From: an uncultured Actinomycetota bacterium
GTDB lineage: Bacteria; Actinomycetota; Actinomycetes; CAVWCF01
Assembly (NCBI GenBank): GCA_963753435.1
Contig: CAVWCF010000001.1
Location: 1,120,001 to 1,184,000, forward strand
DNA: 64,000 bases
Direction: 5' to 3'
Shown here: positions 1 to 64,000 of the stretch, in pieces
How positions within the stretch are numbered: the first letter of the stretch is position 1
Layout of the letters: each line of letters starts with the position of its first letter
Made by a program: the position numbers and the translations under genes
The notes under the pieces: generated by a model
Seen by the model: the letters and a program-made list of their open reading frames with translations, nothing else
What the model was told of the DNA's origin: nothing
The model's database searches: none

Positions 1-676
1 TGCCCAGCGCCTTGAGGAAGATCGTGACCGGCTGCTTGCGCTTGCGGTCCACGCGGACCCCGACGAGGCCCTTCTTGTCGATCTCGAACTCCAGCCAGGC
101 GCCCCGGCTGGGGATGATCTTGCCGGTGTAGATGTCCTGGTCGGACGTCTTGTCCGGGGTCTTCTCGAAGTAGGCGCCCGGAGAGCGGACCAGCTGGGAC
201 ACGACCACACGCTCGGTGCCGTTGATGATGAACGTGCCCTTGGGCGTCATCAGCGGGAAGTCACCCATGAACACCGTCTGGCTCTTGATCTCGCCAGTCT
301 CGTTGTTCATGAACTCCGCTGTTACGAACAGCGGGGCGGCATAGGTGAAGTCCTTCTCCTTGCACTCATCGATGGAGTTCTTCGGCTCGTAGAACTCCGG
401 TGCGGAGAAGCTCAGGGACATCGTTCCCTGGAAGTCCTCAATCGGACTGATCTCTTCGAAGATCTCAGCCAGACCGGGCTTGGCCGGCACGCGCCGGCCC
501 TCCTTCTCGGCCCGGGCGACGCGATCGCGCCAGGCCTCAGCGCCCATCAGCCAGTCGAATGACTCGACCTGCAGCGACAGGAGGTCAGGGACCTCCAGAG
601 GTTCGCGCAGTTTGGCGAAAGAGACGCGGTGCGGAGCAGTGGACGGGGACTTCTTTGACGCGGTGCGCGGGGCCAA
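1..676 (-). CDS. rpoB: RNA polymerase beta subunit, 5' part (runs off window)
   Basis: Minus strand from TTG at 676, after a GGAAGG RBS, reads [33 protein letters not shown]...[32 protein letters not shown]; follows rplL. Confidence 0.97.
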
Positions 677-907
677 GAGGCGTCCTTCCGGGGAGTTCGC
701 CAACACGTTCAGAGCGCAGGACTGACGGCCACGGTCAATTCCGTGGTTGATGTCAGGGGGCAGCGCAAAGCGACACGTTAGTGGGAAGGCGCGCAGATGT
801 CCAACCGGTCAAGTCGCCGCAGCGAGGCACAGCCTTGGCGCGGGGCAAGCCCGGCGCGCGGAACGTACCCGCCCCCGCCGCCGGAGTCCAGCACCATCCA
901 CAGCCTT

Positions 908-962
908 ACCGCCTTGAATGCGGCATTCAGGCGGATAGACCGCGTCCGCGCCGTCTCACCCA
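908..962 (+). repeat. Dispersed ~55-bp intergenic repeat, copy 1
   Basis: ACCGCCTTGAATGCGGCATTCAGGCGGATAGACCGCG...GCCGTCTCACC aligns without gaps to 23174-23228 and to the reverse complement of 24202-24256. Confidence 0.8.
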
Positions 963-1023
963 GTGAGAATGCGGCGGACACGGGGCGCCGACCCCAGGAC
1001 GCAGCCGAACAGTGTCCGGGCAT

Positions 1024-1059
1024 GCCAAAGGGGGCGGCCCGAAGGCCGCCCCCTTTGGC
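1024..1059 (-). terminator. Stem-loop terminator/attenuator between rplL and rpoB
   Basis: Perfect 16-bp stem GCCAAAGGGGGCGGCC-CGAA-GGCCGCCCCCTTTGGC; UUCG loop on the minus strand. Confidence 0.8.
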
Positions 1060-1083
1060 TGGCGACGTTGCGTCGCCGTCAGA

Positions 1084-1476
1084 TCACTTGACGGTGACCT
1101 TGGCGCCGGCGGCCTCGAGGGCCTCCTTCGCCTTGTCGGCCGCCTCCTTGTTGACCTTCTCCAGGACGGCCTTGGGGGCGCCCTCGACCAGGTCCTTGGC
1201 CTCCTTCAGGCCGAGGCTGGTGAGCGAGCGCACCTCCTTGATGACCTGGATCTTCTTGTCGCCGCCGTCTTCGATGATGACGTCGAACTCGTCCTGCTCG
1301 GCGGCGGCTTCACCGGCGTCGCCGCCGGCGCCGGCGGCCGGGGCCGCAGCAACGGCGACCGGGGCGGCCGCAGTCACGCCGAATGTGTCTTCGAACTGCT
1401 TCACGAACTCGGACAGCTCCAGGAGGCTCATCTCCTTGAACGCGTCCAGCAGCTCGTCAGTGCTGAGCTTGGCCAT
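1084..1476 (-). CDS. rplL: 50S ribosomal protein L7/L12
   Basis: [10 protein letters not shown]...[25 protein letters not shown]. Confidence 0.99.
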
Positions 1477-1530
1477 TGCTGGTCCTTCCTGTCGTTCCGG
1501 GCGGAGGGCCCGGGTTTCTCCGGGTTTTCC

Positions 1531-2287
1531 TCAGCCCTGGGGGCTGTCCTCGTCGGCCGTTTCGGCCGCGGGGGTCTCGTCGGCGGCCTCGGCCGCCTCT
1601 TCTGCCGCACCCTCGGGCGCAGCGGTTGCCTCCGGCTCGGTGGCCTCGTCGGCCACTGCCTCGGGCTCGGTCGCCTCGGTGACCTCGGCTTCGGGCTCGG
1701 TCAGCTTCGGTGGCCTCCGCCTCAGCCGCAGCCGCAGCGGGGGCGCCGGCGCCACCGGCCAAGATGCTCGGGTCGGCCTCGGCCTTGGCGCGCAGGGCCT
1801 CGATCAAGCGCGCCGCCTGGGACAGCGGGGCGTTGAACAGCGAGGCGGCCTGCGACAGCGAGGCCGTCATGGCGCCGGCCAACTTGGCCAGCAGAACCTC
1901 GCGGCTCTCCAGGTCGGCCAGCTTCTTGACTTCCTCGGCCGTGACCGGGGCGCCCTCGAAGTAGCCGCCCTTGATCACGAGGGCGGGGTGGTCCTTGGCG
2001 AAAGCCTTCAGGCCCTTGGCCGCCTCGACCGGGTCGCCGCTGACGAACGCGATGGCGGACGGGCCACTCAGCAGATCGTCGAGGCCCTCCACGCCGGCGT
2101 CCTTGGCGGCGATCTTGGTGAGCGTGTTCTTGACCACCGCGTAGGTGGTGGACGAACCGAGCGCTCGACGCAGTTCCTTCAGCTCGGCCACGCTCAGCCC
2201 GCGGTACTCGGTGAGGACGGCGGCGTCGCTGCTGCGGAAACGATCCGCCAGCTCCGCAACCGCGGTGGCCTTGTCTGCCCGTGCCAT
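1531..2287 (-). CDS. rplJ: 50S ribosomal protein L10 with long acidic C-terminal tail (apparent frameshift ~1700)
   Basis: [10 protein letters not shown]...[18 protein letters not shown]...VVKNTL; the tail continues in the 1531..1755 frame (TEPEA repeats). Confidence 0.95.
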
Positions 2288-2339
2288 CAGGCTCCTTCCA
2301 GTCGGTCCGCACGCCCACCCGAAAACGAGAAACGCCCCA

Positions 2340-2458
2340 GCGCAGATGCGCGGGGCGTCGGCCACTAGCAGTGGCGTTCTGCTTCACACACCTGCGCGGG
2401 CCGCCCGTTCTCGGGCTTTCGGTCACCTCGCGGTGACGACCTGCGGTCTTCGGCGAGC
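2340..2458 (-). promoter_or_regulatory. L10 leader (rplJL autoregulatory RNA)
   Basis: Minus strand CCGAAGACCGCAGG...CCCGCGCAGG with internal hairpins, directly upstream of rplJ; boundaries approximate. Confidence 0.7.
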
Positions 2459-2567
2459 CGCAGCGTACGCGGCGGCCCGGCCGACGGTCAAAACGATGCT
2501 GTTGCGGGGGCGGTTGTGGCCACGGCTGCAGTTGCAGCCGAAGCCCGCGCGCCTTGCCGAGTCCGGC

Positions 2568-3278
2568 TCAGGCCGACTCGGCGACGTCCTCGGTACGACC
2601 GGCGGGGTCGACCTGGATGCCGGGGCCCATCGTCGTGGAAACGGTGATCTTGCGGATGTACCGGCCCTTGGCGCTGGACGGCTTCAACCGCAGTACCTCG
2701 TCCAGCACGGCCTGGTAGTTCTCCGCGAGCTGTTCCTCGCTGAAGGAGACCTTGCCGATGATGGTGTGCAGGTTCGCGTTGCGATCGACGCGGAACTCGA
2801 TCTTGCCGCCCTTGATGTCGGCGACAGCCTTGGCCACGTCCATGGTCACGGTGCCGACCTTGGGGTTCGGCATCAGACCGCGCGGACCCAGCACCCGGCC
2901 GAGGCGACCGACCTTGCCCATGTGGTCGGGGGTGGCGACGACCGCGTCGAAGTCCAGGCGACCACCTTCGACCTCGGCGATCAACTCGTCCGAGCCGACG
3001 ATGTCGGCGCCGGCGTTGCGGGCCTCCTCGGCCTTCTCGCCGCCGGCGAACACCAGGACGCGGGCGGTCTTGCCCGTGCCGTTGGGCAGGTTCACCGTGC
3101 CGCGGACCATCTGGTCGGCCTTGCGCGGGTCTACACCCAGCCGCATCGAGACCTCGACGGTCGAGTCGAACTTGGTCGCAGACGTGCTCTTGGCCAGGCT
3201 CAGTGCCTCCGACGGGCCGTACAGCTTGTCCCGGTCGAGACCCTCAGCGGCCTTGCGGTAACTCTTCGCGCGCTTCAT
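2568..3278 (-). CDS. rplA: 50S ribosomal protein L1
   Basis: MKRAKSYR...[25 protein letters not shown]...[16 protein letters not shown]. Confidence 0.99.
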
Positions 3279-3305
3279 CTGTTCGTCCTTTCTTCGTGAA
3301 CAGTC

Positions 3306-3335
3306 GTGGTGTGTGGGCCGCGCGGGCCCTCCCAC
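3306..3335 (-). promoter_or_regulatory. Probable L1-binding mRNA site between rplK and rplA
   Basis: GTGGGAGGGCC-CGCGC-GGCCC-ACAC-ACCAC stem with asymmetric internal loop, at the position typical of actinobacterial L1 sites. Confidence 0.6.
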
Positions 3336-3414
3336 TGCCCCCGGCACCTGGTGTGCCGGGAAGTCGATTCGGTTGTTACGCGGGCGATCGCCAAGTGGCG
3401 ACGCAGCGGTTGGT

Positions 3415-3846
3415 TCAGCCGGTGACGTTGATGCCCATGGAGCGTGCGGTCCCGGCGATGATCTGCTCGGCCGCGTCCAGGTCGTTGGCGTTGAGGTCGG
3501 CCATCTTGGTTTCGGCGATCTCACGCACCTGCGCCCGAGTGACCGAACCGACCTTCTCCTTGTGCGGCACGCCGCTGCCCTTCTGCAGCCCGGCCGCCTT
3601 CAGCAGCAACTGCGCCGCCGGCGGGGTCTTGGTGATGAAGTCGAACGAACGGTCCTCGTAGACCGTGATCTCGACCGGAATCACCTGGCCACGCTGGGAC
3701 TCAGTCGCAGCGTTGTAGGCCTTGCAGAACTCCATGATGTTGACGCCGTGCTGACCCAGGGCAGGTCCGACCGGCGGCGCGGGGTTCGCCTGGCCAGCCT
3801 GAATCTGCAGCTTGATCAGCCCGGAGACCTTCTTCTTGGGGGGCAT
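3415..3846 (-). CDS. rplK: 50S ribosomal protein L11
   Basis: MPPKKK...[27 protein letters not shown]. Confidence 0.99.
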
Positions 3847-3879
3847 GCTGTCCTTCTTGCAGTCGGTTGACGCGGTGCG

Positions 3880-4806
3880 TCAGTTCTTCTGAATGTTGCT
3901 GAATTCCAACTCGACCGGGGTCTCCCGGCCGAAGATCTCAACGAAGGCCTTGACCCGCTTGCTGTCGGGGTGGACCTCGTCAATGGTGGCCAGAAGACCG
4001 GCGAAAGCGTGCTCGCCGATGATCGTGACCGAGTCGCCCGCCGAGAAGTCCAGAACGCGGACCTCCGTCGGCGCTGCGCCACCACCGGAACCGGCCTTCT
4101 TCTCCGGCTTGGGAGCCAGGATGGCCACCACCTCGTCGATGGTCAGCGGCGTGGGCGCGTGCCCGTGCCCGACGAAGCCGGTGACACCGGGGGTGTTGCG
4201 AACCGTTCCCCATGAGGTGTCGTTCAGGTCCATGCGAACCAGCACGTACCCGGGGAACTTGTTGCGCTTGACGTTCTTGCGCTGGTTGTTCTTGATCTCG
4301 ACGACCTCTTCGGTCGGGACCTCAACCTGGAAGATGTAGTCCTCCATGTTCATCGAGGACGTCCGCGACTCGATGTTCGTCTTCACCCGGTTCTCGTACC
4401 CGGCGTACGAGTGCACCACGTACCAATCGCCGAGTGCGGTACGCAGCGACTCCCGCAGCTGGGTGACCGGGTCGTCCTCGTCTTCCTCCGCGCTCTCGTC
4501 TTCGGCGCTCTCGTCGACAGCCACGGCCGGCTCGTCGCCCGCCTCCTCGCCGGCGTCCGCCGCGCTGGCGTCCGCCTCGGCGGAGTCCCCCGTGAGGTCG
4601 ATCAGCTCCGAATCGCCGGCCGCATCGGCACCGGCGGCGTCCGCAACTACGTCGCCGGACTCCGCGGGTTGACTGTCATCGGCAACGTCGGTGGGCGGCG
4701 TGGCGTCAGCACCGGAGCCGGGAACCGCGAACGGGTCCCGGGACGGGGCGTTGGACGGAGCATCCGTCGGCGCATCGGCGGCGGACTGCTGGGGAACCTC
4801 GGACAC
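3880..4806 (-). CDS. nusG: Transcription factor NusG with long acidic N-terminal extension
   Basis: WYVVHSYAGYENRVK...FPGYVLV...VEIFGRETPVELEF; GTG at 4806 after AGGAAGG. Confidence 0.96.
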   Translation of the reverse strand: MSEVPQQSAADAPTDAPSNAPSRDPFAVPGSGADATPPTDVADDSQPAESGDVVADAAGADAAGDSELIDLTGDSAEADASAADAGEEAGDEPAVAVDESAEDESAEEDEDDPVTQLRESLRTALGDWYVVHSYAGYENRVKTNIESRTSSMNMEDYIFQVEVPTEEVVEIKNNQRKNVKRNKFPGYVLVRMDLNDTSWGTVRNTPGVTGFVGHGHAPTPLTIDEVVAILAPKPEKKAGSGGGAAPTEVRVLDFSAGDSVTIIGEHAFAGLLATIDEVHPDSKRVKAFVEIFGRETPVELEFSNIQKN

Positions 4807-4850
4807 TTGGTCCTTCCTGGGGTCGATGAGTCGTTCTAGTTCGGGCGGCG

Positions 4851-5102
4851 TCAATCGCCGAAGATGGCGATCGCCAGCCGGCCGAAGATGACGTCCTCGA
4901 CGCCGATGATCACCATCATGATCAACACGAAGACCAAGACGACCGACGTGTAGGTGATCAGTTCGCGCCGGGTCGGCCAAACAACCTTGCGGAGCTCGGC
5001 GACGACCTGCCGATAGAACAACCCGATCCGGGAGAACAGGCCGCGCTTCTCGCCCTTCGGCGGCTTGCCGGGCCCGCGCTCAGCGGTTGTGGTGTCGGAC
5101 AC
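4851..5102 (-). CDS. secE: Preprotein translocase subunit SecE
   Basis: FYRQVVAELRKVVWPTRREL plus TM helix; between tRNA-Trp and nusG. Confidence 0.96.
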   Translation of the reverse strand: MSDTTTAERGPGKPPKGEKRGLFSRIGLFYRQVVAELRKVVWPTRRELITYTSVVLVFVLIMMVIIGVEDVIFGRLAIAIFGD

Positions 5103-5180
5103 GTTCCTCACCTGGTCGTCGTCGGTACTTCGCCCCCCGCCCGGCTGGACGAAAGGCTAGGCGCACCTAGGTGCACCGAG

Positions 5181-5254
5181 CAGGGCCGGGGGGACTCGAA
5201 CCCCCAACCACCGGTTTTGGAGACCGGGACTCTAGCCAATTGAGCTACGGCCCT
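5181..5254 (-). tRNA. tRNA-Trp (CCA)
   Basis: AGGGCCGTAGCTCAATTGGCTAGAG...CTCCAAAA...GTTCGAGTCC...CGGCCCTG. Confidence 0.97.
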
Positions 5255-5392
5255 CCGGTGGCCAACAGCCGCGGCCGACCCGCCCGTCTGGGCATGCTGA
5301 CGCACGGCGGACCAGCCACCTTCGCGAAGAGTGTACGCCCCGACCGCCCTCCGGGTCGAACCGTCCAGAACCGGGGTGAAACGATGCCCGGC

Positions 5393-6607
5393 ATGACCGA
5401 AACGCCACGCTCCCGGGTCTCCGCCCGCATCGGCGCCATCGCCGAGTCCGCCACGCTGGCCGTCGACGCCAAGGCCAAGGCTCTCAAGGCCGCGGGCCGG
5501 CCGGTGATCGGCTTCGGCGCCGGGGAACCGGACTTCCCCACGCCGGACTACATCGTGGAAGCCGCAGTCGCCGCGTGCCGGGACCCGCGCTGGCACCGCT
5601 ACTCCCCAGCCGCCGGCATCCCCGCGCTGCGCGAAGCGGTCGCCGCCAAGACGCTGCGCGACAGCGGCTACGCGGTCGAGGCGTCGCAGGTGCTGATCAC
5701 CAACGGCGGCAAGCAGGCCGTCTACAACACCTTCGCCGCGCTGCTGGACCCCGGGGACGAGGTGCTGCTGCCGGCGCCGTACTGGACCACCTACCCGGAG
5801 TCGATCCAGTTGGCCGGGGGTGTTCCGGTAGTCATCGACACCGACGAGACCAGCGGCTACCGCGCCACGGTCGAGCAGTTGGCCGCAGCGGTCACTCCAC
5901 GAACCAAGGCACTGCTGTTCTGCTCCCCCTCCAACCCGACCGGGGCCGTGTACACGCCGGCCGAGGTGGCTGCCATCGGCCGGTGGGCGGCCGAAGCGGG
6001 CATCTGGGTGGTCACCGACGAGATCTACGAGCACCTGGTCTACGGCGATGCGGAGTTCTCGTCCATGCCGGCGGCAGTGCCGGAGTTGGCGGATCGCTGC
6101 GTGGTCGTCAACGGCGTTGCCAAGACCTACGCGATGACCGGGTGGCGGGTCGGCTGGATGATCGGTCCCACGGATGTCATCAAGGCGGCCGGCAACCTGC
6201 AGAGCCACGCCACCTCCAACGTCGCCAACGTCTCGCAGATGGCTGCGTTGGCCGCTGTCAGCGGGGATCTGTCGGCCGTGGAGCAGATGCGCTCGGCCTT
6301 CGACCGGCGTCGCCAGCTGATCACCGAGATGCTCAACGCCATCGATGGGGTCGACTGCCCCGAGCCAGAAGGCGCCTTCTACGTCTATCCGTCGGTCAAG
6401 GCCGTGCTGGGCCGAACCATCCGCGGGCGCACCCCGGTGGACACCGTGGAGTTGGCGGCGCTGATCCTGGACGAGGTCGAGGTAGCGGTCGTGCCGGGTG
6501 AAGCCTTCGGCACCCCCGGTTACCTGCGGCTGTCCTACGCCCTCGGCGACGACGACCTGGTCGAGGGCGTCACCCGCATCTCGGCGCTGCTCGGCGAAGC
6601 GGGCTAG
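5393..6607 (+). CDS. aspC: PLP-dependent class I aminotransferase (aspartate aminotransferase)
   Basis: [35 protein letters not shown]. Confidence 0.9.
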
Positions 6608-6616
6608 CGTCGCGGG

Positions 6617-7633
6617 GTGCGGGATCTGCGGCTGCTACCCAAGGCCCACCTGCACCTGCACTTCACCGGCTCCATGCGGCACACCACGCTGCTGGACCTC
6701 GCCGCGCAACGACAAGTGCAACTACCCGAGGCGCTGACCGGCGATTGGCCGCCGGTGCTGTCGGCGGCCGACGAACGCGGCTGGTTTCGGTTCCAACGTC
6801 TCTACGACGCCGCCCGGGCGGTGATGTCGGACGAGAGCGCCGTACGCCGACTGGTGCACGAGGTCGCCGTGGACGAGGCCGCGGACGGGTCGCGGTGGCT
6901 GGAGATCCAGATCGACCCGTCCGGCTACGCGCAGTGGTTCGGCGGGCTGACCCCGACGATCGAGTTGGTGCTCGACGCCGTAGCCGAAGCCGCGACGGCA
7001 ACCGGGGTCGGAATGGCCGTTGTCATCGCGGCCAACCGGACCCGACACCCACTGGACGCGCGCACGCTGGCCCGACTGGCGGCGCAGTACGCCGGACGCG
7101 GCGTCGTGGCCTTCGGTCTGTCCAACGATGAACGCCGGGGGGCCGCTGCCGATTTCGCGCACGCGTTCGCCATCGCCGACCGTGCCGGGCTTGCGGCCGT
7201 ACCCCATGCCGGTGAGTTGCTCGGACCCCAGAGTGTGCGCGAGGCGGTGCAGCACCTAGGTGCGACGCGGCTGGGTCATGGCGTTCGGTCCGTGGAGGAA
7301 GCCGGACTGGCCGAGAATCTGGCCCGGGCCGGGATCGCGCTGGAGGTCTGCCCGACGTCGAACGTCTCCCTGGGCGTCTACCCCGAAGCCGCGGACGTGC
7401 CGCTGCGGCAGTTGCTGGAAGCCGGGGTGACCGTCGCCCTCGGCGCCGATGACCCACTGCTGTTCGGCAACCGAATCGCAGCCCAGTACGAGGTGGCCAG
7501 GTCGGTGCACGGGTGCAGCGACGCGGAGTTGGCCGAGTTGGCCCGGATGTCGTTTCGGGCTTCCTTCGCCCCGACGGACATCGTTAGCGCGGCGATGCGC
7601 GACATCGACGCCTGGCTGGCGTCAGCGGGCTAG
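6617..7633 (+). CDS. add: Adenosine deaminase family protein
   Basis: LPKAHLHLHFTGS, HAGE, RLGHGVR, EVCPTSN, GADDP. Confidence 0.9.
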   Translation: MRDLRLLPKAHLHLHFTGSMRHTTLLDLAAQRQVQLPEALTGDWPPVLSAADERGWFRFQRLYDAARAVMSDESAVRRLVHEVAVDEAADGSRWLEIQIDPSGYAQWFGGLTPTIELVLDAVAEAATATGVGMAVVIAANRTRHPLDARTLARLAAQYAGRGVVAFGLSNDERRGAAADFAHAFAIADRAGLAAVPHAGELLGPQSVREAVQHLGATRLGHGVRSVEEAGLAENLARAGIALEVCPTSNVSLGVYPEAADVPLRQLLEAGVTVALGADDPLLFGNRIAAQYEVARSVHGCSDAELAELARMSFRASFAPTDIVSAAMRDIDAWLASAG

Positions 7634-7714
7634 GCGAGCTGAACGGATTCATGCGAAGTCCCCGAAGCGAGCCATGCACGCTCGGCGGGCCCAAACCTGC
7701 GGAGAAGGGTGGCG

Positions 7715-8739
7715 CTAGAGAGTGAGGCCGATCAGCGTCGGCTCCGGAACCAGTTCAACGCCGAAGCGCGCCAGCACCCCGTCGCGGATCTCGCGGGCCA
7801 ACGCGATGACGTCTGCAGCCGTTGCGGTGCCGGAGTAGTTGGTGATGGCCAGCGTGTGCTTGCTGGACAGCCGTGCCGCCCCGCCGCCGTAGCCGGGCGC
7901 AAAGCCGGCCTGTTCGATGAGCCAAGCCGCTGACGTCTTAATGCGGCCATCGCCGGCCGGGTACCGGGGGGCGGCCGCCGGCAAGGACTCCGCGCGCGCG
8001 GAGTCCAGCACGGGTTGGTGAAGAACGAGCCGACGCTTCGCGTGTCCGGATCGTTGGCGTCCAGGACCATCCCCTTCTTGCGCCGCAACGCCAAGACTGC
8101 GCCGCGCACTTCCGCTGCCGGTGCGCGGGCACCGACCTCGACTCCCAAGGTGCGCGCCAACTCCGCGTAGCGGATCGGCAGACCCAACCGTTCGGTGATC
8201 AGTTGCAGCGTGACGTCCAGGACGACGAATCGATTCGGTGCGGCTTTCAGCGAACTCGTGCGGTAGCCGAGGCCGAGGTCGCCGACCGCCAGCGTGCGCA
8301 CCCGACCTTCGTGCCGGTCAAAGGCCCGGATCCGCGCCAGCGTGTCACCGACTTCCTGCCCGTAGGCGCCGACGTTCTGAATGGGCGTGGCCCCGGTCAA
8401 CCCGGGGATGCCCGAAAGCGCCTCGATGCCGGCCAGCCCGTCGTGGATCGCCCGCTGCACCGCCTCGTCCCACGGTTCGCCCGCGGCAATGGTGACCAGA
8501 ACGCCACCGCAGGAATCGGAGTCCCGATGCATCCCGCGGTGGCCGACGCGCACGACCACACCGTCGAAACCGTCGGCGGAAACGACGACGTTCGACCCGC
8601 CGCCCAACACCAGCAGGGGCTCCCCCTGATCGTCAGCCGCGCGGATGGCGTCGATGAGTTCGGTCTCCGAGTCGGCGGTGACCCACCGCCGGGCGGGGCC
8701 ACCGACCCCCAACGTGGTGACGTCCGCAAACGTCGTCAT
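7715..8739 (-). CDS. murB: UDP-N-acetylmuramate dehydrogenase (apparent frameshift ~8010)
   Basis: [33 protein letters not shown]; continues in another frame with [24 protein letters not shown]. Confidence 0.93.
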
Positions 8740-9668
8740 GGCCGGGGCGCCAAAAGCCCGTCGCGACCACGGAACCGCTTGAGCAGTCGGTCATAGGTGC
8801 GCTTGGACTCGACTTCCCGAAACTCCGGATCGCTGTCGTGGTACCCGTGGTGCCGTCCCTGGCGCACGGGCAACTCATCGGTGGCCACCGGCTGCACCAG
8901 GCGTCCACCGGCCTCCCGGAGCAGCAGCGACCACTCCATGTCCGCGTTGCGATAGAAGCGCGCCTTACGGCTGGGCGGCGTCCCGGCGGCGGCGTCCCGG
9001 CGCACGGCCAACAGGTAACCGAGCAGCGCGTCGACTTCACCCGCGTCGGCATCGACGAACGTGCGCCAGTCGTCTTCCAGGTTCACGTTGACGCCGCGCC
9101 ATCCGGCCGCCACCACATCGCCGGTCAGGGCCGCGGCGAGGGGCGTGATCGCGTCACCGGTGAGGACCGACGACAAGTCCAGGACCACCTGCGCCGTAGC
9201 GGTGTCGGCACGAAGCAGGGCGGTTACGGCCGGGCCCCAGCCGACCGGCGCGTTGACATGGAACACCGAGACGCGGTCGTTGGCGGCGGCCAACTCCTCC
9301 AGCGCCACTCCGGCGTCGTCCACATTGCCGACATCAAGGGCGATCACGCGCAACTGGGCCGGTCCGTGCTGCAGCAGGCTCTCGACGCAAGTGCGCACGT
9401 CGTCAGGCCAGCCGTCCACGACCAGCAGCGCCGAAACGGCATGGGTGTCCGGCTCCTGGCTGCGATCGGGCAGGTCGCTCAGCCGGTCCAGTACCGCAAA
9501 CGGCGGCGCCTCGGCTAGCTCAAAGCCGTCCGGGGTGTCGGTGAGCAGCCAGCCCGCGTCGGCGATCCGCCGGCGTAACTCATCGGCGGTGGCGAAGTCC
9601 CTGGCCTGACGTGCCGCAGCCCGCTGCTCGGCCCAGGCCAGGACTTCGTCGGGGGGCTGCGCCGACAT
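8736..9668 (-). CDS. CysRS C-terminal-like helical domain fused to GT2-like glycosyltransferase
   Basis: N-term RAAARQARDFATADELRRRIADAGWLLTDTPDG; then CVESLL, IALDVGNVDD, EVDALLGYLLAVRR, FYRNADMEWS. Confidence 0.7.
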   Translation of the reverse strand: MSAQPPDEVLAWAEQRAAARQARDFATADELRRRIADAGWLLTDTPDGFELAEAPPFAVLDRLSDLPDRSQEPDTHAVSALLVVDGWPDDVRTCVESLLQHGPAQLRVIALDVGNVDDAGVALEELAAANDRVSVFHVNAPVGWGPAVTALLRADTATAQVVLDLSSVLTGDAITPLAAALTGDVVAAGWRGVNVNLEDDWRTFVDADAGEVDALLGYLLAVRRDAAAGTPPSRKARFYRNADMEWSLLLREAGGRLVQPVATDELPVRQGRHHGYHDSDPEFREVESKRTYDRLLKRFRGRDGLLAPRP

Positions 9669-9670
9669 CG

Positions 9671-10063
9671 CTACACCCGAACCGTGGCGCGAGCTCGGCC
9701 GAGCACCTTGTCCGCGCCGCATCGTGCGGTCAGGTCGACCTTGGCGGTCCCGTCCGCGTCCGCCGGAGACATCGAGACCTCGAAGTCGACGGTGGCACCG
9801 GCGTCGTCGTCAGGGACCACCACCGGCTTGGTGAAGCGCACGGAGTAGTTCAGGAGCCGGGCGGGGTCCCCCAGCCAGTCCGTCAGCACCCGCGCGCCCA
9901 ACGCCATGGTGAACATGCCGTGAGCGATGACCCCCGGCAGCCCGACAGACGTGGCGATCCGGTCGCTGTAGTGAATCGGGTTGAAGTCGCCGCTGGCCCC
10001 GGCGTAGCGCACCAGGTCGGCCCTGGTGACCGTGAAGGACTGCGCAGCCACGACCTCGCTCAT
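9671..10063 (-). CDS. MaoC-family dehydratase (HadB-like)
   Basis: YAGASGDFNPIH...IAHGM hydratase-2 motif. Confidence 0.92.
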   Translation of the reverse strand: MSEVVAAQSFTVTRADLVRYAGASGDFNPIHYSDRIATSVGLPGVIAHGMFTMALGARVLTDWLGDPARLLNYSVRFTKPVVVPDDDAGATVDFEVSMSPADADGTAKVDLTARCGADKVLGRARATVRV

Positions 10064-10497
10064 TCGTCCTCCGCCCGGGAGACCAGCGTGCTGGAGAGGA
10101 CGACGACCGTTTCACCGGCCGCGTCGGCCACCTCGGTGCTAGCGGTCAGGACGGTGTTGCCCATGAGCACCTTGACCGCGGTGACGCTGACCGTGGCGGT
10201 GAGCAGGTCCCCGGCAACGATGGGGCGGCGGTACTCGAAGCCTTGATCGGAGTGCACGATCCGGGCGTAGTCCAGGCCACTGTCGGCGTCGGCGATCACC
10301 GCGTCCAGGGCATCCAGGCCCAGAACTATCGCGAACGTGGGCGGCGCGACCACGTTCGCGTAGCCGGCTGAGCGCGCGGCCTCGGCGTCGTGATGCAGGG
10401 GCCCGGTCTCGCCGATGGCAGTGGCGAACTCGCGGACCTTCTCCACGCCCACCTCATACGGGTGGCGCGGGGGGTACGTGCGTCCGACGATCGACAT
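10060..10497 (-). CDS. MaoC/FAS1-like dehydratase N-terminal domain protein (HadA-like)
   Basis: YEVGVEKVREFATAIG...APPTF...IVHSDQGFEYRRPIVAGD. Confidence 0.9.
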   Translation of the reverse strand: MSIVGRTYPPRHPYEVGVEKVREFATAIGETGPLHHDAEAARSAGYANVVAPPTFAIVLGLDALDAVIADADSGLDYARIVHSDQGFEYRRPIVAGDLLTATVSVTAVKVLMGNTVLTASTEVADAAGETVVVLSSTLVSRAEDE

Positions 10498-10549
10498 GGC
10501 CGCTTGACGCTAACGCACCAGGCTGCAGCGATCGGCTACGGCGACCGGG

Positions 10550-10714
10550 TCAGCGCGTCTCGCGGTGATCCGTGTGCTTGCCGCAGTTCGGGCAGAACTT
10601 CTTGAACTCGATGCGGTCTGGGTCGTTCCGCCGGTTCTTGCGCGTGATGTAGTTGCGGTTCTTGCACTCCACGCACGCCATCGTGATCTTGGGGCGGACG
10701 TCGCTCTTGGCCAC
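10550..10714 (-). CDS. rpmG: 50S ribosomal protein L33 (zinc-binding C+ type), not in the ORF track
   Basis: [56 protein letters not shown]-stop, 54 aa. Confidence 0.97.
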
Positions 10715-10781
10715 CGGAGTGCCCTTCTGTCGAAATCGTTACTACAGGTCGTGCGGCCGGCCGAGTTACCGGCGGTCGCAG

Positions 10782-10854
10782 TAGCGGAGGCCGGACTCGA
10801 ACCGGCGACACAGCGATTATGAGCCGCTTGCTCTACCACCTGAGCTACTCCGCC
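10782..10854 (-). tRNA. tRNA-Met (CAT), probably elongator
   Basis: GGCGGAGTAGCTCAGGTGGTAGAGC...CTCATAA...GTTCGAGTCC...CTCCGCTA. Confidence 0.93.
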
Positions 10855-10889
10855 GCGGTCGGTCGAGCCAATGGTTCGACCGGCCTCCG

Positions 10890-10962
10890 AGCCCCAATAC
10901 GGAATCGAACCGTAGACCTTCTCCTTACCATGGAGACGCTCTACCGACTGAGCTATTGGGGC
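10890..10962 (-). tRNA. tRNA-Thr (GGT)
   Basis: GCCCCAATAGCTCAGTCGGTAGAGC...ATGGTAA...GTTCGATTCC...TTGGGGCT. Confidence 0.96.
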
Positions 10963-11045
10963 GATGCGCCGGGCAAGGGTACACGCGGCGCACGGTCGCG
11001 ACGAATTCCCGTCCAACCGGCTGCCGCAAGCCCGCAGAAAGTGCG

Positions 11046-11071
11046 AGAGGCGCCACCGAAGTGACGCCTCT
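11046..11071 (-). terminator. Hairpin downstream of tRNA-Tyr
   Basis: AGAGGCGTCAC-TTCG-GTGGCGCCTCT on the minus strand. Confidence 0.55.
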
Positions 11072-11077
11072 TCGCCG

Positions 11078-11159
11078 TGGCAGGTGTTGGGTTCGAACCA
11101 ACGTAGGCAATGCCGGCGGATTTACAGTCCGCTCCCTTTGGCCACTCGGGCAACCTGCC
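11078..11159 (-). tRNA. tRNA-Tyr (GTA)
   Basis: GGCAGGTTGCCCGAGTGGCCAAAGGG...CTGTAAA, long variable arm, GTTCGAACCC...ACCTGCCA. Confidence 0.96.
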
Positions 11160-11226
11160 GTCTCGCCTCGCGGCGAGCGCCGAGAATAGCCGAAATCTGA
11201 AGGCTCCCGACGCCCAGCCCTGGGTC

Positions 11227-12633
11227 TCAGCCCAGCCCGAGCACCCATTCCGGTGCCACCGATCCCACGACCAGGACAACCGCGGCAATGACGCCCGCCG
11301 CACTCACCCCGATGGGTACCGAGACTCGACCCGATCCAGCTTGCAGCGCCGGGACCAGCCACCGCAGGTAGGCGGCCACGCCCACCAACACCGCCAGGGC
11401 CAGCAGCACGGCCAGCACCACGGATCCGGCGCCCACCGGCTCGGCGATCACGCGGACCTTGGCGAACAGCCCGAGCATCGCCGGCGGCAATCCGGCCAGC
11501 GACACCAGGCCGACCGCCAGCACTGCGGTGGCGACGGGCGCCCTGGTAATCAGCCCGACCAGGTCCGTTCGGCGCAGCACCGAACGGGTCCCCGCCGCGG
11601 CCAGCACTGCGGCGAACACGGCAACGGTCATGGCCGCGTAGGTCACCAGGTAGGCAATAACTGCCGACTCGGCGGAGTCGAACCGGTCCGTTTCCCCCGC
11701 GACCGCCCCCAGCGGCGCCAAGAGGAATCCGGCCTGCGCGACTGAGGACCAGCCCAGGAACCGACCGGCAACGTCCTGCCGCAGCGCGGCCAGGACCCCC
11801 AGCGCGAGGGTGGCACCGGCAGCCACGCCCAGGGCCACGGCCCAGACATCGGCCAAGGGCAGGAAGGTGCGCGCCAGCAGTAGCACTGCCGCAACACCGG
11901 CCGTCTTGGACACGACCGCCAAGAAGGCGGTGACCGGTAGGGGTGAGCCGCTGTACACGTCCGGAGCCCAGCCGTGCAGCGGCACAGCGGCGGTCTTGAA
12001 GACCGGCAGCGCGAAGAGCAGCACGACTGCCACCGCCACGAGCGGCGGTTGCTCCCCGCTGACCGCGTCCGGCAGTTCGGACAGGAACACCGTCCCGGTG
12101 CTCAGGTACAGCAGCGCCAGCCCGTACAGGCTCACCGCGGTCGCAGCGACCGACACGAGGAACGCCTTCAGCGCCGCCTCGCCCGCCCCGGCGTCGTCGC
12201 GGCGCAAGCCGATCAGGGCGTACGTCGGCAGGGACACGGTCTCCAGCGCAATGAGCAGCGTGGCCAGGTCGCCGGCAGCCGGCACCACCAGCGCACCCGA
12301 TGTCGCCGCCAGCGTCAGGCCGTAGAACTCCGGCCCGGAGATCCGCGCCGCGGGGACGAACGCGGCCGCCAACAGCACCACGGCCGCCGCACCGGCCAGG
12401 ATCAGCCACTGCAGCAGGACCGCGGTCTGATCCGCGGTGTAGGAGCAGGCGGAGTCGACGCAGAACGTCTCGCCGGTGCCGCTGATGGCCAGCAGCACGC
12501 CGGCGGTGGCGAGCACGCCCAACGCCGTCGGCGCCAACACGGCCCGGTCGAACCAAAGGCCACCCAGGAGCAGCAGCACCGCACCCGCGGCGACTACGAC
12601 CGGTGCGGCCGTGACGAACAGATCGATGCTCAC
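11227..12633 (-). CDS. nuoN2: NADH-quinone oxidoreductase subunit N (second cluster)
   Basis: ALETVSLPTYAL, EAALKAF, FKTAAVPLHGWAPDVYSG, SLAGLPP; GTG overlaps the nuoM2 stop. Confidence 0.92.
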   Translation of the reverse strand: MSIDLFVTAAPVVVAAGAVLLLLGGLWFDRAVLAPTALGVLATAGVLLAISGTGETFCVDSACSYTADQTAVLLQWLILAGAAAVVLLAAAFVPAARISGPEFYGLTLAATSGALVVPAAGDLATLLIALETVSLPTYALIGLRRDDAGAGEAALKAFLVSVAATAVSLYGLALLYLSTGTVFLSELPDAVSGEQPPLVAVAVVLLFALPVFKTAAVPLHGWAPDVYSGSPLPVTAFLAVVSKTAGVAAVLLLARTFLPLADVWAVALGVAAGATLALGVLAALRQDVAGRFLGWSSVAQAGFLLAPLGAVAGETDRFDSAESAVIAYLVTYAAMTVAVFAAVLAAAGTRSVLRRTDLVGLITRAPVATAVLAVGLVSLAGLPPAMLGLFAKVRVIAEPVGAGSVVLAVLLALAVLVGVAAYLRWLVPALQAGSGRVSVPIGVSAAGVIAAVVLVVGSVAPEWVLGLG

Positions 12634-14123
12634 ACCGCACCCCCGAGGAGTGCGGCCACCGCGGGCGTGGTCAGGTCGAGCAACAGGAAGGGCAGAACGC
12701 CGAAGGCGATCGACAGCGCCACCAGTGGCAGCCAGGCGACGGCCTCCAGGCCGCGCACGTCGGCGACCGCGGGGGCGTCGGCTGCAGCCCCTTGGTTGAT
12801 GCGCCGGACCATCTGCAGCAGGTAGGCCGCGGTCAGCACGGTGCCGATCGCCGCCAAGACCGTGAGCGTGCGGAACAGCACCAGGTCCTGACCCTCGGCG
12901 GGCGAGAACGAGCCGACCATCGCCAGGAACTCCCCGGGGAAGCCGGCCAGGCCCGGCAGGCCGAGGCTGGCCACAGCGGCGATCAGGAAGATGGCGCCCA
13001 GGCGGGGCGCCCGCGCGTACAGCGCGCGGGGCAACGCGGCGAACGAGGTGCTGCCGTCGCGATCCTTGATGCCGCCGACGAGGAAGAACAGCAGGCCGGT
13101 GATGACACCGTGCGCGATGTTCGCGAACAACGCCCCGTTGACGCCGGCTTCGGTGAGGGTCGCGATTCCGAGCAGCACGAACCCCATGTGCCCCACCGAG
13201 GAGAAGGCGATCAGCCGCTTCAGGTCGTTCTGGGCCAGGCACGCCAGCGACCCGTAGAGGATCCCGGCAACCCCGAGCACGCCGAGGACCGGCGCCCAGA
13301 ACTGCGCGCCTTCGGGCACGATCGGCAGCCCGACCCGAACGAAGCCGTAGGTGCCCATCTTCAGCAGCACCCCGGCCAGCAGGACCGAGCCGACAGTCGG
13401 CGCAGCGGTGTGCGCGTCCGGCAGCCACGAGTGGAACGGGAACGCGGGAGTCTTGATGGCGAAGCCGAGCCCGATGGCACCGAAGGCCAGGATCTGCACC
13501 GATCGTGGCAGGACTGCGCCTTCGGCCTGCGCCAGGGCAACCATGTCGAACGTGCCCGACTGCAGCCCGATGACCAGCAGGCCCAGCAGCATCACCGCTG
13601 ACCCGGCGACGGTGACCAGGATGAACTTCTGGGCGGCCGGGCCGCGCCCATCGCCACCCCAGCGCGCGATCACGAAGTACATCGGGATCAGCACCGCTTC
13701 GAAGAAGGCGAAGAACAGCAACAGGTCGGCGGCCACGAAGGTGCCGATCAACGCTGACTGCAAGAGCAGCAGCAACGCGGTGAAGGCTCGGGCGTTGCCC
13801 GGCGCCGGCAGCCAGCGCAACGTGTAGGCCGCGCACAGCAGGCCCAGCAGCACGGTCAGCAGCACCAGTGGCAGCGAGATGCCGTCGATGCCGATGTGGA
13901 ATCGCACCCCTAGCGCGGGGATCCAGGAGACGTTCGTCTCTGCTTGCAGCGCGGTTCGGTCCTGCTCGAAACCAGCCGCCAGCGCGATCGCAATAACTGT
14001 GTTGACGGCAGTGACGCCAAGCCCGAGCCATCGCGCGGGCGCTTCGCCGCGCGGCCCGGCGACGGCCAACAGCACCGCCCCGGCGGCCGGTAGCGTCAGC
14101 AGGAGCAGCAGCAGTTCGCTCAT
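12630..14123 (-). CDS. nuoM2: NADH-quinone oxidoreductase subunit M (second cluster)
   Basis: GIDGISL, FFEAVLIPMY, IKTPAFPFHSWLPDAH, LLKMGTYG. Confidence 0.95.
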   Translation of the reverse strand: MSELLLLLLTLPAAGAVLLAVAGPRGEAPARWLGLGVTAVNTVIAIALAAGFEQDRTALQAETNVSWIPALGVRFHIGIDGISLPLVLLTVLLGLLCAAYTLRWLPAPGNARAFTALLLLLQSALIGTFVAADLLLFFAFFEAVLIPMYFVIARWGGDGRGPAAQKFILVTVAGSAVMLLGLLVIGLQSGTFDMVALAQAEGAVLPRSVQILAFGAIGLGFAIKTPAFPFHSWLPDAHTAAPTVGSVLLAGVLLKMGTYGFVRVGLPIVPEGAQFWAPVLGVLGVAGILYGSLACLAQNDLKRLIAFSSVGHMGFVLLGIATLTEAGVNGALFANIAHGVITGLLFFLVGGIKDRDGSTSFAALPRALYARAPRLGAIFLIAAVASLGLPGLAGFPGEFLAMVGSFSPAEGQDLVLFRTLTVLAAIGTVLTAAYLLQMVRRINQGAAADAPAVADVRGLEAVAWLPLVALSIAFGVLPFLLLDLTTPAVAALLGGAV

Positions 14124-15994
14124 GCGGCACCTGCCAGCAACGCCGCCGCGGCGGCCACGAGGAGCACGGCACCCGCTCCGGCGAGGACACCAAGCAGCGA
14201 TCGCTGCACGTTGCCGTTCTGCGTCTGCCGGATGGCGCCACCGGCCGACCAGCCGGCGGACCCCGCACCTTCGACGGCGGCGTCCACGACGCTGTCCTCA
14301 GTGCGCAGCACCGCCCGAGCCAAGGCCCTGATCGGGCGGACCACGGTCGCGTCGTAGAAGTTGTCGACATAGAAGGCGTGCTGCAGCACGGGGCCATCGA
14401 GTCGCAGCGACCGAGACGGGTCAGCGGCGCGGTTGCGCGCCCACGCCCCGGCCATTACTCCGGCTCCGAGGATCGCAAGCACGGTCGAAAGCAGGCCGAG
14501 CGCGGCCTCCGGCGCGAACGCCTTGATCTCCTCGCTGCCCGGACCGGTGATCCAGGTGGGCAACCACTCCGCGCGGAGCGCGAGGAATCCGAGTCCGATG
14601 CTGGGCACGGCAAGGATCACCAATGGCAACGTCATCAGGGCGCCGGACTCGTGCGGTTGGGCCGCGCCGCGGTACTGCCCGGCGAACGTGCGCAGGAACA
14701 GCCGGGTGGCGTACGCGCCGGTGATCACCACCGTGACCAAACCGGCGATCAGCACCATCCAGCCGGTCCAGGTGGCGACGACCGCTTCGCCTTCGATGGC
14801 GTATTCGGCCGCGGCGAGCACCGACTCCTTGGAGAAGAAGCCCGCCAGCGGCGGGATCCCCACCAAGGCCGCCAAGCCGACCGCCATCGTGGTGGCGGTC
14901 ACCGGCATCCGGCGGCCGAGTCCGCCCATCGCCGCCATGGAGTTGGTGGCCACGGCATGGATCACCGAACCCGCGGCCAGGAAGAGAAGTGCCTTGAACG
15001 CCGCGTGGGAGATGAGGTGGAAGACGGCGGCGTCTGAGGACCCGACGCCAAGCGCAGCCAGCATGTACGCGAGCTGGCTGATGGTCGAGTACGCCAGCAC
15101 GCGCTTGATGTCGTCGGCGGCCAACGCGGCCAAGGCCGCACCGACCATGCCGATCACCGCCAGGACCGCGAGCACCTGCAACACCTGCGGCGTGGCCAGG
15201 TACAGCGGGTACAGCCGGGCGACCAGATAGATGCCGGCCGCGACCATGGTTGCGGCGTGGATCAGGGCGCTGATCGGCGTGGGGCCGGCCATGGCGTCCG
15301 GCAGCCAGGTGTGCAGCGGGAACTGCGCGCTCTTGCCGACGACTGCGGCACCGATGAGCAGGCCGGCCGCCAGCAGTGTGGTGGCATCCAGGCCGCTCAC
15401 CGCGGCCAGCACGTCGGCGATCTGGAACGAACCAACTGCCGCGCCCAACACCAGGATGCCGAGCAGCAGCCCGACGTCACCGGTGCGCGTAACCAGGAAG
15501 GCCTTGACCGCGGCGGCCCGGGCGACGCGGTCCTCCCAGTGGTGGCCGATGAGCAGGTAGGAACACAGCCCCATCACTTCCCAGCCGACCAGCAGGACCA
15601 GCAGATCGCCGGCGACCACGACCAGGAACATGGCCGCGGTGAACAGCGAAACCACCGCGGCGTAGGAGGAGTACCGGGGATCGTCGCGCAGGTACTCGAT
15701 GGAGTAGACCTGCACCAGCGTGGCCACCACGCCGACCATGACCGCTACTGAGCCGGCCAAGCCGTCGATGCTGGTTACCAACGCGACGGGCGTGAAACCG
15801 GTGGGGATGCTGCCCAGGTCGGAGGTGATCGGCTCGACCCACGGGCTGCGGGTGGCCATGACCCAGACCGCCAACACCAGCGCGGCCGCCGGACCCGCAA
15901 CAGCGACAAGCGCCGCCGCGCCCCGGCTGCGCCGACCGATGCTCAGCCCGATGACGGCGCCGAGCAGCGGCAGCGCGGGCAGCCACCAGCTCAT
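14120..15994 (-). CDS. nuoL2: NADH-quinone oxidoreductase subunit L (second cluster)
   Basis: [46 protein letters not shown]. Confidence 0.95.
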
Positions 15995-16332
15995 GGCGCG
16001 ATCCCCTTGGACTCCTGCGCGTCGGACTCGCGCAGCAACCGCAGTTGGTCGATGTTGATGCTCGCGCGCTGCCGGAACACGAGCAACGCGATGGCCAGAC
16101 CCAGGCCGATCTCCGCGGCGGCCAACGTGATGACGAACAGCGCCAGCACTTGACCGCTGTGCCGGTCATCGCCGGTGAAGACGTCGCCCAGAACCAGCAG
16201 CAACGTGGCCGCGTTGAGCATGAGCTCCACGCCGATCAGCACGAGGATCGCGTTGCGCCGGCGCAGCACCGCGTACAGGCCGAGCGAAAGCAGCAGTGCC
16301 GACAGCACCGCGGGGTAGGCGACGTGGATCAC
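15991..16332 (-). CDS. nuoK2: NADH-quinone oxidoreductase subunit K (second cluster)
   Basis: [17 protein letters not shown]...[10 protein letters not shown]. Confidence 0.93.
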
Positions 16333-16853
16333 TCGTCGTCTCCGGACTTGCTCAGCGCGATCGCACCGACAAGCGCTGCCAGCAGCAGCACCGACAGCAC
16401 TTCGAACGGCAGCACCCAGGTCCGGAACACCGCGGCCCCGGCTACTTCGGCGCTGCCGATCTCGGCGGCGTTCAGATCGATGGTCGCCCGCCCGAACGCG
16501 TCCAGCAGCAGCACGATCACTGCGGCGCCGGCAGCAACCGCAACCACGAGCGGGGGCCACCGCGAATCGGAGTCGGCGTCCGGGGACGCACCGATGGGGG
16601 CTCGCGTCAGCATCAAGCCGAAGACCAGCAGGACCACGACGGCGCCGACGTAGATGAGTACCTGCACCCACGCCACGAACTCAGCAGTGAGGATGAGGAA
16701 ACAACCCGCGACCGCACCGAGGGTGACCACCAGCGAAAGGGCCGCGTGCACCAGGTTGCGGGTGGTGACGGCGAACAGACCTGAGCCCACGGCCACGACG
16801 CCGAGCAGGACGAACACCCACTCCGGCCCGGACAGCGGCCACAAGTCGACCAC
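16329..16853 (-). CDS. nuoJ2: NADH-quinone oxidoreductase subunit J (second cluster)
   Basis: [36 protein letters not shown]. Confidence 0.93.
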
Positions 16854-16855
16854 TC

Positions 16856-17374
16856 CTACTCCTCCGCGCCCGCTTGGCCGGCCTTGGTCCACTCCTTGGC
16901 GTCCGCTGCTCGCTTGTCCAGCGCCGGGGGCGGCGGAACGGTCCACATCCATTGGCGCAACCGGTCCTTCTCGTGGACCAGGTCACGGATGTCCAACTCC
17001 GCGTACTCGAACTCGGGGCTCCAGAACAGCGCGTCGAACGGGCACGCCTCGATGCAGATGCCGCAGTACATGCACAGCGAGAAGTCGATGGCGAAGCGGT
17101 CCAGGACGTTGCGCTGGCGCTCACGCCCACCCGGGGGCGCGGGAATGGTCTCCTTGTGGGAGTCGATGTAGATGCACCAGTCCGGGCATTCGCGCGAGCA
17201 CAGCATGCAGACCGTGCAGTTCTCCTCCAGCAACGCGATCACGCCACGGCTGCGCGGCGGCAACTCCGGCTGCACGTCCGGGTACTGCGCGGTCACCGCG
17301 CGCTTGGTCATCTGCTTGAACGTGGTCGCCATGCCCTGCGCCAGGCCACGCAGGCCTGGGGTCGGATCACTCAT
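16856..17374 (-). CDS. nuoI2: NADH-quinone oxidoreductase subunit I (second cluster)
   Basis: [12 protein letters not shown] and [12 protein letters not shown] [4Fe-4S] motifs. Confidence 0.95.
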
Positions 17375-17383
17375 GTGCCCTCC

Positions 17384-18334
17384 TCATGCCAGCACCACCA
17401 CCGCGGTCAGGGCCAGTTGGCCGAGGGCCACGGGGACCAGGACCACCCAGGCCAGCCGTTGCAGTTGGTCCGCGCGCATCCGGGGCACGCTGACCCGCAA
17501 CCAGATCACGACGAACGAAAGCGCCAGGGTCTTCAGCAGGGTCCAGCCAACGCCCAGCCACTCCGGGCCCGGCCCCGACCAACCGCCGAGGAAGAGCACC
17601 GCCGCCAAAGCGCTGAACAGCACGATCCCGGCGTACTCACCGAGCAGGAACAGCGCGAACCGCAGACCGGTGTACTCAGTCAGCGGGCCCATGATGATCT
17701 CGGCGTCGGCGATGGGCATGTCAAAGGGCGGGCGGCTGAGTTCGGCCAGGGCCGCGATGCTGAACACCACGAACGCCGGCAGTTGCCACAGCAACCACCA
17801 CGGTTGCCACGCCTCGACGATGCCGGTCAGCGACAGCGTGCCCGCGGCCATGGCGACGGAGGCGGCCGCCAGAACCAGTGGCAACTCGTACGCGACCAGT
17901 TGCGCGGCCTGGCGCATGCCGCCGAGCAGCGCGAACTTGTTGGCGCTGGCCCAGGACGCCATCAGGGGGCCGAGCACCGCCACCCCGAGCGCGGCCAGCA
18001 CGAAGAACAGCGCCAGGTCGGAGTCGATGCCGACGATCGTCGGCGACAACGGGATGGCGATCATCGCGACGAGGTAGGGCAGCAATGCCAGAACCGGGGC
18101 GAGCCGGAAGATGACCGGGTCGGCCCGTTCTGGCAGCACGTCTTCCTTCTGTGCGAACTTCACCCCGTCGGCGACCAGCTGGGCAACGCCATGGAAGGCG
18201 CCGGCGTACATGGGCCCCAGCCGCGCCTGCATGTGGGCCATGGCCTTGTGTTCCATCTGCCCGACGAGCAACGGCAAGGTCAGGAAGGCGATCAGGACCA
18301 GCAGCAGCGTCACGACGACTTCGAGGAGGTCCAT
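17384..18334 (-). CDS. nuoH2: NADH-quinone oxidoreductase subunit H (second cluster)
   Basis: HMQARLGP, ADGVKFAQKED, AELSRPPFD, TEYTGLRFA. Confidence 0.95.
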   Translation of the reverse strand: MDLLEVVVTLLLVLIAFLTLPLLVGQMEHKAMAHMQARLGPMYAGAFHGVAQLVADGVKFAQKEDVLPERADPVIFRLAPVLALLPYLVAMIAIPLSPTIVGIDSDLALFFVLAALGVAVLGPLMASWASANKFALLGGMRQAAQLVAYELPLVLAAASVAMAAGTLSLTGIVEAWQPWWLLWQLPAFVVFSIAALAELSRPPFDMPIADAEIIMGPLTEYTGLRFALFLLGEYAGIVLFSALAAVLFLGGWSGPGPEWLGVGWTLLKTLALSFVVIWLRVSVPRMRADQLQRLAWVVLVPVALGQLALTAVVVLA

Positions 18335-18984
18335 CAGCCCTCCCCCGGCGTGGCGTTGTCAGCCGGTTTGGCCGCCGCAGCCGGGTCTGCGGCTGGCTCG
18401 GCGGCGGCCTCAGCCACTTCGGGCTGGGTCTCATCGGCGGCGGCACCCCATTCCGGCCCTGGAACTCCGGGCGGGGTCATCTTTCGTCGGCTCGGGGCCC
18501 CGTGCTCGGACTCGCCTGGCTCCTTCGCGCCGGGCCAGGACTTGGCCGCCCGGGCGGCGAGGACGAACTCCTTGCGCAACGGATGGCCCTCGAACTCATC
18601 CGGCAGCAGCAACGGGATCAGGTGCGGGTGGCCGGGGAAGTCCACGCCGAACATCTCGTGGGTTTCCCGCTCATGCCAGGCGGCACCGGCGTACACACCA
18701 GTCGCCGTCGGCAGCGCTGGGTCCGAACGCGACACCCGGGTCCGCAGCAGCAGTCGCTGCCGGCGTTGCGGGCAGTAGGTGTGCAGGACGATCGCGAAGC
18801 CGTCGGCTTCTTCGTCGACCGCAGTCAGGAAATCGAAGAAGGAACAGCCCAGGTCGTCACGCGCGGTCTGCAGCGAGTCGGTCCACTCCGCGGCGGCCAC
18901 GTCCGCGGTCAAGTAGCCGAACTCTTCGGCAACCGTCGCCTGCGGGAGTGCGGCGGCCACGTCCTGCGCCCAGTTCTCGCTCAC
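18334..18984 (-). CDS. nuoC2: NADH-quinone oxidoreductase subunit C (second cluster)
   Basis: [35 protein letters not shown]. Confidence 0.92.
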
Positions 18985-19586
18985 GACCCGAGTGCTCCCC
19001 CGGCTGCCGGCGGCTGGGCCAGCGGCGCGGTCAATTGCTTGGCCGTGAGTTGCGGAGCGGGGTTTTGTGCCGGTACCGGCTCTCCCGGGTAGCGATCGGC
19101 GAGGTTCTCCCCGGCGATCTTCTCCTGCAGTTTGAGGATGCCGTGCAGCAACGCCTCCGGCCGCGGCGGGCATCCGGGCACGTAGACATCCACGGGGATG
19201 ATCTGGTCGACGCCCTTTGTCACCGAGTACGAATCCCAGTACGGACCACCGCAGTTGGCGCAGGCCCCGAACGAGATGACGTACTTGGGTTCGGGCATCT
19301 GCTCGTAGAGCCGCAGGATGGCCGGCGCCATCTTGTCGGTGACGGTGCCCGAAACGATCATCAGGTCGGCCTGCCGCGGACCGGGGGCGAACGGGATCAC
19401 CCCTAGGCGAATGAAGTCGTGGCGGCCCATGGATCCGGAGATGAACTCGATCGCGCAACAGGCCAAGCCGAAGTTGAACACCCACAACGAGTAGCGCCGA
19501 CCCCAGTTGAGGATGAACCGCAGCGGCGCCGGGGCGACTCGCTGCAGGCCCCCGACGGTCGGCGCGGGCAGGTTCACGGCCCCCAC
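18981..19586 (-). CDS. nuoB2: NADH-quinone oxidoreductase subunit B (second cluster)
   Basis: [28 protein letters not shown]. Confidence 0.95.
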
Positions 19587-19948
19587 GTCAGCACCCCCCG
19601 CTTACCCGCGTAGGCCAGCCCGACCGCGATGAACCCGATGAAGACCGCCATCTCGATCAGCGCGGTGACGCCGAAACCCGGGTCGGCGAACACCGTGGCC
19701 CACGGGAACAGGTAGATGGCGTCGACGGCGAAGATGACGTACAGGTACGCGAACACGTAGAAGCGGATGTGGGTCTGGGCCCAGCCCTCCCCGACCGGGT
19801 CGAGTCCGCATTCGTAGGTCTTGGCCTTGTCCACCGACGGCGCGGCGGGGGCCAGCAGGCGATTCGCGGTGAAGGCCACGACCGTGAAGCCCACGCCGAG
19901 CAGCACCAGCAGGCCGACCAAGCCCCACGTCTGGCCGTACTCGCCCAC
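19574..19948 (-). CDS. nuoA2: NADH-quinone oxidoreductase subunit A (second cluster)
   Basis: [23 protein letters not shown]. Confidence 0.93.
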
Positions 19949-20046
19949 GTGCCCTCCCGAACGTCACGGCGAGACTAACGAGACCGTGCCGCGAAGGAAG
20001 GGTCTTCGGACCGGCCTTTCGCGACGAGTTCCCCGGATCTGTCTGG

Positions 20047-20093
20047 ATCAGAGCACCCCTGATGGCATCTAGTTGGAACAGGGGTTCTCTGAT
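20047..20093. repeat. 15-bp inverted repeat in the nuoA2/korA divergent spacer
   Basis: ATCAGAGCACCCCTG-N17-CAGGGGTTCTCTGAT (14 of 15 complementary). Confidence 0.7.
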
Positions 20094-20240
20094 GCGAATG
20101 AGTCCGGGGCGGGTGGGGTCCAAGGTCCCTCGCCCCCGAGATCGCGTGCGGGCAGAGTTGTGAAACACTTCTATTACCTATTCGAGGTCGTCCGCAGCGT
20201 CGCGTCCAGACCTCGCCAGTTCATCGTTGAGGCGGGCTCA

Positions 20241-22103
20241 GTGGCCAAGGAAGTCGTCCAAGTCGATCGTGTGATCATCCGTTTCGCCGGCGACTCCGGT
20301 GACGGCATGCAGTTGACCGGAGACCGGTTCACCTCCGAGACCGCCGAGCTCGGCAACGACCTGTCGACGCTGCCCGACTTCCCGGCCGAGATCCGCGCAC
20401 CAGCGGGCACCCTGCCCGGCGTCAGCGCCTTCCAGTTGCACTTCGCCGATCACGACATCATGACCCCCGGCGACTCCCCGAACGTCCTGGTCGCCATGAA
20501 CCCGGCCGCCCTCAAGGCCAACCTCATGGACCTCCCCCGCGGCGCGGACCTGATCGTCAACACCGACGAGTTCACCAACCGGAACTTGGCGAAGGTCGGC
20601 TACACCGCCAACCCGTTGGAGGACGGCTCGCTGGAGGCGTACCGGGTCCACGCCCTGGCCCTGACGTCGATGACGGTCGAAGCCCTCAAGGACTTCGACA
20701 TCTCCAAGAAGGACGCCGAGCGTTCCAAGAACATGTTCGCCCTTGGCCTGCTGTCGTGGCTCTACAACCGGCCGACGGAGAGCACCGAGACGTTCCTCAA
20801 GCGCAAGTTCTCCAAGAAGCCGGAGATCCTCGCCGCCAACATCGCTGCGTTCTCGGCCGGCTGGAACTTCGGCGAGACCACCGAGGACTTCTCCGTCACC
20901 TACGAGGTCAAGCCCGCGCCGATGCCGGCGGGCACCTACCGCAACATCACCGGCAACCTGGCGCTGGCCTTCGGTCTGGCTGCGGCCGGTCAGCGCAGCG
21001 GACTGCCGGTGTTCCTGGGCACCTACCCGATCACCCCGGCTTCGGACATCCTGCACGAGCTCAGCAAGCTGAAGCGCTTCGACGTGACGACGTTCCAGGC
21101 CGAGGACGAGATCGCCGGCGTCGGCGCCGCACTGGGCGCATCCTTCGGCGGTTCGCTCGGTGTCACCACCACCTCCGGGCCCGGCATCGCGCTGAAGGCG
21201 GAGACGATCGGGCTGGCCGTCAGCCTGGAACTGCCGCTGCTCGTCGTCAACGTGCAGCGTGGTGGCCCGTCCACCGGGCTGCCGACCAAGACCGAGCAGT
21301 CGGACCTGCTGCAGGTGATGTTCGGACGCAACGGCGAGGCGCCGGTACCGATCGTCGCCGCCTGCTCGCCGGCGGACTGCTTCAACGCGGCCCTGGAGGC
21401 GGCGCGGATCGCCACCAAGTACCGCACCCCGGTGATCCTGCTGTCCGACGGTTACCTGGCCAACGGGTCGGAGCCATGGCGCATCCCGTCGGTGGAGTCG
21501 CTGCCGGACCTGACCGTGGAGTTCGCCACGGAGCCGAACCACACCGACGCCGACGGCCACCCCGAGTACTGGCCGTACCTGCGCGATCCGGAGACGCTGG
21601 CCCGGCCGTGGGCGGTGCCGGGGACCCCGGGTCTGGAGCACCGCATCGGCGGCCTGGAGAAGGCCGACGGCACCGGCAACGTCTCCTACGACCCGTACAA
21701 CCACGACCTGATGGTTCGCACCCGAGCCGCCAAGGTGGAGGGCATCGCCCGCGACATCCCGCCGCTGGAGGTGGACGACCCCTCCGGGCAGGCCCGAGTC
21801 CTGGTGCTGGGTTGGGGTTCCACCTACGGACCGATCGGCGCCGGCTGCAAGCGTGTCCGCCGGGAGGGTTTGGACGTCGCGCAAGCGCACCTGCGGCACC
21901 TCAACCCGTTCCCAGCCAACCTCGGCGAGGTGCTGGCGCGCTACGACCGCGTGCTCATCCCGGAGATGAACCTGGGCCAGTTGGCCCTGCTGATCCGCGG
22001 GCGCTACTTGGTCGACGCCATGAGTTACACCCAGGTGCGCGGCTTGCCGTTCCGTGCCTCCGAGCTGGCCGATGTGATCCGGGATGTGGTCAAGAATGTC
22101 TGA
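20241..22103 (+). CDS. korA: 2-oxoacid:ferredoxin oxidoreductase alpha subunit
   Basis: IRFAGDSGDGMQLTG, YPITP, QAEDEIA, VQRGGPSTGLPTKTEQ. Confidence 0.96.
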   Translation: MAKEVVQVDRVIIRFAGDSGDGMQLTGDRFTSETAELGNDLSTLPDFPAEIRAPAGTLPGVSAFQLHFADHDIMTPGDSPNVLVAMNPAALKANLMDLPRGADLIVNTDEFTNRNLAKVGYTANPLEDGSLEAYRVHALALTSMTVEALKDFDISKKDAERSKNMFALGLLSWLYNRPTESTETFLKRKFSKKPEILAANIAAFSAGWNFGETTEDFSVTYEVKPAPMPAGTYRNITGNLALAFGLAAAGQRSGLPVFLGTYPITPASDILHELSKLKRFDVTTFQAEDEIAGVGAALGASFGGSLGVTTTSGPGIALKAETIGLAVSLELPLLVVNVQRGGPSTGLPTKTEQSDLLQVMFGRNGEAPVPIVAACSPADCFNAALEAARIATKYRTPVILLSDGYLANGSEPWRIPSVESLPDLTVEFATEPNHTDADGHPEYWPYLRDPETLARPWAVPGTPGLEHRIGGLEKADGTGNVSYDPYNHDLMVRTRAAKVEGIARDIPPLEVDDPSGQARVLVLGWGSTYGPIGAGCKRVRREGLDVAQAHLRHLNPFPANLGEVLARYDRVLIPEMNLGQLALLIRGRYLVDAMSYTQVRGLPFRASELADVIRDVVKNV

Positions 22104-23157
22104 GTCCGTGGACCTTGGATTCCCCGCGCTGGCGGCGGTGCCCAAGACCGATGAGCCGCAGAAGGCGAAGGACTTCAAGTCCGACCAGGAAGTCCGCTGG
22201 TGCCCCGGCTGCGGGGACTACGCGATCCTCGCGGCGATGCAGGGCTTCCTGCCCGAACTGGGCCTGAAGCGCGAGAACATCGTCTTCATCTCCGGAATCG
22301 GCTGCTCCTCGCGGTTCCCGTACTACATGAACACCTACGGCATGCACTCCATCCACGGTCGGGCTCCGGCCATTGCGACCGGGCTGGCGACCGCCCGGGA
22401 GGACCTGTCGGTGTGGGTGGTGACCGGTGACGGCGATGCGCTGTCCATCGGCGGCAACCACCTGATCCACGCCCTGCGCCGCAACGTCAACTTGAAGATC
22501 CTGCTGTTCAACAACCGCATCTACGGCCTGACCAAGGGGCAGTACTCGCCGACGTCGGAGACCGGCAAGGTCACCAAGTCGACGCCGTTCGGTTCGGTGG
22601 ATGCGCCGTTCAACCCGATCTCGTTGGCCCTGGGAGCAGAAGCCTCATTCGTCGCCCGCACCATCGACTCCGACCGCAAGCACCTGACCGAGGTGCTGCG
22701 TCAGGCCGCGGCGCACCCGGGTTCAGCGCTGGTGGAGATCTACCAGAACTGCAACATCTTCAACGACGGCGCGTTCGAGGTCCTCAAGGACTCCAGCAGC
22801 TCCCCGGACTACTTGATCCGGCTTGAGCACGGTCAACCGATCACTTTCGGCGCCGACGGCGAGCGCGGCGTCACCCGTGCCGCCGACGGGACCCTGCAGG
22901 TGGTCAACGTGGTCGAGGCGGGTACGGACGCGATCCTGGTTCACGACGCCAACGCCGTCGACCCGGGCCTGCAGTTCTCCCTGTCGCGCTTGGCCGACTC
23001 GCACACGTTGACCCAGACGCCGATCGGGGTCTTCCGGTCCGTGCTGCGCCCGACGTACGACGGCGCTGTCCGCGAGCAGGTCGCCGACGCCAAGGCGAAG
23101 GCGCCGGCCGACCTCGGTGCGCTGCTTGCCGGTTCGGACACCTGGACCGTGGCGTAG
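22096..23157 (+). CDS. korB: 2-oxoacid:ferredoxin oxidoreductase beta subunit
   Basis: WCPGCGD, SGIGCSSR, GDGDALSIGGNH, YGLTKGQYSPT. Confidence 0.96.
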   Translation: MSESVDLGFPALAAVPKTDEPQKAKDFKSDQEVRWCPGCGDYAILAAMQGFLPELGLKRENIVFISGIGCSSRFPYYMNTYGMHSIHGRAPAIATGLATAREDLSVWVVTGDGDALSIGGNHLIHALRRNVNLKILLFNNRIYGLTKGQYSPTSETGKVTKSTPFGSVDAPFNPISLALGAEASFVARTIDSDRKHLTEVLRQAAAHPGSALVEIYQNCNIFNDGAFEVLKDSSSSPDYLIRLEHGQPITFGADGERGVTRAADGTLQVVNVVEAGTDAILVHDANAVDPGLQFSLSRLADSHTLTQTPIGVFRSVLRPTYDGAVREQVADAKAKAPADLGALLAGSDTWTVA

Positions 23158-23173
23158 CCGAGCCCGCCTGCCC

Positions 23174-23228
23174 ACCGCCTTGAATGCGGCTTTCTGACGA
23201 ATAGGCCGCGCCTGAGCCGTTCCATCCA
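23174..23228 (+). repeat. Dispersed ~55-bp intergenic repeat, copy 2
   Basis: ACCGCCTTGAATGCGGCTTTCTGACGAATAGGCCGCG...GCCGTTCCATCCA. Confidence 0.8.
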
Positions 23229-23268
23229 ACGGGACGGTTGACCCACGCTGCGGCCGTAGGCTCGCGCA

Positions 23269-24192
23269 ATGCCGCCAGCGTCAGTCCAAAGCCGCGGCAT
23301 CCTCTTCGGGATCGGGTGTTACAGCCTGTGGGGCCTGTTCCCCCTGTACTTCCGCGCGATAGACGACGCCTCCGCAATTGAGATCCTCGCCCATCGGGTC
23401 GTGTGGTCACTCGCCTTCGTCGCGCTGGTACTGCTCATCCTGCGGCGGTGGTCATGGATCGGGCGCCTGCGCCAAGCACCGGGCAAGGTCGCGCTCCTGA
23501 GCCTGGCCGCCGGGGTGATCGCGATCAACTGGGGCGTCTACATCTGGGCGGTGAACAGCGGCAACGTCGTCGAGGCGTCGTTGGGCTACTTCATCAATCC
23601 GCTGGTGACCGTGATGCTCGGCGTGGTCCTGCTGCGGGAACGGCTGCGCCCGGGCCAGTGGGCAGCCGTTGGTCTCGGCCTCGTCGCGGTCGTCGTTTTG
23701 ACGTTCGACTACGGCCGCCTGCCCTGGATCGCGCTGGTCCTGGCGGGCTCCTTCGGCACCTACGGACTGATCAAGAAGACGGTCGGGCTACCCGGTGTGG
23801 AGTCGCTGGCGGTGGAGACCGCCGTCCTGTTCGTTCCGTTCCTCGTCTACCTGTTCGTCTTGGGCGGCAGTGGTGAGTTGGCCTTCGCCAGTGGCGACGC
23901 CGCGCTGACGGTGGGGTTGATCGCCGCCGGCCCGATCACGGCCATCCCGCTCATCCTGTTCGGCGCAGCGGCGATCCGGGTGCCCCTGTCGACGATGGGG
24001 CTGCTGCAGTACATAACCCCCGTGATCCAGTTCCTGCTGGGCATCACGGTGTTCGGCGAGGAGATGCCGCCATCTCGCTGGATCGGCTTCGGCCTGGTGT
24101 GGCTGGCTCTGGCCGTGCTCACCGTTGAGGGCTACCGCTCCCGCCGGCGCCGGATCCGCGGTACGGCCGTGCCTACCGCCGAGCCCATCTAG
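23269..24192 (+). CDS. rarD: EamA-family transporter RarD
   Basis: WGLFPLYF, EILAHRVVWS, EASLGYFINPL, GLLQYITP. Confidence 0.93.
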   Translation: MPPASVQSRGILFGIGCYSLWGLFPLYFRAIDDASAIEILAHRVVWSLAFVALVLLILRRWSWIGRLRQAPGKVALLSLAAGVIAINWGVYIWAVNSGNVVEASLGYFINPLVTVMLGVVLLRERLRPGQWAAVGLGLVAVVVLTFDYGRLPWIALVLAGSFGTYGLIKKTVGLPGVESLAVETAVLFVPFLVYLFVLGGSGELAFASGDAALTVGLIAAGPITAIPLILFGAAAIRVPLSTMGLLQYITPVIQFLLGITVFGEEMPPSRWIGFGLVWLALAVLTVEGYRSRRRRIRGTAVPTAEPI

Positions 24193-24201
24193 GCCACCCA
24201 T

Positions 24202-24256
24202 CCGGTGAGACGGCGCAACCGCGGGCTATTCGCCAGAAAGCGGCATTCAAGGGGTT
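24202..24256 (-). repeat. Dispersed ~55-bp intergenic repeat, copy 3 (inverted)
   Basis: Reverse complement AACCCCTTGAATGCCGCTTTCTGGCGAATAGCCCGCGGTTGCGCCGTCTCACCGG. Confidence 0.8.
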
Positions 24257-24260
24257 GGGG

Positions 24261-25277
24261 CTAGGCGGTGCGGGTGGCCGCGGCGTCGGCCAGCGCCATG
24301 AGCGCCGCCTTGGCCGCGATGTCCGGCAACGGCGCCAGCGCCTCCTTCGCCGAGTCGGCCCAGTGCCGCAGGTCGGCCCGGGCCGCCTCCATCGCCTTGT
24401 TCGCGCGCAGCAACTGCAGCGCCTCGGCCACCTCGTCCTCGGCGGTCAGCGGACCGGGCAGGAGTTCCCGCAACCGGGCGTCAGCGGCGTCGGTCGAAGC
24501 CAGCGCGTGCAGAACCGGAAGCGTCGCTACCCCTTCGCGTAGGTCGGTGCCAGGCGTCTTGCCGGACTCGCCGGTGTCGCTGGCCACGTCCAACAGGTCA
24601 TCGGCCAGTTGGAAGGCAACCCCGAAGCGGCGACCGAACGCGGTCAACGCCGACACCGCCTCCGGCGGCGCTGCGGAGAGCATCGCGCCGAACTGCGCGG
24701 ACGTGGCAACCAGCGACCCGGTCTTCTCCTCCACCACCTGCAGGTAGTGCGCGAGCGGGTCGGCATCGCCGGCCCCCGCGGCCTCGCGGATCTGCCCGGT
24801 GACGAGCTCCTCGAACGTCTCCGCCTGGATCCGCACGGCCTCCGGCCCCAGGTCGGCCAGCAACTGCGAAGCCTTGGCGAACAACAAGTCCCCGGTCAGG
24901 ATGGCGATGCTGTTGCCCCAGCGGGCGTTGGCCGATTCCTCGCCACGGCGCAGCGGCGCCTCGTCCATCACGTCGTCGTGGTACAGCGTCGCCAGGTGCG
25001 TGAGTTCCACTACTACTGCGGCCGGCACCACTCCGGCTGCTTGCGGGTCGCCGAACTGCGCGGCCAGCAGTACCAACAGCGGGCGGAAGCGCTTGCCCCC
25101 GGCTTCGACCAGGTGCCGGGCGGCCTCGGCCACCACCGGGTGATCGCTGTGAACGGATGTCCGTAGCAGCTTCTCGACCGCAGCCAGGCCGTCAGCCAGG
25201 TCGGCTTCGAGCCGGTGGTCGACCGAAGCCAGACCCAGCGCCTGCAACGGATCGGCGGTCACGAAGTCCCCAGTCAC
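24261..25277 (-). CDS. Polyprenyl diphosphate synthase (menaquinone side chain)
   Basis: GGKRFRP, LYHDDVMDE (FARM), FQLADDLLD (SARM), GKTPGTDLREG. Confidence 0.93.
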   Translation of the reverse strand: MTGDFVTADPLQALGLASVDHRLEADLADGLAAVEKLLRTSVHSDHPVVAEAARHLVEAGGKRFRPLLVLLAAQFGDPQAAGVVPAAVVVELTHLATLYHDDVMDEAPLRRGEESANARWGNSIAILTGDLLFAKASQLLADLGPEAVRIQAETFEELVTGQIREAAGAGDADPLAHYLQVVEEKTGSLVATSAQFGAMLSAAPPEAVSALTAFGRRFGVAFQLADDLLDVASDTGESGKTPGTDLREGVATLPVLHALASTDAADARLRELLPGPLTAEDEVAEALQLLRANKAMEAARADLRHWADSAKEALAPLPDIAAKAALMALADAAATRTA

Positions 25278-26815
25278 AGCAGGAAGGTCGACGCGGATTC
25301 GGCCACGTCCAGGAGCGGCTGCGGGAAGAGGCCGAGCAACAGCGTCAGAGCCGCCGCCGCCGACAACGCCGCCACCGTGAAGCCGCTGGGCACCACGACC
25401 CGGGGGCCGTCAGGAGCAGGTTCGGTGAAGAACATCAGCACGATCACGCGGACGTAGAAGAACGCCGCCACCGCGCTGGCCAGAACGCCGACCACAACCA
25501 GCCACCCGATGTCGCCATCGACGGCCGCGGCGAAGACGGCGAACTTGGCGGTGAACCCGCTGGTCAACGGAATGCCGGCCGCGGCCAGCAGGAACAATCC
25601 GAACAGGCCGGCCACCAGCGGGGACCGCTTGCCCAGTCCGGCCCACTGCGACAGGTGCGTCGCTTCGCCGGCGCTGTCACGAACCAGCGTGACCACCCCG
25701 AAGGCGCCCAGGGTGCTGAACCCGTAGGCCAACAGGTAGAAGAGCACCGACGACGTGCCCTGGTTGGTGGCGGCAGAGACGCCGACCAGGATGAACCCGG
25801 CATGGGCCACCGACGAGTAGGCCAGCAGCCGCTTGATGTCGGTCTGGGTCAGCGCCACGACCGTGCCCACGACCATCGAGATGACCGCGACCAGGGCCAG
25901 CACGGGTTGCCAGTCCCAGCGAATGCCACCGAGGGCGACGTAGAAGACGCGCAGCAACGCCACAAACGCCGCGACCTTGGTGACCGACGCCATGTAGGCG
26001 GTGATCGGGGTGGGGGCGCCTTGGTAGACGTCCGGCGACCAGGAGTGGAACGGCGCCGCACCGACCTTGAAGAGGAGGCCGACGCCCATGAGCGCCGCCC
26101 CTCCGTACAGCAGGGGGTCCCGCTCGACCGTGCCGGACAGTGAGGCACCGATGGCGGCCAGGTCCAGCGAACCGGAGAAGCCGTACAGCAGCGCCGAACC
26201 GAAGAGCAGGAACGCCGAGGAGAACGCCCCGAGGATGAAGTACTTAAGGGCGGCTTCCTGGCTGATGAGCCGACGGCGCCGCGCCATGGCGGTGAGCACG
26301 TACAGCGGCAGGCTCAGCACCTCGATGGCGACAAAGAGGATCAGCAGGTCGCCGGCGGTGGCCAGCATGAGCATGCCGCCGGTTGCGAACAGCGTCAGCG
26401 GGTAGACCTCAGTAGCGGTCACACCCTTGGTGAGCACGGCACGTTCGGCTGCGCTGCCGGGGGCGATGGCCGCCTGCGGCGCGAAGGCGTCACCGCTTGG
26501 GTCCACCTCGCGTTCGGCGATCAGGGCGAGGGCCGCCAGCGTCAACGCGACGATCGTGCCCTGGGCGAACAGCGCCGGGCCGTCGGCCACCACTGAACCG
26601 CCGGCGGTCACCACATAGGCACCGGCCTGGGCCAGCACCATCACACCGGCGACTGCCACGGAACCGAACGCGAACGACAGTTGGGCGGTCCGGCGCAGCG
26701 GTCGCGGCAAGAACACCTCGGCGAGCAGGCCCAGCAGGGCCGACACCAGGACGATGACCGCGGGGCCCAGCGCCAGGTAGTCCAGCGCGGGCAGGGAAAC
26801 GTCGGCGATCCTCAT
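25274..26815 (-). CDS. nuoN: NADH-quinone oxidoreductase subunit N
   Basis: EAALKYFILGAFSS, FKVGAAPFHSWSPDVYQGAP. Confidence 0.96.
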   Translation of the reverse strand: MRIADVSLPALDYLALGPAVIVLVSALLGLLAEVFLPRPLRRTAQLSFAFGSVAVAGVMVLAQAGAYVVTAGGSVVADGPALFAQGTIVALTLAALALIAEREVDPSGDAFAPQAAIAPGSAAERAVLTKGVTATEVYPLTLFATGGMLMLATAGDLLILFVAIEVLSLPLYVLTAMARRRRLISQEAALKYFILGAFSSAFLLFGSALLYGFSGSLDLAAIGASLSGTVERDPLLYGGAALMGVGLLFKVGAAPFHSWSPDVYQGAPTPITAYMASVTKVAAFVALLRVFYVALGGIRWDWQPVLALVAVISMVVGTVVALTQTDIKRLLAYSSVAHAGFILVGVSAATNQGTSSVLFYLLAYGFSTLGAFGVVTLVRDSAGEATHLSQWAGLGKRSPLVAGLFGLFLLAAAGIPLTSGFTAKFAVFAAAVDGDIGWLVVVGVLASAVAAFFYVRVIVLMFFTEPAPDGPRVVVPSGFTVAALSAAAALTLLLGLFPQPLLDVAESASTFLL

Positions 26816-28341
26816 CGTTGGCCACCCGCCACTGGTACGACCGGCTCGGGCTGTTCGACGTCGAGATAGCTGATGGTCTGCTCCACTGCCGGGTTGATGA
26901 CGTCGAGCACCGGCTTGGGATAGAAGCCCAAACCGATGATCGCGGCGATCAGCGGCGCAACGACGATCGCCTCACGAAGGTTCAGATCCGTGAAGCCGCG
27001 CACCGCCTCAACGGCCGGACCGGTGTTGATCCGCTTGACCATGACCAGGATGTACAGCGCCGCGAGGATGATTCCGGATGTGGCGATCGCGGCGATCCAC
27101 GGGTAGCGCAAGTACGTGCCGGCCAGCACCAGGAACTCACTCACGAAGCTGCCCATGCCCGGCAGCGCCAGGCTGGACAGGCCCGCGACCAGGAACGTGC
27201 CCGCCAGGAGCGGGGCGATTCGCTGCACGCCACCGAAGTCGGCGATCAACTTGGACCCGCGTCGCGAGATCAGGAACCCGGCGATCAGGAACAGCGCGGC
27301 GGTGGAGAAGCCGTGGTTGACCATGTAGAGCGTCGAACCGGATTGGCCGACCACCGTGAACGCGAAGATGCCGAGCACGATGAAGCCGAAGTGGCTGACC
27401 GACGTGTACGCGATCAACCGCTGCATGTCGGACTGGCCGATGGCCACCAGCGCCCCGTAGATGATCCCGACCACCGCCAGCGTGATCGCCAGCGGCGCGT
27501 AGAACTCCGAGGCGTCGGGGAAGATCGGCAGCAGGTACCGCAGCATGGCGAACGTGCCGACCTTGTCGAGGATGCCGACCAAGAGCACTGCCGCCGCCGG
27601 GGTTCCTTCGGACGCCGCCGTCGGCAACCAGGTGTGTACCGGCCACAGGGGCGCCTTGACCGCGAAGGCGAAGAAGAAGCCGAGGAACAGCAACTTCTGC
27701 GTGCCTTCGTCGATGTCCAGGCCGGCGAGCGCGAAGAAGTCGAACGTGCCGCTGGGCAGTTCCTGCGCGGACACCACATAAAGGCCGATCAGCGCCGCCA
27801 GCAGCACCAAGCCACCGAGCAGGCTGTAGAGCAGGAACTTCACCGCCGCGTAGGAGCGGTGCGGCCCGCCGTACCGGCCGATCAGGAAGTACATCGGCAG
27901 CAGCATCGCTTCGAACAGCACGTAGAAGAGGAACAGGTCGGTGGCGGCGAAGACGCCGAGCACCAGGGCCTCCAGCGCCAGCATGAGCGCGAAGTACCCC
28001 TTGACGCTGCCGCGGGAGTCGTCGGCGTCGTTCCAGCCGGCCAGGATGACCACCGGGACCAGCACGGTTGTGAGCGCGAGCAGCACCAGAGCGATGCCGT
28101 CCACGCCGACGCTGAACGAAGCACCGAACGACGGGATCCAGCTGTAGCTCTCCGTGAACTGGAAGCCGCCGTTGGCGTCGTACTGCAAGGCCATGGCGAT
28201 CGTCAGGGCCAGGGGAACCAGCGAGAAGACCAACGCCAGTTGCTTGGCCCGCTGAACGGACTCGCGCGGTAGCGCGGCCAGCACCCCCGCGCCCAGCAGC
28301 GGGGTCACGATGATGGCGATCAGCCACGGGAAGTCGCTCAT
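26812..28341 (-). CDS. nuoM: NADH-quinone oxidoreductase subunit M
   Basis: [32 protein letters not shown]. Confidence 0.96.
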
Positions 28342-30257
28342 AGCCGCACCAACACAAAGGCCACAACGAGCACCAGGGCACCGCTGAAGATGGTCAAGGC
28401 ATAACTACGGGCGAACCCGGTCTGCAGTCGGCGCATCCGGCTGCTCAGGCCGCCGAATACCGCCGCCGTTCCGTTGACCGCACCGTCGACGATCCGGTTG
28501 TCGGCGAACACCAGCGTGCGCACCGAGTACTGGCCCGGGCGCATGAACACCGCTTCGTTGAACGCATCGCCGTACAGGTCGCGACGAGCAGCAACGGTCA
28601 GCGGGGCGCCAAGCGGCGGGGTGACCGGGACTTCGCGGCGCCCGTACAAGTAGACGGCGGCCAGGACCCCGACGGCGCTCACGCCCAGCGTCAGTGCCGT
28701 GATCACCGGTATGGACAGCGGTGGATCGGGCTCGACGAATCCGGTCACCGGCTCCAGGAACTTTTCGAACCGGTTGCCGGCGTTGAGGAACCAGCCGATA
28801 CCGGCCGCGCCCACCGCCAAAACGGTCACCGGGATCAGCATCACCGCTGGGGACTCGTGGGGGTGGGCGTCGTCGCGCCAGCGGCGCGGGCCGAAGAAGG
28901 TCATCACCACGACGCGTGTCATGTAGAAGGCGGTGATGCCGGCGACGAGCACGGTCAGGATCCCCAGCACCCACGACTCGCTGAACGCCGCTTCGATGAT
29001 CTTGTCCTTGCTGAAGAAGCCCGCGAACGGCGGCACACCGATGATCGCCAGGTAACCGACGAAGAACGTTGCGAACGTCCACGGCATGGCCGAGCGCAGG
29101 CCGCCGTAGCGACGCATGTCGGTCTCGTCGTTCATGCCGTGCATTACCGACCCGGCACCGAGGAACAGATCCGCCTTGAACCAGCCGTGCGTCATCAGGT
29201 GGAAGATGGCGAAGACGTAGCCGACCGGACCCAGACCAGCAGCCAGGACCATGTAGCCGATCTGGCTCATGGTGGAGGCGGCCAGCGCCTTCTTGATGTC
29301 GTCCTTGGCCATACCGATGATCGCGCCGAAGACCAGCGTGACCGCGCCCACAATCACGACCGCCAGTTGCGCATCGGGGGCGAGGTTGAAGATCGCGGCC
29401 GACCGCACGATCAGGTAGACGCCCGCGGTCACCATCGTCGCCGCGTGGATCAGCGCCGACACGGGCGTCGGACCGGCCATCGCGTCGAGCAACCAGGACT
29501 GCAGCGGCACCTGGGCGCTCTTGCCGCACGCCGCCAGCAACAGCAGCAGGCCGATGACGGTCAGCGTCGTCTGGCTGGCCTCTTCGGCACCGGTGAAGAC
29601 CCCGGTGAAGGCGACCGTGCCGAACGTGGCGAACATGGCCATCACCGCGATGGACAGACCGAAGTCGCCGACGCGGTTCACGATGAACGCCTTGTTCGCC
29701 GCGGTGGCGTACTCCGGCTTGTGGTTCCAGAACCCGATCAGCAGGAACGACGCCAACCCGACGCCTTCCCAACCGACGTACAGGGCCAGGAAGTTGTCCG
29801 CCAGCACCAGCAGCAGCATCGCGGCGACGAAGAGGTTCAGGTAGGCGAAGAAGCGTCGCCGCTCGGGGTCCTCGGCCATGTAGCCGATCGAGTAGACGTG
29901 GATCAGGAAGCCGACCACGGTGATGAGCAGGACGAAGACCATCGACAACGGGTCCAGCAGGATCCCCGCGTCCACCTCGAACGTGCCGGCGATGACCCAT
30001 TCGTACAGCGACTGACTGATCGCCCGGTCTTCCACCGGCTGCCCGAGCATCTGGGCGAACAGCACCAGGCCCAATGCCGCCGATGCCAGGACCGTGCCGG
30101 AGCCGAGCCAGTGCCCCCAGGCATTGGTACGCCGCCCGCCGAGCAAGAGCACCGCCGCACCGGCCAGGGGCAGGGCGATCAGCAGCCAGGTGAGCGTGAA
30201 GACGCCCTCGGCCGGCGCAGCGACCAGCTGCTCGGCACCCGACAGTGCGATGGACAC
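28338..30257 (-). CDS. nuoL: NADH-quinone oxidoreductase subunit L
   Basis: [48 protein letters not shown]. Confidence 0.96.
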
Positions 30258-30267
30258 AGACTTCCCC

Positions 30268-30567
30268 TCAGTACTTCAGCAAGTTGACGTCGTCGATCGA
30301 TGCGGACCTGCGCGTGCGGAAGATCATCACGATGATCGAGAGCCCCACGACTACCTCCGCCGCGGCGACCACCATCACGAAGAACGCGAAGATCTGCCCG
30401 TCGATCGTTCCGGTGGATCGGGCAAAGGTGACCAGCGCCAGGTTGCAGGCGTTCAGCATCAACTCGATGGACATGAACGCCACGATCGCGTTGCGGCGCA
30501 GCAGCACCCCGGTCGCACCGATGGTGAAGATCAGCGCGGAGACGGTCAGATAGGCATCGGGGCTCAC
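30268..30567 (-). CDS. nuoK: NADH-quinone oxidoreductase subunit K
   Basis: [27 protein letters not shown]. Confidence 0.96.
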
Positions 30568-31319
30568 GCGTCCTCCCCCCGATCAAGACGACGCTGCAGG
30601 TCCTCCGCGTCGGTGGCGACGCTGCGCGGTTCACCAAGTTGCTCCGGCACGGACTCCGGCGAAGCGGTGCCGTCGGGCAGCAGCGCCGGCGTGTCCACGC
30701 TGTTGTGCCGGGCGAACACGCCGGGGTTGGGCAGCGGCGAGAACCGGCCGGAGCGGATGCGTCGCTCCGCCATCTCCCGTTGCGTGAGCTTGGGTTCCAG
30801 CCGCTCCCGGTACGCCAGGACCATGGCGCCAACGGCGGCGGTGACCAGCAGCGCACCGATGACTTCGAAGGCCCAGATGTAGCGACCGAAGACGGCTTCG
30901 GCGATGGCCTGCACATTGCCGCCGGCCGCGGAGTTGACCGCCTCGATGCCTACGGGCTCGCCGAGGGTGGCGCGGCTGAGCAGGCCGACCAGGAGGATCC
31001 CGAAGCCGAGTCCCAGCAGTACCCCGGCGACTCGCTGCCCGGGCAAGGTTTCGACCAGGGAGTCGGACGCGTCGACGCCGACAAGCATCAGGACGAACAG
31101 GAACAGCATCATGATCGCGCCGGTGTAGACGACGACCTGGACGACGCCGAGGAAGACCGCCCCCTGCATTACGTACAGACCAGCCAGGTTGATCATCGCC
31201 AGCGCGACCCACAGCGCCGCGTGCACGGCCTTGCGGGAGAAGAGCATCATCAGCGCCGAGCCGACGGCCAGACCCGACAACGTCCAGAACGCGACCTGGG
31301 TGCCGATGGATGCGCTCAC
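30564..31319 (-). CDS. nuoJ: NADH-quinone oxidoreductase subunit J
   Basis: [22 protein letters not shown]; actinobacterial tail [13 protein letters not shown]. Confidence 0.94.
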
Positions 31320-31918
31320 GAGGCGGCCTCGTCGTCGGCTGCGTCGGAGTCTGTGTCGGACTCCGAGGTTTCGGGCGCGTTGTCGGTCACCCAACGCCGC
31401 TGCTCCTCCGTCGCGGAGGTGATCAGCAGGTTGTAGTAGTCCTTCTCGTCGGTGCCGGCGACCATCGGGTGCGGCGGGGCCAGCATGGAGTCGGTCAGCG
31501 GCGCCAGCAGATCGGTCTTCTCGTAGATCAGCTTCGCCCGGCTGTCATCGGCCAACTCGTAGTCGTGAATCATCGTCAGCGCACGCGTCGGGCAGGCCTC
31601 GATGCACAGGCCGCAACCGATGCAACGCAGGTAGTTGATCTGGTAGACGCGGCCGTAGCGCTCGCCGGGGCTGAATCGGCCCTCGTCGGTGTTGTCCGCG
31701 CCCTCGACGAAGATGGCGTCGGCGGGGCAAGCCCACGCACACAACTCGCAGCCGACGCACTTCTCCAGACCGTCCGGGTGCCGGTTGAGTTGGTGCCGCC
31801 CGTGGTAGCGCGGCGCCATGTCCTTCTTCTCTTCCGGGTAGAACTCCGTCGTCGGCCTACGGAACATGGCGCGGAACGTGACGCCGAAGCCCTTCACCGG
31901 GGCCAACCAGTCAGCCAC
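31316..31918 (-). CDS. nuoI: NADH-quinone oxidoreductase subunit I
   Basis: [24 protein letters not shown]. Confidence 0.96.
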
Positions 31919-33186
31919 GGGTCAACTCCTCTGCAGTCTCGTCCGCGAACGGCTCGGCATCGTCGCCCAGCGCCCCTTCGATGACGTCATCGCCCGGCAT
32001 CGGTGGGACCGGATGACTCCAGCCCGCACTTGTCGGTTCGGCATCGGCCTCGGAGTCGGTCGCGTCGGTCCGCAGGCTGCGCGCCTCGAACGCGAACGAC
32101 GCCGCCAGAGGCTCCGAGCACGACAACCGCAGCGGCGATCAGCCAGGTCTGGGTGTCCACGCCCTCCAACCGGAAGGCCCGCACGCCGGACACCAGCACG
32201 ATCCAGCCCAGGGAGACCGGGATGAGCACCTTCCAGCCCAGCGACATGAACTGGTCGTAGCGGTACCGCGGCAGCGTTCCCCGCAGCCAGATGAACAGGA
32301 ACACGAATCCGAACAACTTCAGCAGGAACCAGCCGAAGCCCAGCCAGCCACCGTCGGGCAGCCCGAACGGCGCCTGCCAGCCGCCGAGGAACAGGGTCGC
32401 CGCCAGCGCGGAAACGGTGAGCATGTTCACGTACTCGGCCAGGAAGAAGACCGCGAACTTCAGCGAGGAGTACTCGGTGTGGAATCCGCCGACCAGTTCG
32501 CCCTCGGCCTCGGGCAGGTCGAACGGCGCCCGGTTGGTCTCACCGACCATCGAGATCACGTAGATGACGAACGCCGGCGCCAGGGTGATGCCGAACCACA
32601 GGTTGGCTTGGGCGTCCACGATGCCCGAAGTGCTCATCGTGGAGGCGTACAAGAAGACGGCAACGAACGACAGCCCCATCGCGATCTCGTAGGAGATCAT
32701 CTGCGCGCTGGAGCGCAGGCTGCCCAGCAGCGGGTAGGTGGACCCGGATGCCCACCCGCCGAGCACGATTCCGTAGATGCCGATGGACGCGATCGCGACG
32801 ATGTAGAGCACGGCGACCGGGAAGTCGGTCAACTGCAGCAGGGTCGACTCCCCGAAGATGCTGACCACACCGGCCAGCGGGATCACCGCGAAAGTAAGGA
32901 AAGCCGCGATCGTGGAGATGATCGGGGCGAGGATGAATACGGCCTTGTTGGCCCCGGCCGGGACGATGTCCTCCTTGAACGCCAACTTGATGCCGTCGGC
33001 CAGACCCTGCAGCAGCCCGAAGGGGCCGACCCGGTTCGGTCCGACGCGCATCTGCATGCGGGCGACGATGCGTCGTTCCCCCCAGATGGTCAGCAGCACC
33101 GACACCACGAGGAACACGAAGACGCCGAGGGCCTTGACCAGCACCAGCCAGAACGGGTCGTCGTACAGAACAGTCAGGTCGGTCAT
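31911..33186 (-). CDS. nuoH: NADH-quinone oxidoreductase subunit H (apparent frameshift ~32110 in the tail)
   Basis: [37 protein letters not shown]; tail HPVPPMPG lies in the 31911..32126 frame, which overlaps the nuoI start. Confidence 0.92.
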
Positions 33187-35597
33187 GACGCGCCTCCGAT
33201 CTGGACGACGTCGCCGGGCTGGGCGCCAATCGCGTTGATGCGGGACCCGGCGGAGTTGCCTGGCACCCAGACCACACCGTCTGCGGCTGCCACGATCTGC
33301 GCGGGCAAGGTGATCGCCCCGTTCGGCCCGGTGACGGTCACCTCGTCACCGTCGCCAACGCCGATGGCCGTGGCGGTGGCCGCGGACAAGCGGGCGCGAA
33401 CGTCGCGCTGCGTGCCGGCCAGGGCCGATTCGCCGCGCTGCAGCACGCCCTGGTCGAGCAACTGCCGCCACGAGGCCAGCACCACCTGGCCCGGTTCGAC
33501 GTCGGCCGCGGCCGACGCGGGCGCGGTCGGATCGGGTGCGCGCCCGCCGTCCCAGTCACCGAACTCCGCCAGCTCCGACCGCAGCGCGGACACGCTGCCG
33601 GGCCCGAACTCGACGCCGAGTTCGGCGGCCAGCAGTGCGAGCACGCGGCCGTCGGGCACCAGGTCGGACTGCAGCACCGTCTCGAACGGGCGCGGTCGTC
33701 CCTCCCAGTCGACGAACGTGCCGGACTTCTCCGGTGCAGCGGCCACGGGCAGCACGACGTCGGCGTGGTCGAGGACCTCCGAACCGGCAATCTCCAGGCT
33801 GACCACGAAGGCCCGCTGCAACGCCGTCCGCGCCAACTCCGGGTCGGGCAGGTCCGCGATCTCAACACCGCCGACAACCAAGGCCGCCAGGTCCCCGGCA
33901 GCAGCGGCGGCGAGGATTCCGGAGACGTCGCGACCGACCGTCTCCGGCAACGCTTCCGCGCCCCAGACCGCAGCCGCATCCACCCGCGCCGCCGCGTCTG
34001 CGACGGAACGGCCGCCGGGCAGCAGCCCGGGCAGCGTGCCGGCGTCGACCGCACCGCGCTCACCGGCACGTCGAGGCACCCAGGCGAGCCGGGCGCCGGT
34101 GGCATCAGCCAGCCGGATCGCTGCCGACAAGGCGCCAGGGCTAACGGCGAGACGCTCGCCGACGAGCAGGATGGCGCCCTCGGTCTGCAGCGCGTCACCG
34201 GCGGCGGCCGAAATCTCGTCGGCACCGCCGGTGCGCAACGAGTCCAGGACCTGGGCCTCGGTTCCGGGCACGGTCGGGAGCAGGGTGCCGCCGACGCGTC
34301 GCAGCGCGGGCGTTTCGGTGGCGGCGATGTCATAGACACGCAGGCGCCGCTTGCGGGCGGCCTTGCGCAGCCGCAGGAAGAGGATCGGCGACTCCTCCTC
34401 CGGCTCCAGGCCGACCAGGACGACGGCGGGCGCGCGCTCCAAGTCCGCGTAGGTGACGCCGATTCCGTCGCCGGCAACGCGCGCGGCGAGGAACTGCGCT
34501 TCCTCGTCGGAATGGGCTCGCGCCCGGTGGTCGATGTCGTTGGTGCCCAGCACCACGCGGGCGAACTTGCTGTACGCGTACGCGTCTTCAGCGGTCACCC
34601 GGCCACCGGGCAGCACCCCGACCTTGGCGGACTGCAGGCCTTCGGCGGCGGCAATCAGCGCCTCCGGCCAGGAGGCTTCGCGCAGTTCGCCGTCGCTGCG
34701 GACCAGCGGGGTGCGAAGTCGATCGGCGGCGGTCACGTAACGGAACGCGAACCGGCCCTTGTCGCAGTTCCACTCCTCGTTGACCTCGGGGTCGTCACCG
34801 GCCAGCCGGCGCATGACCTTGCCGCGGCGGTGATCCGCACGCAGGGAGCAGCCGGCCGCGCAGTGCTCACACGTCGTGGGGCTGCTGACCAGGTCGAACG
34901 GCCGGGCGCGGAACCGGTAGGCGGCGCTGGTGAGCGCGCCGACCGGACAGATCTGAATCGTGTTGCCGCTGAAGTACGACTCGAACGGGTCGTCCTCGTA
35001 GATGCCGACCTGCTGCAACGCCCCGCGTTCGAGCAACTCGATGAACGGGTCGCCGGCGACCTGGTTGGAGAACCGGGTGCAGCGCGCGCACAGGACGCAG
35101 CGCTCTCGGTCCAGCAGCACCTGCGAGGAGATCGGTACCGGCTTGTCGAACTCGCGCTTCTTGCCTTCGAAGCGGGACTCCGCCGGGCCATCGCTCATGG
35201 CCTGGTTCTGCAGCGGGCACTCGCCGCCCTTGTCGCAGATCGGGCAGTCCAGCGGGTGGTTGATGAGCAGCAGTTCCAGCACGCCGGTCTGCGCCTTGTC
35301 GGCGACCGGCGACGTCGCCTGCGTGCGCACGACCATGCCCTCGGACACCGTGGTCGTGCAGGAGGCCAGCGGCTTGCGCTGCCCCTCGACCTCGACGAGG
35401 CACTGGCGGCACGCGCCGACCGGCTCAAGCAACGGGTGGTCGCAGAAGCGCGGGATCTGCACGCCGATCAGCTCCGCGGCGCGGATGACCAGGGTGCCCT
35501 TGGGCACGGACACCGACACGTCGTCGATGGTCAGCGTGATGAGGTCCTGGGCGGGCAGGTCCGGCGTCCCGGCGTCGTTGGTGGCGATGACTGTCAT
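33183..35597 (-). CDS. nuoG: NADH-quinone oxidoreductase subunit G
   Basis: [43 protein letters not shown]. Confidence 0.97.
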
Positions 35598-36898
35598 GCG
35601 GGCACCGCCTCGTCGGCGAAGACCGTGGACGCGGCCGGGTCGAACGGGCAGCCGCCGTGCTCGAAGTGGGCCAGGTACTCGTCGCGGAAGTACTCAATCG
35701 ACGAGGTGATCGGGCTGGTGGCGCCGTCACCCAGCGCGCAGAAGGACCGGCCGAGGATGTTGTCGCACAGGTCCAGCAACTTGTCGAGGTCCTCCTGGCT
35801 GCCGTTGCCGGCTTCCAGGCGTTCCAGGATCTGCACCAGCCACCAGGTGCCCTCGCGGCACGGCGTGCACTTGCCGCATGACTCGTGCTTGTAGAACTCC
35901 GTCCACCGCAGCACCGCCCGCAGCACGCAGGTGGTGTCGTCGAAGATCTGCAGCGCCTTGGTGCCGAGCATCGAGCCGGCCTCGCCGACGCCCTCGTAGT
36001 CCAGCGGGACGTCCAAGTGCTCCGCGGTCAGCAGCGGCGTGGACGAACCTCCCGGCGTCCAGAACTTCAGCTCGTGCCCCTCGCGCATGCCGCCGGCGTA
36101 CTCGAGCAACTCGCGCAGCGTGATGCCCAGCGGCGCCTCGTACTGGCCCGGCTTCTGCACGTGCCCGGACAGCGAGTACAGCGTGAAGCCCTTGGACTTC
36201 TCGGTGCCGAACTGGCCGAACCAGTCGACCCCGCCGCGCACGATGGCGGGCACCGAGGCGACGGACTCGACGTTGTTGACCACGGTGGGGCAGGCGTAGA
36301 GGCCCTCGACTGCCGGGAACGGCGGCCGCAGTCGCGGCTGGCCGCGGTAGCCCTCCAGCGAGTCCAGCAGCGCGGTCTCTTCGCCGCAGATGTACGCACC
36401 GGCGCCGGCGTGCACGACCAGTTCCAGGTCGTAGCCGGTGCCGAGGATGTCCTTGCCCAGGTAGCCGGCTTCGTACGCCTCGCGGACCGCGGCCTGCAGG
36501 CGACGCAGCACGTGCAGGATCTCGCCGCGCACGTAGATGAACGCCTGATGCGCGCGGATCGCGTAGGCGGCGATGACGATGCCTTCGACCAGCACGTGCG
36601 GGTTGGCCATCATCAGCGGGGTGTCCTTGCAGGTACCCGGCTCGGACTCGTCGGCGTTGACGACCAGGTAGTGCGGCTTGTCGTCGCCCTGCGGGATGAA
36701 GCCCCACTTCATCCCGGTCGGGAAGCCCGCACCGCCGCGACCGCGCAGCCCGGAGGCCTTGATCAGGTCGATGACGTCGTCGGAGTGCATGTTCAGCGCG
36801 GTGGACAACGCCTCATAACCACCGTGGCGGCGATAGCCGTCGATGGTGAACGAGTCCGGCTCATCCCAATGCGCTGAAAGGACGGGGGTGAGGTTCAT
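35594..36898 (-). CDS. nuoF: NADH-quinone oxidoreductase subunit F
   Basis: [44 protein letters not shown]. Confidence 0.97.
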
Positions 36899-37552
36899 GC
36901 GTCACCCCCGGGCATGGCCGGGGCGGTTTCGCCGCGTTCCTTGGCGATGCGCAGCCCGACCAGGCTGGCGTCACCGGCGGCAGGACCCTCGCCGGCCAGA
37001 CCGTCCTCGAACCCGGCCAGCACCCGGGAGGCCTGCTTCCAGGTGCACGACCGCCGGGCCGCGGGTGGACCGGACCTCTTCGTCGGACCGCAGTCGGTCG
37101 ACCAGCGCGCGGGCGCTGGCGGGGGTCTGGTTGTCGAAGAACTCCCAGTTGACCATCACCACCGGTGCGTAGTCGCAGGCGGCGTTGCACTCGATGTGCT
37201 CAACACTGACCTTGCCGTCCTCGGTGACGCCATCGTTGGGCAGGTCCAGGTACTCCTTGAGGTCGGCGAAGATCGCATCGCCGCCAAGCACCGCGCACAA
37301 CGTGTTGGTGCAAACGCCAACGTGGTACTCACCGACCGGGCGGCGCTTGTACTGGGTGTAGAAGGTGGCGACCGCGGCCACCTGCGCGGTGCTCAGGCCG
37401 AGTTCGTCGGCGATCACCTCGATGCCCTCGGGCGTGACGTAGCCCTCTTCGGCCTGCACCAGGTGCAGCATCGGCATGATCGCCGAGCGGCTGCGCGGGT
37501 AGCGCGCGATGATCTCGCGCATCTGCGTCCGGGTGGATTCCGTCAGTGCCAT
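36895..37552 (-). CDS. nuoE: NADH-quinone oxidoreductase subunit E (apparent frameshift ~37050)
   Basis: CTNTLC, ECNAACDYAP; another frame continues CTWKQASRVLAGFEDG...SLVGLRIAKE to a TGA overlapping the nuoF ATG. Confidence 0.92.
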
Positions 37553-38952
37553 TACCGGTCAACACCGCCCATCACCGGGTCGAGGGAGGCCACGGCTGCG
37601 ATGACGTCGGCGACCTGGCCGCCCTCGCACATCGCCGGCACGGCCTGCAGGTTCGTGAAACTCGGGTCGCGGAAGTGCACGCGGTACGGCCGGGTGCCGC
37701 CGTCGCTGACGGCGTGCACGCCCAACTCACCGCGGGGGCTCTCCACCGCCGCATACGCCTGACCCGGCGGCACGCGGAAGCCCTCGGTCACCAACTTGAA
37801 GTGGTGGATGAGCGCCTCCATCGACTGACCCATGATCTTGCGGATGTGCTCGAGGCTGTTGCCGATCCCGTCGGCACCGAGCGCCAGTTGGGCCGGCCAC
37901 GCGATCTTCTTGTCCGCAACCATGACCGGACCGGGCTCCTTGAGTCGGTCCAGGCACTGCTCGACGATGTGCAGCGACTGGTACATCTCCTCCAGGCGCA
38001 CCCGGTAGCGCCCGTAGGCATCGGCGCTGTCCCAGGTGGCCACTTCGAAGTCGTACGTCTCATAGCCGCAGTACGGCTGCTCCTTGCGCAGGTCCCACGG
38101 GTAGCCGGTGGAGCGCAGCACCGGGCCGGTGATCCCCAAGGCCATGCAACCTTCGAGATCCAGGTAGCCGATGTCGACGGTGCGGCCCTTGAAGATGGGG
38201 TTGGCGTTCATCAGGTCGACGTAGTCACTCAGTCGCTGCCGCAGCAACTTCACCGCGTCGCTGATCTTGGCGCGTGCGTCGTCGGGCACGTCCTGGGCGA
38301 CACCGCCGGGGCGGATGAACGCGTGGTTCATGCGCAGGCCGGTGACGAGCTCGAACAGGTCCAGAACCACTTCGCGGTCGCGGAAGCCCGACGTCATCAC
38401 GGTCAGCGCGCCGATCTCCATGCCACCGGTGGCCAGCGCGACCATGTGGCTGGAGATGCGGTTCAACTCCATCAGCATCACGCGGATGACGCTGGCGCGG
38501 TCGGGGATCTGCTCGGTGATGCCGAGCAGCTTCTCCACCGCCAGGCAGTACGCGGTCTCGTTGTAGAAGGGCGACAGGTAGTCCATGCGCGTTACGAACG
38601 TGACGCCTTGCGTCCACGTCCGGAACTCCATGTTCTTCTCGATGCCCGTGTGCAGGTAGCCGATACCGCAGCGGGCTTCCGTGACGGACTCGCCTTCGAG
38701 TTCCAGGATCAGCCGCAGCACGCCGTGGGTGGACGGGTGCTGCGGGCCCATGTTCACAACGATGTGCTCGTCGCGAACCTCGCCCACGTCGCGGACCAGG
38801 TCGTCCCAGTCCTGCCCGCTGACGGTGAAGACACGGCCCTCAGTGGTCTCCGTCTGCGGCGCGTAGAAGTCCTGGCCCTCGGCGCCGTCGCTCTTGCCGG
38901 CGCCGTCGCCGGTGCCGTCGCCGGTGGATGTGAAGGTGATGTTCTCGCTCAC
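37552..38952 (-). CDS. nuoD: NADH-quinone oxidoreductase subunit D
   Basis: [41 protein letters not shown]. Confidence 0.97.
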
Positions 38953-39707
38953 GCGTACCCCCTGCGCTGGTCCGGCGGCGGGATGGTTGCGCCCTTGTAC
39001 TCCACGGGAATGCCACCGAGGGGGTAGTCCTTGCGTTGCGGGTGGCCGACCCAGTCGTCGGGCATCTCGATGCGGGTCAGCGCGGGGTGCCCGTCAAAGA
39101 TGATGCCGAAGAAGTCGTACGTCTCGCGCTCGTGCCAGTCGTTGGTCGGCCACACCGAGACCACCGACGGCAGGTGCGGATCGGAATCGGGGGCAGCGAC
39201 GTCAAGGTTGACCCGGCGGTTGTGCGTGTACGACAGCAGCGGGTAGTGCCCGTGCAGTTCCCGGCCGGTTGACTCCGGGTAGTGCACGCCGGAGACCCCC
39301 ATGCACATCTCAAAGCGCAGGTCCGGGTTGTCCCGAAGGATCTGCGAAACCGGCAACAGGTGCTCACGGCGGATGTGCAGGGTCATGTCGCCGCGGTCGA
39401 TGACGACCTTCTCGACCACGTCGCCCCAGGTCATGCCGGCGGCTTCCAGGGCGGCGGCCAGGGCGTCGGCGACGGCGTCGAAGTAGCCGCCGTAGGGACG
39501 CTCGGACTCCGCGGGGAACACCACTTGCTGCTGCAGACCGCCGTAGCCGGAGGTGTCGCCACTGCCGCTGGCGCCGAACAGCCCGGTGCGCTCGGCGATG
39601 ACCTCACCCGGTTCCAGCGTGTCGGCGGGCACGGGCGCGGCCGCGGTGGTGTCGTCGGCCGCGGCTGCAACTGCGTCGGCCTGGACCGGCGGTGTCTGAT
39701 CGCTCAC
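38949..39707 (-). CDS. nuoC: NADH-quinone oxidoreductase subunit C
   Basis: [31 protein letters not shown]. Confidence 0.96.
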
Positions 39708-40264
39708 CGCAGCAGCCCCTTCATCTGGCTGGTGGGCAGCGCGGTCAGCGCCTCACGCTCGGCGGCCAGTTCGGCCTTGACCTTGTTGGGGCCCAGGGGC
39801 TCGTTGGCGATCTTCTCGTGCAACTTCAGGATCGCGTCGAGCAACATCTCCGGCCGCGGCGGGCAGCCGGGCAGGTACATGTCGACCGGCACGACGTGGT
39901 CGACGCCCTGCACGATCGCGTAGTTGTTGAACATGCCGCCCGACGACGAGCACACGCCCATCGCCAGCACCCACTTCGGCTCCGGCATCTGGTCGTAGAT
40001 CTGCCGCAGGACGGGGGCCATCTTCTGGCTGACCCGACCGGCCACGATCATCAGATCAGCCTGGCGCGGGCTGGCCCGGAAGACCTCCATGCCGAAGCGG
40101 GCCAGGTCGTAGCGACCGGCGCCCGTGGCCATCATCTCGATCGCGCAGCACGCCAGGCCGAACGTGGCCGGCCACAGCGCCGACTTGCGGGCCCAACCGG
40201 CGAACTTCTCCACGGTCGTCAGCAGGACCCCGCTTGGGAGTTTCTCCTCGATGCCCGTAGCCAT
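39704..40264 (-). CDS. nuoB: NADH-quinone oxidoreductase subunit B
   Basis: [27 protein letters not shown]. Confidence 0.97.
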
Positions 40265-40297
40265 CAGCGCGTCACCTCCTTGATACGTCCCACGCGA

Positions 40298-40657
40298 TCA
40301 GTCCCAATCCAGTCCGCCGCGGCGCCACACGAACACGTAGGCGACACCGAGGACCAGGATGAAGAGCAACATCTCGACGAACCCGAACAGCCCGAGGGAG
40401 TCGAACGCGACCGCCCACGGGTAGAGGAAGACGATCTCGATGTCGAAAACGATGAAGAGCATCGCCGTCAGGTAGTACTTGACCGGGAAGCGGCCGCCAC
40501 CGACCGGCTGGTCGGTGGGCTGGATGCCGCACTCGTAGGCGGCAAGCTTGGCCCGGTTGTAGACCCGCGGACCCGTGATCGCGCCGGCGACGATGGAGAT
40601 GAGCGCAAAGCCCGCGGCGATGACGCCGAGCACCACAATGGGCACGACCGGGTTCAT
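40298..40657 (-). CDS. nuoA: NADH-quinone oxidoreductase subunit A
   Basis: AYECGI, FIVFDIEIVFLYPWA, GGLDWD. Confidence 0.97.
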   Translation of the reverse strand: MNPVVPIVVLGVIAAGFALISIVAGAITGPRVYNRAKLAAYECGIQPTDQPVGGGRFPVKYYLTAMLFIVFDIEIVFLYPWAVAFDSLGLFGFVEMLLFILVLGVAYVFVWRRGGLDWD

Positions 40658-40739
40658 GCTCCGTCTCGTCCCTTCCGTCGCGTCCCCCGTGGGCGCGGCA
40701 ATCCTAGGGGCCCGGCAGTGGTGCCCGAGCCGGGTCTGT

Positions 40740-42062
40740 TCAGGCGGCCGGGGCCACCCGCGCCAGGGCGCTGATCAGTTTGTCGTGGACGTCGCCGCCC
40801 TTGGGGTCGGTCAGGTTGGCCAGCAGTTTCAACGTGAACCGCATCAGGGCCGGGTGGCTGAGCCCGCGTTCGGTGGCCAGTTTCATCACCCGCGGGTCAC
40901 CGATCAGCTTCACGAACACGCGGCCGAGCGTGTAGTAGCCGCCCCATTCGACCTTGAGCCGCTGCGCGTAGTTGGCCAGGGCGCGTTCGCGGGCGTCGTC
41001 GGTGGTGCGGGCCAGCGCCTGCACGGCGGTTTCGGCGGCGATGCGGCCGGACTCCATGGCGTAGGCGATGCCCTCACCGTTGAACGGGTTGACCATGCCC
41101 CCGGAGTCACCGAGCAGCATCACGCCGCGGGCGTAGTGCGGGGTGCGGTTGAAGCCCATCGGCAGCGCCGCCCCGCGGATGGGCTCGGTCCGGTTGGCCT
41201 CGCGGTAACCCCAGTCTTCGGGGGTGTTGTCCAGCCACCGCCGCAGCAGTTCCTTGTAGTCGGTCGTCTGGAACGCGGGGGTGGTGTTGAGGATGCCCAG
41301 GCCGACGTTGCTGGTGCCGTCGCCCATGCCGAAGATCCAGCCGTAGCCGGGCAGCAGGTCGTCGCCGTCACGCAGTTCCAGCCAGGACTCCAGCCAGTCG
41401 TCGTCGTGGCGGGGGCTGTTGTAGTACGTGCGCACGGCGACACCCATGGGCCGGTCCGTGCGGGGGCGGCGGCCCAGTGCCAGCGCGAACCGGCTGGAGT
41501 TGCCGTCGGCGGCCAACACCAGCGGTGCGTGGAACTTCAGTTCGCCGTCGTTGTCGTCGGCGCCGGGGCCGTCCGGGGTCGCGCTGTGCTTGCCGGCCGG
41601 GCGGGCGTTGCCGGAGTTGCGAGCGGTCACCCCGATCACCCGGCCGGCCGCGTTGGTGATCGGACCGGTTACGGGGGTGCTGGTGAGCAGGTGCGCGCCG
41701 GCCTTCTCCGCGTGGCGGGCCAGCATCTCGTCGAAGTCGGCGCGACGGCGCACCAGGCCGTAGTCGGGGAAGCTGGCCAGGTCCGGCCACGGCAGGTGCA
41801 GCGTCTGCCCGCCGCCGCGGATCCGCAGCCCCTTGTTGCGCAACCAGCCGGCCTCCGGGCTGGTGTCGATGCCCATGGCGATCAGTTCGCGGGAGGCGCG
41901 GGGGGTCAGGCCGTCGCCGCAGACCTTGTCGCGGGGGAACTCCGTCTTCTCCAGCAGCAGGACGTCGAGCCCGGCCTGGGCCAGCCAGAAGGCGGCGGAT
42001 GAACCGGCCGGACCTGCGCCGACGACGATTACGTCGGCATCAGTGGTGGCGGTCACGGTCAT
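40740..42062 (-). CDS. menJ: Geranylgeranyl reductase family protein (menaquinone reductase MenJ-like)
   Basis: VGAGPAGS, FPRDKVCGDGLTPR, GYGWIFG, GDSGGMVNPFNGEGIAYAM; between menG and nuoA. Confidence 0.85.
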   Translation of the reverse strand: MTVTATTDADVIVVGAGPAGSSAAFWLAQAGLDVLLLEKTEFPRDKVCGDGLTPRASRELIAMGIDTSPEAGWLRNKGLRIRGGGQTLHLPWPDLASFPDYGLVRRRADFDEMLARHAEKAGAHLLTSTPVTGPITNAAGRVIGVTARNSGNARPAGKHSATPDGPGADDNDGELKFHAPLVLAADGNSSRFALALGRRPRTDRPMGVAVRTYYNSPRHDDDWLESWLELRDGDDLLPGYGWIFGMGDGTSNVGLGILNTTPAFQTTDYKELLRRWLDNTPEDWGYREANRTEPIRGAALPMGFNRTPHYARGVMLLGDSGGMVNPFNGEGIAYAMESGRIAAETAVQALARTTDDARERALANYAQRLKVEWGGYYTLGRVFVKLIGDPRVMKLATERGLSHPALMRFTLKLLANLTDPKGGDVHDKLISALARVAPAA

Positions 42063-42151
42063 CCTCGGCTTCGGCGGTTCGGCTGCGGTTGCGGAGTTGG
42101 GCCGCTGGTTCTCGTTGGGCTGCTGGAGCCCATGAGCCCCCGGAATACGGC

Positions 42152-42169
42152 TTGTGAACGCATTCACTA
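42152..42169. promoter_or_regulatory. Rex-like operator upstream of menJ-nuoA-N
   Basis: TTGTGAACGCATTCACTA, one mismatch from TTGTGAA-N4-TTCACAA. Confidence 0.75.
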
Positions 42170-42264
42170 ACGGCTCGCCGAATCCTAACCCGCGCTGCGG
42201 CGTCGCCGCGCCCCGGTTTCGCGCTCGCTGACCGGCTTGCGACCTGATGCGTCGACGAGGTGAA

Positions 42265-42951
42265 TCAGGCGACGGCGCGGTGCAGGGCGACGATCCCGCC
42301 GCTCAGGTTGCGGTAGGCCGGTTGCGTCCACCCGGCCGCAGCGATCCGGTCCGCCAGCTCCTGCTGGTCCGGCCAGGCCTGGATCGACTCGGCCAGGTAC
42401 ACGTACGCGTCCGGGTTGCTGCTGACGCGGCGGGCGATGCCCGGCAGCGCACCCATCAGGTAATCGGAGTAGACGCGGCGGAACGGCGACCAGGTGGGGT
42501 GGGAGAACTCACACACGACCAGGCGCCCGCCGGGGCGGGTGACCCGGTGCAACTCGGCCAGGCCCGCGTCCGGGTCGTTGAGGTTGCGCAGCCCGAACGA
42601 GATGGTGACCGCGTCGAACGCGTCGTCGGCGAAGGGCAGCCGCAGCCCGTCCCCGGCCACGAACGCCAAGTCGGGCTGCCGCGAGCGGCCGACGCGCAGC
42701 ATCCCGAGGCTGAAGTCGCAGGGGACCACGTGGGCCCCGGCGTCGGCGAAGGGACGCGACGACGTTCCGGTGCCGGCGGCCAGGTCCAGCACGCGCTCGC
42801 CGGGTTCGGCGGCAACGGCCTTGACCACGGCCCGACGCCAGACTCGCGTCTGGCCGAGGGAGAGCACGTCGTTGGTGATGTCGTAGCGGTCGGCCACCTC
42901 GTCGAACATGGCCTGCACGTCGTCGGGCTGCTTGCCCAGGTCCGCCCTCAC
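42265..42951 (-). CDS. menG: Demethylmenaquinone methyltransferase
   Basis: [40 protein letters not shown]. Confidence 0.95.
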
Positions 42952-43045
42952 GCGCGCACCGCCCGGCGCGAGCGCGGGTGTGCAGCCCTGGCCCGGTTCA
43001 GCATGGCGTCATCCTGCCCGGTCGACGCCCCGGCAGGATGCGCGC

Positions 43046-43918
43046 ATGGCGACAGCGGCGCAGTGGTGGGCCGGCGCCCGCCCCCGCACGTTGCCCGCAG
43101 CGGTCGCGCCGGTGGTGGCCGGCACGGGGGCCGCGGCTGCCGTCGACGGCTTCGTGGCGTGGAAGGCCCTGCTTGCCCTGGTGGTGGCAGTGGCCCTGCA
43201 GGTCGGGGTCAACTACGCCAACGACTACTCCGACGGCGTGCGCGGCACCGACGCCGATCGCGTGGGGCCGATGCGGCTGGTCGGGTCCGGGGTGGCGGCG
43301 CCGACGTCGGTGAAACGCGCGGCCGGGGTCAGTTTCGCCGTGGCCGCCGTGGCCGGGTTCGTCCTGGCCGCCACCAGTGGGTGGTGGCTACTGCTCGTCG
43401 GCGCCGCCGCGATCGCCTCGGCCTGGCTGTACACCGGCGGCCCGCGGCCATACGGCTACGCGGGGCTGGGCGAGCTGTTCGTGTTCGTGTTCTTCGGCCT
43501 GGTCGCGGTGGCCGGGACCACTTACGTGCAGGCCGGGCGGATCACCGAACCCAGCGTGCTCGCCGCGATCGGCGTCGGCTTGTTCGCGGTGGCGATCCTG
43601 GTGGCCAACAACCTGCGCGACATCCCGTCCGACAGCCTTGCGGGCAAGCGCACCCTGGCGGTGCGACTGGGCGACCGCAGGACGCGCGCCCTCTACAGCT
43701 TGGCGGTGGTCCTTCCAGTGGGCCCGTTGCTGGGTCTGGCGTATTCGGACTACCCGTGGTTGTGGGCCGGGTTGGTCGCCTTCATCCCGGCGCTGATCGC
43801 TGATCGAGCCGTGCGCCGTGGCGCCGTCGGCGCGGACCTCATCCCGGTCCTGGTCAACACCGGGCGGGCGCTGCTCATCTACGGGATCGCGTTCGGCGTC
43901 GGGCTGGCCATCGGCTGA
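43046..43918 (+). CDS. menA: 1,4-dihydroxy-2-naphthoate polyprenyltransferase
   Basis: GARPRTLP, NYANDYSDGVRGTD, NNLRDIPSD..AGKRTLAVRLG. Confidence 0.95.
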   Translation: MATAAQWWAGARPRTLPAAVAPVVAGTGAAAAVDGFVAWKALLALVVAVALQVGVNYANDYSDGVRGTDADRVGPMRLVGSGVAAPTSVKRAAGVSFAVAAVAGFVLAATSGWWLLLVGAAAIASAWLYTGGPRPYGYAGLGELFVFVFFGLVAVAGTTYVQAGRITEPSVLAAIGVGLFAVAILVANNLRDIPSDSLAGKRTLAVRLGDRRTRALYSLAVVLPVGPLLGLAYSDYPWLWAGLVAFIPALIADRAVRRGAVGADLIPVLVNTGRALLIYGIAFGVGLAIG

Positions 43919-43979
43919 GCCCGGTCGATCGCGCCGGTCCGCTCGCCGCTGATGGCGGCGCCGCCTACGCTCACCGCCT

Positions 43980-45230
43980 GTGACGTCGATGCCCGCCGCC
44001 GCCACCTCGCTGGTCGCCCGCACGTGGGCGGTCGCGGACACCGACCCGCTGCTGACCCGGCTGCCCGCCCAGGGCGGCTTCGCCTGGGTCCACCACCACT
44101 CCGGGCTCGTCGGCTGGGGTGAGGTGGCGCGCCTGCAGGTGCGCGGTCCGGACCGATTCGCCCAAGCGCAGCGGTGGTGGCGGGAGTTGACCGCCCAGGC
44201 CGTCGTCCGCGACGAGGTCGGGGTCCCCGGTTCGGGGCTGCTCGCCTTCGGCTCCTTCGCGTTCGAGGACGCCGACGAGTCCGTGCTGGTCGTGCCCGAG
44301 GTCATCCTCGGTCGCCGCGACGGAATCACGTTCGTCACCGCGATCGCCGCCGGGGACCGGCTGCCGGCCCAGCCGGACCTGCCCGCAGTCGCCGAACCCG
44401 AAGCGCCCGCGGTCACGTTCTCCGACGGGACCCTGCCCGGAGCGGTCTGGGTGGGCATGGTCGCCGACGCGGTCGCCCGCATCGGCCGCGGTGACGTCGA
44501 CAAGGTGGTCCTGGCCCACGACGTGGTCGCCACGGCCGAGCAGCCGTTGGATTGGCGCTGGCCGCTGACCCGGCTGGCGCAGCGCTTCCCCGGCTGTTGG
44601 ACGTTCGCCGTGGACGGGTTGATCGGTGCCAGCCCGGAGATGTTGGTGCGGCTGGAACGCGGCCTGGTCACCTCCCGGGTGCTGGCGGGCACGATCCGCC
44701 GCACCGGCGACGACGCCGCCGACGCAGCGTTGGCCGGGTCGCTGGCCCGCTCGTCGAAGGACCTGGAGGAGCACGAGTACGCCGTCCGGTCCGTCGCCGA
44801 GGCGCTGGCGCCGCACTGCTCGTCGACGTCGCTGCCGGAGGCGCCGTACGTGCTGCACCTGCCCAACGTGATGCATCTGGCCACCGACGTGGCCGGGGTC
44901 ATCGACGACGGTTCGACGTCGCTGGAACTGGCCGCTTCGCTGCACCCCAGCGCGGCGGTGTGCGGGACGCCGACCGAAGCCGCCGCAGCGCTGATCGCGG
45001 AGTTGGAGGACATGCCCCGCGGCCGCTACGCCGGGCCGGTCGGCTGGATGAACACCGCCGGTGACGGCGAGTGGGCGTTGGCGCTGCGCTGCGGTCAGGT
45101 CGACGCCGCGGATCCGGCGCGGGTCCGGCTGTTCGCCGGCTGCGGGATCGTCGCCGGGTCGGACCCGGGCGCGGAGCTGGTCGAAGCCAACGCAAAATTC
45201 CTAGCTATGCGCGAGGCGCTCGGCGACTGA
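43980..45230 (+). CDS. menF: Isochorismate synthase
   Basis: DKVVLA, GASPE, LAGT, KDLEEH, LHPSAAVCG, RGRYAGPVGW, FAGCGIV. Confidence 0.92.
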   Translation: MTSMPAAATSLVARTWAVADTDPLLTRLPAQGGFAWVHHHSGLVGWGEVARLQVRGPDRFAQAQRWWRELTAQAVVRDEVGVPGSGLLAFGSFAFEDADESVLVVPEVILGRRDGITFVTAIAAGDRLPAQPDLPAVAEPEAPAVTFSDGTLPGAVWVGMVADAVARIGRGDVDKVVLAHDVVATAEQPLDWRWPLTRLAQRFPGCWTFAVDGLIGASPEMLVRLERGLVTSRVLAGTIRRTGDDAADAALAGSLARSSKDLEEHEYAVRSVAEALAPHCSSTSLPEAPYVLHLPNVMHLATDVAGVIDDGSTSLELAASLHPSAAVCGTPTEAAAALIAELEDMPRGRYAGPVGWMNTAGDGEWALALRCGQVDAADPARVRLFAGCGIVAGSDPGAELVEANAKFLAMREALGD

Positions 45231-45242
45231 TAGACACGCGGG

Positions 45243-46142
45243 GTGAACCCCCGGGACGCCAGCCTCTTGGTGCTCCTGGCCGCGATCTTCGGTTCCTCGT
45301 TCCTGTTCATGCGGATCGCCGCGCCCGACGTCGGCCCGTTCATGGTGGCCGGTGTTCGCGTCGGCATCGCCGCTGTCGTACTGCTGGCCGTATTGGTGCT
45401 GCGGCGTGAGGTCGGCCGGCTCAAGGAGCACGCGCGTCCGCTGGCGATTGTCGGGCTGGTGTTCGTCGCCATCCCCTTCACGCTGATCTCCGCCGCCGAA
45501 CTGCACCTGACCGCTTCCCTGGCTTCGGTGCTGAACGCATTGGTCCCCGCCTGGGGAATCGTGGTCGCGGCGATCGCCTACTCCCAGCCGATAACCGCCA
45601 AACGGCTGCTGGGGGCGGCCAGCGGTCTGGTCGGCGTGGCGCTGGCCGTCGGGTTGGGCACCCTGGGGTGGTCCTGGGCGTCCGCGCTCGCGGTCGGGGC
45701 GATGCTGCTGGCGACACTCGGCTACGCGGTCGGCAGCGTCGCGGCGGCGCGACTGCTGTCCGGGGTGCCGCCGCAGGTGACGACGACCGGGTTGATGATC
45801 TCCGCGACCGCTTGGCTGGCGGTGCCGATGGCGCTCACCTGGCCGGACAGCCGACCGGAGACGGACACGATCTGGTCGCTCATCACCCTGGGCGTGCTGT
45901 GCACCGGGTTCGCGTTCGGGATCTTCTTCGTGCTGCTGGCGCGGATCGGGCCGGTGGGTTCGACGTCGGTGACGTTCCTGGCGCCGATCTTCGGGATCCT
46001 GTTCGGGGTTTTGTTCCTGTCGGAGCGGCTGAGCGCGGGCCTGTTCCTGGGCTTGCTGTTCGTGTTGACCGGCGTGGCACTGATCACGGACACCCGGTTG
46101 TCCACACTGCGCCCGACGGCCCGGCCGGGCGTTCCCGGCTAG
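45243..46142 (+). CDS. DMT/EamA family transporter
   Basis: LAAIFGSSFLFMRIA, LASVLNA, LGVLCTGFA, VTFLAPIFG; about 10 hydrophobic segments. Confidence 0.9.
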   Translation: MNPRDASLLVLLAAIFGSSFLFMRIAAPDVGPFMVAGVRVGIAAVVLLAVLVLRREVGRLKEHARPLAIVGLVFVAIPFTLISAAELHLTASLASVLNALVPAWGIVVAAIAYSQPITAKRLLGAASGLVGVALAVGLGTLGWSWASALAVGAMLLATLGYAVGSVAAARLLSGVPPQVTTTGLMISATAWLAVPMALTWPDSRPETDTIWSLITLGVLCTGFAFGIFFVLLARIGPVGSTSVTFLAPIFGILFGVLFLSERLSAGLFLGLLFVLTGVALITDTRLSTLRPTARPGVPG

Positions 46143-46254
46143 CGGGAGCGGGTCACCGGCGGCAGGACCGCTTCGATCACCCGCAGGCTCGCAACGTTCG
46201 GCAAGCCGAGCCGCGTGAGAGTGCCTCGCAGCGCCTCCGACTGCAACGTTGCGG

Positions 46255-46322
46255 CGGAAACGCAACATTCGGACCGGATCGCATCCCCTCCGGATGCGAT
46301 TGGGCTACACGGTTGCGTTCCG
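46255..46322. repeat. Bipartite palindrome downstream of the AbiEi-like gene
   Basis: CGCAAC-N14-GCATCC-N5-GGATGC-N14-GTTGCG. Confidence 0.8.
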
Positions 46323-46355
46323 ACCCTGGGGATTCACCAAGAAGCGGCCGGACAC

Positions 46356-47330
46356 TCACGCCGCCCGCCGCATCGCCGACCGGATCCGAGCGGCCACCGG
46401 CGCGAAGTCGCGATAGGCCTCATCCCAACCCCACCGGATCACGGTGAACCCCATGGCGCGCAAGTCGTCCTCACGCCGCTTCTCGGCATAAAGCACATCC
46501 GGGTCGTCGTACTTGCTGCGCCCATCGAACTCGCCGATGACGCCGCCGTCCCAAAGGAAGTCGACGCGGTACCGGCCTCGCGGCCCCTTGACCTCCACCT
46601 GCAGTTGCGGCGGTGGCAACCCCGAAGCCGCGATGGCCACCCGGCTCACGCTCTCCCCAGCGCTCTCGGCGAGCGGGCTGGCGAACGCGAAGGTTCGCCG
46701 GATCGCAGCGGCACCCTTGCCAAGCGGCTGGTCGCCCAACGAACTCCGCATAACTCGCTCGTGCAGTTGGTCCTGGCTGACGAGGCCGGCAGCGAGCAAC
46801 CCGTCAACGGTGACCACAGCCGCTCGAAGGTCACCCAGCCGGCTGACGTCGAGCGCTGTTCGCAGCGGGCTGGTCATGCGCACCGGACCATCGCTGACTT
46901 CGTCGTCGGCGAGATCGGCGCGGTGGAGGACTCGATACGGCTGACTGCGCACCCACGTGGGTCTCGTGACGTGTACTGGGCCGCCGTGGTGCAGCACCGG
47001 GACGCCGAGCAGTTCCGCGGCGCTGAAGTGGCTGGCCACCGTCGGGGCTCCGGTCACCAGCGTGACGGCGGCGATCCTGGCTCGGTGCCGCTCACCTAGG
47101 CCCCAGGCCACCCATTGGTCCGTCCCCACGTAGCCGCCGCGAACAATTGACGTCCAGTCGCCCCGGTCGACGTGCGACCTGACCTCCTTGGCGGTGAAGC
47201 CCACTGACATGGCCTGGCCGGCCGTAAACGCACCGAACTGCTGGGCGGCGATACCTGCGAGTAAGGGATCCACGCGCGCAGGCTGCCGCTGACGTGGGCT
47301 GAACGTTTCGGCCATCCACAGTCGCCGCAC
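46356..47330 (-). CDS. AbiEi-like N-terminal domain plus DUF559/Vsr-like PD-(D/E)XK domain protein
   Basis: QFGAFT...RGGY, SHFSAAELLG, TSPLRTALD, ESAGESVSR, GLPPPQLQ, RVDFLW, GEFDG..KY, EKRREDDLR, RWGW; start uncertain. Confidence 0.8.
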   Translation of the reverse strand: MRRLWMAETFSPRQRQPARVDPLLAGIAAQQFGAFTAGQAMSVGFTAKEVRSHVDRGDWTSIVRGGYVGTDQWVAWGLGERHRARIAAVTLVTGAPTVASHFSAAELLGVPVLHHGGPVHVTRPTWVRSQPYRVLHRADLADDEVSDGPVRMTSPLRTALDVSRLGDLRAAVVTVDGLLAAGLVSQDQLHERVMRSSLGDQPLGKGAAAIRRTFAFASPLAESAGESVSRVAIAASGLPPPQLQVEVKGPRGRYRVDFLWDGGVIGEFDGRSKYDDPDVLYAEKRREDDLRAMGFTVIRWGWDEAYRDFAPVAARIRSAMRRAA

Positions 47331-47342
47331 GACTCATGGGCC

Positions 47343-47402
47343 AAACGCAACATGCGCTCCGAGAAGCATCCGGGCCGGATGCGATCTGGGGCCGCCGTTG
47401 CG
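47343..47402. repeat. Bipartite palindrome upstream of the AbiEi-like gene
   Basis: Same CGCAAC-N14-GCATCC-N5-GGATGC-N14-GTTGCG layout, followed by two GGTCAGCGGKGAGGTTGCGA direct repeats (47403-47422, 47451-47470). Confidence 0.8.
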
Positions 47403-47488
47403 GGTCAGCGGTGAGGTTGCGAATCGGGGGCCGCGGGTCAGCGGGTGCCGGGTCAGCGGGGAGGTTGCGAGACGGGAGGCGTGCCCGG

Positions 47489-49132
47489 CTAGCGGGCGCG
47501 GGTGACTGGCGGCAGGACCGCTTCGATCACGCGCAATCCGTTGCCCACCGAGTCCGACAGGGCCTTGGCCAGCGACTCCGCGTCAGTCACCGCCGTGTGC
47601 GCCCACCCGGTTGCCGCGCACAGCCCGCCGATGTCGACGCCGTGCGGGGTGCCGAACAGCCGGTCGAACGCCGCCGCGTGCTGCGGTGCGCCCTGCTCCA
47701 GCAGCTTGAACAGCCCGCCGCCGGCGTTGTTGGACACAACCACGACCAGGTCGGGCCTCGGCTCGTCGGGGCCGATCGCCAGGCCGGCGGCGTCGTGCAG
47801 GAACGCCACGTCGCCGACGTAGGCGGCTGCCGGTCCCCCGCCGCGGGCCTGCCAGGACAGGGCCGCGCCGACGGCCGTGGACGTGGTGCCGTCGATCCCG
47901 GCCGCGCCCCGGTTGGCGACGACCGTGACGCCGTCACGCAACTGCGCCCAGGCCAGGTCCCGCACCGGCAGTGACGAGGCCGCCACGAGCAGCGAGCCAG
48001 CCGGCAGTGCAGCCATCACTTCGGTGGCAACGATGCGTCCGTCCCACTCGTCCAGCGAATACCGCTCGGCGCGGGCGGCGTCCGCCTCCCGCCAGGCGTT
48101 CAGCCAGGCGTCGTCGTGCGGGTGGTGGTCGCCGGGGTGCGGCACCGCGGCGTGCACACGCGACGCCAGCCGGGGCGCGTCCGGCCACCAGGGGCTCGGG
48201 GAGGCGATCTCCACGGACACACCGGGTTCGCGCATCAACCGCTGCACCGACCGCCACAGCGTCGGACGGCCCACCACGATGATCCGGTCCGGGCGGTTGG
48301 CCGACAGCCAGCGGTGGTCGTCGATGAGCAGTTGTCCCAGGCGCAGTGCGTTCGGTCCGGTGCGCGCGTTGCCGCACGGTTCGGCGATCACCGGCCAGCC
48401 GCGGCCTTCGGCGAGCAGCACGGCCGCCTGACCCCACGCGGGCGGGCAGTCGCCGACGACGACCAGGGTGCGTTCGGGCCGCGGGTCGACCGCCGGGGGT
48501 TCGGCGATCGGCGCGGAGTCCACGACCGTCCAGCGGGCGCCGCCGTCGCGGCCGTCCAAGGATTCGATCCAGTCGCCGGAGTCCGGCACCAACGGCTCGC
48601 GGAACGGCAGGTTCAGGTGCACCGGCCCGGGGTCCAGGGTGCGAGTGCCGCGCGCGGCCGCCAGGGTCCGGCAGACCAGCGAGCGCCAGTACGCGACCGA
48701 CCCGACGCGCTCCTCCGGCACACCGACCTCGTGGAAGAACCGCACCTCCGAGCCGAACAGCTGCAACTGGTCCACGGTCTGGTTGGCGCCGGCGCTGCGC
48801 AGTTCCGGGGGCCGGTCGGCGGTCATGGCGATGATCGGCACCTCGGCGTAGGAGGCCTCGGTGATGGCCGGGTGCAGGTTGGCCGCAGCGGTGCCGGAGG
48901 TGGTGACGACGGGGACCGGGGTGTCGGACAACTTCGCCAGACCCAGGGCGGTGAAGGCGGCGGCGCGTTCATCCAGGCGCACGTGCAGACGCAGCCGTCC
49001 GGCCTTGTCGGCGTCGTGCAGGGCGTAGGCGATTGGGGCCGAGCGCGACCCCGGCGCGATGACGGCCTCGCGGACCCCGCCGCGGATGAGTTCGTCGACG
49101 AGGACGCGGGCCATGGCGGTGGCTCCGTTCAC
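47489..49132 (-). CDS. menD: SEPHCHC synthase
   Basis: PGSRSAP, DERAAAF, TSGTAAANL, TADRPPEL, NRGAAGIDG, GDVAFLHD. Confidence 0.96.
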   Translation of the reverse strand: MNGATAMARVLVDELIRGGVREAVIAPGSRSAPIAYALHDADKAGRLRLHVRLDERAAAFTALGLAKLSDTPVPVVTTSGTAAANLHPAITEASYAEVPIIAMTADRPPELRSAGANQTVDQLQLFGSEVRFFHEVGVPEERVGSVAYWRSLVCRTLAAARGTRTLDPGPVHLNLPFREPLVPDSGDWIESLDGRDGGARWTVVDSAPIAEPPAVDPRPERTLVVVGDCPPAWGQAAVLLAEGRGWPVIAEPCGNARTGPNALRLGQLLIDDHRWLSANRPDRIIVVGRPTLWRSVQRLMREPGVSVEIASPSPWWPDAPRLASRVHAAVPHPGDHHPHDDAWLNAWREADAARAERYSLDEWDGRIVATEVMAALPAGSLLVAASSLPVRDLAWAQLRDGVTVVANRGAAGIDGTTSTAVGAALSWQARGGGPAAAYVGDVAFLHDAAGLAIGPDEPRPDLVVVVSNNAGGGLFKLLEQGAPQHAAAFDRLFGTPHGVDIGGLCAATGWAHTAVTDAESLAKALSDSVGNGLRVIEAVLPPVTRAR

Positions 49133-50082
49133 GACTCACCTCCGGTGAACGCCTGTACACGTATCAGTCTGTCCCGCCAGGCGGCTTCCGTCACCGGGTC
49201 TGGCGAAAGTTGTGCCAGAAGGCCCAGGTCCGGCTCGACCGGGCGCACACGCAGGACGCCGCCGGCCGGGACCAGGGGCTCGGGGGTCACGTCGGCGGCC
49301 AGCAGTGCCGCCGTGCCCAGCCCGCAGGCGAACGGCAGTTCCGGCAGCGCCGCCGCCAACGCCAGCCCGGCGGCGAGGCCGACGCTGGACTCCACCGCCG
49401 AGGACACCACGCACGGCAGGCCGATGCGTTCGGCCAGGTCCAGGCAGGCGCGCACCCCGCCCAGCGGGGCGACCTTGAGGACGACCACGTCGGCCGCGTC
49501 GAGCTCAGCCACGCGCAGCGGGTCGTCGGCGCGGCGGATCGACTCGTCCGCGGCAATCCGCACGTGCGTGTTGCGGCGCAGCGCGGCCAGCTCTTCGACG
49601 GTCGCGCACGGTTGTTCGGCGTACTCCAGGCCACCGGCAGCGCGGTCCAGGTCGCGCAGCGCGACGACCGCCTCCTCGACGGTCCACGCGCCGTTGGCGT
49701 CGACGCGGACCCGGCCGGTTGGGCCCACGGCGTCGCGCACCGCGGCCACGCGTTCGATGTCGGCGATGAGGGTCTGGCCGGGTTCGGCGACTTTGACCTT
49801 GGCGGTGGCACACCCGGCGTCGCGCGCGAGTTGCCGCGCGACCGCGGCGTCGACTGCGGGGACGATGGAGTTGACCGGCACCACGTCGCGGACCGGCTGC
49901 GGCCAGCCATCGAAAGCGGCCTCGTGCGCGGCCTGCCACCAGGGCACGCATTCGGCGTCGGCGTACTCGGTGAAAGGGGAGAACTCACCCCACCCGGCCG
50001 GGCCTTGGACCAGCACCCCTTCGCGCGCGGACAGACCCCGAAACGGCACCCGCATCGGCAGGCTGAACACGACCGGGGTCAC
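49129..50082 (-). CDS. menC: o-succinylbenzoate synthase
   Basis: GWGEFSPF, TAKVKVA, RVDANGAW, EYAEQP, ADESIR, KVAPLGG. Confidence 0.95.
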   Translation of the reverse strand: MTPVVFSLPMRVPFRGLSAREGVLVQGPAGWGEFSPFTEYADAECVPWWQAAHEAAFDGWPQPVRDVVPVNSIVPAVDAAVARQLARDAGCATAKVKVAEPGQTLIADIERVAAVRDAVGPTGRVRVDANGAWTVEEAVVALRDLDRAAGGLEYAEQPCATVEELAALRRNTHVRIAADESIRRADDPLRVAELDAADVVVLKVAPLGGVRACLDLAERIGLPCVVSSAVESSVGLAAGLALAAALPELPFACGLGTAALLAADVTPEPLVPAGGVLRVRPVEPDLGLLAQLSPDPVTEAAWRDRLIRVQAFTGGES

Positions 50083-50100
50083 CGCCGTAAGTTAGCGGCC
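50083..50100. promoter_or_regulatory. Probable bidirectional leaderless promoter for menC/menB
   Basis: TAAGTTA gives -10 TAAGTT on + (7 nt before menB GTG) and TAACTT on - (6 nt before menC GTG). Confidence 0.6.
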
Positions 50101-51021
50101 GTGACCAGCAGCGTTTCGGAGATCTTCGACCCGTCGCAGTGGCGGGAGGTCGAGGGGTTCGACTTCACCGACATCACCTATCACCGGCATGTGCGCGACG
50201 GCGCGGACGCGGGCACGGTGCGCATCGCGTTCAACCGGCCGGAGGTGCGCAACGCGTTCCGCCCGCACACGGTGGACGAGTTGTATCGCGCGCTGGATCA
50301 CGCGCGGATGACGTCGGACGTCGGGTGCGTGCTGCTCACCGGCAACGGGCCGAGCCCGAAGGACGGCGGCTGGGCGTTCTGCTCCGGTGGGGATCAGCGC
50401 ATCCGCGGCCGCGACGGCTACCGCTACGCCGAGGGCGAGACCGCCGAATCCATCGACCCGGCGCGGGCTGGGCGGCTGCACATCCTGGAGGTGCAGCGGC
50501 TGATCCGGTTCATGCCCAAGGTGGTCATCGCGGTGGTGCCCGGTTGGGCGGCCGGCGGCGGGCATTCGCTGCACGTGGTGTGCGACCTGACGCTGGCCAG
50601 CGCGGAGCACGGGCGGTTCAAGCAGACCGACCCGGCGGTCGGTTCGTTCGACGGCGGCTACGGCAGCGCGTACCTGGCCAAGATGGTGGGGCAGAAGTTC
50701 GCTCGGGAGATCTTCTTCATCGGCGCGGAGTACTCCGCCGAGCAGGCGCACCACATGGGCATGGTCAACGCCGTCGTCCCGCACGCCGAACTGGAGTCGG
50801 TGGCGCTGGAGTGGGCCGATGCCGTCAACGCCAAGTCCCCCACGGGAATCCGGATGCTGAAGTACGCGTTCAACCTGACGGATGACGGAATGGTCGGTCA
50901 GCAGGTGTTCGCCGGGGAGGCCACTCGCCTGGCGTACATGACGGACGAAGCGGCCGAGGGCCGGGACGCGTTCCTGGAGAAGCGGGACCCGGACTGGTCA
51001 CCGTTCCCCTGGTACTTCTGA
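50101..51021 (+). CDS. menB: 1,4-dihydroxy-2-naphthoyl-CoA synthase
   Basis: FNRPEVRNAFRP, FCSGGDQRIRG, AGGGHSLHVVCD, GSFDGGYG. Confidence 0.96.
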   Translation: MTSSVSEIFDPSQWREVEGFDFTDITYHRHVRDGADAGTVRIAFNRPEVRNAFRPHTVDELYRALDHARMTSDVGCVLLTGNGPSPKDGGWAFCSGGDQRIRGRDGYRYAEGETAESIDPARAGRLHILEVQRLIRFMPKVVIAVVPGWAAGGGHSLHVVCDLTLASAEHGRFKQTDPAVGSFDGGYGSAYLAKMVGQKFAREIFFIGAEYSAEQAHHMGMVNAVVPHAELESVALEWADAVNAKSPTGIRMLKYAFNLTDDGMVGQQVFAGEATRLAYMTDEAAEGRDAFLEKRDPDWSPFPWYF

Positions 51022-51067
51022 CCGCTGGCGTCCTGGCAGCCGTCAGCTTCGACGAGGAGGTCACGGC

Positions 51068-51535
51068 GTGGAGGTCAAGGAACTCGGCCACTTGGTGCTC
51101 TACGTGCGCGACCTGGATCGGTCGGTGCGCTTCTACCGCGACGTGCTCGGCTGGCGGCAGATCCTGGGCGGCGGGAACTCGCCGCTGCCGTTCCCGGCGG
51201 CGGCGTTCAACGCGCCGTCCAACCGCACCCATCACGAGTTGCTGTTGATCGAGGTGGGTGCCGACGCGACCGCGATTCCGGCGGGTCGCCGGGTGGGCAT
51301 GTATCACTTCGGGTTGAAGGTCGGCGACAGCGACGACGAGTTGCGCGAGGTGCTGGCGACGCTGCAAGCCAACGACGTACCGATCACCGGCGCCAGCGAC
51401 CACACGGTCACGCACAGCCTCTACATCGCCGACCCCGACGGCAACGAGATCGAGTTGTACGTCGACGTACCCGGTGTGGACTGGAAGTCCGATCCCGCGC
51501 TGATCGCGGCGCCGATCAGGCCGCTGCGGCTCTGA
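51068..51535 (+). CDS. VOC/glyoxalase family protein
   Basis: LGHLVLYVRDL, HHELLL, YHFGLKV, SLYIADPDGNEIELY. Confidence 0.9.
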   Translation: MEVKELGHLVLYVRDLDRSVRFYRDVLGWRQILGGGNSPLPFPAAAFNAPSNRTHHELLLIEVGADATAIPAGRRVGMYHFGLKVGDSDDELREVLATLQANDVPITGASDHTVTHSLYIADPDGNEIELYVDVPGVDWKSDPALIAAPIRPLRL

Positions 51536-51557
51536 CGCTGCGGTCTCGGCTATTGGT

Positions 51558-51581
51558 TGTCCGGGCATTTGTCCGTACAGT
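51558..51581 (+). promoter_or_regulatory. Palindromic operator and -10 box of the DUF1778-GNAT operon
   Basis: TGTCCGGGCATTTGTCCGTACA imperfect palindrome overlapping TACAGT, 6 nt before the ATG. Confidence 0.6.
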
Positions 51582-51587
51582 TCTCCC

Positions 51588-51866
51588 ATGGCCAAGACCG
51601 CCCGCCTTGAGGTGCGCCTGACCTCGGAGCTGAAGGCGCAGATCGAATCCCTGGCAGCCGAGCAGGGCGCGACGGCGAGCGACTTCGTTCGATCCGTCAT
51701 CGAGGAGCGGCTGGAGGAGTTGCTACAGCGCTCGCAGCGATACACGTTCGTCTCGCCGGAGTACTTCGACTGGCTGATGCGCTGGCTGGACGAGCCACCG
51801 GAACCCCTGCCGCCGACCATGCGCCGCGCGATGGAACGCTGGCGGCAGAACAACCCCGCCGACTGA
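51588..51866 (+). CDS. DUF1778-like RHH antitoxin (TacA/AtaR type)
   Basis: KTARLEVRLT..LK..IE..A...G...SDFV; LDEPPEP; directly upstream of a GNAT gene. Confidence 0.8.
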   Translation: MAKTARLEVRLTSELKAQIESLAAEQGATASDFVRSVIEERLEELLQRSQRYTFVSPEYFDWLMRWLDEPPEPLPPTMRRAMERWRQNNPAD

Positions 51867-51869
51867 CGG

Positions 51870-52349
51870 GTGGCGACGACCAGTCCGCTGCGTCCCGATT
51901 GCGTGCTGCGGGGCTTCGATTGCGGCGTACCCGACCTGAACACTTGGCTGGTTGCGCATGCCGAAAGATCCGAGCGCGCCCGACAGAGCCGGACGTTCGT
52001 CGCTGAGTCCGGCGGCAGAGTCGTGGGCTACTACGCCCTTGCCGCCCATGCAGTCGCTGCCAGCGACCTCCCTGCTCGGTGGCAGCGAGGGGCGCCGCGA
52101 AGCGTCCCCGCCGTGCTGTTGGCGAAGCTGGCGGTAGACCTCTCAGCGCAGGGCCATGGTCTTGGCGCGGACTTGGTCGTCGATGCGTTTCAGCGAGTCC
52201 TGTCGGCCGCCGAACAGGTCGGTACTCGCGTGCTGGTCGTGGACGCCATCGACGACTCCGCGAAGAACTTCTACTTGCGGCTCGGCTTCGTCCGCACCTC
52301 ATCTTCGCAGCGCCTTATGCAGAAGCTGAGTTGGGCGGCTCAGCGCTAG
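51870..52349 (+). CDS. GNAT-family toxin (TacT/AtaT type)
   Basis: FDCGVPDLNTWL, VVGYYAL, PAVLLAKLAVD, QGHGLG, VVDAID..AKNFY..GF. Confidence 0.85.
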   Translation: MATTSPLRPDCVLRGFDCGVPDLNTWLVAHAERSERARQSRTFVAESGGRVVGYYALAAHAVAASDLPARWQRGAPRSVPAVLLAKLAVDLSAQGHGLGADLVVDAFQRVLSAAEQVGTRVLVVDAIDDSAKNFYLRLGFVRTSSSQRLMQKLSWAAQR

Positions 52350-52361
52350 GCGACTAGAACA

Positions 52362-52682
52362 TCACCAGACCAGGCCGAGGGCGGCATGCAGGCCCTGCTC
52401 AACGCGGCGCATTGTGTCTCGCGAAACGGCGCCGGCCTCGCCGGTCACCTCGTGTCGGTAGACCACGCCGATCTCGTCACACAAGACCCGGCCCACTAGC
52501 GGGTCGAGTGGACCCAACTCGACGACAGAAGCGAGCGCGGGCTTTCGGCTCGTTGTGATCCGGACCGCGAGGAACGAGTCGAGAGCTCGATTGCGCTGAT
52601 TGCCCGATACGACCAGGAAGGGCTTGATCTCACCGACCTCGGCGATTCGGGCGAAGTAGCACCGCCCCCGAGTGGGGATCAC
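52362..52682 (-). CDS. PemK/MazF-family toxin
   Basis: RG..Y, KPFLVVSGNQRNRAL, VRITTS, MRRVEQGLHAALG. Confidence 0.82.
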   Translation of the reverse strand: MIPTRGRCYFARIAEVGEIKPFLVVSGNQRNRALDSFLAVRITTSRKPALASVVELGPLDPLVGRVLCDEIGVVYRHEVTGEAGAVSRDTMRRVEQGLHAALGLVW

Positions 52683-52981
52683 TCGGCATCGGCGAGGAAT
52701 CGACCGGCACGGCGGGCCATCGCCTCGCGGTAGGCGCGCTCCTCCGGGTCGGTTTCGTAGGAGACGGCCAACGCCGCGTACCCGTCGGCCAACATCTGTT
52801 GGTCGATCGCGCGCAGGCCGGCTCGGAAGACCGCGCTCAGGTAAGCGGCCTCGGATGTGCCCGGCAGTTCCCCCAGCAGTTCCTCAAGGGCGGCTTCGAC
52901 CGGCGATCCCCCGTCGCGAATGCGCGCCAGGTCGGACAGGTCCCGCTCAGTGAGGGGGATGGACTTGCGGACGGAGGCCAT
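52679..52981 (-). CDS. Probable antitoxin of the PemK/MazF toxin
   Basis: 100 aa, MASVRKSIPLTERDL...GYAALA; stop overlaps the toxin start; palindrome TGCTGCA-N5-TGCAGCA at 52981-52999. Confidence 0.65.
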   Translation of the reverse strand: MASVRKSIPLTERDLSDLARIRDGGSPVEAALEELLGELPGTSEAAYLSAVFRAGLRAIDQQMLADGYAALAVSYETDPEERAYREAMARRAGRFLADAE

Positions 52982-53081
52982 GCTGCAGATTGTGCAGCAG
53001 TTATTGTGGCAACGGCAAGGGGCGGGTAGTAATAGTGGACCGGGCCGCAGCCGGTTCGGTGGGCCCAGGCAGACTCCCGCC

Positions 53082-54238
53082 GTGGCAGACATCCGACCGG
53101 TCGACGCCGGTGACGCCAGCGCCCTCGCGGCGGCGCTGGCCGAGGCGCTGGACGGGTCCGGTCCGGCGGTGCTCCCGCTGCCACCGGGTCCGCGCCGGGA
53201 CACCGTGCTGGCCACCGCCGCACCCGAGCAGCCGCTCGAGGCCGACGGGATCGCCGCGGTCGTGGCCACCTCCGGTTCCACCGGTGAGCCGCGCCTGGTG
53301 CTGCTGCCCGGCCGATCGATGGTCGCCTCCGCGGAACTGACCGCCGAGCGGCTCGGCGGACCCGGGCATTGGTTGCTCGCCCTGCCAACCCACCACGTCG
53401 CGGGGTTGATGGTGCTGACGCGTGCGTTTGTCACCGGCTCCCAGGTGACCCAGGCCGACACCAGCGGCGGCTTCACCCCCGAGGCGTTCACCGCGGCGGC
53501 CGAGCAGTTGCCCGCGGGGCGCCGCTTCACCGCACTGGTCCCCACCCAACTCCGTTGGCTCCTGGAGGACGAAGCCGCGACCCAGGCGCTGGCCACCTTC
53601 GACGCGGTACTGCTCGGCGGGGCGGCCGCGCCCGGCGTGCTGTTGGGGCGGGCGGCCGAGGCCGGGGTCGACGTGGTCACCACCTACGGCATGACGGAGA
53701 CGTGCGGCGGCTGCGTCTACGACGGTTTCGGGCTTGACGGGGTGTCGGTGACCGTCAATGACGAGGACCGCGTCGTCCTATCCGGACCGACGCTGGCCGC
53801 CGGCTACCGGGGCAACCCCGGGGCGACGGCGGAGCACTTCACCGGCGCCGGGTTCGTCACCGACGACATCGGCGAACTCGACCCCGACACCGGGCGGCTG
53901 ACCGTTCTGGGCCGCGCCGACGACGTCATCAACACCGGCGGGGTCAAGGTCGCACCGGCGGTGGTGGAGGAGGCGCTGGCCGAGCACCCCGGCGTCGCGG
54001 ACGTGTGCGTCGTGGGTCGCCCGGACGACGAGTACGGGCAGGTCGTGGTGGCCGTCATCGAACCCCGCGACATCTGCCCAACCCACCCCGGCTGAACGAC
54101 CTGCGCACCTTCGCCTCGGAGTGGCTGGACGCCGCAGCGCTGCCGCGAGGCATGGTGGCGATCCGATCCCTGCCCATGTTGATCAGCGGCAAGCCGGACC
54201 GGGCCAAGATCCGGGCCGGGGTCGAGGGGCTGCAGTGA
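53082..54238 (+). CDS. menE: o-succinylbenzoate-CoA ligase (apparent frameshift ~54070)
   Basis: ATSGSTGEPR, TTYGMTET, GRADDVINTGGVKV; LPMLISGKPDR in the next frame. Confidence 0.88.
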
Positions 54239-54660
54239 GCGAGGAGACGCCGCAGCGCAGAGGCGCGCAGCGGGGTTGTGGCCGCCATCACGGTGGGCGT
54301 GGTGGCGGTCGGATTCGTTGCCCTGCTGGTGGCCCGCGGGCCGGGCGAGGCCACCGTGACCCCGACGTCGTTCGCGGGGGAGGCCACCGACGGCACACCT
54401 CTGGACGCCAACCGGGTTCGCGTGGAGTTCACGGTGACGAACACCGGGCCGGTGGCGGGTGGTGGAGTTGCGTCGTTTCCGGCAGCGATTCGGCCTATCA
54501 GGTCTACCAAGGCGCGGCGACGGTGACCAAGCCCGCCGACGAGCCGCCGCTGCGCGCCGGCGAAACCGAGACCGCCGAGGTCATCCTGGACATCAACGAC
54601 GAGGGCGCCCGCTTCGTCAATCAGGTGCAGGTGCAGTGCGGCAACGCGGTGCGCGAGTAG
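54235..54660 (+). CDS. Membrane-anchored hypothetical protein (frameshifted)
   Basis: TM ITVGVVAVGFVALLVA followed by beta-rich RVEFTVTNTG...CVVSG...VQVQCG, split over two frames. Confidence 0.5.
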   Translation: MSEETPQRRGAQRGCGRHHGGRGGGRIRCPAGGPRAGRGHRDPDVVRGGGHRRHTSGRQPGSRGVHGDEHRAGGGWWSCVVSGSDSAYQVYQGAATVTKPADEPPLRAGETETAEVILDINDEGARFVNQVQVQCGNAVRE

Positions 54661-54672
54661 CGCCCAACTGGT

Positions 54673-56427
54673 TCACCCCACGAGGGTGAACGTGATCGTC
54701 CCCTCGTACTGACCGGCAGCCAGGAACGGCGGCAACGAGGCCACGATGTCGCCGGTCACGTCCCATTCGCCGTTGGTGTTGCCACCGGAGGTCTGCGTGT
54801 CCTTGATGCACAGCGTCACGGTGCCGTCGAACGTCTGGTTGGGGTCGCCGGCGGTGGCTCCGGCAGCTGACCCAGGCAGTCCCTGACAGGTCGGCGAAAT
54901 CGACAGCACTCCCGAATCGACGAACGCGAGCAGGGGCGACTGCAGGTCCGTCGCGGTGGCGGTGAGCGACCAGCCGAAGGCGCTGCTGCGGTCATCGGTC
55001 ACGCGGATGCGGTTCAGCGGCGCGGTGACGGTGACGGGGGCCAGGCCGACGGTGGAGGTGGGCACCGTCACGGTCTCGTTGTCCGGGTTGGATCCGGTGG
55101 CGAAGGTCTGCATGGACAGCGCGCCCGCCGGTGGCGGCTCGGAGCCCGCGGGGATGGTGGAGAACGGCGTACTGGCCCGGTCGGTGGTGGGGTTGCCGTC
55201 CGGCGCGGTCTCGTAGGCGGCGATGTAGCGGGTGTCCTCGTCGTTGATCAGGTACGAACCGGAGAAGGAACCGGACCCAGACGTGGTCCCGGTGACCGCC
55301 GGGTCGGCCGTCTCGTTGCCGGCGGTGGGACCGGCGGCCAGGTAGCCGCGGACTTCGATGTCGGCGAGCGGGTCGAAGTTGGACCCGCTGACCGTGACCG
55401 ACGTTCCGGCCGCAGCCCCCGCCGGTGAGGTGGTGACGACCCGCTGACCCAGGACCGTGACAGGCACCAGGGCGATGGCGCTGCCGGTACTGATGCGCAG
55501 GCCCCGCACCCCGACTGTGGCCCCGGTGGGCACGGCCACCGTCCCGGACAGCGCGCCGCTGGCGTTGGCGGTCAGGGTCTCCGCAGCCGCGTCGCAGGGG
55601 GTGGCCCCACCGCTGGTGCACAACTGGGCGGTGAAGTCGGTTTCGTTGACGGGCCAGTCCTGGCCGCTGAGGGTGATGGTCTCGCCGGGGCGGGCGAATC
55701 CGGTGACGCCGGAGCGTTGCCCGCTGATTGCCGTGACCGAGGCGACTGGCCCGTTGATCGAGGCGGTGTAGCCGACCTCGCTTAGGACGGGGTTGTCCTT
55801 GGGGTTGGGGTTGGCCGGCAGCGGTGATCCGGTTCCGGACGCGGCCGGGTCGCTGCAGTACCGGTCGGTGTTGGTGCCGCTGCCGGTGCCGTACTTGCCG
55901 TCGTCGAAGACGATCTGGTTGACCGCCACCTGCAGCGCGCCAGCCAGCGAGGGCGAGTAGATGCCGGTGGCTGTCCACGGGCCGAGCGGGTTGCCGGCGG
56001 CCACCGCGGCTGCCGGGTAGTTGTCCACGCTGGTCGATGTGGCCAGTTCCACGCTGCCACCGATCGCTCCGGACAGGGCAGCGGTCGCGGTGACGGTGTA
56101 GGTGCCCGCCGCGGTCGTCGCTGCGGCCGTGGGCCCGTTGGCCGCAGCCAGCGTGACCGTGGTCGCCTGCGCGATGTCCGGTGTCGCCGGCGACTGCGAG
56201 AAGGTGAACGTGCCCGTGTAGGTGGTAGGTGTGGCCCCGGTCCCGGCGCCGCCGACGTAGTCACGGCACGAGAGTCCGACAGCTGTTGGTCCGAACGTGT
56301 TCGCCGGGTAGGTGTATGAGGCGGCCGGAGAGGCAACAGACAGCGTCGTCAGGAGCAGCGCGGCCAACGCGGCAGCAAGACCACGCCCACTGATGCGATC
56401 ACCCACGCTGGGACTCCCCCTTACCAC
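54673..56427 (-). CDS. Secreted multi-Ig-like protein with C-terminal WxL-like domain
   Basis: Signal peptide; PGETITLSG and GTSVTVSGSNF repeats; C-term VTDDRSSAFGWSLTATATDL...GQYEGTITFTLVG. Confidence 0.75.
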   Translation of the reverse strand: MVRGSPSVGDRISGRGLAAALAALLLTTLSVASPAASYTYPANTFGPTAVGLSCRDYVGGAGTGATPTTYTGTFTFSQSPATPDIAQATTVTLAAANGPTAAATTAAGTYTVTATAALSGAIGGSVELATSTSVDNYPAAAVAAGNPLGPWTATGIYSPSLAGALQVAVNQIVFDDGKYGTGSGTNTDRYCSDPAASGTGSPLPANPNPKDNPVLSEVGYTASINGPVASVTAISGQRSGVTGFARPGETITLSGQDWPVNETDFTAQLCTSGGATPCDAAAETLTANASGALSGTVAVPTGATVGVRGLRISTGSAIALVPVTVLGQRVVTTSPAGAAAGTSVTVSGSNFDPLADIEVRGYLAAGPTAGNETADPAVTGTTSGSGSFSGSYLINDEDTRYIAAYETAPDGNPTTDRASTPFSTIPAGSEPPPAGALSMQTFATGSNPDNETVTVPTSTVGLAPVTVTAPLNRIRVTDDRSSAFGWSLTATATDLQSPLLAFVDSGVLSISPTCQGLPGSAAGATAGDPNQTFDGTVTLCIKDTQTSGGNTNGEWDVTGDIVASLPPFLAAGQYEGTITFTLVG

Positions 56428-56448
56428 CGCGGGGTCAGGGTATCCGGA

Positions 56449-56863
56449 CTAGTCGGCCGCGTAGGCCGGGTTGTCTTCGCCGAACAGTTCAAGCACGTCG
56501 GCGTAGGCCTGCTCCCAGTCGGCGAAGGTCTCGTCACCTTCGCAGGACCCGCGGCGCACCTCTCGCCGTTCTCGTCGGCGAAGGTGAGTGCGAAGCAGCC
56601 GTTCTCTCCGTTGCGCACCACGGTGGTCGTCGTCCGCGGAGCGTCCGGGTCGTCCTCTTGGGGCGCCTGCAGGATCAGGAAGCCGCCATCGGCGCCGTCG
56701 GGCACCTGGTCGGCCGGCAGGAGCACGACCTCTTCGCCGCTGCTCAACGTCTGCGGGGTGGGCAGCGCCTCCGGTTCGCTGTTGGCACCGCCGCCGCAGG
56801 CAGAGCAGCCGCAACAGCTGACGGCACGACGATGGCGGCGGCCGGGAGGTGACTGGTGCGCAT
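56449..56863 (-). CDS. Probable lipoprotein (frameshifted)
   Basis: MRTSHL..., then SACGGGANSEPEALPTPQTLSSGEEVVLL in a shifted frame; ends FGEDNPAYAAD. Confidence 0.5.
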
Positions 56864-56897
56864 GGCGGGCAAGGGTACGTCCCTTCCTGGAGCGAAG

Positions 56898-56931
56898 CAG
56901 AGGGGGCGGACCTTGCGGTCCGCCCCCTCTG
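56898..56931 (-). terminator. Strong hairpin after the second WxL-like gene
   Basis: CAGAGGGGGCGGACC-TTGC-GGTCCGCCCCCTCTG, 15-bp stem. Confidence 0.75.
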
Positions 56932-56958
56932 TGGAGCTTCTACTCGACTACGAGTGGA

Positions 56959-58997
56959 TCAGCCCACCAGGGTGATCGTCATCGTGGCCGTGTAGTCGGG
57001 GTCCGCAGCCTGGAACGCCGGAACGGTCAGGTCCAGAGCCACCGGCACGTTGTACACACCGGAGGTCGACTGGGTCGTCGCGTTCGTAGCAGTGGACTTC
57101 GTCGCCAGCGTGATGGCGACGGCGTTGTCCAGAGCACCGCCGGCACCAGCCGCGCAGTCCTCCTGCAGCGACCCGTCAACCGTGCCCAAGCACCGGCGGC
57201 AGAGCGTTCGGGTTGGTGTAGTTGGCGTAGTCGTAGATGTCGGTCGCGTCCCCACAGGTCGGGGTCGCGTCCAGCTGACCAGCGGCCACGGTGTAAGTAC
57301 CGGCGTCGAAGTCAGTCATCACTGCGGACAGGTTCCAGCCGAACTGGCCACCACGGTTGTCAGCGACCTGAATGGTGTTCAGGTCACCGGACAGGACCGT
57401 GTCGACGAACGGCACCGTGATGGCACCGAGGTCAACGATGGTCGCGTCGGTGTTGGCACCGGTGATGAACGCCAACTGGGTCAGGTTGCCCTCCAGAACA
57501 TCGAAGATGATGTTCTGGTTGGTGGCACAGGACCCGTGGTGTTCCCGGTCGCCGCCGTGCACTTGAAGGACGAGAACGTGAACGGCCGGCAGCGCGGACG
57601 GGTTGGTCGCCGCAGGCGGTCCACCGAGTGCCCTGGCATGGCGCACGATGGACGGCGTCGCCGAGTCGTTCACGGTGAAGCGTCCGGACACGGTTCCGGT
57701 GCCGCTGGCAGTGGCAGCGAGCCGTGGCGTCGTCAGTCGGGGCCGGGAGCGGACACACGGTCCTGGTCGACACCGCAGAGTAGCCGGTGATCAGCGGCGT
57801 TGAAGCCGGAGCCGGTGACGCTAACCGGACGGTGCCGCCGCCACCAGCGGCCGGGCTCAGCGTCACCGTCGGCGCGTCGAGGACCATGATCGGAACGAGC
57901 GGCGAGTTGCTGGCCCGTTGGTGATCGTCAGCTTGATCGCACGGGAACCGGTGGTGAGACGCCAGGGTGCCAGGCCGTCGGTGATCGGTGATGGCACCGG
58001 ACAGGTTGCCGAACCAGTCGGTCGTCAGACCGTTGGTAACGTGTTCGGCGGGCGCCGCGATCAGCGTCGCAAGTGGTGCCCGGCGACGTCGCAGAACTCG
58101 ACCGTGAAGCCACCGGCGCGACGTGGCGTTCCAGTGTCACCGTGCCGGTCACCGTCGACGGTGCACGCGTAGGCGGAACGCCAGACGACCTGCGGGTCAC
58201 GGACGGCCTGCACACCAGCGTTCTGACCGACGAAGTCGCGATCGTCGCGGTCGGGCCGGTGATCGGTCAGCGGACTGGGAGTGATGTAGTCCCGAGCGTC
58301 GGTCTGCGTGCGACCCGTCAACGGCCGCCAGCGACCGGTACCGAGCGGACGCGCGACGAAGTCGTCCATCGAGGTCAGCGTTCCGATCTGCGTCGAACGC
58401 GTCAGTAGTCAGGATGGTGCGCCGCCACGCTCCGGCACGTCGAGTAGTTGACGAAGGCCTTCAGCGACAGGACGTAGTACCAACGATCGCCGGGCCGAGG
58501 ATGGTCCAGCCGGAAGTCCCGGTCGGCGTACGAGCCGCCAGGTGAACGCGTCACCAGTGGTACCGGTGGCACCACGGCCGTGCTGTTGCCACGCCGTCGA
58601 CGAAACCGTCCAGGGTCGGCCTGGCACGATCGACGTGCACCGGGGCCGAGCGGCTCGTTCGCGGGCACGCAACAGGTAGCCGGACCGCCCACTCGATCGA
58701 TCGCGGCGATCGTCCGACCCGTCGTCGGCACGCGATGGCGGCCGGACCGTTGCGAAGCTCGAAGTCGCCAGCAACGGTGATCTCGACAGGGTCGTCTACG
58801 TTGGGCGAAGCTGGCGAAGACTGCCAGCGTCACGGTCGACGTTGACCGGACGATCGGCCACGCCAAGAGCAGTGTTGTTGATCTGGCTGTACAGAGTCAC
58901 CGGTGCGGCGCTAGCCGACCGCCAGACGCCGCAACCCCGAGCGTTGAAGCCGCGAGCGCGCCACAGCGCTACCCGCAATCAGCTTCTTTGCCTTCAT
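56959..58997 (-). CDS. Secreted protein with WxL-like C-terminus, many apparent frameshifts
   Basis: MKAKKLIAGSAVA after GGAAGGG RBS; fragments SAAPVTLYSQINN, LNTIQVADNRGGQFGWNLSAVMTDF, DYTATMTITLVG-stop. Confidence 0.65.
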
Positions 58998-59083
58998 GAA
59001 TTCCCTTCCCCTCCGAGGAAGTCAGTCGCTCCCCCCTTGAGAGCAACTCCTTACATCTCGTCACCGAGGCCCAGCTGGGAGTT

Positions 59084-59159
59084 CTGTTCCACCCTTCGGA
59101 ACAGCGTTCCTCGGTTCCGTGACAGATCCCACACTCCCCGTGCCCCCAGCGACTGTCAA
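59084..59159 (-). promoter_or_regulatory. Promoter with TTGACA and downstream palindrome (copy 1)
   Basis: TTGACA at 59154-59159 (minus strand); CTGTTCC-N7-GGAACAG at 59084-59104. Confidence 0.6.
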
Positions 59160-59285
59160 GGGTTTCCGGGAAGAAAGTCCCTAACGGGGAACCGGCGATG
59201 TCGCAACTGCGTCACAGGCCGTTCCGCCAGAGGCGGCAGCAAGGGTTTCTTGCGGAGACACGCAGGTCGGAGAGCAGTCGTCGCG

Positions 59286-61030
59286 CTACACACTCAGGCG
59301 GTGACGCCCGGCGCTGGGGCCAGCAACCCCAACCAGGGCCCGCCGGCTGCGCACGGCCACAACGAGCCCGGCCTGCAGGGCGACAAGTCCAGCGATCGCG
59401 GCGATCCAGGCGTCGCTGACACCGGTCGCGGCCAGCGTTCCGCCACCGGTCGTGTCGGTGCCGCCGCCGGTGTCCGTTCCGTTGCCTCCAGTGCCGCCGC
59501 CGTCAGTTCCACCCGTCACCGTGATGGTCGCCTGCAGGTTGAAATCGGCCCCGGTCGGGTCCTGGCCGAACAGGACCACGGTGTGCTCACCGTTGGTCGT
59601 GCTCGCCGGGATGGTCACTGTGGTGTTCACCGCACCAGTGGCGTCGGCCTGGACCTGACCGAGCAGGACAGGGACTGGAGTAGAGGACCACCTGCACCGG
59701 AGTGCTCGGCCCGAAGCCGGTCCCACTGACGGTCAGTTCGCCGCCGGCAGCGACGGTCGACGGGTTGGCCGTGGCCGGTCCATCCGCCGCCGGCGGCGTG
59801 GCCGGCAACTCGACGTAGGTGATCGGGATGGTGACCGTCGTCTGGGGCAGGCACTCGGTGTTGACATCCCCACCGAAGGACTCGTTCTGGGTGTCGTCGT
59901 AGTAGATGCGGGTGACCTCAACGGTGTCCGGAGACGCGGTCGCGGTGCCGGTGACACTGAACGCCGGGCTCGGGGTGCGCGGCGGGATCTCCGCGGGGTT
60001 CAGTCCACCGCTGAGTTCCTGCGGGGCACCGCCCGCGACCACGGTGATCAGCCGGTCATTGGTGCCCGCGGGGATCGGCACGGGGCCGGTCGTGGGGCCG
60101 GCGCCGACATCCAGTGCCAGCGCGTCGCCGCTGATGGACACGTCCAACTGAATGTCGTCGACGGTGTCCTCAGCGCCGGGGAACGGCACGTCGCCGGTGT
60201 AGAGGCTGCAGACGAACGTGCCCACGGCGCTGCCGGAACCGACGTTCACGCCCGGTGCGGGAGTTCCGGTGTCGGTCGGGGTCGGGGTCGGGGTCGCCGT
60301 GTCCGTCGGGGTCGGGGTCGGGGTCGGGGTCGGTGTCCGTCGGGGTCGGGGTCGGGCGTCGGGTGTCGCGTCGGGGTCGGGGTGCGCGTGTGCCGCCACC
60401 GACCGTCGCGGTGAGCGGACCAGATCGAAGATCGCAGTGGAGTCCTGCGCCGGAGTCGTCCCCGGTCGGCACAGCGAGTCGAACGGAGTCCGTCAGTGGC
60501 CGGCGTCGAGCTGCCCGTCATCGGAGTTGATCCAGAACTGTCTGCAACGTGGCCGTGACGCGACCGCTGACGCCGGCGCCGTGGTGTACTGCCGGTCGCG
60601 GTGAACCCACCCAGGCGAGATCACATCGGCGCGAGGCTCGAGTCGCGGGACCTGCGCAGCCGTTGGTCGGCGACTGCAAGCGCCACCGTCGCCGCCGCCT
60701 GCAGAAACGATGGCGTCGATTCGGGTCGAGCCCGCGGTCAGCGGCACCGCCGGACCGTTGCTCGGGTCCAGCCGTTGGAGTCCAAGCTCCCAGGTGATCG
60801 TGGCGCCCGCAGCTGGAGCAGCCGGGGTGGCCGTCAAGTCGAACGTGATCGGACCTGGTGTAGACGTCACCAGTCGGTCTGCAGCGACCTTCAAGTTGAT
60901 CTGGCAGTTGATGTTGGCGAACTGCTTGCTGGCCGGCTTCTGCGCCTGACCGCCCAGACAGGAGTGCGGCCGGTGCTGCCGCCACCGTCGCCAGTACCGC
61001 CGCGGCCAGTCCCGCGATTCCCCGTCGCAT
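59286..61030 (-). CDS. Secreted LAxTG-anchored protein with Pro/Thr linker (frameshifted)
   Basis: MRRGIAGLAAAVLAT signal; PTPTPT linker; TVAAGGELTVSGTGFGP Ig-like domain; LAATG + TM + RSRR. Confidence 0.7.
60270..60385. repeat. (GTCGGG)n tandem repeat encoding a Pro-Thr linker
   Basis: Repeated gtcggg hexamers. Confidence 0.8.
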
Positions 61031-61042
61031 CTGTGCCCGCCC

Positions 61043-61797
61043 TCAGAACGCCGCGTGCCGCGGAGCTGCGTCCGGGTGCCGCTTCGTCCGGACCCAGACG
61101 ATGGCGCCGATCTGGAAGAGCAGCAGCGCTACTAGGGCCGACTTCCACCAGTCCTCCGGACCCGTCTTCGGCAGGGCGCCGGTGTCGGCAGTGGTTGCCG
61201 CGGACCCGGACTGCGTGCTCGCGCCCTGAGTGGTCGTCGAGCCCGAGCCGCTGGCCTTGGCACCACCGCGGTGTCGCTGGCAGCCGCGACGGTGAACGTC
61301 CCCGCCACGACGCTCGAAGTCGGGACGCAGTTGATGTCCACCGGGTTGTCGTCGAACACGATCTTGGTGATGGACATGTCCACCTTGCCGGACGCCGGTG
61401 CCTTGATGGAGCCGGTCATCGGGTTGACCTGGAACTCAGTCTCCACCGCGAGCGCGCCCTGCGGCTTGCCCACCAACTGCGTGGTGCCGCCGGTGTACTT
61501 GACGTCGGCCTTCGGGGTCATCGAACCGGCCGGTCGGGGAATCGGGCCGTTGACGTAGGGCGGGGTGCTGAGCGTGAGGTTCACCGTCGCGCCGGCGGCC
61601 GGGGAGGCCGGGTCCGCGGTGATGACGAAGTCGCCGTCGCTGCCGGGGGGCGTGCCCTTGTTCCAATCCAGGGTGGTGGAAAGCACGGTGCACTTGAACG
61701 CAACCTGCGCCGCTTGGGCGGGTGCGGCGGCAACCGACAGCCCCAGCATCACCAGAATGGCCGCTAGGGAAGCGGCCATTGCGCGCCGAAAACTCAT
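61043..61797 (-). CDS. Secreted LPKTG-anchored protein (apparent frameshift ~61270)
   Basis: [29 protein letters not shown] signal; shifted frame ends GALPKTGPEDWWKSALVALLLFQIGAIVWVRTKRHPDAAPRHAAF-stop. Confidence 0.75.
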
Positions 61798-61815
61798 CTC
61801 GTCCCTCTCCCCGAA

Positions 61816-61893
61816 CCGTTCCCCCCGGTGGAACGGCGTTCTGTTCTCGCGAACAGATACCCGTATGACACGCGCTGTTGGCCTTCCTGTCAA
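61816..61893 (-). promoter_or_regulatory. Promoter TTGACA-N17-TGTCAT with downstream palindrome (copy 2)
   Basis: -35 at 61888-61893, -10 at 61865-61870; CCGTTCC-N7-GGAACGG at 61816-61836. Confidence 0.65.
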
Positions 61894-61969
61894 GGGACTT
61901 GGCACAACTTGGGTCCCTGCTGACACGGACGTGTGATCTGCCGAGCCAGTTCCATGACCAGAGCCGGCC

Positions 61970-62680
61970 TCACCCGAAGGCCCCGGGCTTGATGACACCG
62001 AGTGCGGCGATCACGAACACGAGCACCCAGATGCCCAGCACGAACGGCACGGATCGTTGGATCGCACCGCCGATCCCGTCCTCCACCTCCGGGGTGGACC
62101 CGGTGGTCATCAGCGCCATGAACGACGGGCCGAACGGCTTGAGCCGGAACCGGATCGCCACCCCGAACAGCATGGCCACTGCGTAGAGCGCGACCTTGGC
62201 GCCCAGCCACTTCGGGTTGGTGGTCACCCCGAACGGGTCGGTGGCGATGACGGTGTAGAGGCCGGCGGCGAGCAGCCCGACGATCAGGGCCAACCTGATG
62301 TAGAGGTCGACGGTCTTGGCCTGCTGGCCGCGGGGCTGACCGGAGTAGTGGTGGTCGGCCCACACCAGGTACAGCCAGAACAGCGCGAACGCCCAGGTGA
62401 GGATCAGCGGCCAGCCGACCAGGTTGATCTGCCGGTCGAAGACGGTCACGTCGGAGTACTCACTCGCCGCCATCAGGCTCACGCCGGACGGCAGGAACAA
62501 CACCAGGGAGTACCGCGGGGCCATGTCCAGCCAGGCCATGATCTTCAGGGCGGTGGCGCGCGAACCCGGCTCCAGGTCCGGCTTGATGACATACCGGGAG
62601 GAGTAGAAGACCCCCAGGTCGGCGCCCAGCCAGTAGGTCAACAGCAGGATGTGGAAGAGGATCAGCACCTCAAGCGTCAT
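61970..62680 (-). CDS. Integral membrane protein of unknown function
   Basis: 236 aa, about 6 TM helices, FHILLLTYWLGADLGVFY, W..AK. Confidence 0.75.
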   Translation of the reverse strand: MTLEVLILFHILLLTYWLGADLGVFYSSRYVIKPDLEPGSRATALKIMAWLDMAPRYSLVLFLPSGVSLMAASEYSDVTVFDRQINLVGWPLILTWAFALFWLYLVWADHHYSGQPRGQQAKTVDLYIRLALIVGLLAAGLYTVIATDPFGVTTNPKWLGAKVALYAVAMLFGVAIRFRLKPFGPSFMALMTTGSTPEVEDGIGGAIQRSVPFVLGIWVLVFVIAALGVIKPGAFG

Positions 62681-62691
62681 GGTCGCGCACG

Positions 62692-62994
62692 CTATTCGGG
62701 GCGGTCTTGCTCCGGTTCGGCGGGTGGGTTGGCGCGCTGGTCCTGCTCGGCTCGGCGGGCGTCGTCGGCGGCGTCCTCAGCCGAGGCCCGCTCATCCACG
62801 GCCTGCTTGGCCCGGGTCACCTGCTCGCTCAGCGCATCGCGCTGCCGGCCCAGCGCGAACAGCGCCACGATGCCGGAGGCCACCAGCGCCACCAGCAGCA
62901 ACGTGATCCCGCGCAGGCCGACCAAATAGAGCAGTGCGGCGACGACGGCGAACACCGCCAGCCGGGCGACGGTGTAAACGAGTGCGGGCCTCAC
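62692..62994 (-). CDS. DUF4229-like membrane protein
   Basis: YTVARL, two TM helices, L.RQRDALS, ASAEDAA. Confidence 0.75.
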   Translation of the reverse strand: MRPALVYTVARLAVFAVVAALLYLVGLRGITLLLVALVASGIVALFALGRQRDALSEQVTRAKQAVDERASAEDAADDARRAEQDQRANPPAEPEQDRPE

Positions 62995-63030
62995 CCGGCC
63001 AGTATCCCCGCCGCGACTTACGCTTGGCCC

Positions 63031-63372
63031 ATGGGCCGGGTGCTGCTGTTCGTCATCCCGATGGTGTTGGCCATCTGGGCGCTGATCGACTGCGCGGTCA
63101 CCCCGAAGCCGAGCGTGCGGAACCTGCCGAAGCTGCTCTGGTTCCTGGTGATCCTGGTCCCGGTGCTGGGACCGGTCGCCTGGGTCGGGTTCGGTCGGCC
63201 CGGTCGCGGTGGTCGCGGCAGCGGCGGCGGTACCGCGGGTCGTGGTCCGGGCAAGCCGTCGTTGCCGCCGGATGACGACCCCGACTTCCTGCGCCGCATC
63301 GACGAGGAGCGCTGGCTGCAGGAGCGGCGCAAGCAACGGGACGGGCGCAACGACCCGTCACCGGAGGCGTAG
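63031..63372 (+). CDS. PLD nuclease N-terminal (PLDc_N) domain protein
   Basis: IWALIDC...VRNLPKLLWFLVILVPVLGPVAW..FGRP...PDDDPDFL. Confidence 0.85.
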   Translation: MGRVLLFVIPMVLAIWALIDCAVTPKPSVRNLPKLLWFLVILVPVLGPVAWVGFGRPGRGGRGSGGGTAGRGPGKPSLPPDDDPDFLRRIDEERWLQERRKQRDGRNDPSPEA

Positions 63373-63398
63373 GGCGCTGCCTGCCGAGCTCGGCAGTG

Positions 63399-64000
63399 TC
63401 AGCCGAGCAGCGTGAACGTCAGCGTGGCCGGTAGTCGGTCGGCTTGCTGAACTGCACCGGAATCTCCAGCCGCAGATCCGCCGGCACGTCCCACACCCCG
63501 CCCGTGGTCTGGGTCAGCGGGCCGAGTTGAGCGTCCTTCGTGCACATGGTCACCGTCCCGGCGAAGGACTGATCCGCCGGTCCCGGCGTCACCCCGGGAG
63601 CCTGAACGTCGAGGTCCACTGCGCCCAAGGTCGGCGGCGGCGCGCTCGGGTCGGTGTAGGCGTCGAAGTCATACAGCGTGTTGGCGTCGACGCAGTCCGG
63701 TGTGATGAACAGGTTCTCTTTGGGCAGCACCCGGCCCTTGGAGTCACGGAAGTCGGTGGCGGTCGCCGTCAGCGTCCAACCGGTCTGTTCGCCGCGGTTG
63801 TCCGCCACCTGGATGGTGTTGAGGTCCCCGGTCAGGGTCTTGGCGGTGAACGGCGGGGCCAGCACCCCGAGGTCCACGATCGTCGCCGACGGGTTGATGC
63901 CGGTGATGCGCGCCAACTGGGTCAAGCGGCCAGCAGCAACGTCAAAGGTGATCTGCTGAGTGGTCGCACAGGACCCACTGGTGAACGTGGTCGCAGCGAC
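63399..64000 (-). CDS. 3' part of a third WxL-like secreted protein (runs off window; frameshift near the end)
   Basis: LNTIQVADNRGEQTGWTLTATATDF...TGGVWDVP; shifted end ATLTFTLLG-stop at 63399. Confidence 0.75.

Follow-up and report, generated by a model that had tools for sequence, protein, structure and literature searches.

We found that a 310-amino-acid protein encoded on the minus strand (P0001, positions 8736..9668) of the window, the whole 64,000-nucleotide stretch of Actinomycetota DNA analysed here, combines a predicted anticodon-binding domain of cysteinyl-tRNA synthetase (CysRS) with a predicted glycosyltransferase (GT) domain of the GT-A type, and that across Actinomycetota this gene is co-inherited with another CysRS gene to which it is not linked (CysRS2, the second CysRS), likely its real partner. 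The protein is likely an undescribed enzyme working on cysteine tRNA, and it is highly probable that it acts on or with tRNA-Cys together with CysRS2.

The gene is read on the minus strand, as the plus-strand reading of 8736-9668 is interrupted by stop codons, and the peptide quoted in the first-pass annotation corresponds to residues 14-48 of the 310-residue product. The tight packing between a HadB-like gene and murB that this annotation described was confirmed: the stop codon of the upstream MaoC/HadB-like dehydratase gene (9671..10063, minus strand; assigned by Pfam and regarded as context) is followed after 2 nt by the start of the GT gene, whose own stop overlaps the start of the downstream murB (7715..8739, minus strand) in the sequence ATGA. 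The context also includes a HadA-like dehydratase gene (10060..10497, minus strand; Pfam) and rpmG for ribosomal protein L33 (10550..10714, minus strand), and the tRNAs near the GT gene are those for Met, Thr, Tyr, and Trp, with Cys absent. Among related loci, hadB was found upstream in 64 of the 76 having upstream DNA and murB downstream in 43 of the 76 having downstream DNA, whereas carriers from other classes showed different neighbours, namely FtsH, an ECF sigma factor, and an alpha/beta hydrolase; the hadB/murB neighbourhood gives no clue to function. The murB gene itself shows a frame shift near 8015, its conserved C-terminal part continuing in the other frame, which is likely an assembly indel. 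A family-profile search for longer forms of the GT protein returned at least two matches, one of them a murB fusion. Fusions of GT to murB were seen in L130, a decayed copy in genome G088, and in P0290, an apparently intact protein of 684 amino acids.

Residues 7-53 (9510..9650, minus strand) were predicted to have the helix-helix-beta-hairpin fold of the CysRS tail, which bears out the CysRS-type N-terminal domain that the first-pass annotation had proposed. The N-terminus alone matched the Pfam family CysS_C (PF23493) at E 0.002 and 18.6 bits, the gathering cut-off being 23, while CysS_C was found above the gathering score in homologues, for example with 26.4 bits in G026; matches of the N-terminus to NCBIfam CysRS tails had E values of 2e-4 to 4e-3. 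Upon comparing the family profile with solved CysRS tails, we obtained E values of 1.7e-9 (3tqo) and 2.9e-7 (1li5/1u0b). When residues 3-55 were modelled in isolation (pLDDT 95), the first of 500 Foldseek rows was 1u0b, the E. coli CysRS-tRNA complex (TMq 0.80, rmsd 1.2 Å, E 0.019), and the second was 3sp1, the Borrelia CysRS (TMq 0.78, rmsd 1.8 Å, E 0.14), with the next row at a probability of 0.35; the weak E values arise because the isolated domain has only 53 amino acids.

In a gap-free alignment, R16, R20, F25, D29, R32, and D44 of this domain, hereafter the reader, fell on R423, R427, W432, D436, R439, and D451 of E. coli CysRS (1li5), the last of which we take to be a functional residue of the anticodon domain. 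Conservation was quantified in 326 distinct homologues (profile E<=1e-25, spanning the GT domain, with close actinobacterial relatives over-represented), where the reader was counted among ungapped rows only (about 300 homologues). R16 (296/299), R20 (298/306), D29 (290/302), R32 (290/301), and D44 (299/303) were 95-99% conserved, position 25 was aromatic in 290 of 305 homologues, and few positions anywhere in the protein are as well conserved as those of the reader. According to the accessible part of PMC12684709, R427, D436, W432, and R423 of CysRS contact G34, and the accessible part of PMC13449415 reports that mutation of R427, W432, D436, and R439 alters anticodon reading. The reader is absent from the GT in two lineages. 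Four proteins (P0163, P0232, P0252, and P0261) were seen to be built from 6-11 CysS_C-like units in tandem, joined by linkers of low complexity.

A conserved linker (residues 54-75; 9444..9509, minus strand), partly retained in homologues without the anticodon domain, leads to a GT2-like domain (residues 76-310; 8739..9443, minus strand) that is GT-A by predicted fold, with a conserved but atypical pocket. The domain matched Pfam PF00535 at E 9.4e-6 and 26.1 bits, above the 23.3 cut-off, the full AlphaFold model had a pLDDT of 96 and a pTM of 0.91, and residues 73-310, compared with GT-A structures, best matched 6yv7 (Z 19.5, rmsd 3.7, 216 aligned residues). The GT-A/GT2 assignment with a degenerate DxD made in the first pass thus held, as the profile alignment puts DLS (residues 164-166; 9171..9179, minus strand) on the DxD of solved GT2s. 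With D164 in 297/325 and S166 in 292/326, about 90% of homologues have D-x-S where GT2/GT-A enzymes have the DxD metal-binding motif, and the usual Tyr-Asn of the N-terminal nucleotide-binding motif was also replaced in this alignment. Both the catalytic-base Asp and the C-terminal His of GT-A enzymes are present: D243 (320/326), within R240-N-A-D243 (8940..8951, minus strand), aligns with the ED-motif Asp of the chondroitin polymerase K4CP and occupies what we take to be the usual position of the GT-A catalytic base, and H273 (8850..8852, minus strand) is kept in 308 of 321 homologues. In the RHHGYH stretch, which the first-pass annotation had pointed out as His-rich, H273 is the single position with strong conservation. 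Including R240 (313/326), R284 (313/326), S288 (312/326), and R294 (306/326), the pocket residues D164, S166, R240, D243, H273, R284, S288, and R294 are 90-98% conserved, which argues against a dead relic; at the same time, given the DxS and the altered nucleotide-binding motif, a standard metal-dependent reaction with an NDP-sugar cannot be taken for granted. The family is large, with 1407 of 7998 scored candidates counting as relatives (E<=0.001), and the Atlas clusters having both Pfam families are unannotated; a plasmid search gave zero matches, and a metagenome scan for distant loci gave four weak ones, all generic GT2s.

Profile matches include proteins of 720-820 amino acids that join CysRS, CysS_C, and GT2, with Roseiflexaceae and Dormibacteria as named sources; among 971 long homologues at E<=1e-30, both PF01406 and PF00535 were found in 118 of the best 120. 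These Chloroflexota/Dormibacteria fusions, entered as 'cysteine--tRNA ligase' (for example HEU5012563.1 and MHB1501512.1), have a homologous reader, linker, and GT, and their CysRS subtype equals that of CysRS2 in the present genome, where, by contrast, CysRS2 and GT are separate, unlinked genes that both encode a reader.

The present genome has three CysRS-family genes, namely canonical cysS, mshC, and CysRS2 (P0271; L001/L087; G000:C5:142904-144286, minus strand, on another contig and outside the window), of which CysRS2 is closest to the fused type. CysRS2 scored 372 bits against TIGR00435 for CysRS, above the cut-off of 340, and 254 bits against TIGR03447 for MshC, below the cut-off of 485, lies on a separate tree branch from MshC, and carries CysS_C at E 9e-12. 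It keeps the Zn ligands, the HIGH-type and KMSKS-type motifs, and the anticodon residues, with C26, C222, H247, E251, R423, R427, D436, R439, and D451 invariant in 47 CysRS2 sequences. A quick 40-row tree placed 21 split CysRS2 sequences together with 5 fused ones beyond a branch having an SH-aLRT of 100; as none of the rows was a housekeeping CysRS of CysRS2's insert type, the tree does not fix where this clade ends. Among 10 genomes from other classes (92-100% complete, picked mainly from two families), CysRS2 was the sole PF01406 gene found in 8, and hence has to be capable of supplying translation in these. Judging from its sequence, CysRS2 is a competent synthetase. In the present genome, the CysRS2 gene is divergent from a ferredoxin gene, and mshB lies ~9.5 kb away, beyond some chemotaxis-like genes and a VanW-like one. 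Extra CysRS-family genes (L114, L273, and L274) occur in G017, G022, and G069, that of G017 grouping with MshC on a long branch.

We found GT and CysRS2 to occur together across genomes. Among the 251 genomes of a class sample (with E<1e-30 required for a GT orthologue and E<=1e-85 for CysRS2; 17 weaker GT matches at E>1e-9, generic GT2s or CysRS tails, uncounted), GT was present in 47 and CysRS2 in 47, with both in 45, GT only in 2, CysRS2 only in 2, and neither in 202. A phylum sample of 251 genomes (GT at E<1e-50, CysRS2 at E<1e-100; four weaker matches dropped for each) gave 45 with GT and 51 with CysRS2, of which 44 had both, 1 GT only, and 7 CysRS2 only, while 199 had neither. Hence, the profiling against cysS genes that the first-pass annotation had suggested revealed co-occurrence with a second CysRS, the two being together in 45 of the 49 (class) and 44 of the 52 (phylum) genomes having either. 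The counts with both include one each from G023 and G332, which are unpublished genomes, and Fisher tests, which were computed, overstate the association, as kin are not independent. The pairing held in families where it is patchy (f3, 1/15; f28, 1/12; f25, 2/14; f16, 5/9), and CysRS2 lay within 0 of 80 GT loci.

Some genomes deviated. In G088, CysRS2 is absent and the GT is without its C-terminal motifs and fused to murB; in G017, the GT is intact and CysRS2 is present only as a fragment; and in the GT carrier G351, CysRS2 was not found. In nine genomes, eight of which are assembled in 90 or more contigs, CysRS2 was present but a GT was not found, and a search for a hidden GT orthologue in these nine and in five genomes with the S51 family described below returned at best an ordinary GT2 (E 2.9e-22). 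CysRS2 fragments without the catalytic core occur in five GT-less genomes, and together with G088 these sequences indicate that the decay of GT and CysRS2 is coupled. Short CysRS2-derived proteins (L313-L318), in which the helical-bundle part is kept and the catalytic core and anticodon domain are gone, were seen in six genomes without an intact CysRS2 and may serve some purpose in their own right. A family with genomes of 1.3-1.5 Mb had the GT/CysRS2 pair in 15 of 15 sampled, and both of two tested genomes of this size retained cysS, CysRS2, and mshC; that such genomes keep GT and CysRS2 beside cysS and mshC argues for strong selection on function. The GT gene is present in loci from records titled Nanopelagicales/acI, and we infer that the 1.3-1.5 Mb genomes belong to this lineage. 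Records L014, L024, L037, L057, L062, L032, L069, L070, L072, and L077 are titled Bifidobacterium breve or Rubrivirga, and their homologues are close to the Nanopelagicales/acI-titled ones; these titles look wrong.

A second family showed a distribution that mirrors that of GT. It joins an S51/cyanophycinase-like domain to a CysRS helical bundle and CysS_C (P0292, L132:460-1659), i.e., it has the bundle and the anticodon domain and no CysRS catalytic domain, in whose place the S51 domain stands, and it occurred in 56 class-sample and 20 phylum-sample genomes, with one S51 count coming from the unpublished G030. Its members (L253-L262, L275-L294) keep the Ser, His, and Glu motifs and frequently have an alpha/beta hydrolase gene next to them. 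S51 and GT overlapped in 1 of the 56 and 0 of the 20 genomes, that is, in 1 of 76 (G182), and S51 and CysRS2 in two genomes; seven families hold both GT and S51, never in the same genome (among them f5 with 3 + 1 of 4, f20 with 2 + 2 of 4, and f28 with 1 + 10 of 12). About 150 class-sample genomes had neither GT nor S51, and no S51 gene was found in the present genome. This near-exclusion suggests two solutions to one tRNA-Cys task, although P0196, which fuses S51, CysS_C, and GT, indicates that they are not always alternatives.

The queuosine parallel drawn in the first-pass annotation was not sustained. The tRNAs that carry queuosine are, according to the accessible part of PMC12518689, those for His, Asn, Tyr, and Asp, with tRNA-Cys (GCA) not among them. 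Profiling against the queuosine pathway found tgt in just 2 of 5 GT carriers, and not in the present genome (G000, 98% complete), G004 (100%), or G263 (98%), so queuosine is not required; as the reader is moreover of the GCA type, we rejected this link. The miaA gene was present in 5 of 5 carriers and was non-discriminating. A special tRNA-Cys as the target was rejected as well: the present genome has a single, ordinary tRNA-Cys gene, and the tRNA-Cys of 14 carriers and 11 other genomes (one control being the unpublished G251; the query covered 30 genomes, six of them without a match) showed no difference, all best matches being ordinary and, across the 25 genomes, unsorted by carrier status. 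We know of no acceptor base on tRNA-Cys. Shared cysteine auxotrophy was set aside as a weak lead only: a CysK-type match at E<1e-120 was found in 1 of 24 GT, 1 of 24 S51, and 10 of 24 other genomes, a comparison confounded by kinship, and a CysK/M-family gene was present in all 72.

Mycothiol genes were tested in 40 genomes, in groups confounded by kinship. Among 19 GT carriers, MshA was found at E<1e-120 in 18 (16 above the cut-off) and an MshC-like protein (E<1e-105) in 4, with none in 15, and MshB and MshD were below the cut-off in 4 of 4 MshC-less carriers. S51 genomes had an MshA-like protein in 10 of 10 and an MshC-like one in 8 of 10 and, in another set, 5 of 5, and genomes with neither system had MshA at E<1e-120 in 2 of 10. 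Four genomes (G263, G277, G416, and G345; L334-L338) have MshA above the cut-off without orthologues of MshB, MshC, and MshD, leaving a hole in the mycothiol pathway. In two small genomes, mshB and CysRS2 were separated by about 330 bp, and mshB was nearby in 3 of 10 CysRS2 loci, and an operon of mshA with GT, CysRS2, or S51 was found in none of 9 mshA loci. These data, from kin-confounded groups, support a thiol route in some lineages, while the present genome has mshA, mshB, mshC, and mshD all above the cut-off.

That the protein is directed at tRNA, as the first-pass annotation had proposed, is supported by the kept reader residues, the CysRS fusions, and the co-inheritance with CysRS2. The reading we favour, tentatively, is that of a tRNA-Cys-docked transferase adding a sugar near the anticodon. 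The CysRS-type reader would dock the protein on tRNA-Cys, the GT-A domain would transfer a sugar onto the anticodon arm, and CysRS2 would charge the modified tRNA-Cys, which the canonical CysRS may handle poorly. If the product were accepted by CysRS2 alone, a GT with its own reader would still need CysRS2 beside canonical cysS, and, of the readings weighed, only sugar transfer to the anticodon arm explains this need. The short, confidently predicted linker between reader and GT, together with the fused CysRS catalytic domain, which would hold the acceptor end, points to the anticodon arm. Sugar transfer to the tRNA leaves two things unexplained, however: the near-exclusion of GT and S51 and the retention of both synthetases in genomes of 1.3-1.5 Mb. 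The DxS and the altered nucleotide-binding motif, the ordinary tRNA-Cys, the intact GT in G017, the nine CysRS2-only genomes, and the two reader-less GT lineages also count against it.

The near-exclusion (1/56 and 0/20, and the seven families) would be better explained if the enzyme acted on the cysteine of Cys-tRNA-Cys, glycosylating it or moving it to an amino-sugar such as glucosaminyl-inositol, which we regard as possible, if doubtful. The pair would then serve to make a mycothiol-like thiol or some other cysteine-sugar conjugate in a tRNA-dependent way, with the S51 hydrolase as an alternative enzyme for this task, and the mycothiol hole (MshA in 18 of 19 carriers, no MshC-like protein in 15 of 19) would also be better explained. 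The closeness of mshB to CysRS2 in two small genomes fits this route, a DxS might suit a monophosphate-type donor such as A76, and fusions like ErdS, in which a synthetase is joined to a second enzyme using its tRNA (accessible part of PMC9437257), provide a precedent. Yet the present genome retains the pair alongside all four msh genes, an MshC-like gene persists in 5 of 5 and 8 of 10 S51 genomes, mshB is near CysRS2 in just 3 of 10 loci, the neighbours of mshA are without GT, CysRS2, and S51 in 9 of 9 loci, and P0196 fuses the two supposed alternatives; moreover, the GT's own reader could take Cys-tRNA from the canonical CysRS, which leaves a strict need for CysRS2 unexplained. An apparent interchange of GT with a Ser-His-Glu hydrolase would also suit a quality-control or regulatory partner of CysRS2, either a deacylase for a wrong or damaged residue on tRNA-Cys or a non-catalytic nucleotide-ligand sensor tuning the Cys-tRNA supply. 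The degenerate DxD is in line with this, and the fused and separate forms recall editing domains, which occur both in cis and in trans; we consider it improbable, however, as the GT is attached at the anticodon end, presumably far from the aminoacyl ester in the fusion, retains the catalytic-base Asp and the His, and has, to our knowledge, no counterpart among editing domains of the GT-A fold. A conventional glycosyltransferase of the cell envelope, tied to murB and hadAB and with a CysRS tail surviving from an old fusion, would fit the translational coupling to murB, the recurrence of hadB and murB at related loci, the two lineages without reader, and the glycan-making enzymes among the fold neighbours, but is made very improbable by the exceptional conservation of the reader residues, the near-perfect co-inheritance with an unlinked CysRS, and the different neighbours in other classes.

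Several known systems share parts of this architecture. The bacterial CysRS anticodon domain (PF23493; 1u0b, 3sp1) has the same fold and G34-reading residues, whereas here it stands N-terminal to a GT-A domain in a protein without a synthetase catalytic domain. The GT2/GT-A enzymes PcManGT (6yv7), SpsA, and K4CP share the fold (Z 17-19.5), the first DxD Asp, the catalytic-base Asp, and the C-terminal His, and differ from the present protein in its DxS, its altered nucleotide-binding motif, its extra conserved arginines, and an identity of 9-17%. LysX and MprF are further synthetase-transferase examples, and the ErdS-type partner is a membrane GNAT-type transferase, whereas here a soluble GT-A is attached at the anticodon end. 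QTGAL, which we take to be a GT2 enzyme, and QTMAN, the animal queuosine-tRNA glycosyltransferases, need queuosine in tRNA-Tyr or -Asp and have no synthetase partner, whereas the present reader is of the GCA type; like the enzyme proposed here, they are glycosyltransferases. They act on the anticodon loop of tRNA (accessible part of PMC12518689). MshC, the Cys:GlcN-inositol ligase of mycothiol synthesis, is a CysRS paralogue tied to sugar chemistry in Actinomycetota, yet it is tRNA-independent (accessible part of PMC2922099) and without an anticodon domain, whereas CysRS2 keeps the reader and a separate mshC is present. CysRS2 is also not the CysRS* of the SelC* system, which is without the anticodon domain and linked to SelC*/SelB* (accessible part of PMC9437257), as CysRS2 keeps this domain and the genome has one ordinary tRNA-Cys. 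A MetRS fused to a nucleotidyltransferase and an aminotransferase is described in the accessible part of 10.1101/2025.10.13.682103.

In our literature search, we found neither a description of the GT/CysRS2 system, which subscription journals and supplements may hold, nor a glycosyltransferase paired with its own aminoacyl-tRNA synthetase, and the literature searched described no function for the fused or the split form; 'glycosyl' was absent from the main text of PMC9437257, PMC11580382, and PMC2922099. What is new here is the split actinobacterial form, the co-inheritance of GT and CysRS2, the occurrence of CysRS2 as the only CysRS, and the distribution of S51 as a mirror of that of GT. Overall, we lean towards the view that many Actinomycetota and Chloroflexota, including abundant streamlined freshwater lineages, have a second branch of cysteine translation, in which a dedicated CysRS works with a tRNA-Cys-docked GT-A enzyme that would glycosylate the tRNA or its cysteine, and for which an anticodon-reading S51 hydrolase would be interchangeable. 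If true, either bacteria would glycosylate tRNA in a way that does not depend on queuosine, or an enzyme of the GT-A fold would be using aminoacyl-tRNA. As the pair is small and soluble and offers clear point mutants, tRNA binding and product are directly testable. The near-exclusion with S51 ties two large unstudied families to one tRNA-Cys question, and the lineages with MshA and no MshB, MshC, or MshD hint at a thiol or sugar pathway yet to be recognised.

Follow-up and report, generated by a model that had tools for sequence, protein, structure and literature searches.

Introduction

Integrative elements that replace the 3′ end of a gene leave that end duplicated, and the two copies differ mostly at synonymous positions. 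The REP/REPIN-RAYT system, as described by Bertels and Rainey (bioRxiv 10.1101/2021.07.10.451892), links extragenic palindromes of ~60-100 bp to the gene for a cognate enzyme; they are chromosomal, nearly absent from plasmids and phages and largely vertically inherited, with solo copies elsewhere, and the RAYT enzyme is of the HUH/tyrosine type. The EDxHD homing endonuclease I-Bth0305I, grouped with Vsr and DUF559, is presented as a bipartite protein with a DNA-binding and a catalytic part (PMC3239194, PMC3424549; the EDxHD motif is from PMC3239194). AbiEi, the antitoxin of the type IV AbiE system (PDB 6y8q), is reported to bind inverted repeats of up to 23 bp (PMC3985639). The available text of a paper on BoxC/triplex motifs reports that these lack nearby mobility genes, and it mentions no DUF or endonuclease.

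Here we describe a single-gene cassette in the window, by which we mean the whole stretch of 64,000 nucleotides that was analysed, from the genome of an uncultured Actinomycetota bacterium (G000). No description of such a cassette was found in the literature searched. The cassette family resembles REP/REPIN-RAYT in all features named above except the enzyme, which is predicted to be AbiEi-like and Vsr-like (PD-(D/E)xK). In further contrast to that system, a genome often holds several paralogues with an array type each, solo copies number tens or fewer rather than hundreds, and arrays with a period of 19-21 bp bracket a gene that inverts and collapses. With I-Bth0305I the protein shares the C-terminal fold, acidic residues at seemingly equivalent positions and the bipartite layout, but it has GEFDGxxKY in place of the motif with His, its N-terminus is AbiEi-like and not NUMOD, no intron or intein is involved, and the gene lies between its own palindromes and has no phage match. 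The likeness to AbiEi covers residues 14-213, whereas the bicistronic AbiEii toxin is missing, a nuclease domain is fused and repeats stand on both sides of the gene. The window shares a duplicated gene end with the 3′-end-replacing elements but has no integrase, and such a duplication occurs at only 2 of 279 homologue loci. Unlike an insertion sequence or integrative element, the cassette has no DDE or Tyr/Ser enzyme, and its duplication is not of fixed length (58 and 139 bp).

Results

Organization of the window locus

The insert lies between an EamA transporter gene and menD, and comprises the following features.

45243..46142, plus strand: EamA transporter gene (Pfam EamA, E 1.7e-32), its last 5 codons inside the left outer repeat
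46128..46185: left outer 58-bp repeat, with the functional EamA end and, as an orphan copy, the final 46 nt of menD; present in part beside the cassette in a contig of run X1
46188..46195, plus strand: 8-bp terminal inverted motif, left, CTCGCAAC, the inverse of 47464-47471, as read from the sequence
46202..46237: grpE-like 36-bp segment, matching the central part of the host grpE (G000 C1:1489312-1489347) at 33 of 36 positions
46241..46320: downstream palindromic array of GCAAC/GCATC units at 19-bp spacing, mirror centre near 46290
46356..47330, minus strand: gene for a predicted AbiEi-like and Vsr/I-Bth0305I-like nuclease fusion, motifs RVDFLW..GEFDGRSKY..EKRRED
47315..47320, minus strand: conserved TGTGG/CCACA motif upstream of the gene
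47343..47471: upstream palindromic array with additional GTTGCG units spaced 19-28 bp, terminating in GTTGCGAG
47478..47535: right outer 58-bp repeat, with an orphan stretch of 12 nt from the EamA end and the functional menD 3′ end
47489..49132, minus strand: menD, intact, with TPP enzyme domains and in a men cluster context
47532..47545: near-cognate mini-palindrome in menD at the repeat boundary, a 10/12 match to the array motif

The outer direct repeats were as originally described: they lie at an offset of 1350 bp and agree at 53 of 58 positions (blastn against the whole genome, E 5e-16), and four of the five mismatches are synonymous, the fifth being Ser/Ala. Each copy encodes GVPG-stop on the plus strand and RVIEAVLPPVTR[S/A]R-stop on the minus strand, with the EamA-type and menD-type stops overlapping at CTAG (46139-46142 on the left, 47489-47492 on the right); the EamA side contributes only 12-15 nt. 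The synonymous excess has P=0.037 under drift of the orphans only, and P=0.16, which is not significant, when the functional copies may drift too. Gene-end duplications of this type were found at two of the 279 loci, the window and L028 (139 bp), and at none of 120 additional loci. Because the duplication is so rare and the synonymous bias falls short of significance, the 58-bp repeat is more likely the scar of a target duplication than a carried attachment site, and the original proposal of a module carrying a diverged copy of its target was not established. A further candidate at L430 (35.6 bits, 77%) was dismissed as chance and the remaining candidates among the 279 loci as array units. The orphan copy also matches C1:456933 at 24 of 26 positions, but in a different coding frame, and this too was taken as chance.

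The original prediction overlooked the inner palindromic arrays, which define the cassette family. Their repeat pair (46258-46317 and 47343-47402) is palindromic, 72% identical and more informative than the outer pair. The downstream array folds with z -3.8 (0/200 shuffles) and the upstream array with z -2.4. The TGTGG/CCACA motif occurs at 217 of the 279 loci, compared to 45 in control windows. The grpE-like segment (E 3e-8 to 7e-8, with the source gene supported by the GrpE Pfam family) scores 52.7 bits against 38 bits for the best of 300 shuffles, a level that 3 of 500 random real 75-mers attained; it is likely a captured fragment, and the X1 contig has 12 other letters in its place. The mini-palindrome in menD could be a recognition site, although the case is weak and was made post hoc: its place at the boundary is striking with a hand-picked pattern (0.056 matches per kb) and only suggestive with a fairer one (1.05 per kb). 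An Rfam scan gave no match, a sigma-70 promoter scan found none and a terminator scan was at chance level.

The empty site that the original prediction expected, with EamA joined to menD, was not seen in relatives: where gene order was checked, menD adjoins menG or menF, with no EamA match beside it. The host has no congeneric genome, and gene order differs in its two family relatives. At menD 3′ ends elsewhere we found a cassette (G005), cognate solo arrays (G001 and G019) and a similar palindrome (G002). Contigs from runs X1-X4 showed no joint that skips the insert, although they are short and of low depth, hence uninformative on this point. One X1 contig links 46148-46196 to the cassette, with 21 letters differing over 46243-47111; the 10 of these classified in the gene region (5 silent and 5 not, two of them in one codon) are too few to use. 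Since the left copy adjoins the cassette in this contig, and fragments of the nuclease-like gene occur in runs X2 and X4, the duplication is unlikely to be an assembly artefact. The right junction was bridged by no contig among those listed.

The predicted AbiEi-like/Vsr-like protein

The AbiEi-like/DUF559-like assignment of the original prediction agrees with weak Pfam matches of the product (DUF559, E 0.0014; AbiEi_4, E 0.004; both below cut-off); AbiEi_4 also matches 33 of 46 aligned homologues. The predicted model matches AbiEi (6y8q) over residues 14-213 with Z 10.5 (rmsd 5.1 Å over 177 residues), and Foldseek recovered the wHTH plus AbiEi C-terminal domain at E 1e-4. The C-terminal domain matches I-Bth0305I (3r3p) with Z 11.4 (rmsd 2.5 Å over 94 residues), and further fold matches were 3hrl (Z 11.7) and Vsr (1cw0, Z 9.4). 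By Pfam and fold searches the two domains together span the entire chain, which is predicted to join an AbiEi-like module for DNA binding to a nuclease domain resembling Vsr and I-Bth0305I. E221, D252, E262, D264, K268, Y269, E278 and R281 are invariant among homologues. An invariant His is absent; E262-x-D264-G265 is followed by the invariant K268 and Y269, as matched by sequence motif and not by residue-level superposition. With K-Y instead of the general-base His of EDxHD/Vsr, catalysis may differ or be lost.

The same searches of the predicted protein gave no HUH/tyrosine (IS200-like) transposase, and the cassette, a single ORF, has no DDE transposase or Tyr/Ser recombinase domain, in agreement with the original observation. 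That the gene is more than a simple antitoxin was also borne out, by the fused nuclease-fold domain and by the lack of an AbiEii/DUF1814 toxin in G000 (98% complete) and of AbiEii among 65 neighbours examined at 33 homologue loci; 59 of these neighbours match other Pfam families. The gene is under purifying selection (dN/dS 0.16-0.39).

Distribution of the cassette family

A matched upstream/downstream repeat pair (at least 35 bits) is present at 176 of 279 unique homologue loci. The arrays are locus-specific: in an earlier set, 84 of 142 loci had their own pair, compared to 71 of 20022 cross-locus control pairs (0.35%). Sharing of repeats between sites climbs with protein identity, from 12/15821 (<35%) to 22/182 (55-65%) and 8/27 (>65%), a covariation of protein and array types. 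Across the family, 36 loci have an array period of 19 bp, 57 of 20 bp and 21 of 21 bp, against 2, 1 and 8 in controls.

A profile search found seven solo arrays in G000 away from the cassette, and spacing is 19 bp in the 8 of 9 array copies of this genome that were measured; the cassette array of G031 has six solo copies (86-97%). No long duplications surround the solo arrays of G000 or G031 or the Blastococcus sites. G000 has no paralogue of the window gene, and Blastococcus genomes have 4-15 paralogues each. Cassettes prefer convergent gene ends (105/181 vs 61/347). A homologue at E<=1e-40 is found in 136 of 201 sampled genomes. Matches occur in 4 of 72,556 plasmid records and in 0 of 50,697 phages. 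Grouping by site places the 279 loci in 147 clusters; of the 283 pairs that share 60% identity or more, 85 are located at different sites. Because identity among copies at different sites peaks at 78.5%, all others being at or below 69%, no recent jump was caught. In 3 of 6 same-site groups the nuclease dS exceeds that of both flanks (e.g., 0.70 vs 0.17/0.25).

At the PhoH site of 26 Blastococcus genomes, scored by eye, 4 carry the cassette in forward and 12 in reverse orientation (full to remnant), 2 have gene-less twin arrays, 5 a solo array and 3 are empty. Orientation is mixed inside well-supported host clades and the nuclease tree is mostly congruent with the host tree; the cassette inverts in place, and decays and is lost between species. 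L028 shares the anatomy of the window, with its duplication covering two convergent gene ends, including 30 nt of the end of the other gene. Its orphan copy is in decay, with 2 of 8 differences synonymous. The sole 9/10 motif match in 1250 nt sits 8 nt beyond the boundary, and a search of 40 relatives gave the same junction in none of the 19 loci inspected.

Discussion

We favor, with a probability of roughly 0.55, the reading that the gene together with both palindromic arrays makes up one cassette of an Actinomycetia-wide family, and that the 58-bp repeat is a target duplication from its entry at EamA/menD. The 19-20 bp repeat units are the predicted binding target of the AbiEi-like module, and the Vsr-like domain would likely nick DNA. 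Host repair of the nicks could homogenize the two arrays, invert the cassette with the palindromes serving as inverted repeats, or collapse it to a solo array when the palindromes double as direct repeats. Rarely, insertion at a new site would produce a long duplication of variable length, the orphan half of which would later erode. The cassette would behave like REP/REPIN-RAYT, chromosomal, mostly vertical and seldom colonizing new sites, and it is probably selfish. The originally suggested mobile or selfish element is consistent with a family that is patchy, inverts in place and occupies many sites, whereas mobility itself we infer. Several points speak against this reading: the general-base His is absent, no empty allele was found for the window locus or among the loci inspected for L028, no recent jump was caught, and the nuclease tree at the PhoH site mostly follows the host tree. 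The long duplication may not be an element product, because only 2 of 279 loci show one and the solo arrays and Blastococcus sites none, and host recombination alone could invert or collapse palindromes.

More tentatively, and at somewhat less than even odds, the family would be a new class of bacterial selfish element, one carried by roughly two in three Actinomycetia genomes. In this proposal an AbiEi-derived DNA-binding module recognizes the element's own palindromic arrays of 19-20 bp units, and their inversion, collapse and seeding come about through a Vsr-like nickase together with host repair. Occasionally the whole gene would insert at convergent gene ends, leaving long duplications and picking up pieces of host sequence, with neither a transposase nor a recombinase involved. 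In that case, the window would preserve a rare glimpse of such a colonization. If this is right, a very common actinobacterial gene family named as type IV antitoxins would be re-annotated, many unexplained actinobacterial palindromic repeats would gain a cognate enzyme, and the REP/RAYT pattern would extend to a nuclease of unrelated chemistry. As a concrete substrate, the window provides the cassette, the arrays and an empty junction that can be rebuilt, with nicks ~58 bp apart or one cut in menD as the prediction, and the many natural protein/array pairs form a ready series for the evolution of DNA specificity.

We consider unlikely a homing-like form of the original proposal, in which the cassette arrived with the menD end of a donor strain, through a cut ~46 nt from the menD stop and one-sided donor repair. 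In that case both 58-bp copies would be functional alleles, the left one from the recipient and the right one from the donor, much as when an integrative element replaces a gene 3′ end. The four synonymous differences and the conservative fifth would fit, but the excess is not significant under the fuller null and the L028 orphan is decaying. The near-cognate motifs at the menD-side boundary and just past that of L028 also point this way, although the motif test was post hoc, and one-sided repair fails to explain the second gene end in L028. The elevated nuclease dS, the foreign-allele pattern of the grpE-like piece (D/E, S/T and one silent change relative to host grpE) and the catalytic fold in common with I-Bth0305I have to be weighed against an att-like copy that is absent from 277 of 279 loci and nuclease and host trees that are largely congruent.

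A domesticated regulator or nuclease of the chromosome is an improbable reading of the gene. Its arrays, as AbiEi-type operators or terminators, would then have been spread and recombined by host enzymes, and the 58-bp duplication would stem from an unrelated illegitimate recombination, e.g., EamA acquired beside a cassette already at menD. AbiEi is described as binding inverted repeats of its own promoter (PMC3985639), the gene is selected and vertically inherited, the genome encodes Ku, and the cassette, arrays and palindrome at other menD ends suggest that the site may be old. No EamA was found to adjoin menD in the relatives examined. However, an operator role leaves the array downstream of the stop unexplained, as are the protein-linked array types, the invariant nuclease-site residues, the frequent decay and loss, and the many paralogues of Blastococcus. 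An orphan type IV antitoxin, to which the AbiEi_4 matches and database names point, or an assembly artefact, which the unbridged right junction would allow, is largely refuted by the absence of AbiEii, by the five differences between the copies and by the left copy beside the cassette in an independent, diverged strain.

Homologues of the window gene suggest that its start is near 47315 or 47273.

Duplication at the EamA/menD junction

The cassette, consisting of a nuclease-fold gene and two palindromic arrays, lies between EamA and menD and is enclosed by a 58-nt direct repeat. As originally predicted, the two copies of this outer repeat lie 1350 bp apart and are identical at 53 of 58 positions, each translating into the last codons of EamA and menD with the stops overlapping at CTAG.

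Features of the locus (window coordinates)
46128-46185, left copy of the outer repeat
46188-46195, 8-bp inverted motif, left cassette end
46202-46237, 36-bp grpE-like segment
46258-46317, left inner repeat
46356-47330, minus strand, nuclease-fold gene
47315-47320, TGTGG/CCACA motif
47343-47402, right inner repeat
47464-47471, 8-bp inverted motif, right cassette end
47478-47535, right copy of the outer repeat

One difference falls in the EamA frame (GTT/GTG) and four in the menD frame (TCC/GCC, Ser/Ala; GTG/GTC; CCG/CCA; CGG/CGC), four of the five being synonymous, as had been claimed. This excess has P = 0.037 if drift is confined to the orphan (non-functional) parts, and P = 0.16 under a model in which functional copies drift silently as well. 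The module may therefore have carried a diverged copy of its target; a homing-like origin of the outer repeat from two alleles is regarded as a rather unlikely alternative.

A 931-nt contig of sequencing run X1, with 21 other letters across the gene region, holds 46148-46196 fused to the cassette, which gives the left junction independent support. Pieces of the gene were also present in runs X2 and X4, both from other studies. Among the listed contigs of the runs, none bridged the right junction, and the empty EamA/menD allele implied by the original prediction was not seen in the run contigs.

The menD end is a recurrent site for the family. A cassette directly follows menD in G005 (L476), and a cognate solo array, lacking the nuclease gene, lies after menD in G019 (L007); G001 (L477) and G002 (L478) carry a cognate solo array and a similar palindrome, respectively, after menD, each with a weak-scoring cassette after menF. 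In none of these four relatives was EamA found next to menD, and thus the cassette may be old at menD, with EamA arriving later. Elsewhere in the window, small genes at 51588-52682 (a DUF1778-like gene with a GNAT acetyltransferase, and a PemK-like ORF) look by their motifs like putative toxin-antitoxin pairs.

Palindromic arrays and cassette ends

The inner repeat pair, missed by the original prediction, is 72% identical, and both copies are palindromic (z = -3.8 left, -2.4 right). A profile built from six copies identified nine in the window's genome (G000): the pair on either side of the gene, and seven solo arrays, which have neither a nuclease gene nor long flanking duplications. The eight copies measured are built of GCAAC/GCATC units at 19-bp spacing, mirrored about a centre.

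Solo arrays in G000 (profile matches)
Contig C1: 53251, 1112997, 1195742, 1213837, 1507541, 1661022
Contig C5: 13918

The 36-bp segment in the left cassette end is identical at 33 of 36 positions to the middle of grpE (G000:C1:1489312-1489347), differing from the host gene by conservative or silent changes only. The match scores 52.7 bits, compared to 38 bits for the best of 300 shuffles, and was equalled by 3 of 500 random real 75-mers; the fragment is possibly captured foreign DNA. In the X1 strain this stretch is absent, and the 12 other letters in its place would restore a near-regular array unit. The cassette ends thus look like places of DNA breakage and patching.

Distribution and architecture of the family

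The family is present in 29 of 31 relatives and 136 of 201 genomes of the class, with 4-15 matches per genome in Blastococcus; four plasmid records matched, and no phages. The unpublished genomes G008, G030 and G102 contribute to these tallies, and a G008 locus (L190) may be in the locus set; no single claim hinges on any of them. Filtering of 376 loci (score at least 120, flanks at least 700 nt) left 279 unique ones, and in 176 of these the upstream and downstream sides carry a matched repeat pair of at least 35 bits. An earlier 142-locus set gave 84 matched pairs compared to 71 of 20,022 cross-locus pairs; each locus therefore has a repeat of its own. The more alike two proteins are, the more often their loci at different sites share a repeat, and periods of 19-21 bp are enriched across the family. 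In 217 of 279 loci, versus 45 in controls, the TGTGG/CCACA motif, a putative promoter or binding element, precedes the gene by about 40-100 nt.

Where both flanks could be orientated, 105 of 181 cassettes (kin not independent) lie between convergent genes, compared to 61 of 347 ordinary G000 genes. Some (L037, L047, L040) lie between co-directional core genes, at sites including a ribosomal L15-family gene/secY, tuf/rpsJ and prs/L25 gene.

Dynamics at fixed sites and colonisation of new ones

The site at the PhoH 3' end was scored by eye across 26 genomes of Blastococcus (L290-L315): the cassette was forward in four (3 full, 1 decayed) and reverse in twelve (5 full, 4 frameshifted, 3 remnant); the gene was lacking from 2 twin arrays, 5 solo arrays and 3 empty sites. 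Orientation is mixed inside supported host clades, and the nuclease tree largely tracks the host tree; the cassette is thus mostly inherited in place, where it flips and decays. It also lies in opposite orientations in different species at a second site (L232/L285), and a panB-like site, named from translation, has the gene nearby in just 4 of 26 genomes. In a published screen (PMC9881135), DUF559 genes are over-represented among the programmed inversions it predicts, with an odds ratio of 14.3, an observation on the wider DUF559 set that fits cassette flipping. The dN/dS ratio is 0.16-0.39, and in 3 of 6 same-site groups the nuclease has a higher dS than either flank. New sites are colonised, though seldom: the loci fall into 147 site clusters, and the most similar pair from different sites shares 78.5% identity, all others 69% or less.

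Gene-end duplication was found in 2 of 279 loci and at none of the PhoH, second two-orientation and panB-like sites. The other case, L028 of Micropruina sp. SSC1 (about 2600-4370), matches the window locus in anatomy: where a MeaB and a radical-SAM gene converge, a 139-bp duplication, 90% identical, spans both gene ends, and a short inverted repeat marks the termini just within it. The orphan copy there is decaying, with 2 of 8 differences synonymous. At each of the two loci, a near-match to the local array motif lies just past the long-side boundary, a post hoc observation worth a few per cent per boundary. That the gene is a domesticated regulator to which the duplication is unrelated appears improbable.

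The cassette protein and known systems

The AbiEi-like/DUF559-like assignment was recovered as DUF559 and AbiEi_4 matches, both sub-threshold. The 2.17-Mb, 98%-complete genome has no paralogue; 323 of 7999 scored candidates are relatives at E<=1e-10. In the predicted structure (pLDDT 94), residues 14-213 match AbiEi (6y8q; Z 10.5, rmsd 5.1), and residues about 216-319 match NGO0050 (Z 11.7), the homing endonuclease I-Bth0305I (Z 11.4, rmsd 2.5) and Vsr (Z 9.4). Invariant positions in a 46-sequence alignment are T148, D156, E221, D252, G261, E262, D264, G265, K268, Y269, E278, R281 and R294. The acidic residues appear to be kept, whereas the His of the EDxHD motif (PMC3239194) is replaced by K-Y; the cassette protein has the fold of EDxHD homing endonucleases, but not the motif.

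AbiEi binds inverted repeats up to 23 bp long, and its gene forms a bicistronic unit with that of the toxin (PMC3985639). The cassette shares the module but lacks the toxin: consistent with the original prediction, searches of the genome and of 65 neighbour proteins (out of 89 prepared; 33 loci) gave no AbiEii. Of the 65, 59 belong to housekeeping or transport families and 6 are unassigned. An antitoxin or an assembly artefact is very improbable. In behaviour the cassette resembles REPIN-RAYT (bioRxiv 10.1101/2021.07.10.451892), but without the HUH/Tyr enzyme of RAYT. No description was found in full-text searches of main texts, mostly outside subscription journals, nor in the available portions of PMC3424549 or PMC4666352. 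The cassette is a real, so far undescribed form of the repeat-plus-enzyme theme.

Proposed mechanism

From the established architecture and evolutionary states we infer binding, cutting and causation as follows, with a probability of about 0.55 for the whole. Binding of the 19-20 bp units would fall to the AbiEi-like module and nicking of DNA to the Vsr-like domain, after which host repair would homogenise, invert or collapse the arrays. Rarely, repair would copy the cassette into a new convergent junction, leaving a long duplication that would erode later; within this reading, the outer duplication is a rare insertion scar. End-joining repair is likely available to the host, because the genome encodes Ku (G000:C5:177720-178253).

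Follow-up and report, generated by a model that had tools for sequence, protein, structure and literature searches.

A one-gene cassette between phased palindromes in an uncultured actinobacterium probably marks an undescribed way for short repeats to spread

The 64,000-nucleotide stretch analysed here (the window) comes from an uncultured Actinomycetota genome of 2.17 Mb (98% complete, 68% G+C) and holds one gene between two copies of a 55-bp palindromic unit, a one-gene cassette. Together with the evenly spaced repeats of its relatives, this cassette probably marks an undescribed way for short repeats to spread, and its best reading is a REP/RAYT-like repeat-spreading system that would be built on an unrelated nuclease reading double-stranded DNA. 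The initial annotation of the window had proposed a REP-like layout, and this interpretation is supported with a changed model of recognition: flanking and dispersed copies are both present, whereas the units behave as phased double-stranded sites and not as REP-type stem-loops. The annotation had missed a 58-bp direct repeat of host DNA, a DnaA-box-like motif and the 19-bp period of the extra half-sites (Table 1).

Table 1. Features of the cassette and its surroundings (positions within the window)
Feature	Position	Strand	Remarks
EamA-family transporter, host neighbour	45243..46142	+	stop codon overlapping with CTAG in the left repeat copy
Left copy of the 58-bp host direct repeat	46128..46185		final eamA codons, the CTAG common to both stops, and the 15 terminal menD codons in a non-functional copy
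Outermost left GCAAC word	46191..46195	+	in a related strain (run X1), followed by a different spacer
Second GCAAC word on the left	46243..46252		exactly 19 bp out from the left palindrome; itself inside a small palindrome
Downstream phased palindrome	46261..46317		GCAAC-N14-GCATCC-N5-GGATGC-N14-GTTGC
Gene, predicted AbiEi-fold and Vsr/EDxHD-type nuclease fusion	46356..47273	-	start position predicted
-10-like hexamer CAGCCT, predicted	47280..47285	-	6 nt before the GTG, leaderless layout; putative function
DnaA-box-like motif	47315..47321		47 bp before the likely start
Upstream phased palindrome	47346..47402		fixed words and spacings as in the downstream one, spacer sequence differs
Two 20-bp direct repeats	47403..47470	+	47403-47422 and 47451-47470; each ends in a GTTGC word
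Right copy of the 58-bp host direct repeat	47478..47535		contains the functional menD 3' end
menD-like TPP enzyme, host neighbour	47489..49132	-	menaquinone gene cluster, convergent on eamA

The name menD for the right-hand neighbour is one that we assume from its cluster context. The menaquinone region also holds, 4 kb from the cassette, a TacA-like RHH antitoxin gene with a GNAT partner (51588-52349) and, next to this pair, a PemK/MazF-like gene (52362-52682).

The bipartite palindrome that had been noticed on both sides of the gene, CGCAAC-N14-GCATCC-N5-GGATGC-N14-GTTGCG, matches exactly at both places (57 bp each), the additional half-sites are all present (GCAAC at 46191 and 46243; GTTGC at 46248, 47416 and 47464), and the two 20-bp direct repeats are 19/20 identical. 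A genome-wide scan for stand-alone units, as had been suggested, was positive: the genome contains nine copies of the 55-bp unit, two flanking the gene and seven standing alone between ORFs, as placed by ORF and GC3 reading. Scored on 22 fixed positions, eight sites reached 20-22 matches and a ninth, degenerate one reached 18, against a background of at most 17; the same words at 11 other spacings gave no score above 18, and the chance expectation for an exact match is 1.2e-6 per genome. The exact unit had no match in the contigs of 185,579 other genomes, and a looser pattern of it was found in 0/400 genomes of the class. A metagenome scan for the palindrome returned one match (L116), a hairpin after a gene on an unrelated contig of lower G+C with no evident homologue, which was taken as chance.

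Read toward the centre, the 18 arms have a consensus of GCAAC, then an unvarying C seven bases further in, a weakly conserved GAATC and finally GCA(T/C)C, with all other positions variable. A further GCAAC stands 19 or 20 bp outside the core in 9/18 arms, the extra words keep the 19-bp period on one side only, and at one stand-alone site three words are plainly tandem copies of a single 19-mer; beside the gene, the GTTGC word of the first 20-bp direct repeat lies 19 bp outside the upstream palindrome. In related strain X1 (one contig, depth 6.6), about 13 bp replace the 47 bp between the two outer left words, and one spacer base is changed with the words kept. For two stand-alone copies on a 19.6-kb stretch, contigs of four runs contained no piece or joint that would indicate whether these copies are polymorphic. 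In each unit, a short word is repeated in phase until the array meets its own mirror image, and the only stem is a short one at the centre. Outside the units, the genome-wide spectrum of GCAAC-GCAAC spacings is dominated by codon periodicity and therefore has no clear excess at 19 bp. One stand-alone repeat (L117; G000:C1 near 53254) lies directly before a CGAAC-N4-GTTCG motif that we take to resemble the actinobacterial LexA box, and the gene that follows is presumably an error-prone DnaE2 polymerase, judging from its N-terminus.

The gene is single copy in the genome (tblastn and a DUF559 profile). Its frame is open to 47330 (324 aa), and translation likely starts at a leaderless GTG at 47273 (residue 20). 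Its earlier label, AbiEi/DUF559-like, agrees with PADLOC AbiEi matches to 4e-19 over residues 24-197, whereas the Pfam matches are weak and both under the cut-off (AbiEi_4, E 0.004; DUF559, E 0.001). In a model built from 120 sequences (mean pLDDT 93.7), residues 18-218 resemble the whole AbiEi antitoxin 6y8q (Z 10.6, rmsd 5.3, 177 residues; Foldseek and a second structural comparison), and residues 221-324 resemble 3hrl (Z 11.9), the catalytic domain of I-Bth0305I, 3r3p (Z 11.9, rmsd 2.5, 94 residues), and Vsr, 1cw0 (Z 9.6); a sequence search of the PDB returned only 3hrl (E 0.48). The predicted architecture is a complete AbiEi fold joined to a nuclease of Vsr/EDxHD type.

The PD-(D/E)XK fold expected from the RVDF and GEFDG motifs falls in the Vsr/DUF559 branch, and the acids of both motifs are invariant; DUF559 and Vsr have been described as one PD-(D/E)XK group (PMC3424549). 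Residues E226, D257, E267 and D269 (324-aa numbering) are invariant in 120 homologues, the set that provides the unbiased test of E267/D269, 80 of the loci having been collected by a GEFDGxxKY pattern; among the locus proteins, E226 and E267 occur in 109/109 and D257 and D269 in 108/109, with E in the remaining one. All the invariants of the nuclease domain are E226, D257, E267, D269, Y274, E283 and R286. From the aligned ranges, E226 and D257 are likely the counterparts of E170 and D196 of I-Bth0305I, as these are described (PMC3239194). No conserved His occurs among the invariant columns of the nuclease domain, so that the general-base His of Vsr and I-Bth0305I, mapped from aligned ranges (the EDxHD His of the latter included), would have no conserved counterpart here; therefore, nuclease activity is not assured. 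The middle domain (P0001 residues 78-202) also matches nucleotidyltransferase folds, with ANT(2'')-Ia at Z about 7, and keeps near-invariant S100, T153, T158, D161 and D176. Strain differences within the gene comprise five synonymous and six non-synonymous codons among the 12 of 21 differences listed, with no strong purifying signal.

Homologues were found in 47/61 genomes searched, with up to 13 matches per genome, and the class relatives carrying them are Actinomycetes. We analysed 110 loci, 30 from the 61-genome search (this locus included) and 80 from a pattern search; L012 (G008) and L017 (G032) come from unpublished genomes, contribute at most two rows to pooled counts and carry no claim alone. 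Repeats at both ends are widespread among homologous genes: the two flanks share a repeat (score of at least 25) in 70/97 loci with enough flank, each locus with its own, compared with 0/97 windows shifted by 500 bp and 1/485 cross pairs, and 27/97 loci have no flank-shared repeat at score 25. Direct and inverted fits of the flanks are about equal, as palindromes would give. Shared 6-mers recur at a spacing of 19 in 20/95 loci and of 20 in 34/95 (controls, 1 and 2). Flanks are similar in 9/18 protein pairs above about 60% identity and in 30/4,735 below; descent alone explains this link, which was set aside as proof of recognition. Two Curtobacterium homologues (L040, L042), 36-37% identical, have nearly the same repeat design, AAACGCAAC-N14-GCAGCG-N6-mirror, with spacers that look complementary by eye; this design is possibly a convergent word.

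The motif of this cassette is dispersed in its own genome, as had been expected, whereas the exact motif is not common to the homologues, each of which has its own. The flanking repeats of three homologues each occurred only in their own genome among five (12, 23 and 47 BLAST matches on both strands) and adjoin only one paralogue each among those listed. The paralogues are 33-46% identical, and the idea that each would have a cognate palindrome applies in genome G047 to 8/12 paralogue loci, with self scores of 45-71 and cross scores of at most 28; the other 4/12 have none at score 45. The G047 family has the design word-N14-word-N8-mirror with a period of 20. Presence of the gene is patchy within this genus, in which gene and repeat co-occur in a sample of five related genomes (G250 is 79% complete). 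Where the orthologue is present, G047 has 20 repeat copies and G099 (90% orthologue) has 10; G266, G202 and G250, in which only a short spacer without the cassette separates these convergent genes and the best homologues reach 38-44%, have 1, 0 and 0 copies, respectively.

Nine of the 18 stand-alone copies in G047 were compared with the relatives. G099 has the same repeat at seven of these sites and is without it at two, and the three gene-less genomes never have this repeat family there. At five of the nine sites, gene-less genomes hold other palindromes, several of them by eye like the repeats of other G047 paralogues; at three, one gene-less genome has a bare spacer or overlapping stops; and at three, gene-less genomes hold 0.6-2.3 kb of extra host DNA. 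In one comparison (L142 against L187-L190), G047 has lost a gene of about 1.1 kb that all four relatives have; a repeat marks the junction, and the last codons of the gene lie beside it. Gene gain and loss are common at such junctions anyway, and only this deletion is a firm case; one compared site has an extra gene in G099 alone. The deleted gene looks by eye like a serine hydrolase. Another gene, in G202 (L164; G202:C292 12483-13253), is missing where G047 and G099 carry a repeat; it is presumably an NlpC/P60 hydrolase, with a leader that we take to resemble a c-di-AMP riboswitch. At L141 (G047:C1 near 2726081), three or four palindrome families are stacked between convergent genes, and in the empty relative G266 the stop codons overlap in this gap at CTAG, as those of eamA and menD would here. 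In two family relatives (L032 in G002 and L033 in G001), a different stand-alone palindrome follows directly after the menD stop, so that repeats have reached this gene end there as well.

The clean presence or absence of the cassette between convergent genes in that genus, the long terminal inverted repeats at many homologous loci and the up to 13 matches per genome would all fit an ordinary selfish insertion element with an unrecognised transposase. The palindromes would then be the ends of the element, and the stand-alone units would be derivatives of MITE type or solo ends that recombination had left behind. The ends of Tn7 and Mu and plasmid iterons are arrays of protein sites of about 19-22 bp, DnaA boxes lie near iterons, and TnsA is a PD-(D/E)XK nuclease. 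The end arrays here recall Tn7 and Mu, and the model has a TnsA fold match (Z 7.0); unlike in Tn7, Mu and iterons, there is no DDE transposase, ATPase or Rep gene and no fixed target duplication, the relatives being too diverged to resolve short ones. We nevertheless consider such an element improbable, since the gene is single copy here, the paralogues at about 33-46% identity are not young copies, and the family is nearly absent from plasmids (4/72,556 records) and phages (0/50,697). Its tree follows host lineage: in 80 proteins, the 60 labelled rows from 8 host groups require 9 changes, compared with at least 36 in 300 shuffles; since kin share labels, this is a lineage-bound history, not co-evolution.

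The 58-bp direct repeat of host DNA that brackets the cassette bears on the same question. Its two copies are 91% identical, its CTAG is common to the stop codons of eamA and menD, and 75 bp lie between each copy and the nearest palindrome (46186-46260 and 47403-47477). Of the six differences, one of which is a base just outside the aligned repeat, five are synonymous when read in the own gene's frame, a pattern that modestly favours arrival from a related allele over neutral decay. Low-depth contigs of related strains differ by 3.5-6.7% near the cassette vs 0.3-2.2% in X1 pieces elsewhere, a weak hint that the tract may have recombined. An empty site was sought in metagenomes with a degenerate pattern for the menD end that is duplicated here, which had 0 matches, and in contigs of four runs, none of which joined the two sides of the cassette; in the two family relatives the gene order differs, menD facing another gene. 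The 58-bp repeat is therefore no more than a candidate insertion footprint. A long target duplication common to the family was rejected, as the host duplication occurs at this locus only among the loci screened, and neither this nor the single copy corresponds to an insertion sequence with MITEs.

A DnaA-box-like core, a putative DnaA box, occurs upstream of the gene at 76/106 loci, downstream at 2 and in control windows at 1, in both orientations, and also at 10/12 paralogue loci of G047. Where the orientation is TGTGGA and enough sequence is available (n=28), an in-frame start follows 46-50 bp on in 24/28, often with a CANNNT hexamer between core and start. Several loci have two such cores 18-19 bp apart upstream, near the period of the repeat arrays. 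This motif at fixed spacing, the three stand-alone copies directly upstream of gene starts and the binding of inverted repeats with autoregulation described for AbiEi folds (PMC7319586) would suit a domesticated DNA-binding factor with a role in the host (regulation, chromosome organisation or replication-linked repair), for which the repeats would be operators spread by other means. However, a copy also lies downstream of the gene, the neighbours of the stand-alone copies have no evident common function, intergenic spots with one repeat family hold another in relatives, and the nuclease acids are invariant. Moreover, among the 80/97 loci with host context called on both sides, convergent contexts exceed divergent ones by 37 to 5 (38 are co-directional). 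A host factor of this kind is thus unlikely.

The central GCATCC-N5-GGATGC forms a short stem in 8/9 folded units, the repeats are placed after stop codons and between convergent genes, and Vsr-like folds include mismatch and RNA enzymes, all of which could speak for repeats that act, like REPs, as hairpins in RNA or single strands, whether to terminate transcription, to stabilise mRNA or to be the substrate of a structure-specific nuclease. We regard this as very unlikely, since the extra words keep their 19-bp period on one side only (9/18 arms), Rfam gave no match and the spacer arms do not covary in two families: in this genome, 6.0/14 spacer positions are complementary within copies vs 5.85 between copies (permutation p 0.42, 9 units), and in the G047 family 8.6 vs 8.8 (p 0.70, 19 units). 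On this ground, a long hairpin was rejected in both families. Finally, an orphan type IV (AbiE) antitoxin or toxin-antitoxin fusion with the palindromes as promoter operators only would agree with the PADLOC matches and the AbiEi fold, but it is largely refuted and hardly credible, because no AbiEii (PF08843) was matched either here, in a genome 98% complete, or in the two family relatives, no AbiEii nucleotidyltransferase occurs among 80 neighbour ORFs (varied housekeeping genes) of 40 loci picked by hand from 150 candidates, and the downstream and genome-wide repeats would be left unexplained.

In layout and population behaviour, the proposed repeat-spreading system would work like a RAYT, and it likely binds like AbiEi and likely cuts like Vsr or I-Bth0305I. 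RAYT genes are described as flanked by REPs or TIRs (PMC3733652), as vertically inherited and absent from plasmids (10.1101/2021.07.10.451892), and their products as cutting folded single-stranded REPs via a phosphotyrosine link (PMC8266576). Like REPtrons, REPIN-RAYT systems and TIRtrons in these descriptions, a single-copy, lineage-bound gene has its cognate palindromes on either side here, and further copies of these lie scattered between genes, mostly behind gene ends, with several gene-repeat families per genome and near absence from plasmids. On the other hand, a RAYT is an HUH/Y1 enzyme acting on GTAG-tagged single-stranded hairpins, whereas an AbiEi and Vsr-type fusion is predicted here, the confident model being assigned along its whole length to folds other than an HUH/Y1 tyrosine transposase. 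Unlike REPs, the units lack arm covariation and a GTAG/CGTC tag (absent from the 18-arm consensus) and have words phased at 19-20 bp, and unlike in REPtrons a DnaA-box-like motif precedes the gene. The main texts of PMC3733652 and 10.1101/2021.07.10.451892 make no mention of the host phylum.

The predicted arrangement of a C-terminal Vsr-like catalytic fold behind an N-terminal DNA-binding region is also that of I-Bth0305I, which is described as a dimer on a partly symmetric site (PMC3239194), and the putative sites here are palindromic. I-Bth0305I is encoded by an intron in a phage and cuts the empty allele, whereas here no intron is evident and the putative sites flank the gene itself, which stands free between two genes without an Rfam match; an empty allele was not found in the four runs or the metagenome scan. 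With the AbiEi/Rv2827c type IV antitoxins, the protein shares the whole two-domain fold (residues 18-218), and AbiEi proteins are described as monomers that bind paired 23-bp inverted repeats at their own promoter (PMC7319586); unlike these, it has a fused nuclease, no AbiEii partner and repeats on both sides and genome-wide, and in place of a bicistronic AbiE operon its neighbours are the EamA and TPP enzyme genes. By its defining features, the system belongs to none of the RAYT, AbiE and IS groups. No published description of it was found in the literature searched, which took in few subscription journals and no supplementary repeat tables (e.g. those of PMC3733652); the proposed enzyme and recognition mode would be new, and the overall logic parallels that of REPtrons.

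Starting from the observed co-occurrence of gene and repeat, from which we infer every later step, we think it rather probable that the nuclease binds phased duplex words and nicks them, and that host repair copies the repeat into gaps at gene ends. The predicted nuclease would bind and nick its own repeat family and spread copies to intergenic sites. One protomer per 19-bp unit would be held on double-stranded DNA by the winged-helix and middle domains of its AbiEi-like part. The protomers of an array would follow one another head-to-tail, two such arrays would face each other head-to-head in the middle, and the Vsr/EDxHD-type domain would nick at a fixed distance. PD-(D/E)XK enzymes hydrolyse DNA without a covalent protein-DNA link, and because this fold leaves none, it would be host break repair that fills the gap with a copy of the repeat or, rarely, of the whole cassette. 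Variable junctions would result, such as the 58-bp duplication here and the gene deletion under a repeat in a relative. The DnaA-box-like motif at a fixed distance from the leaderless start may tie expression to replication, and the upstream palindrome may autoregulate. In its fullest form the proposal is more tentative, at somewhat less than even confidence: a widespread actinobacterial class of repeat-spreading systems with no known transposase kin, in which an antitoxin-derived scaffold with a Vsr-type nuclease would polymerise on 19-20-bp words, be switched by DnaA with replication and insert a private palindrome, and at times itself, where DNA is broken at gene ends, with loss or duplication of host DNA in the process.

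CGTC REPs are described as lacking a dedicated transposase (PMC3733652), and the system addresses the open question of how short palindromic repeats originate and spread in bacteria that have no RAYT partner. With one particular enzyme and its repeat, for which the putative catalytic residues and the site can be named, this question can be put to the test. If the protein does not move DNA, it would be a new variant of AbiEi-type regulator. Otherwise, the system would be one more cause for genes being lost or duplicated at gene ends, and an actinobacterial family that is very common and now carries the label 'AbiEi antitoxin' or 'DUF559' would have a function. The way in which a nuclease scaffold comes to change its specificity could be studied in hundreds of natural protein-word pairs, and if each protein indeed has its own word, the family would be a natural library of reprogrammed site-specific nucleases.
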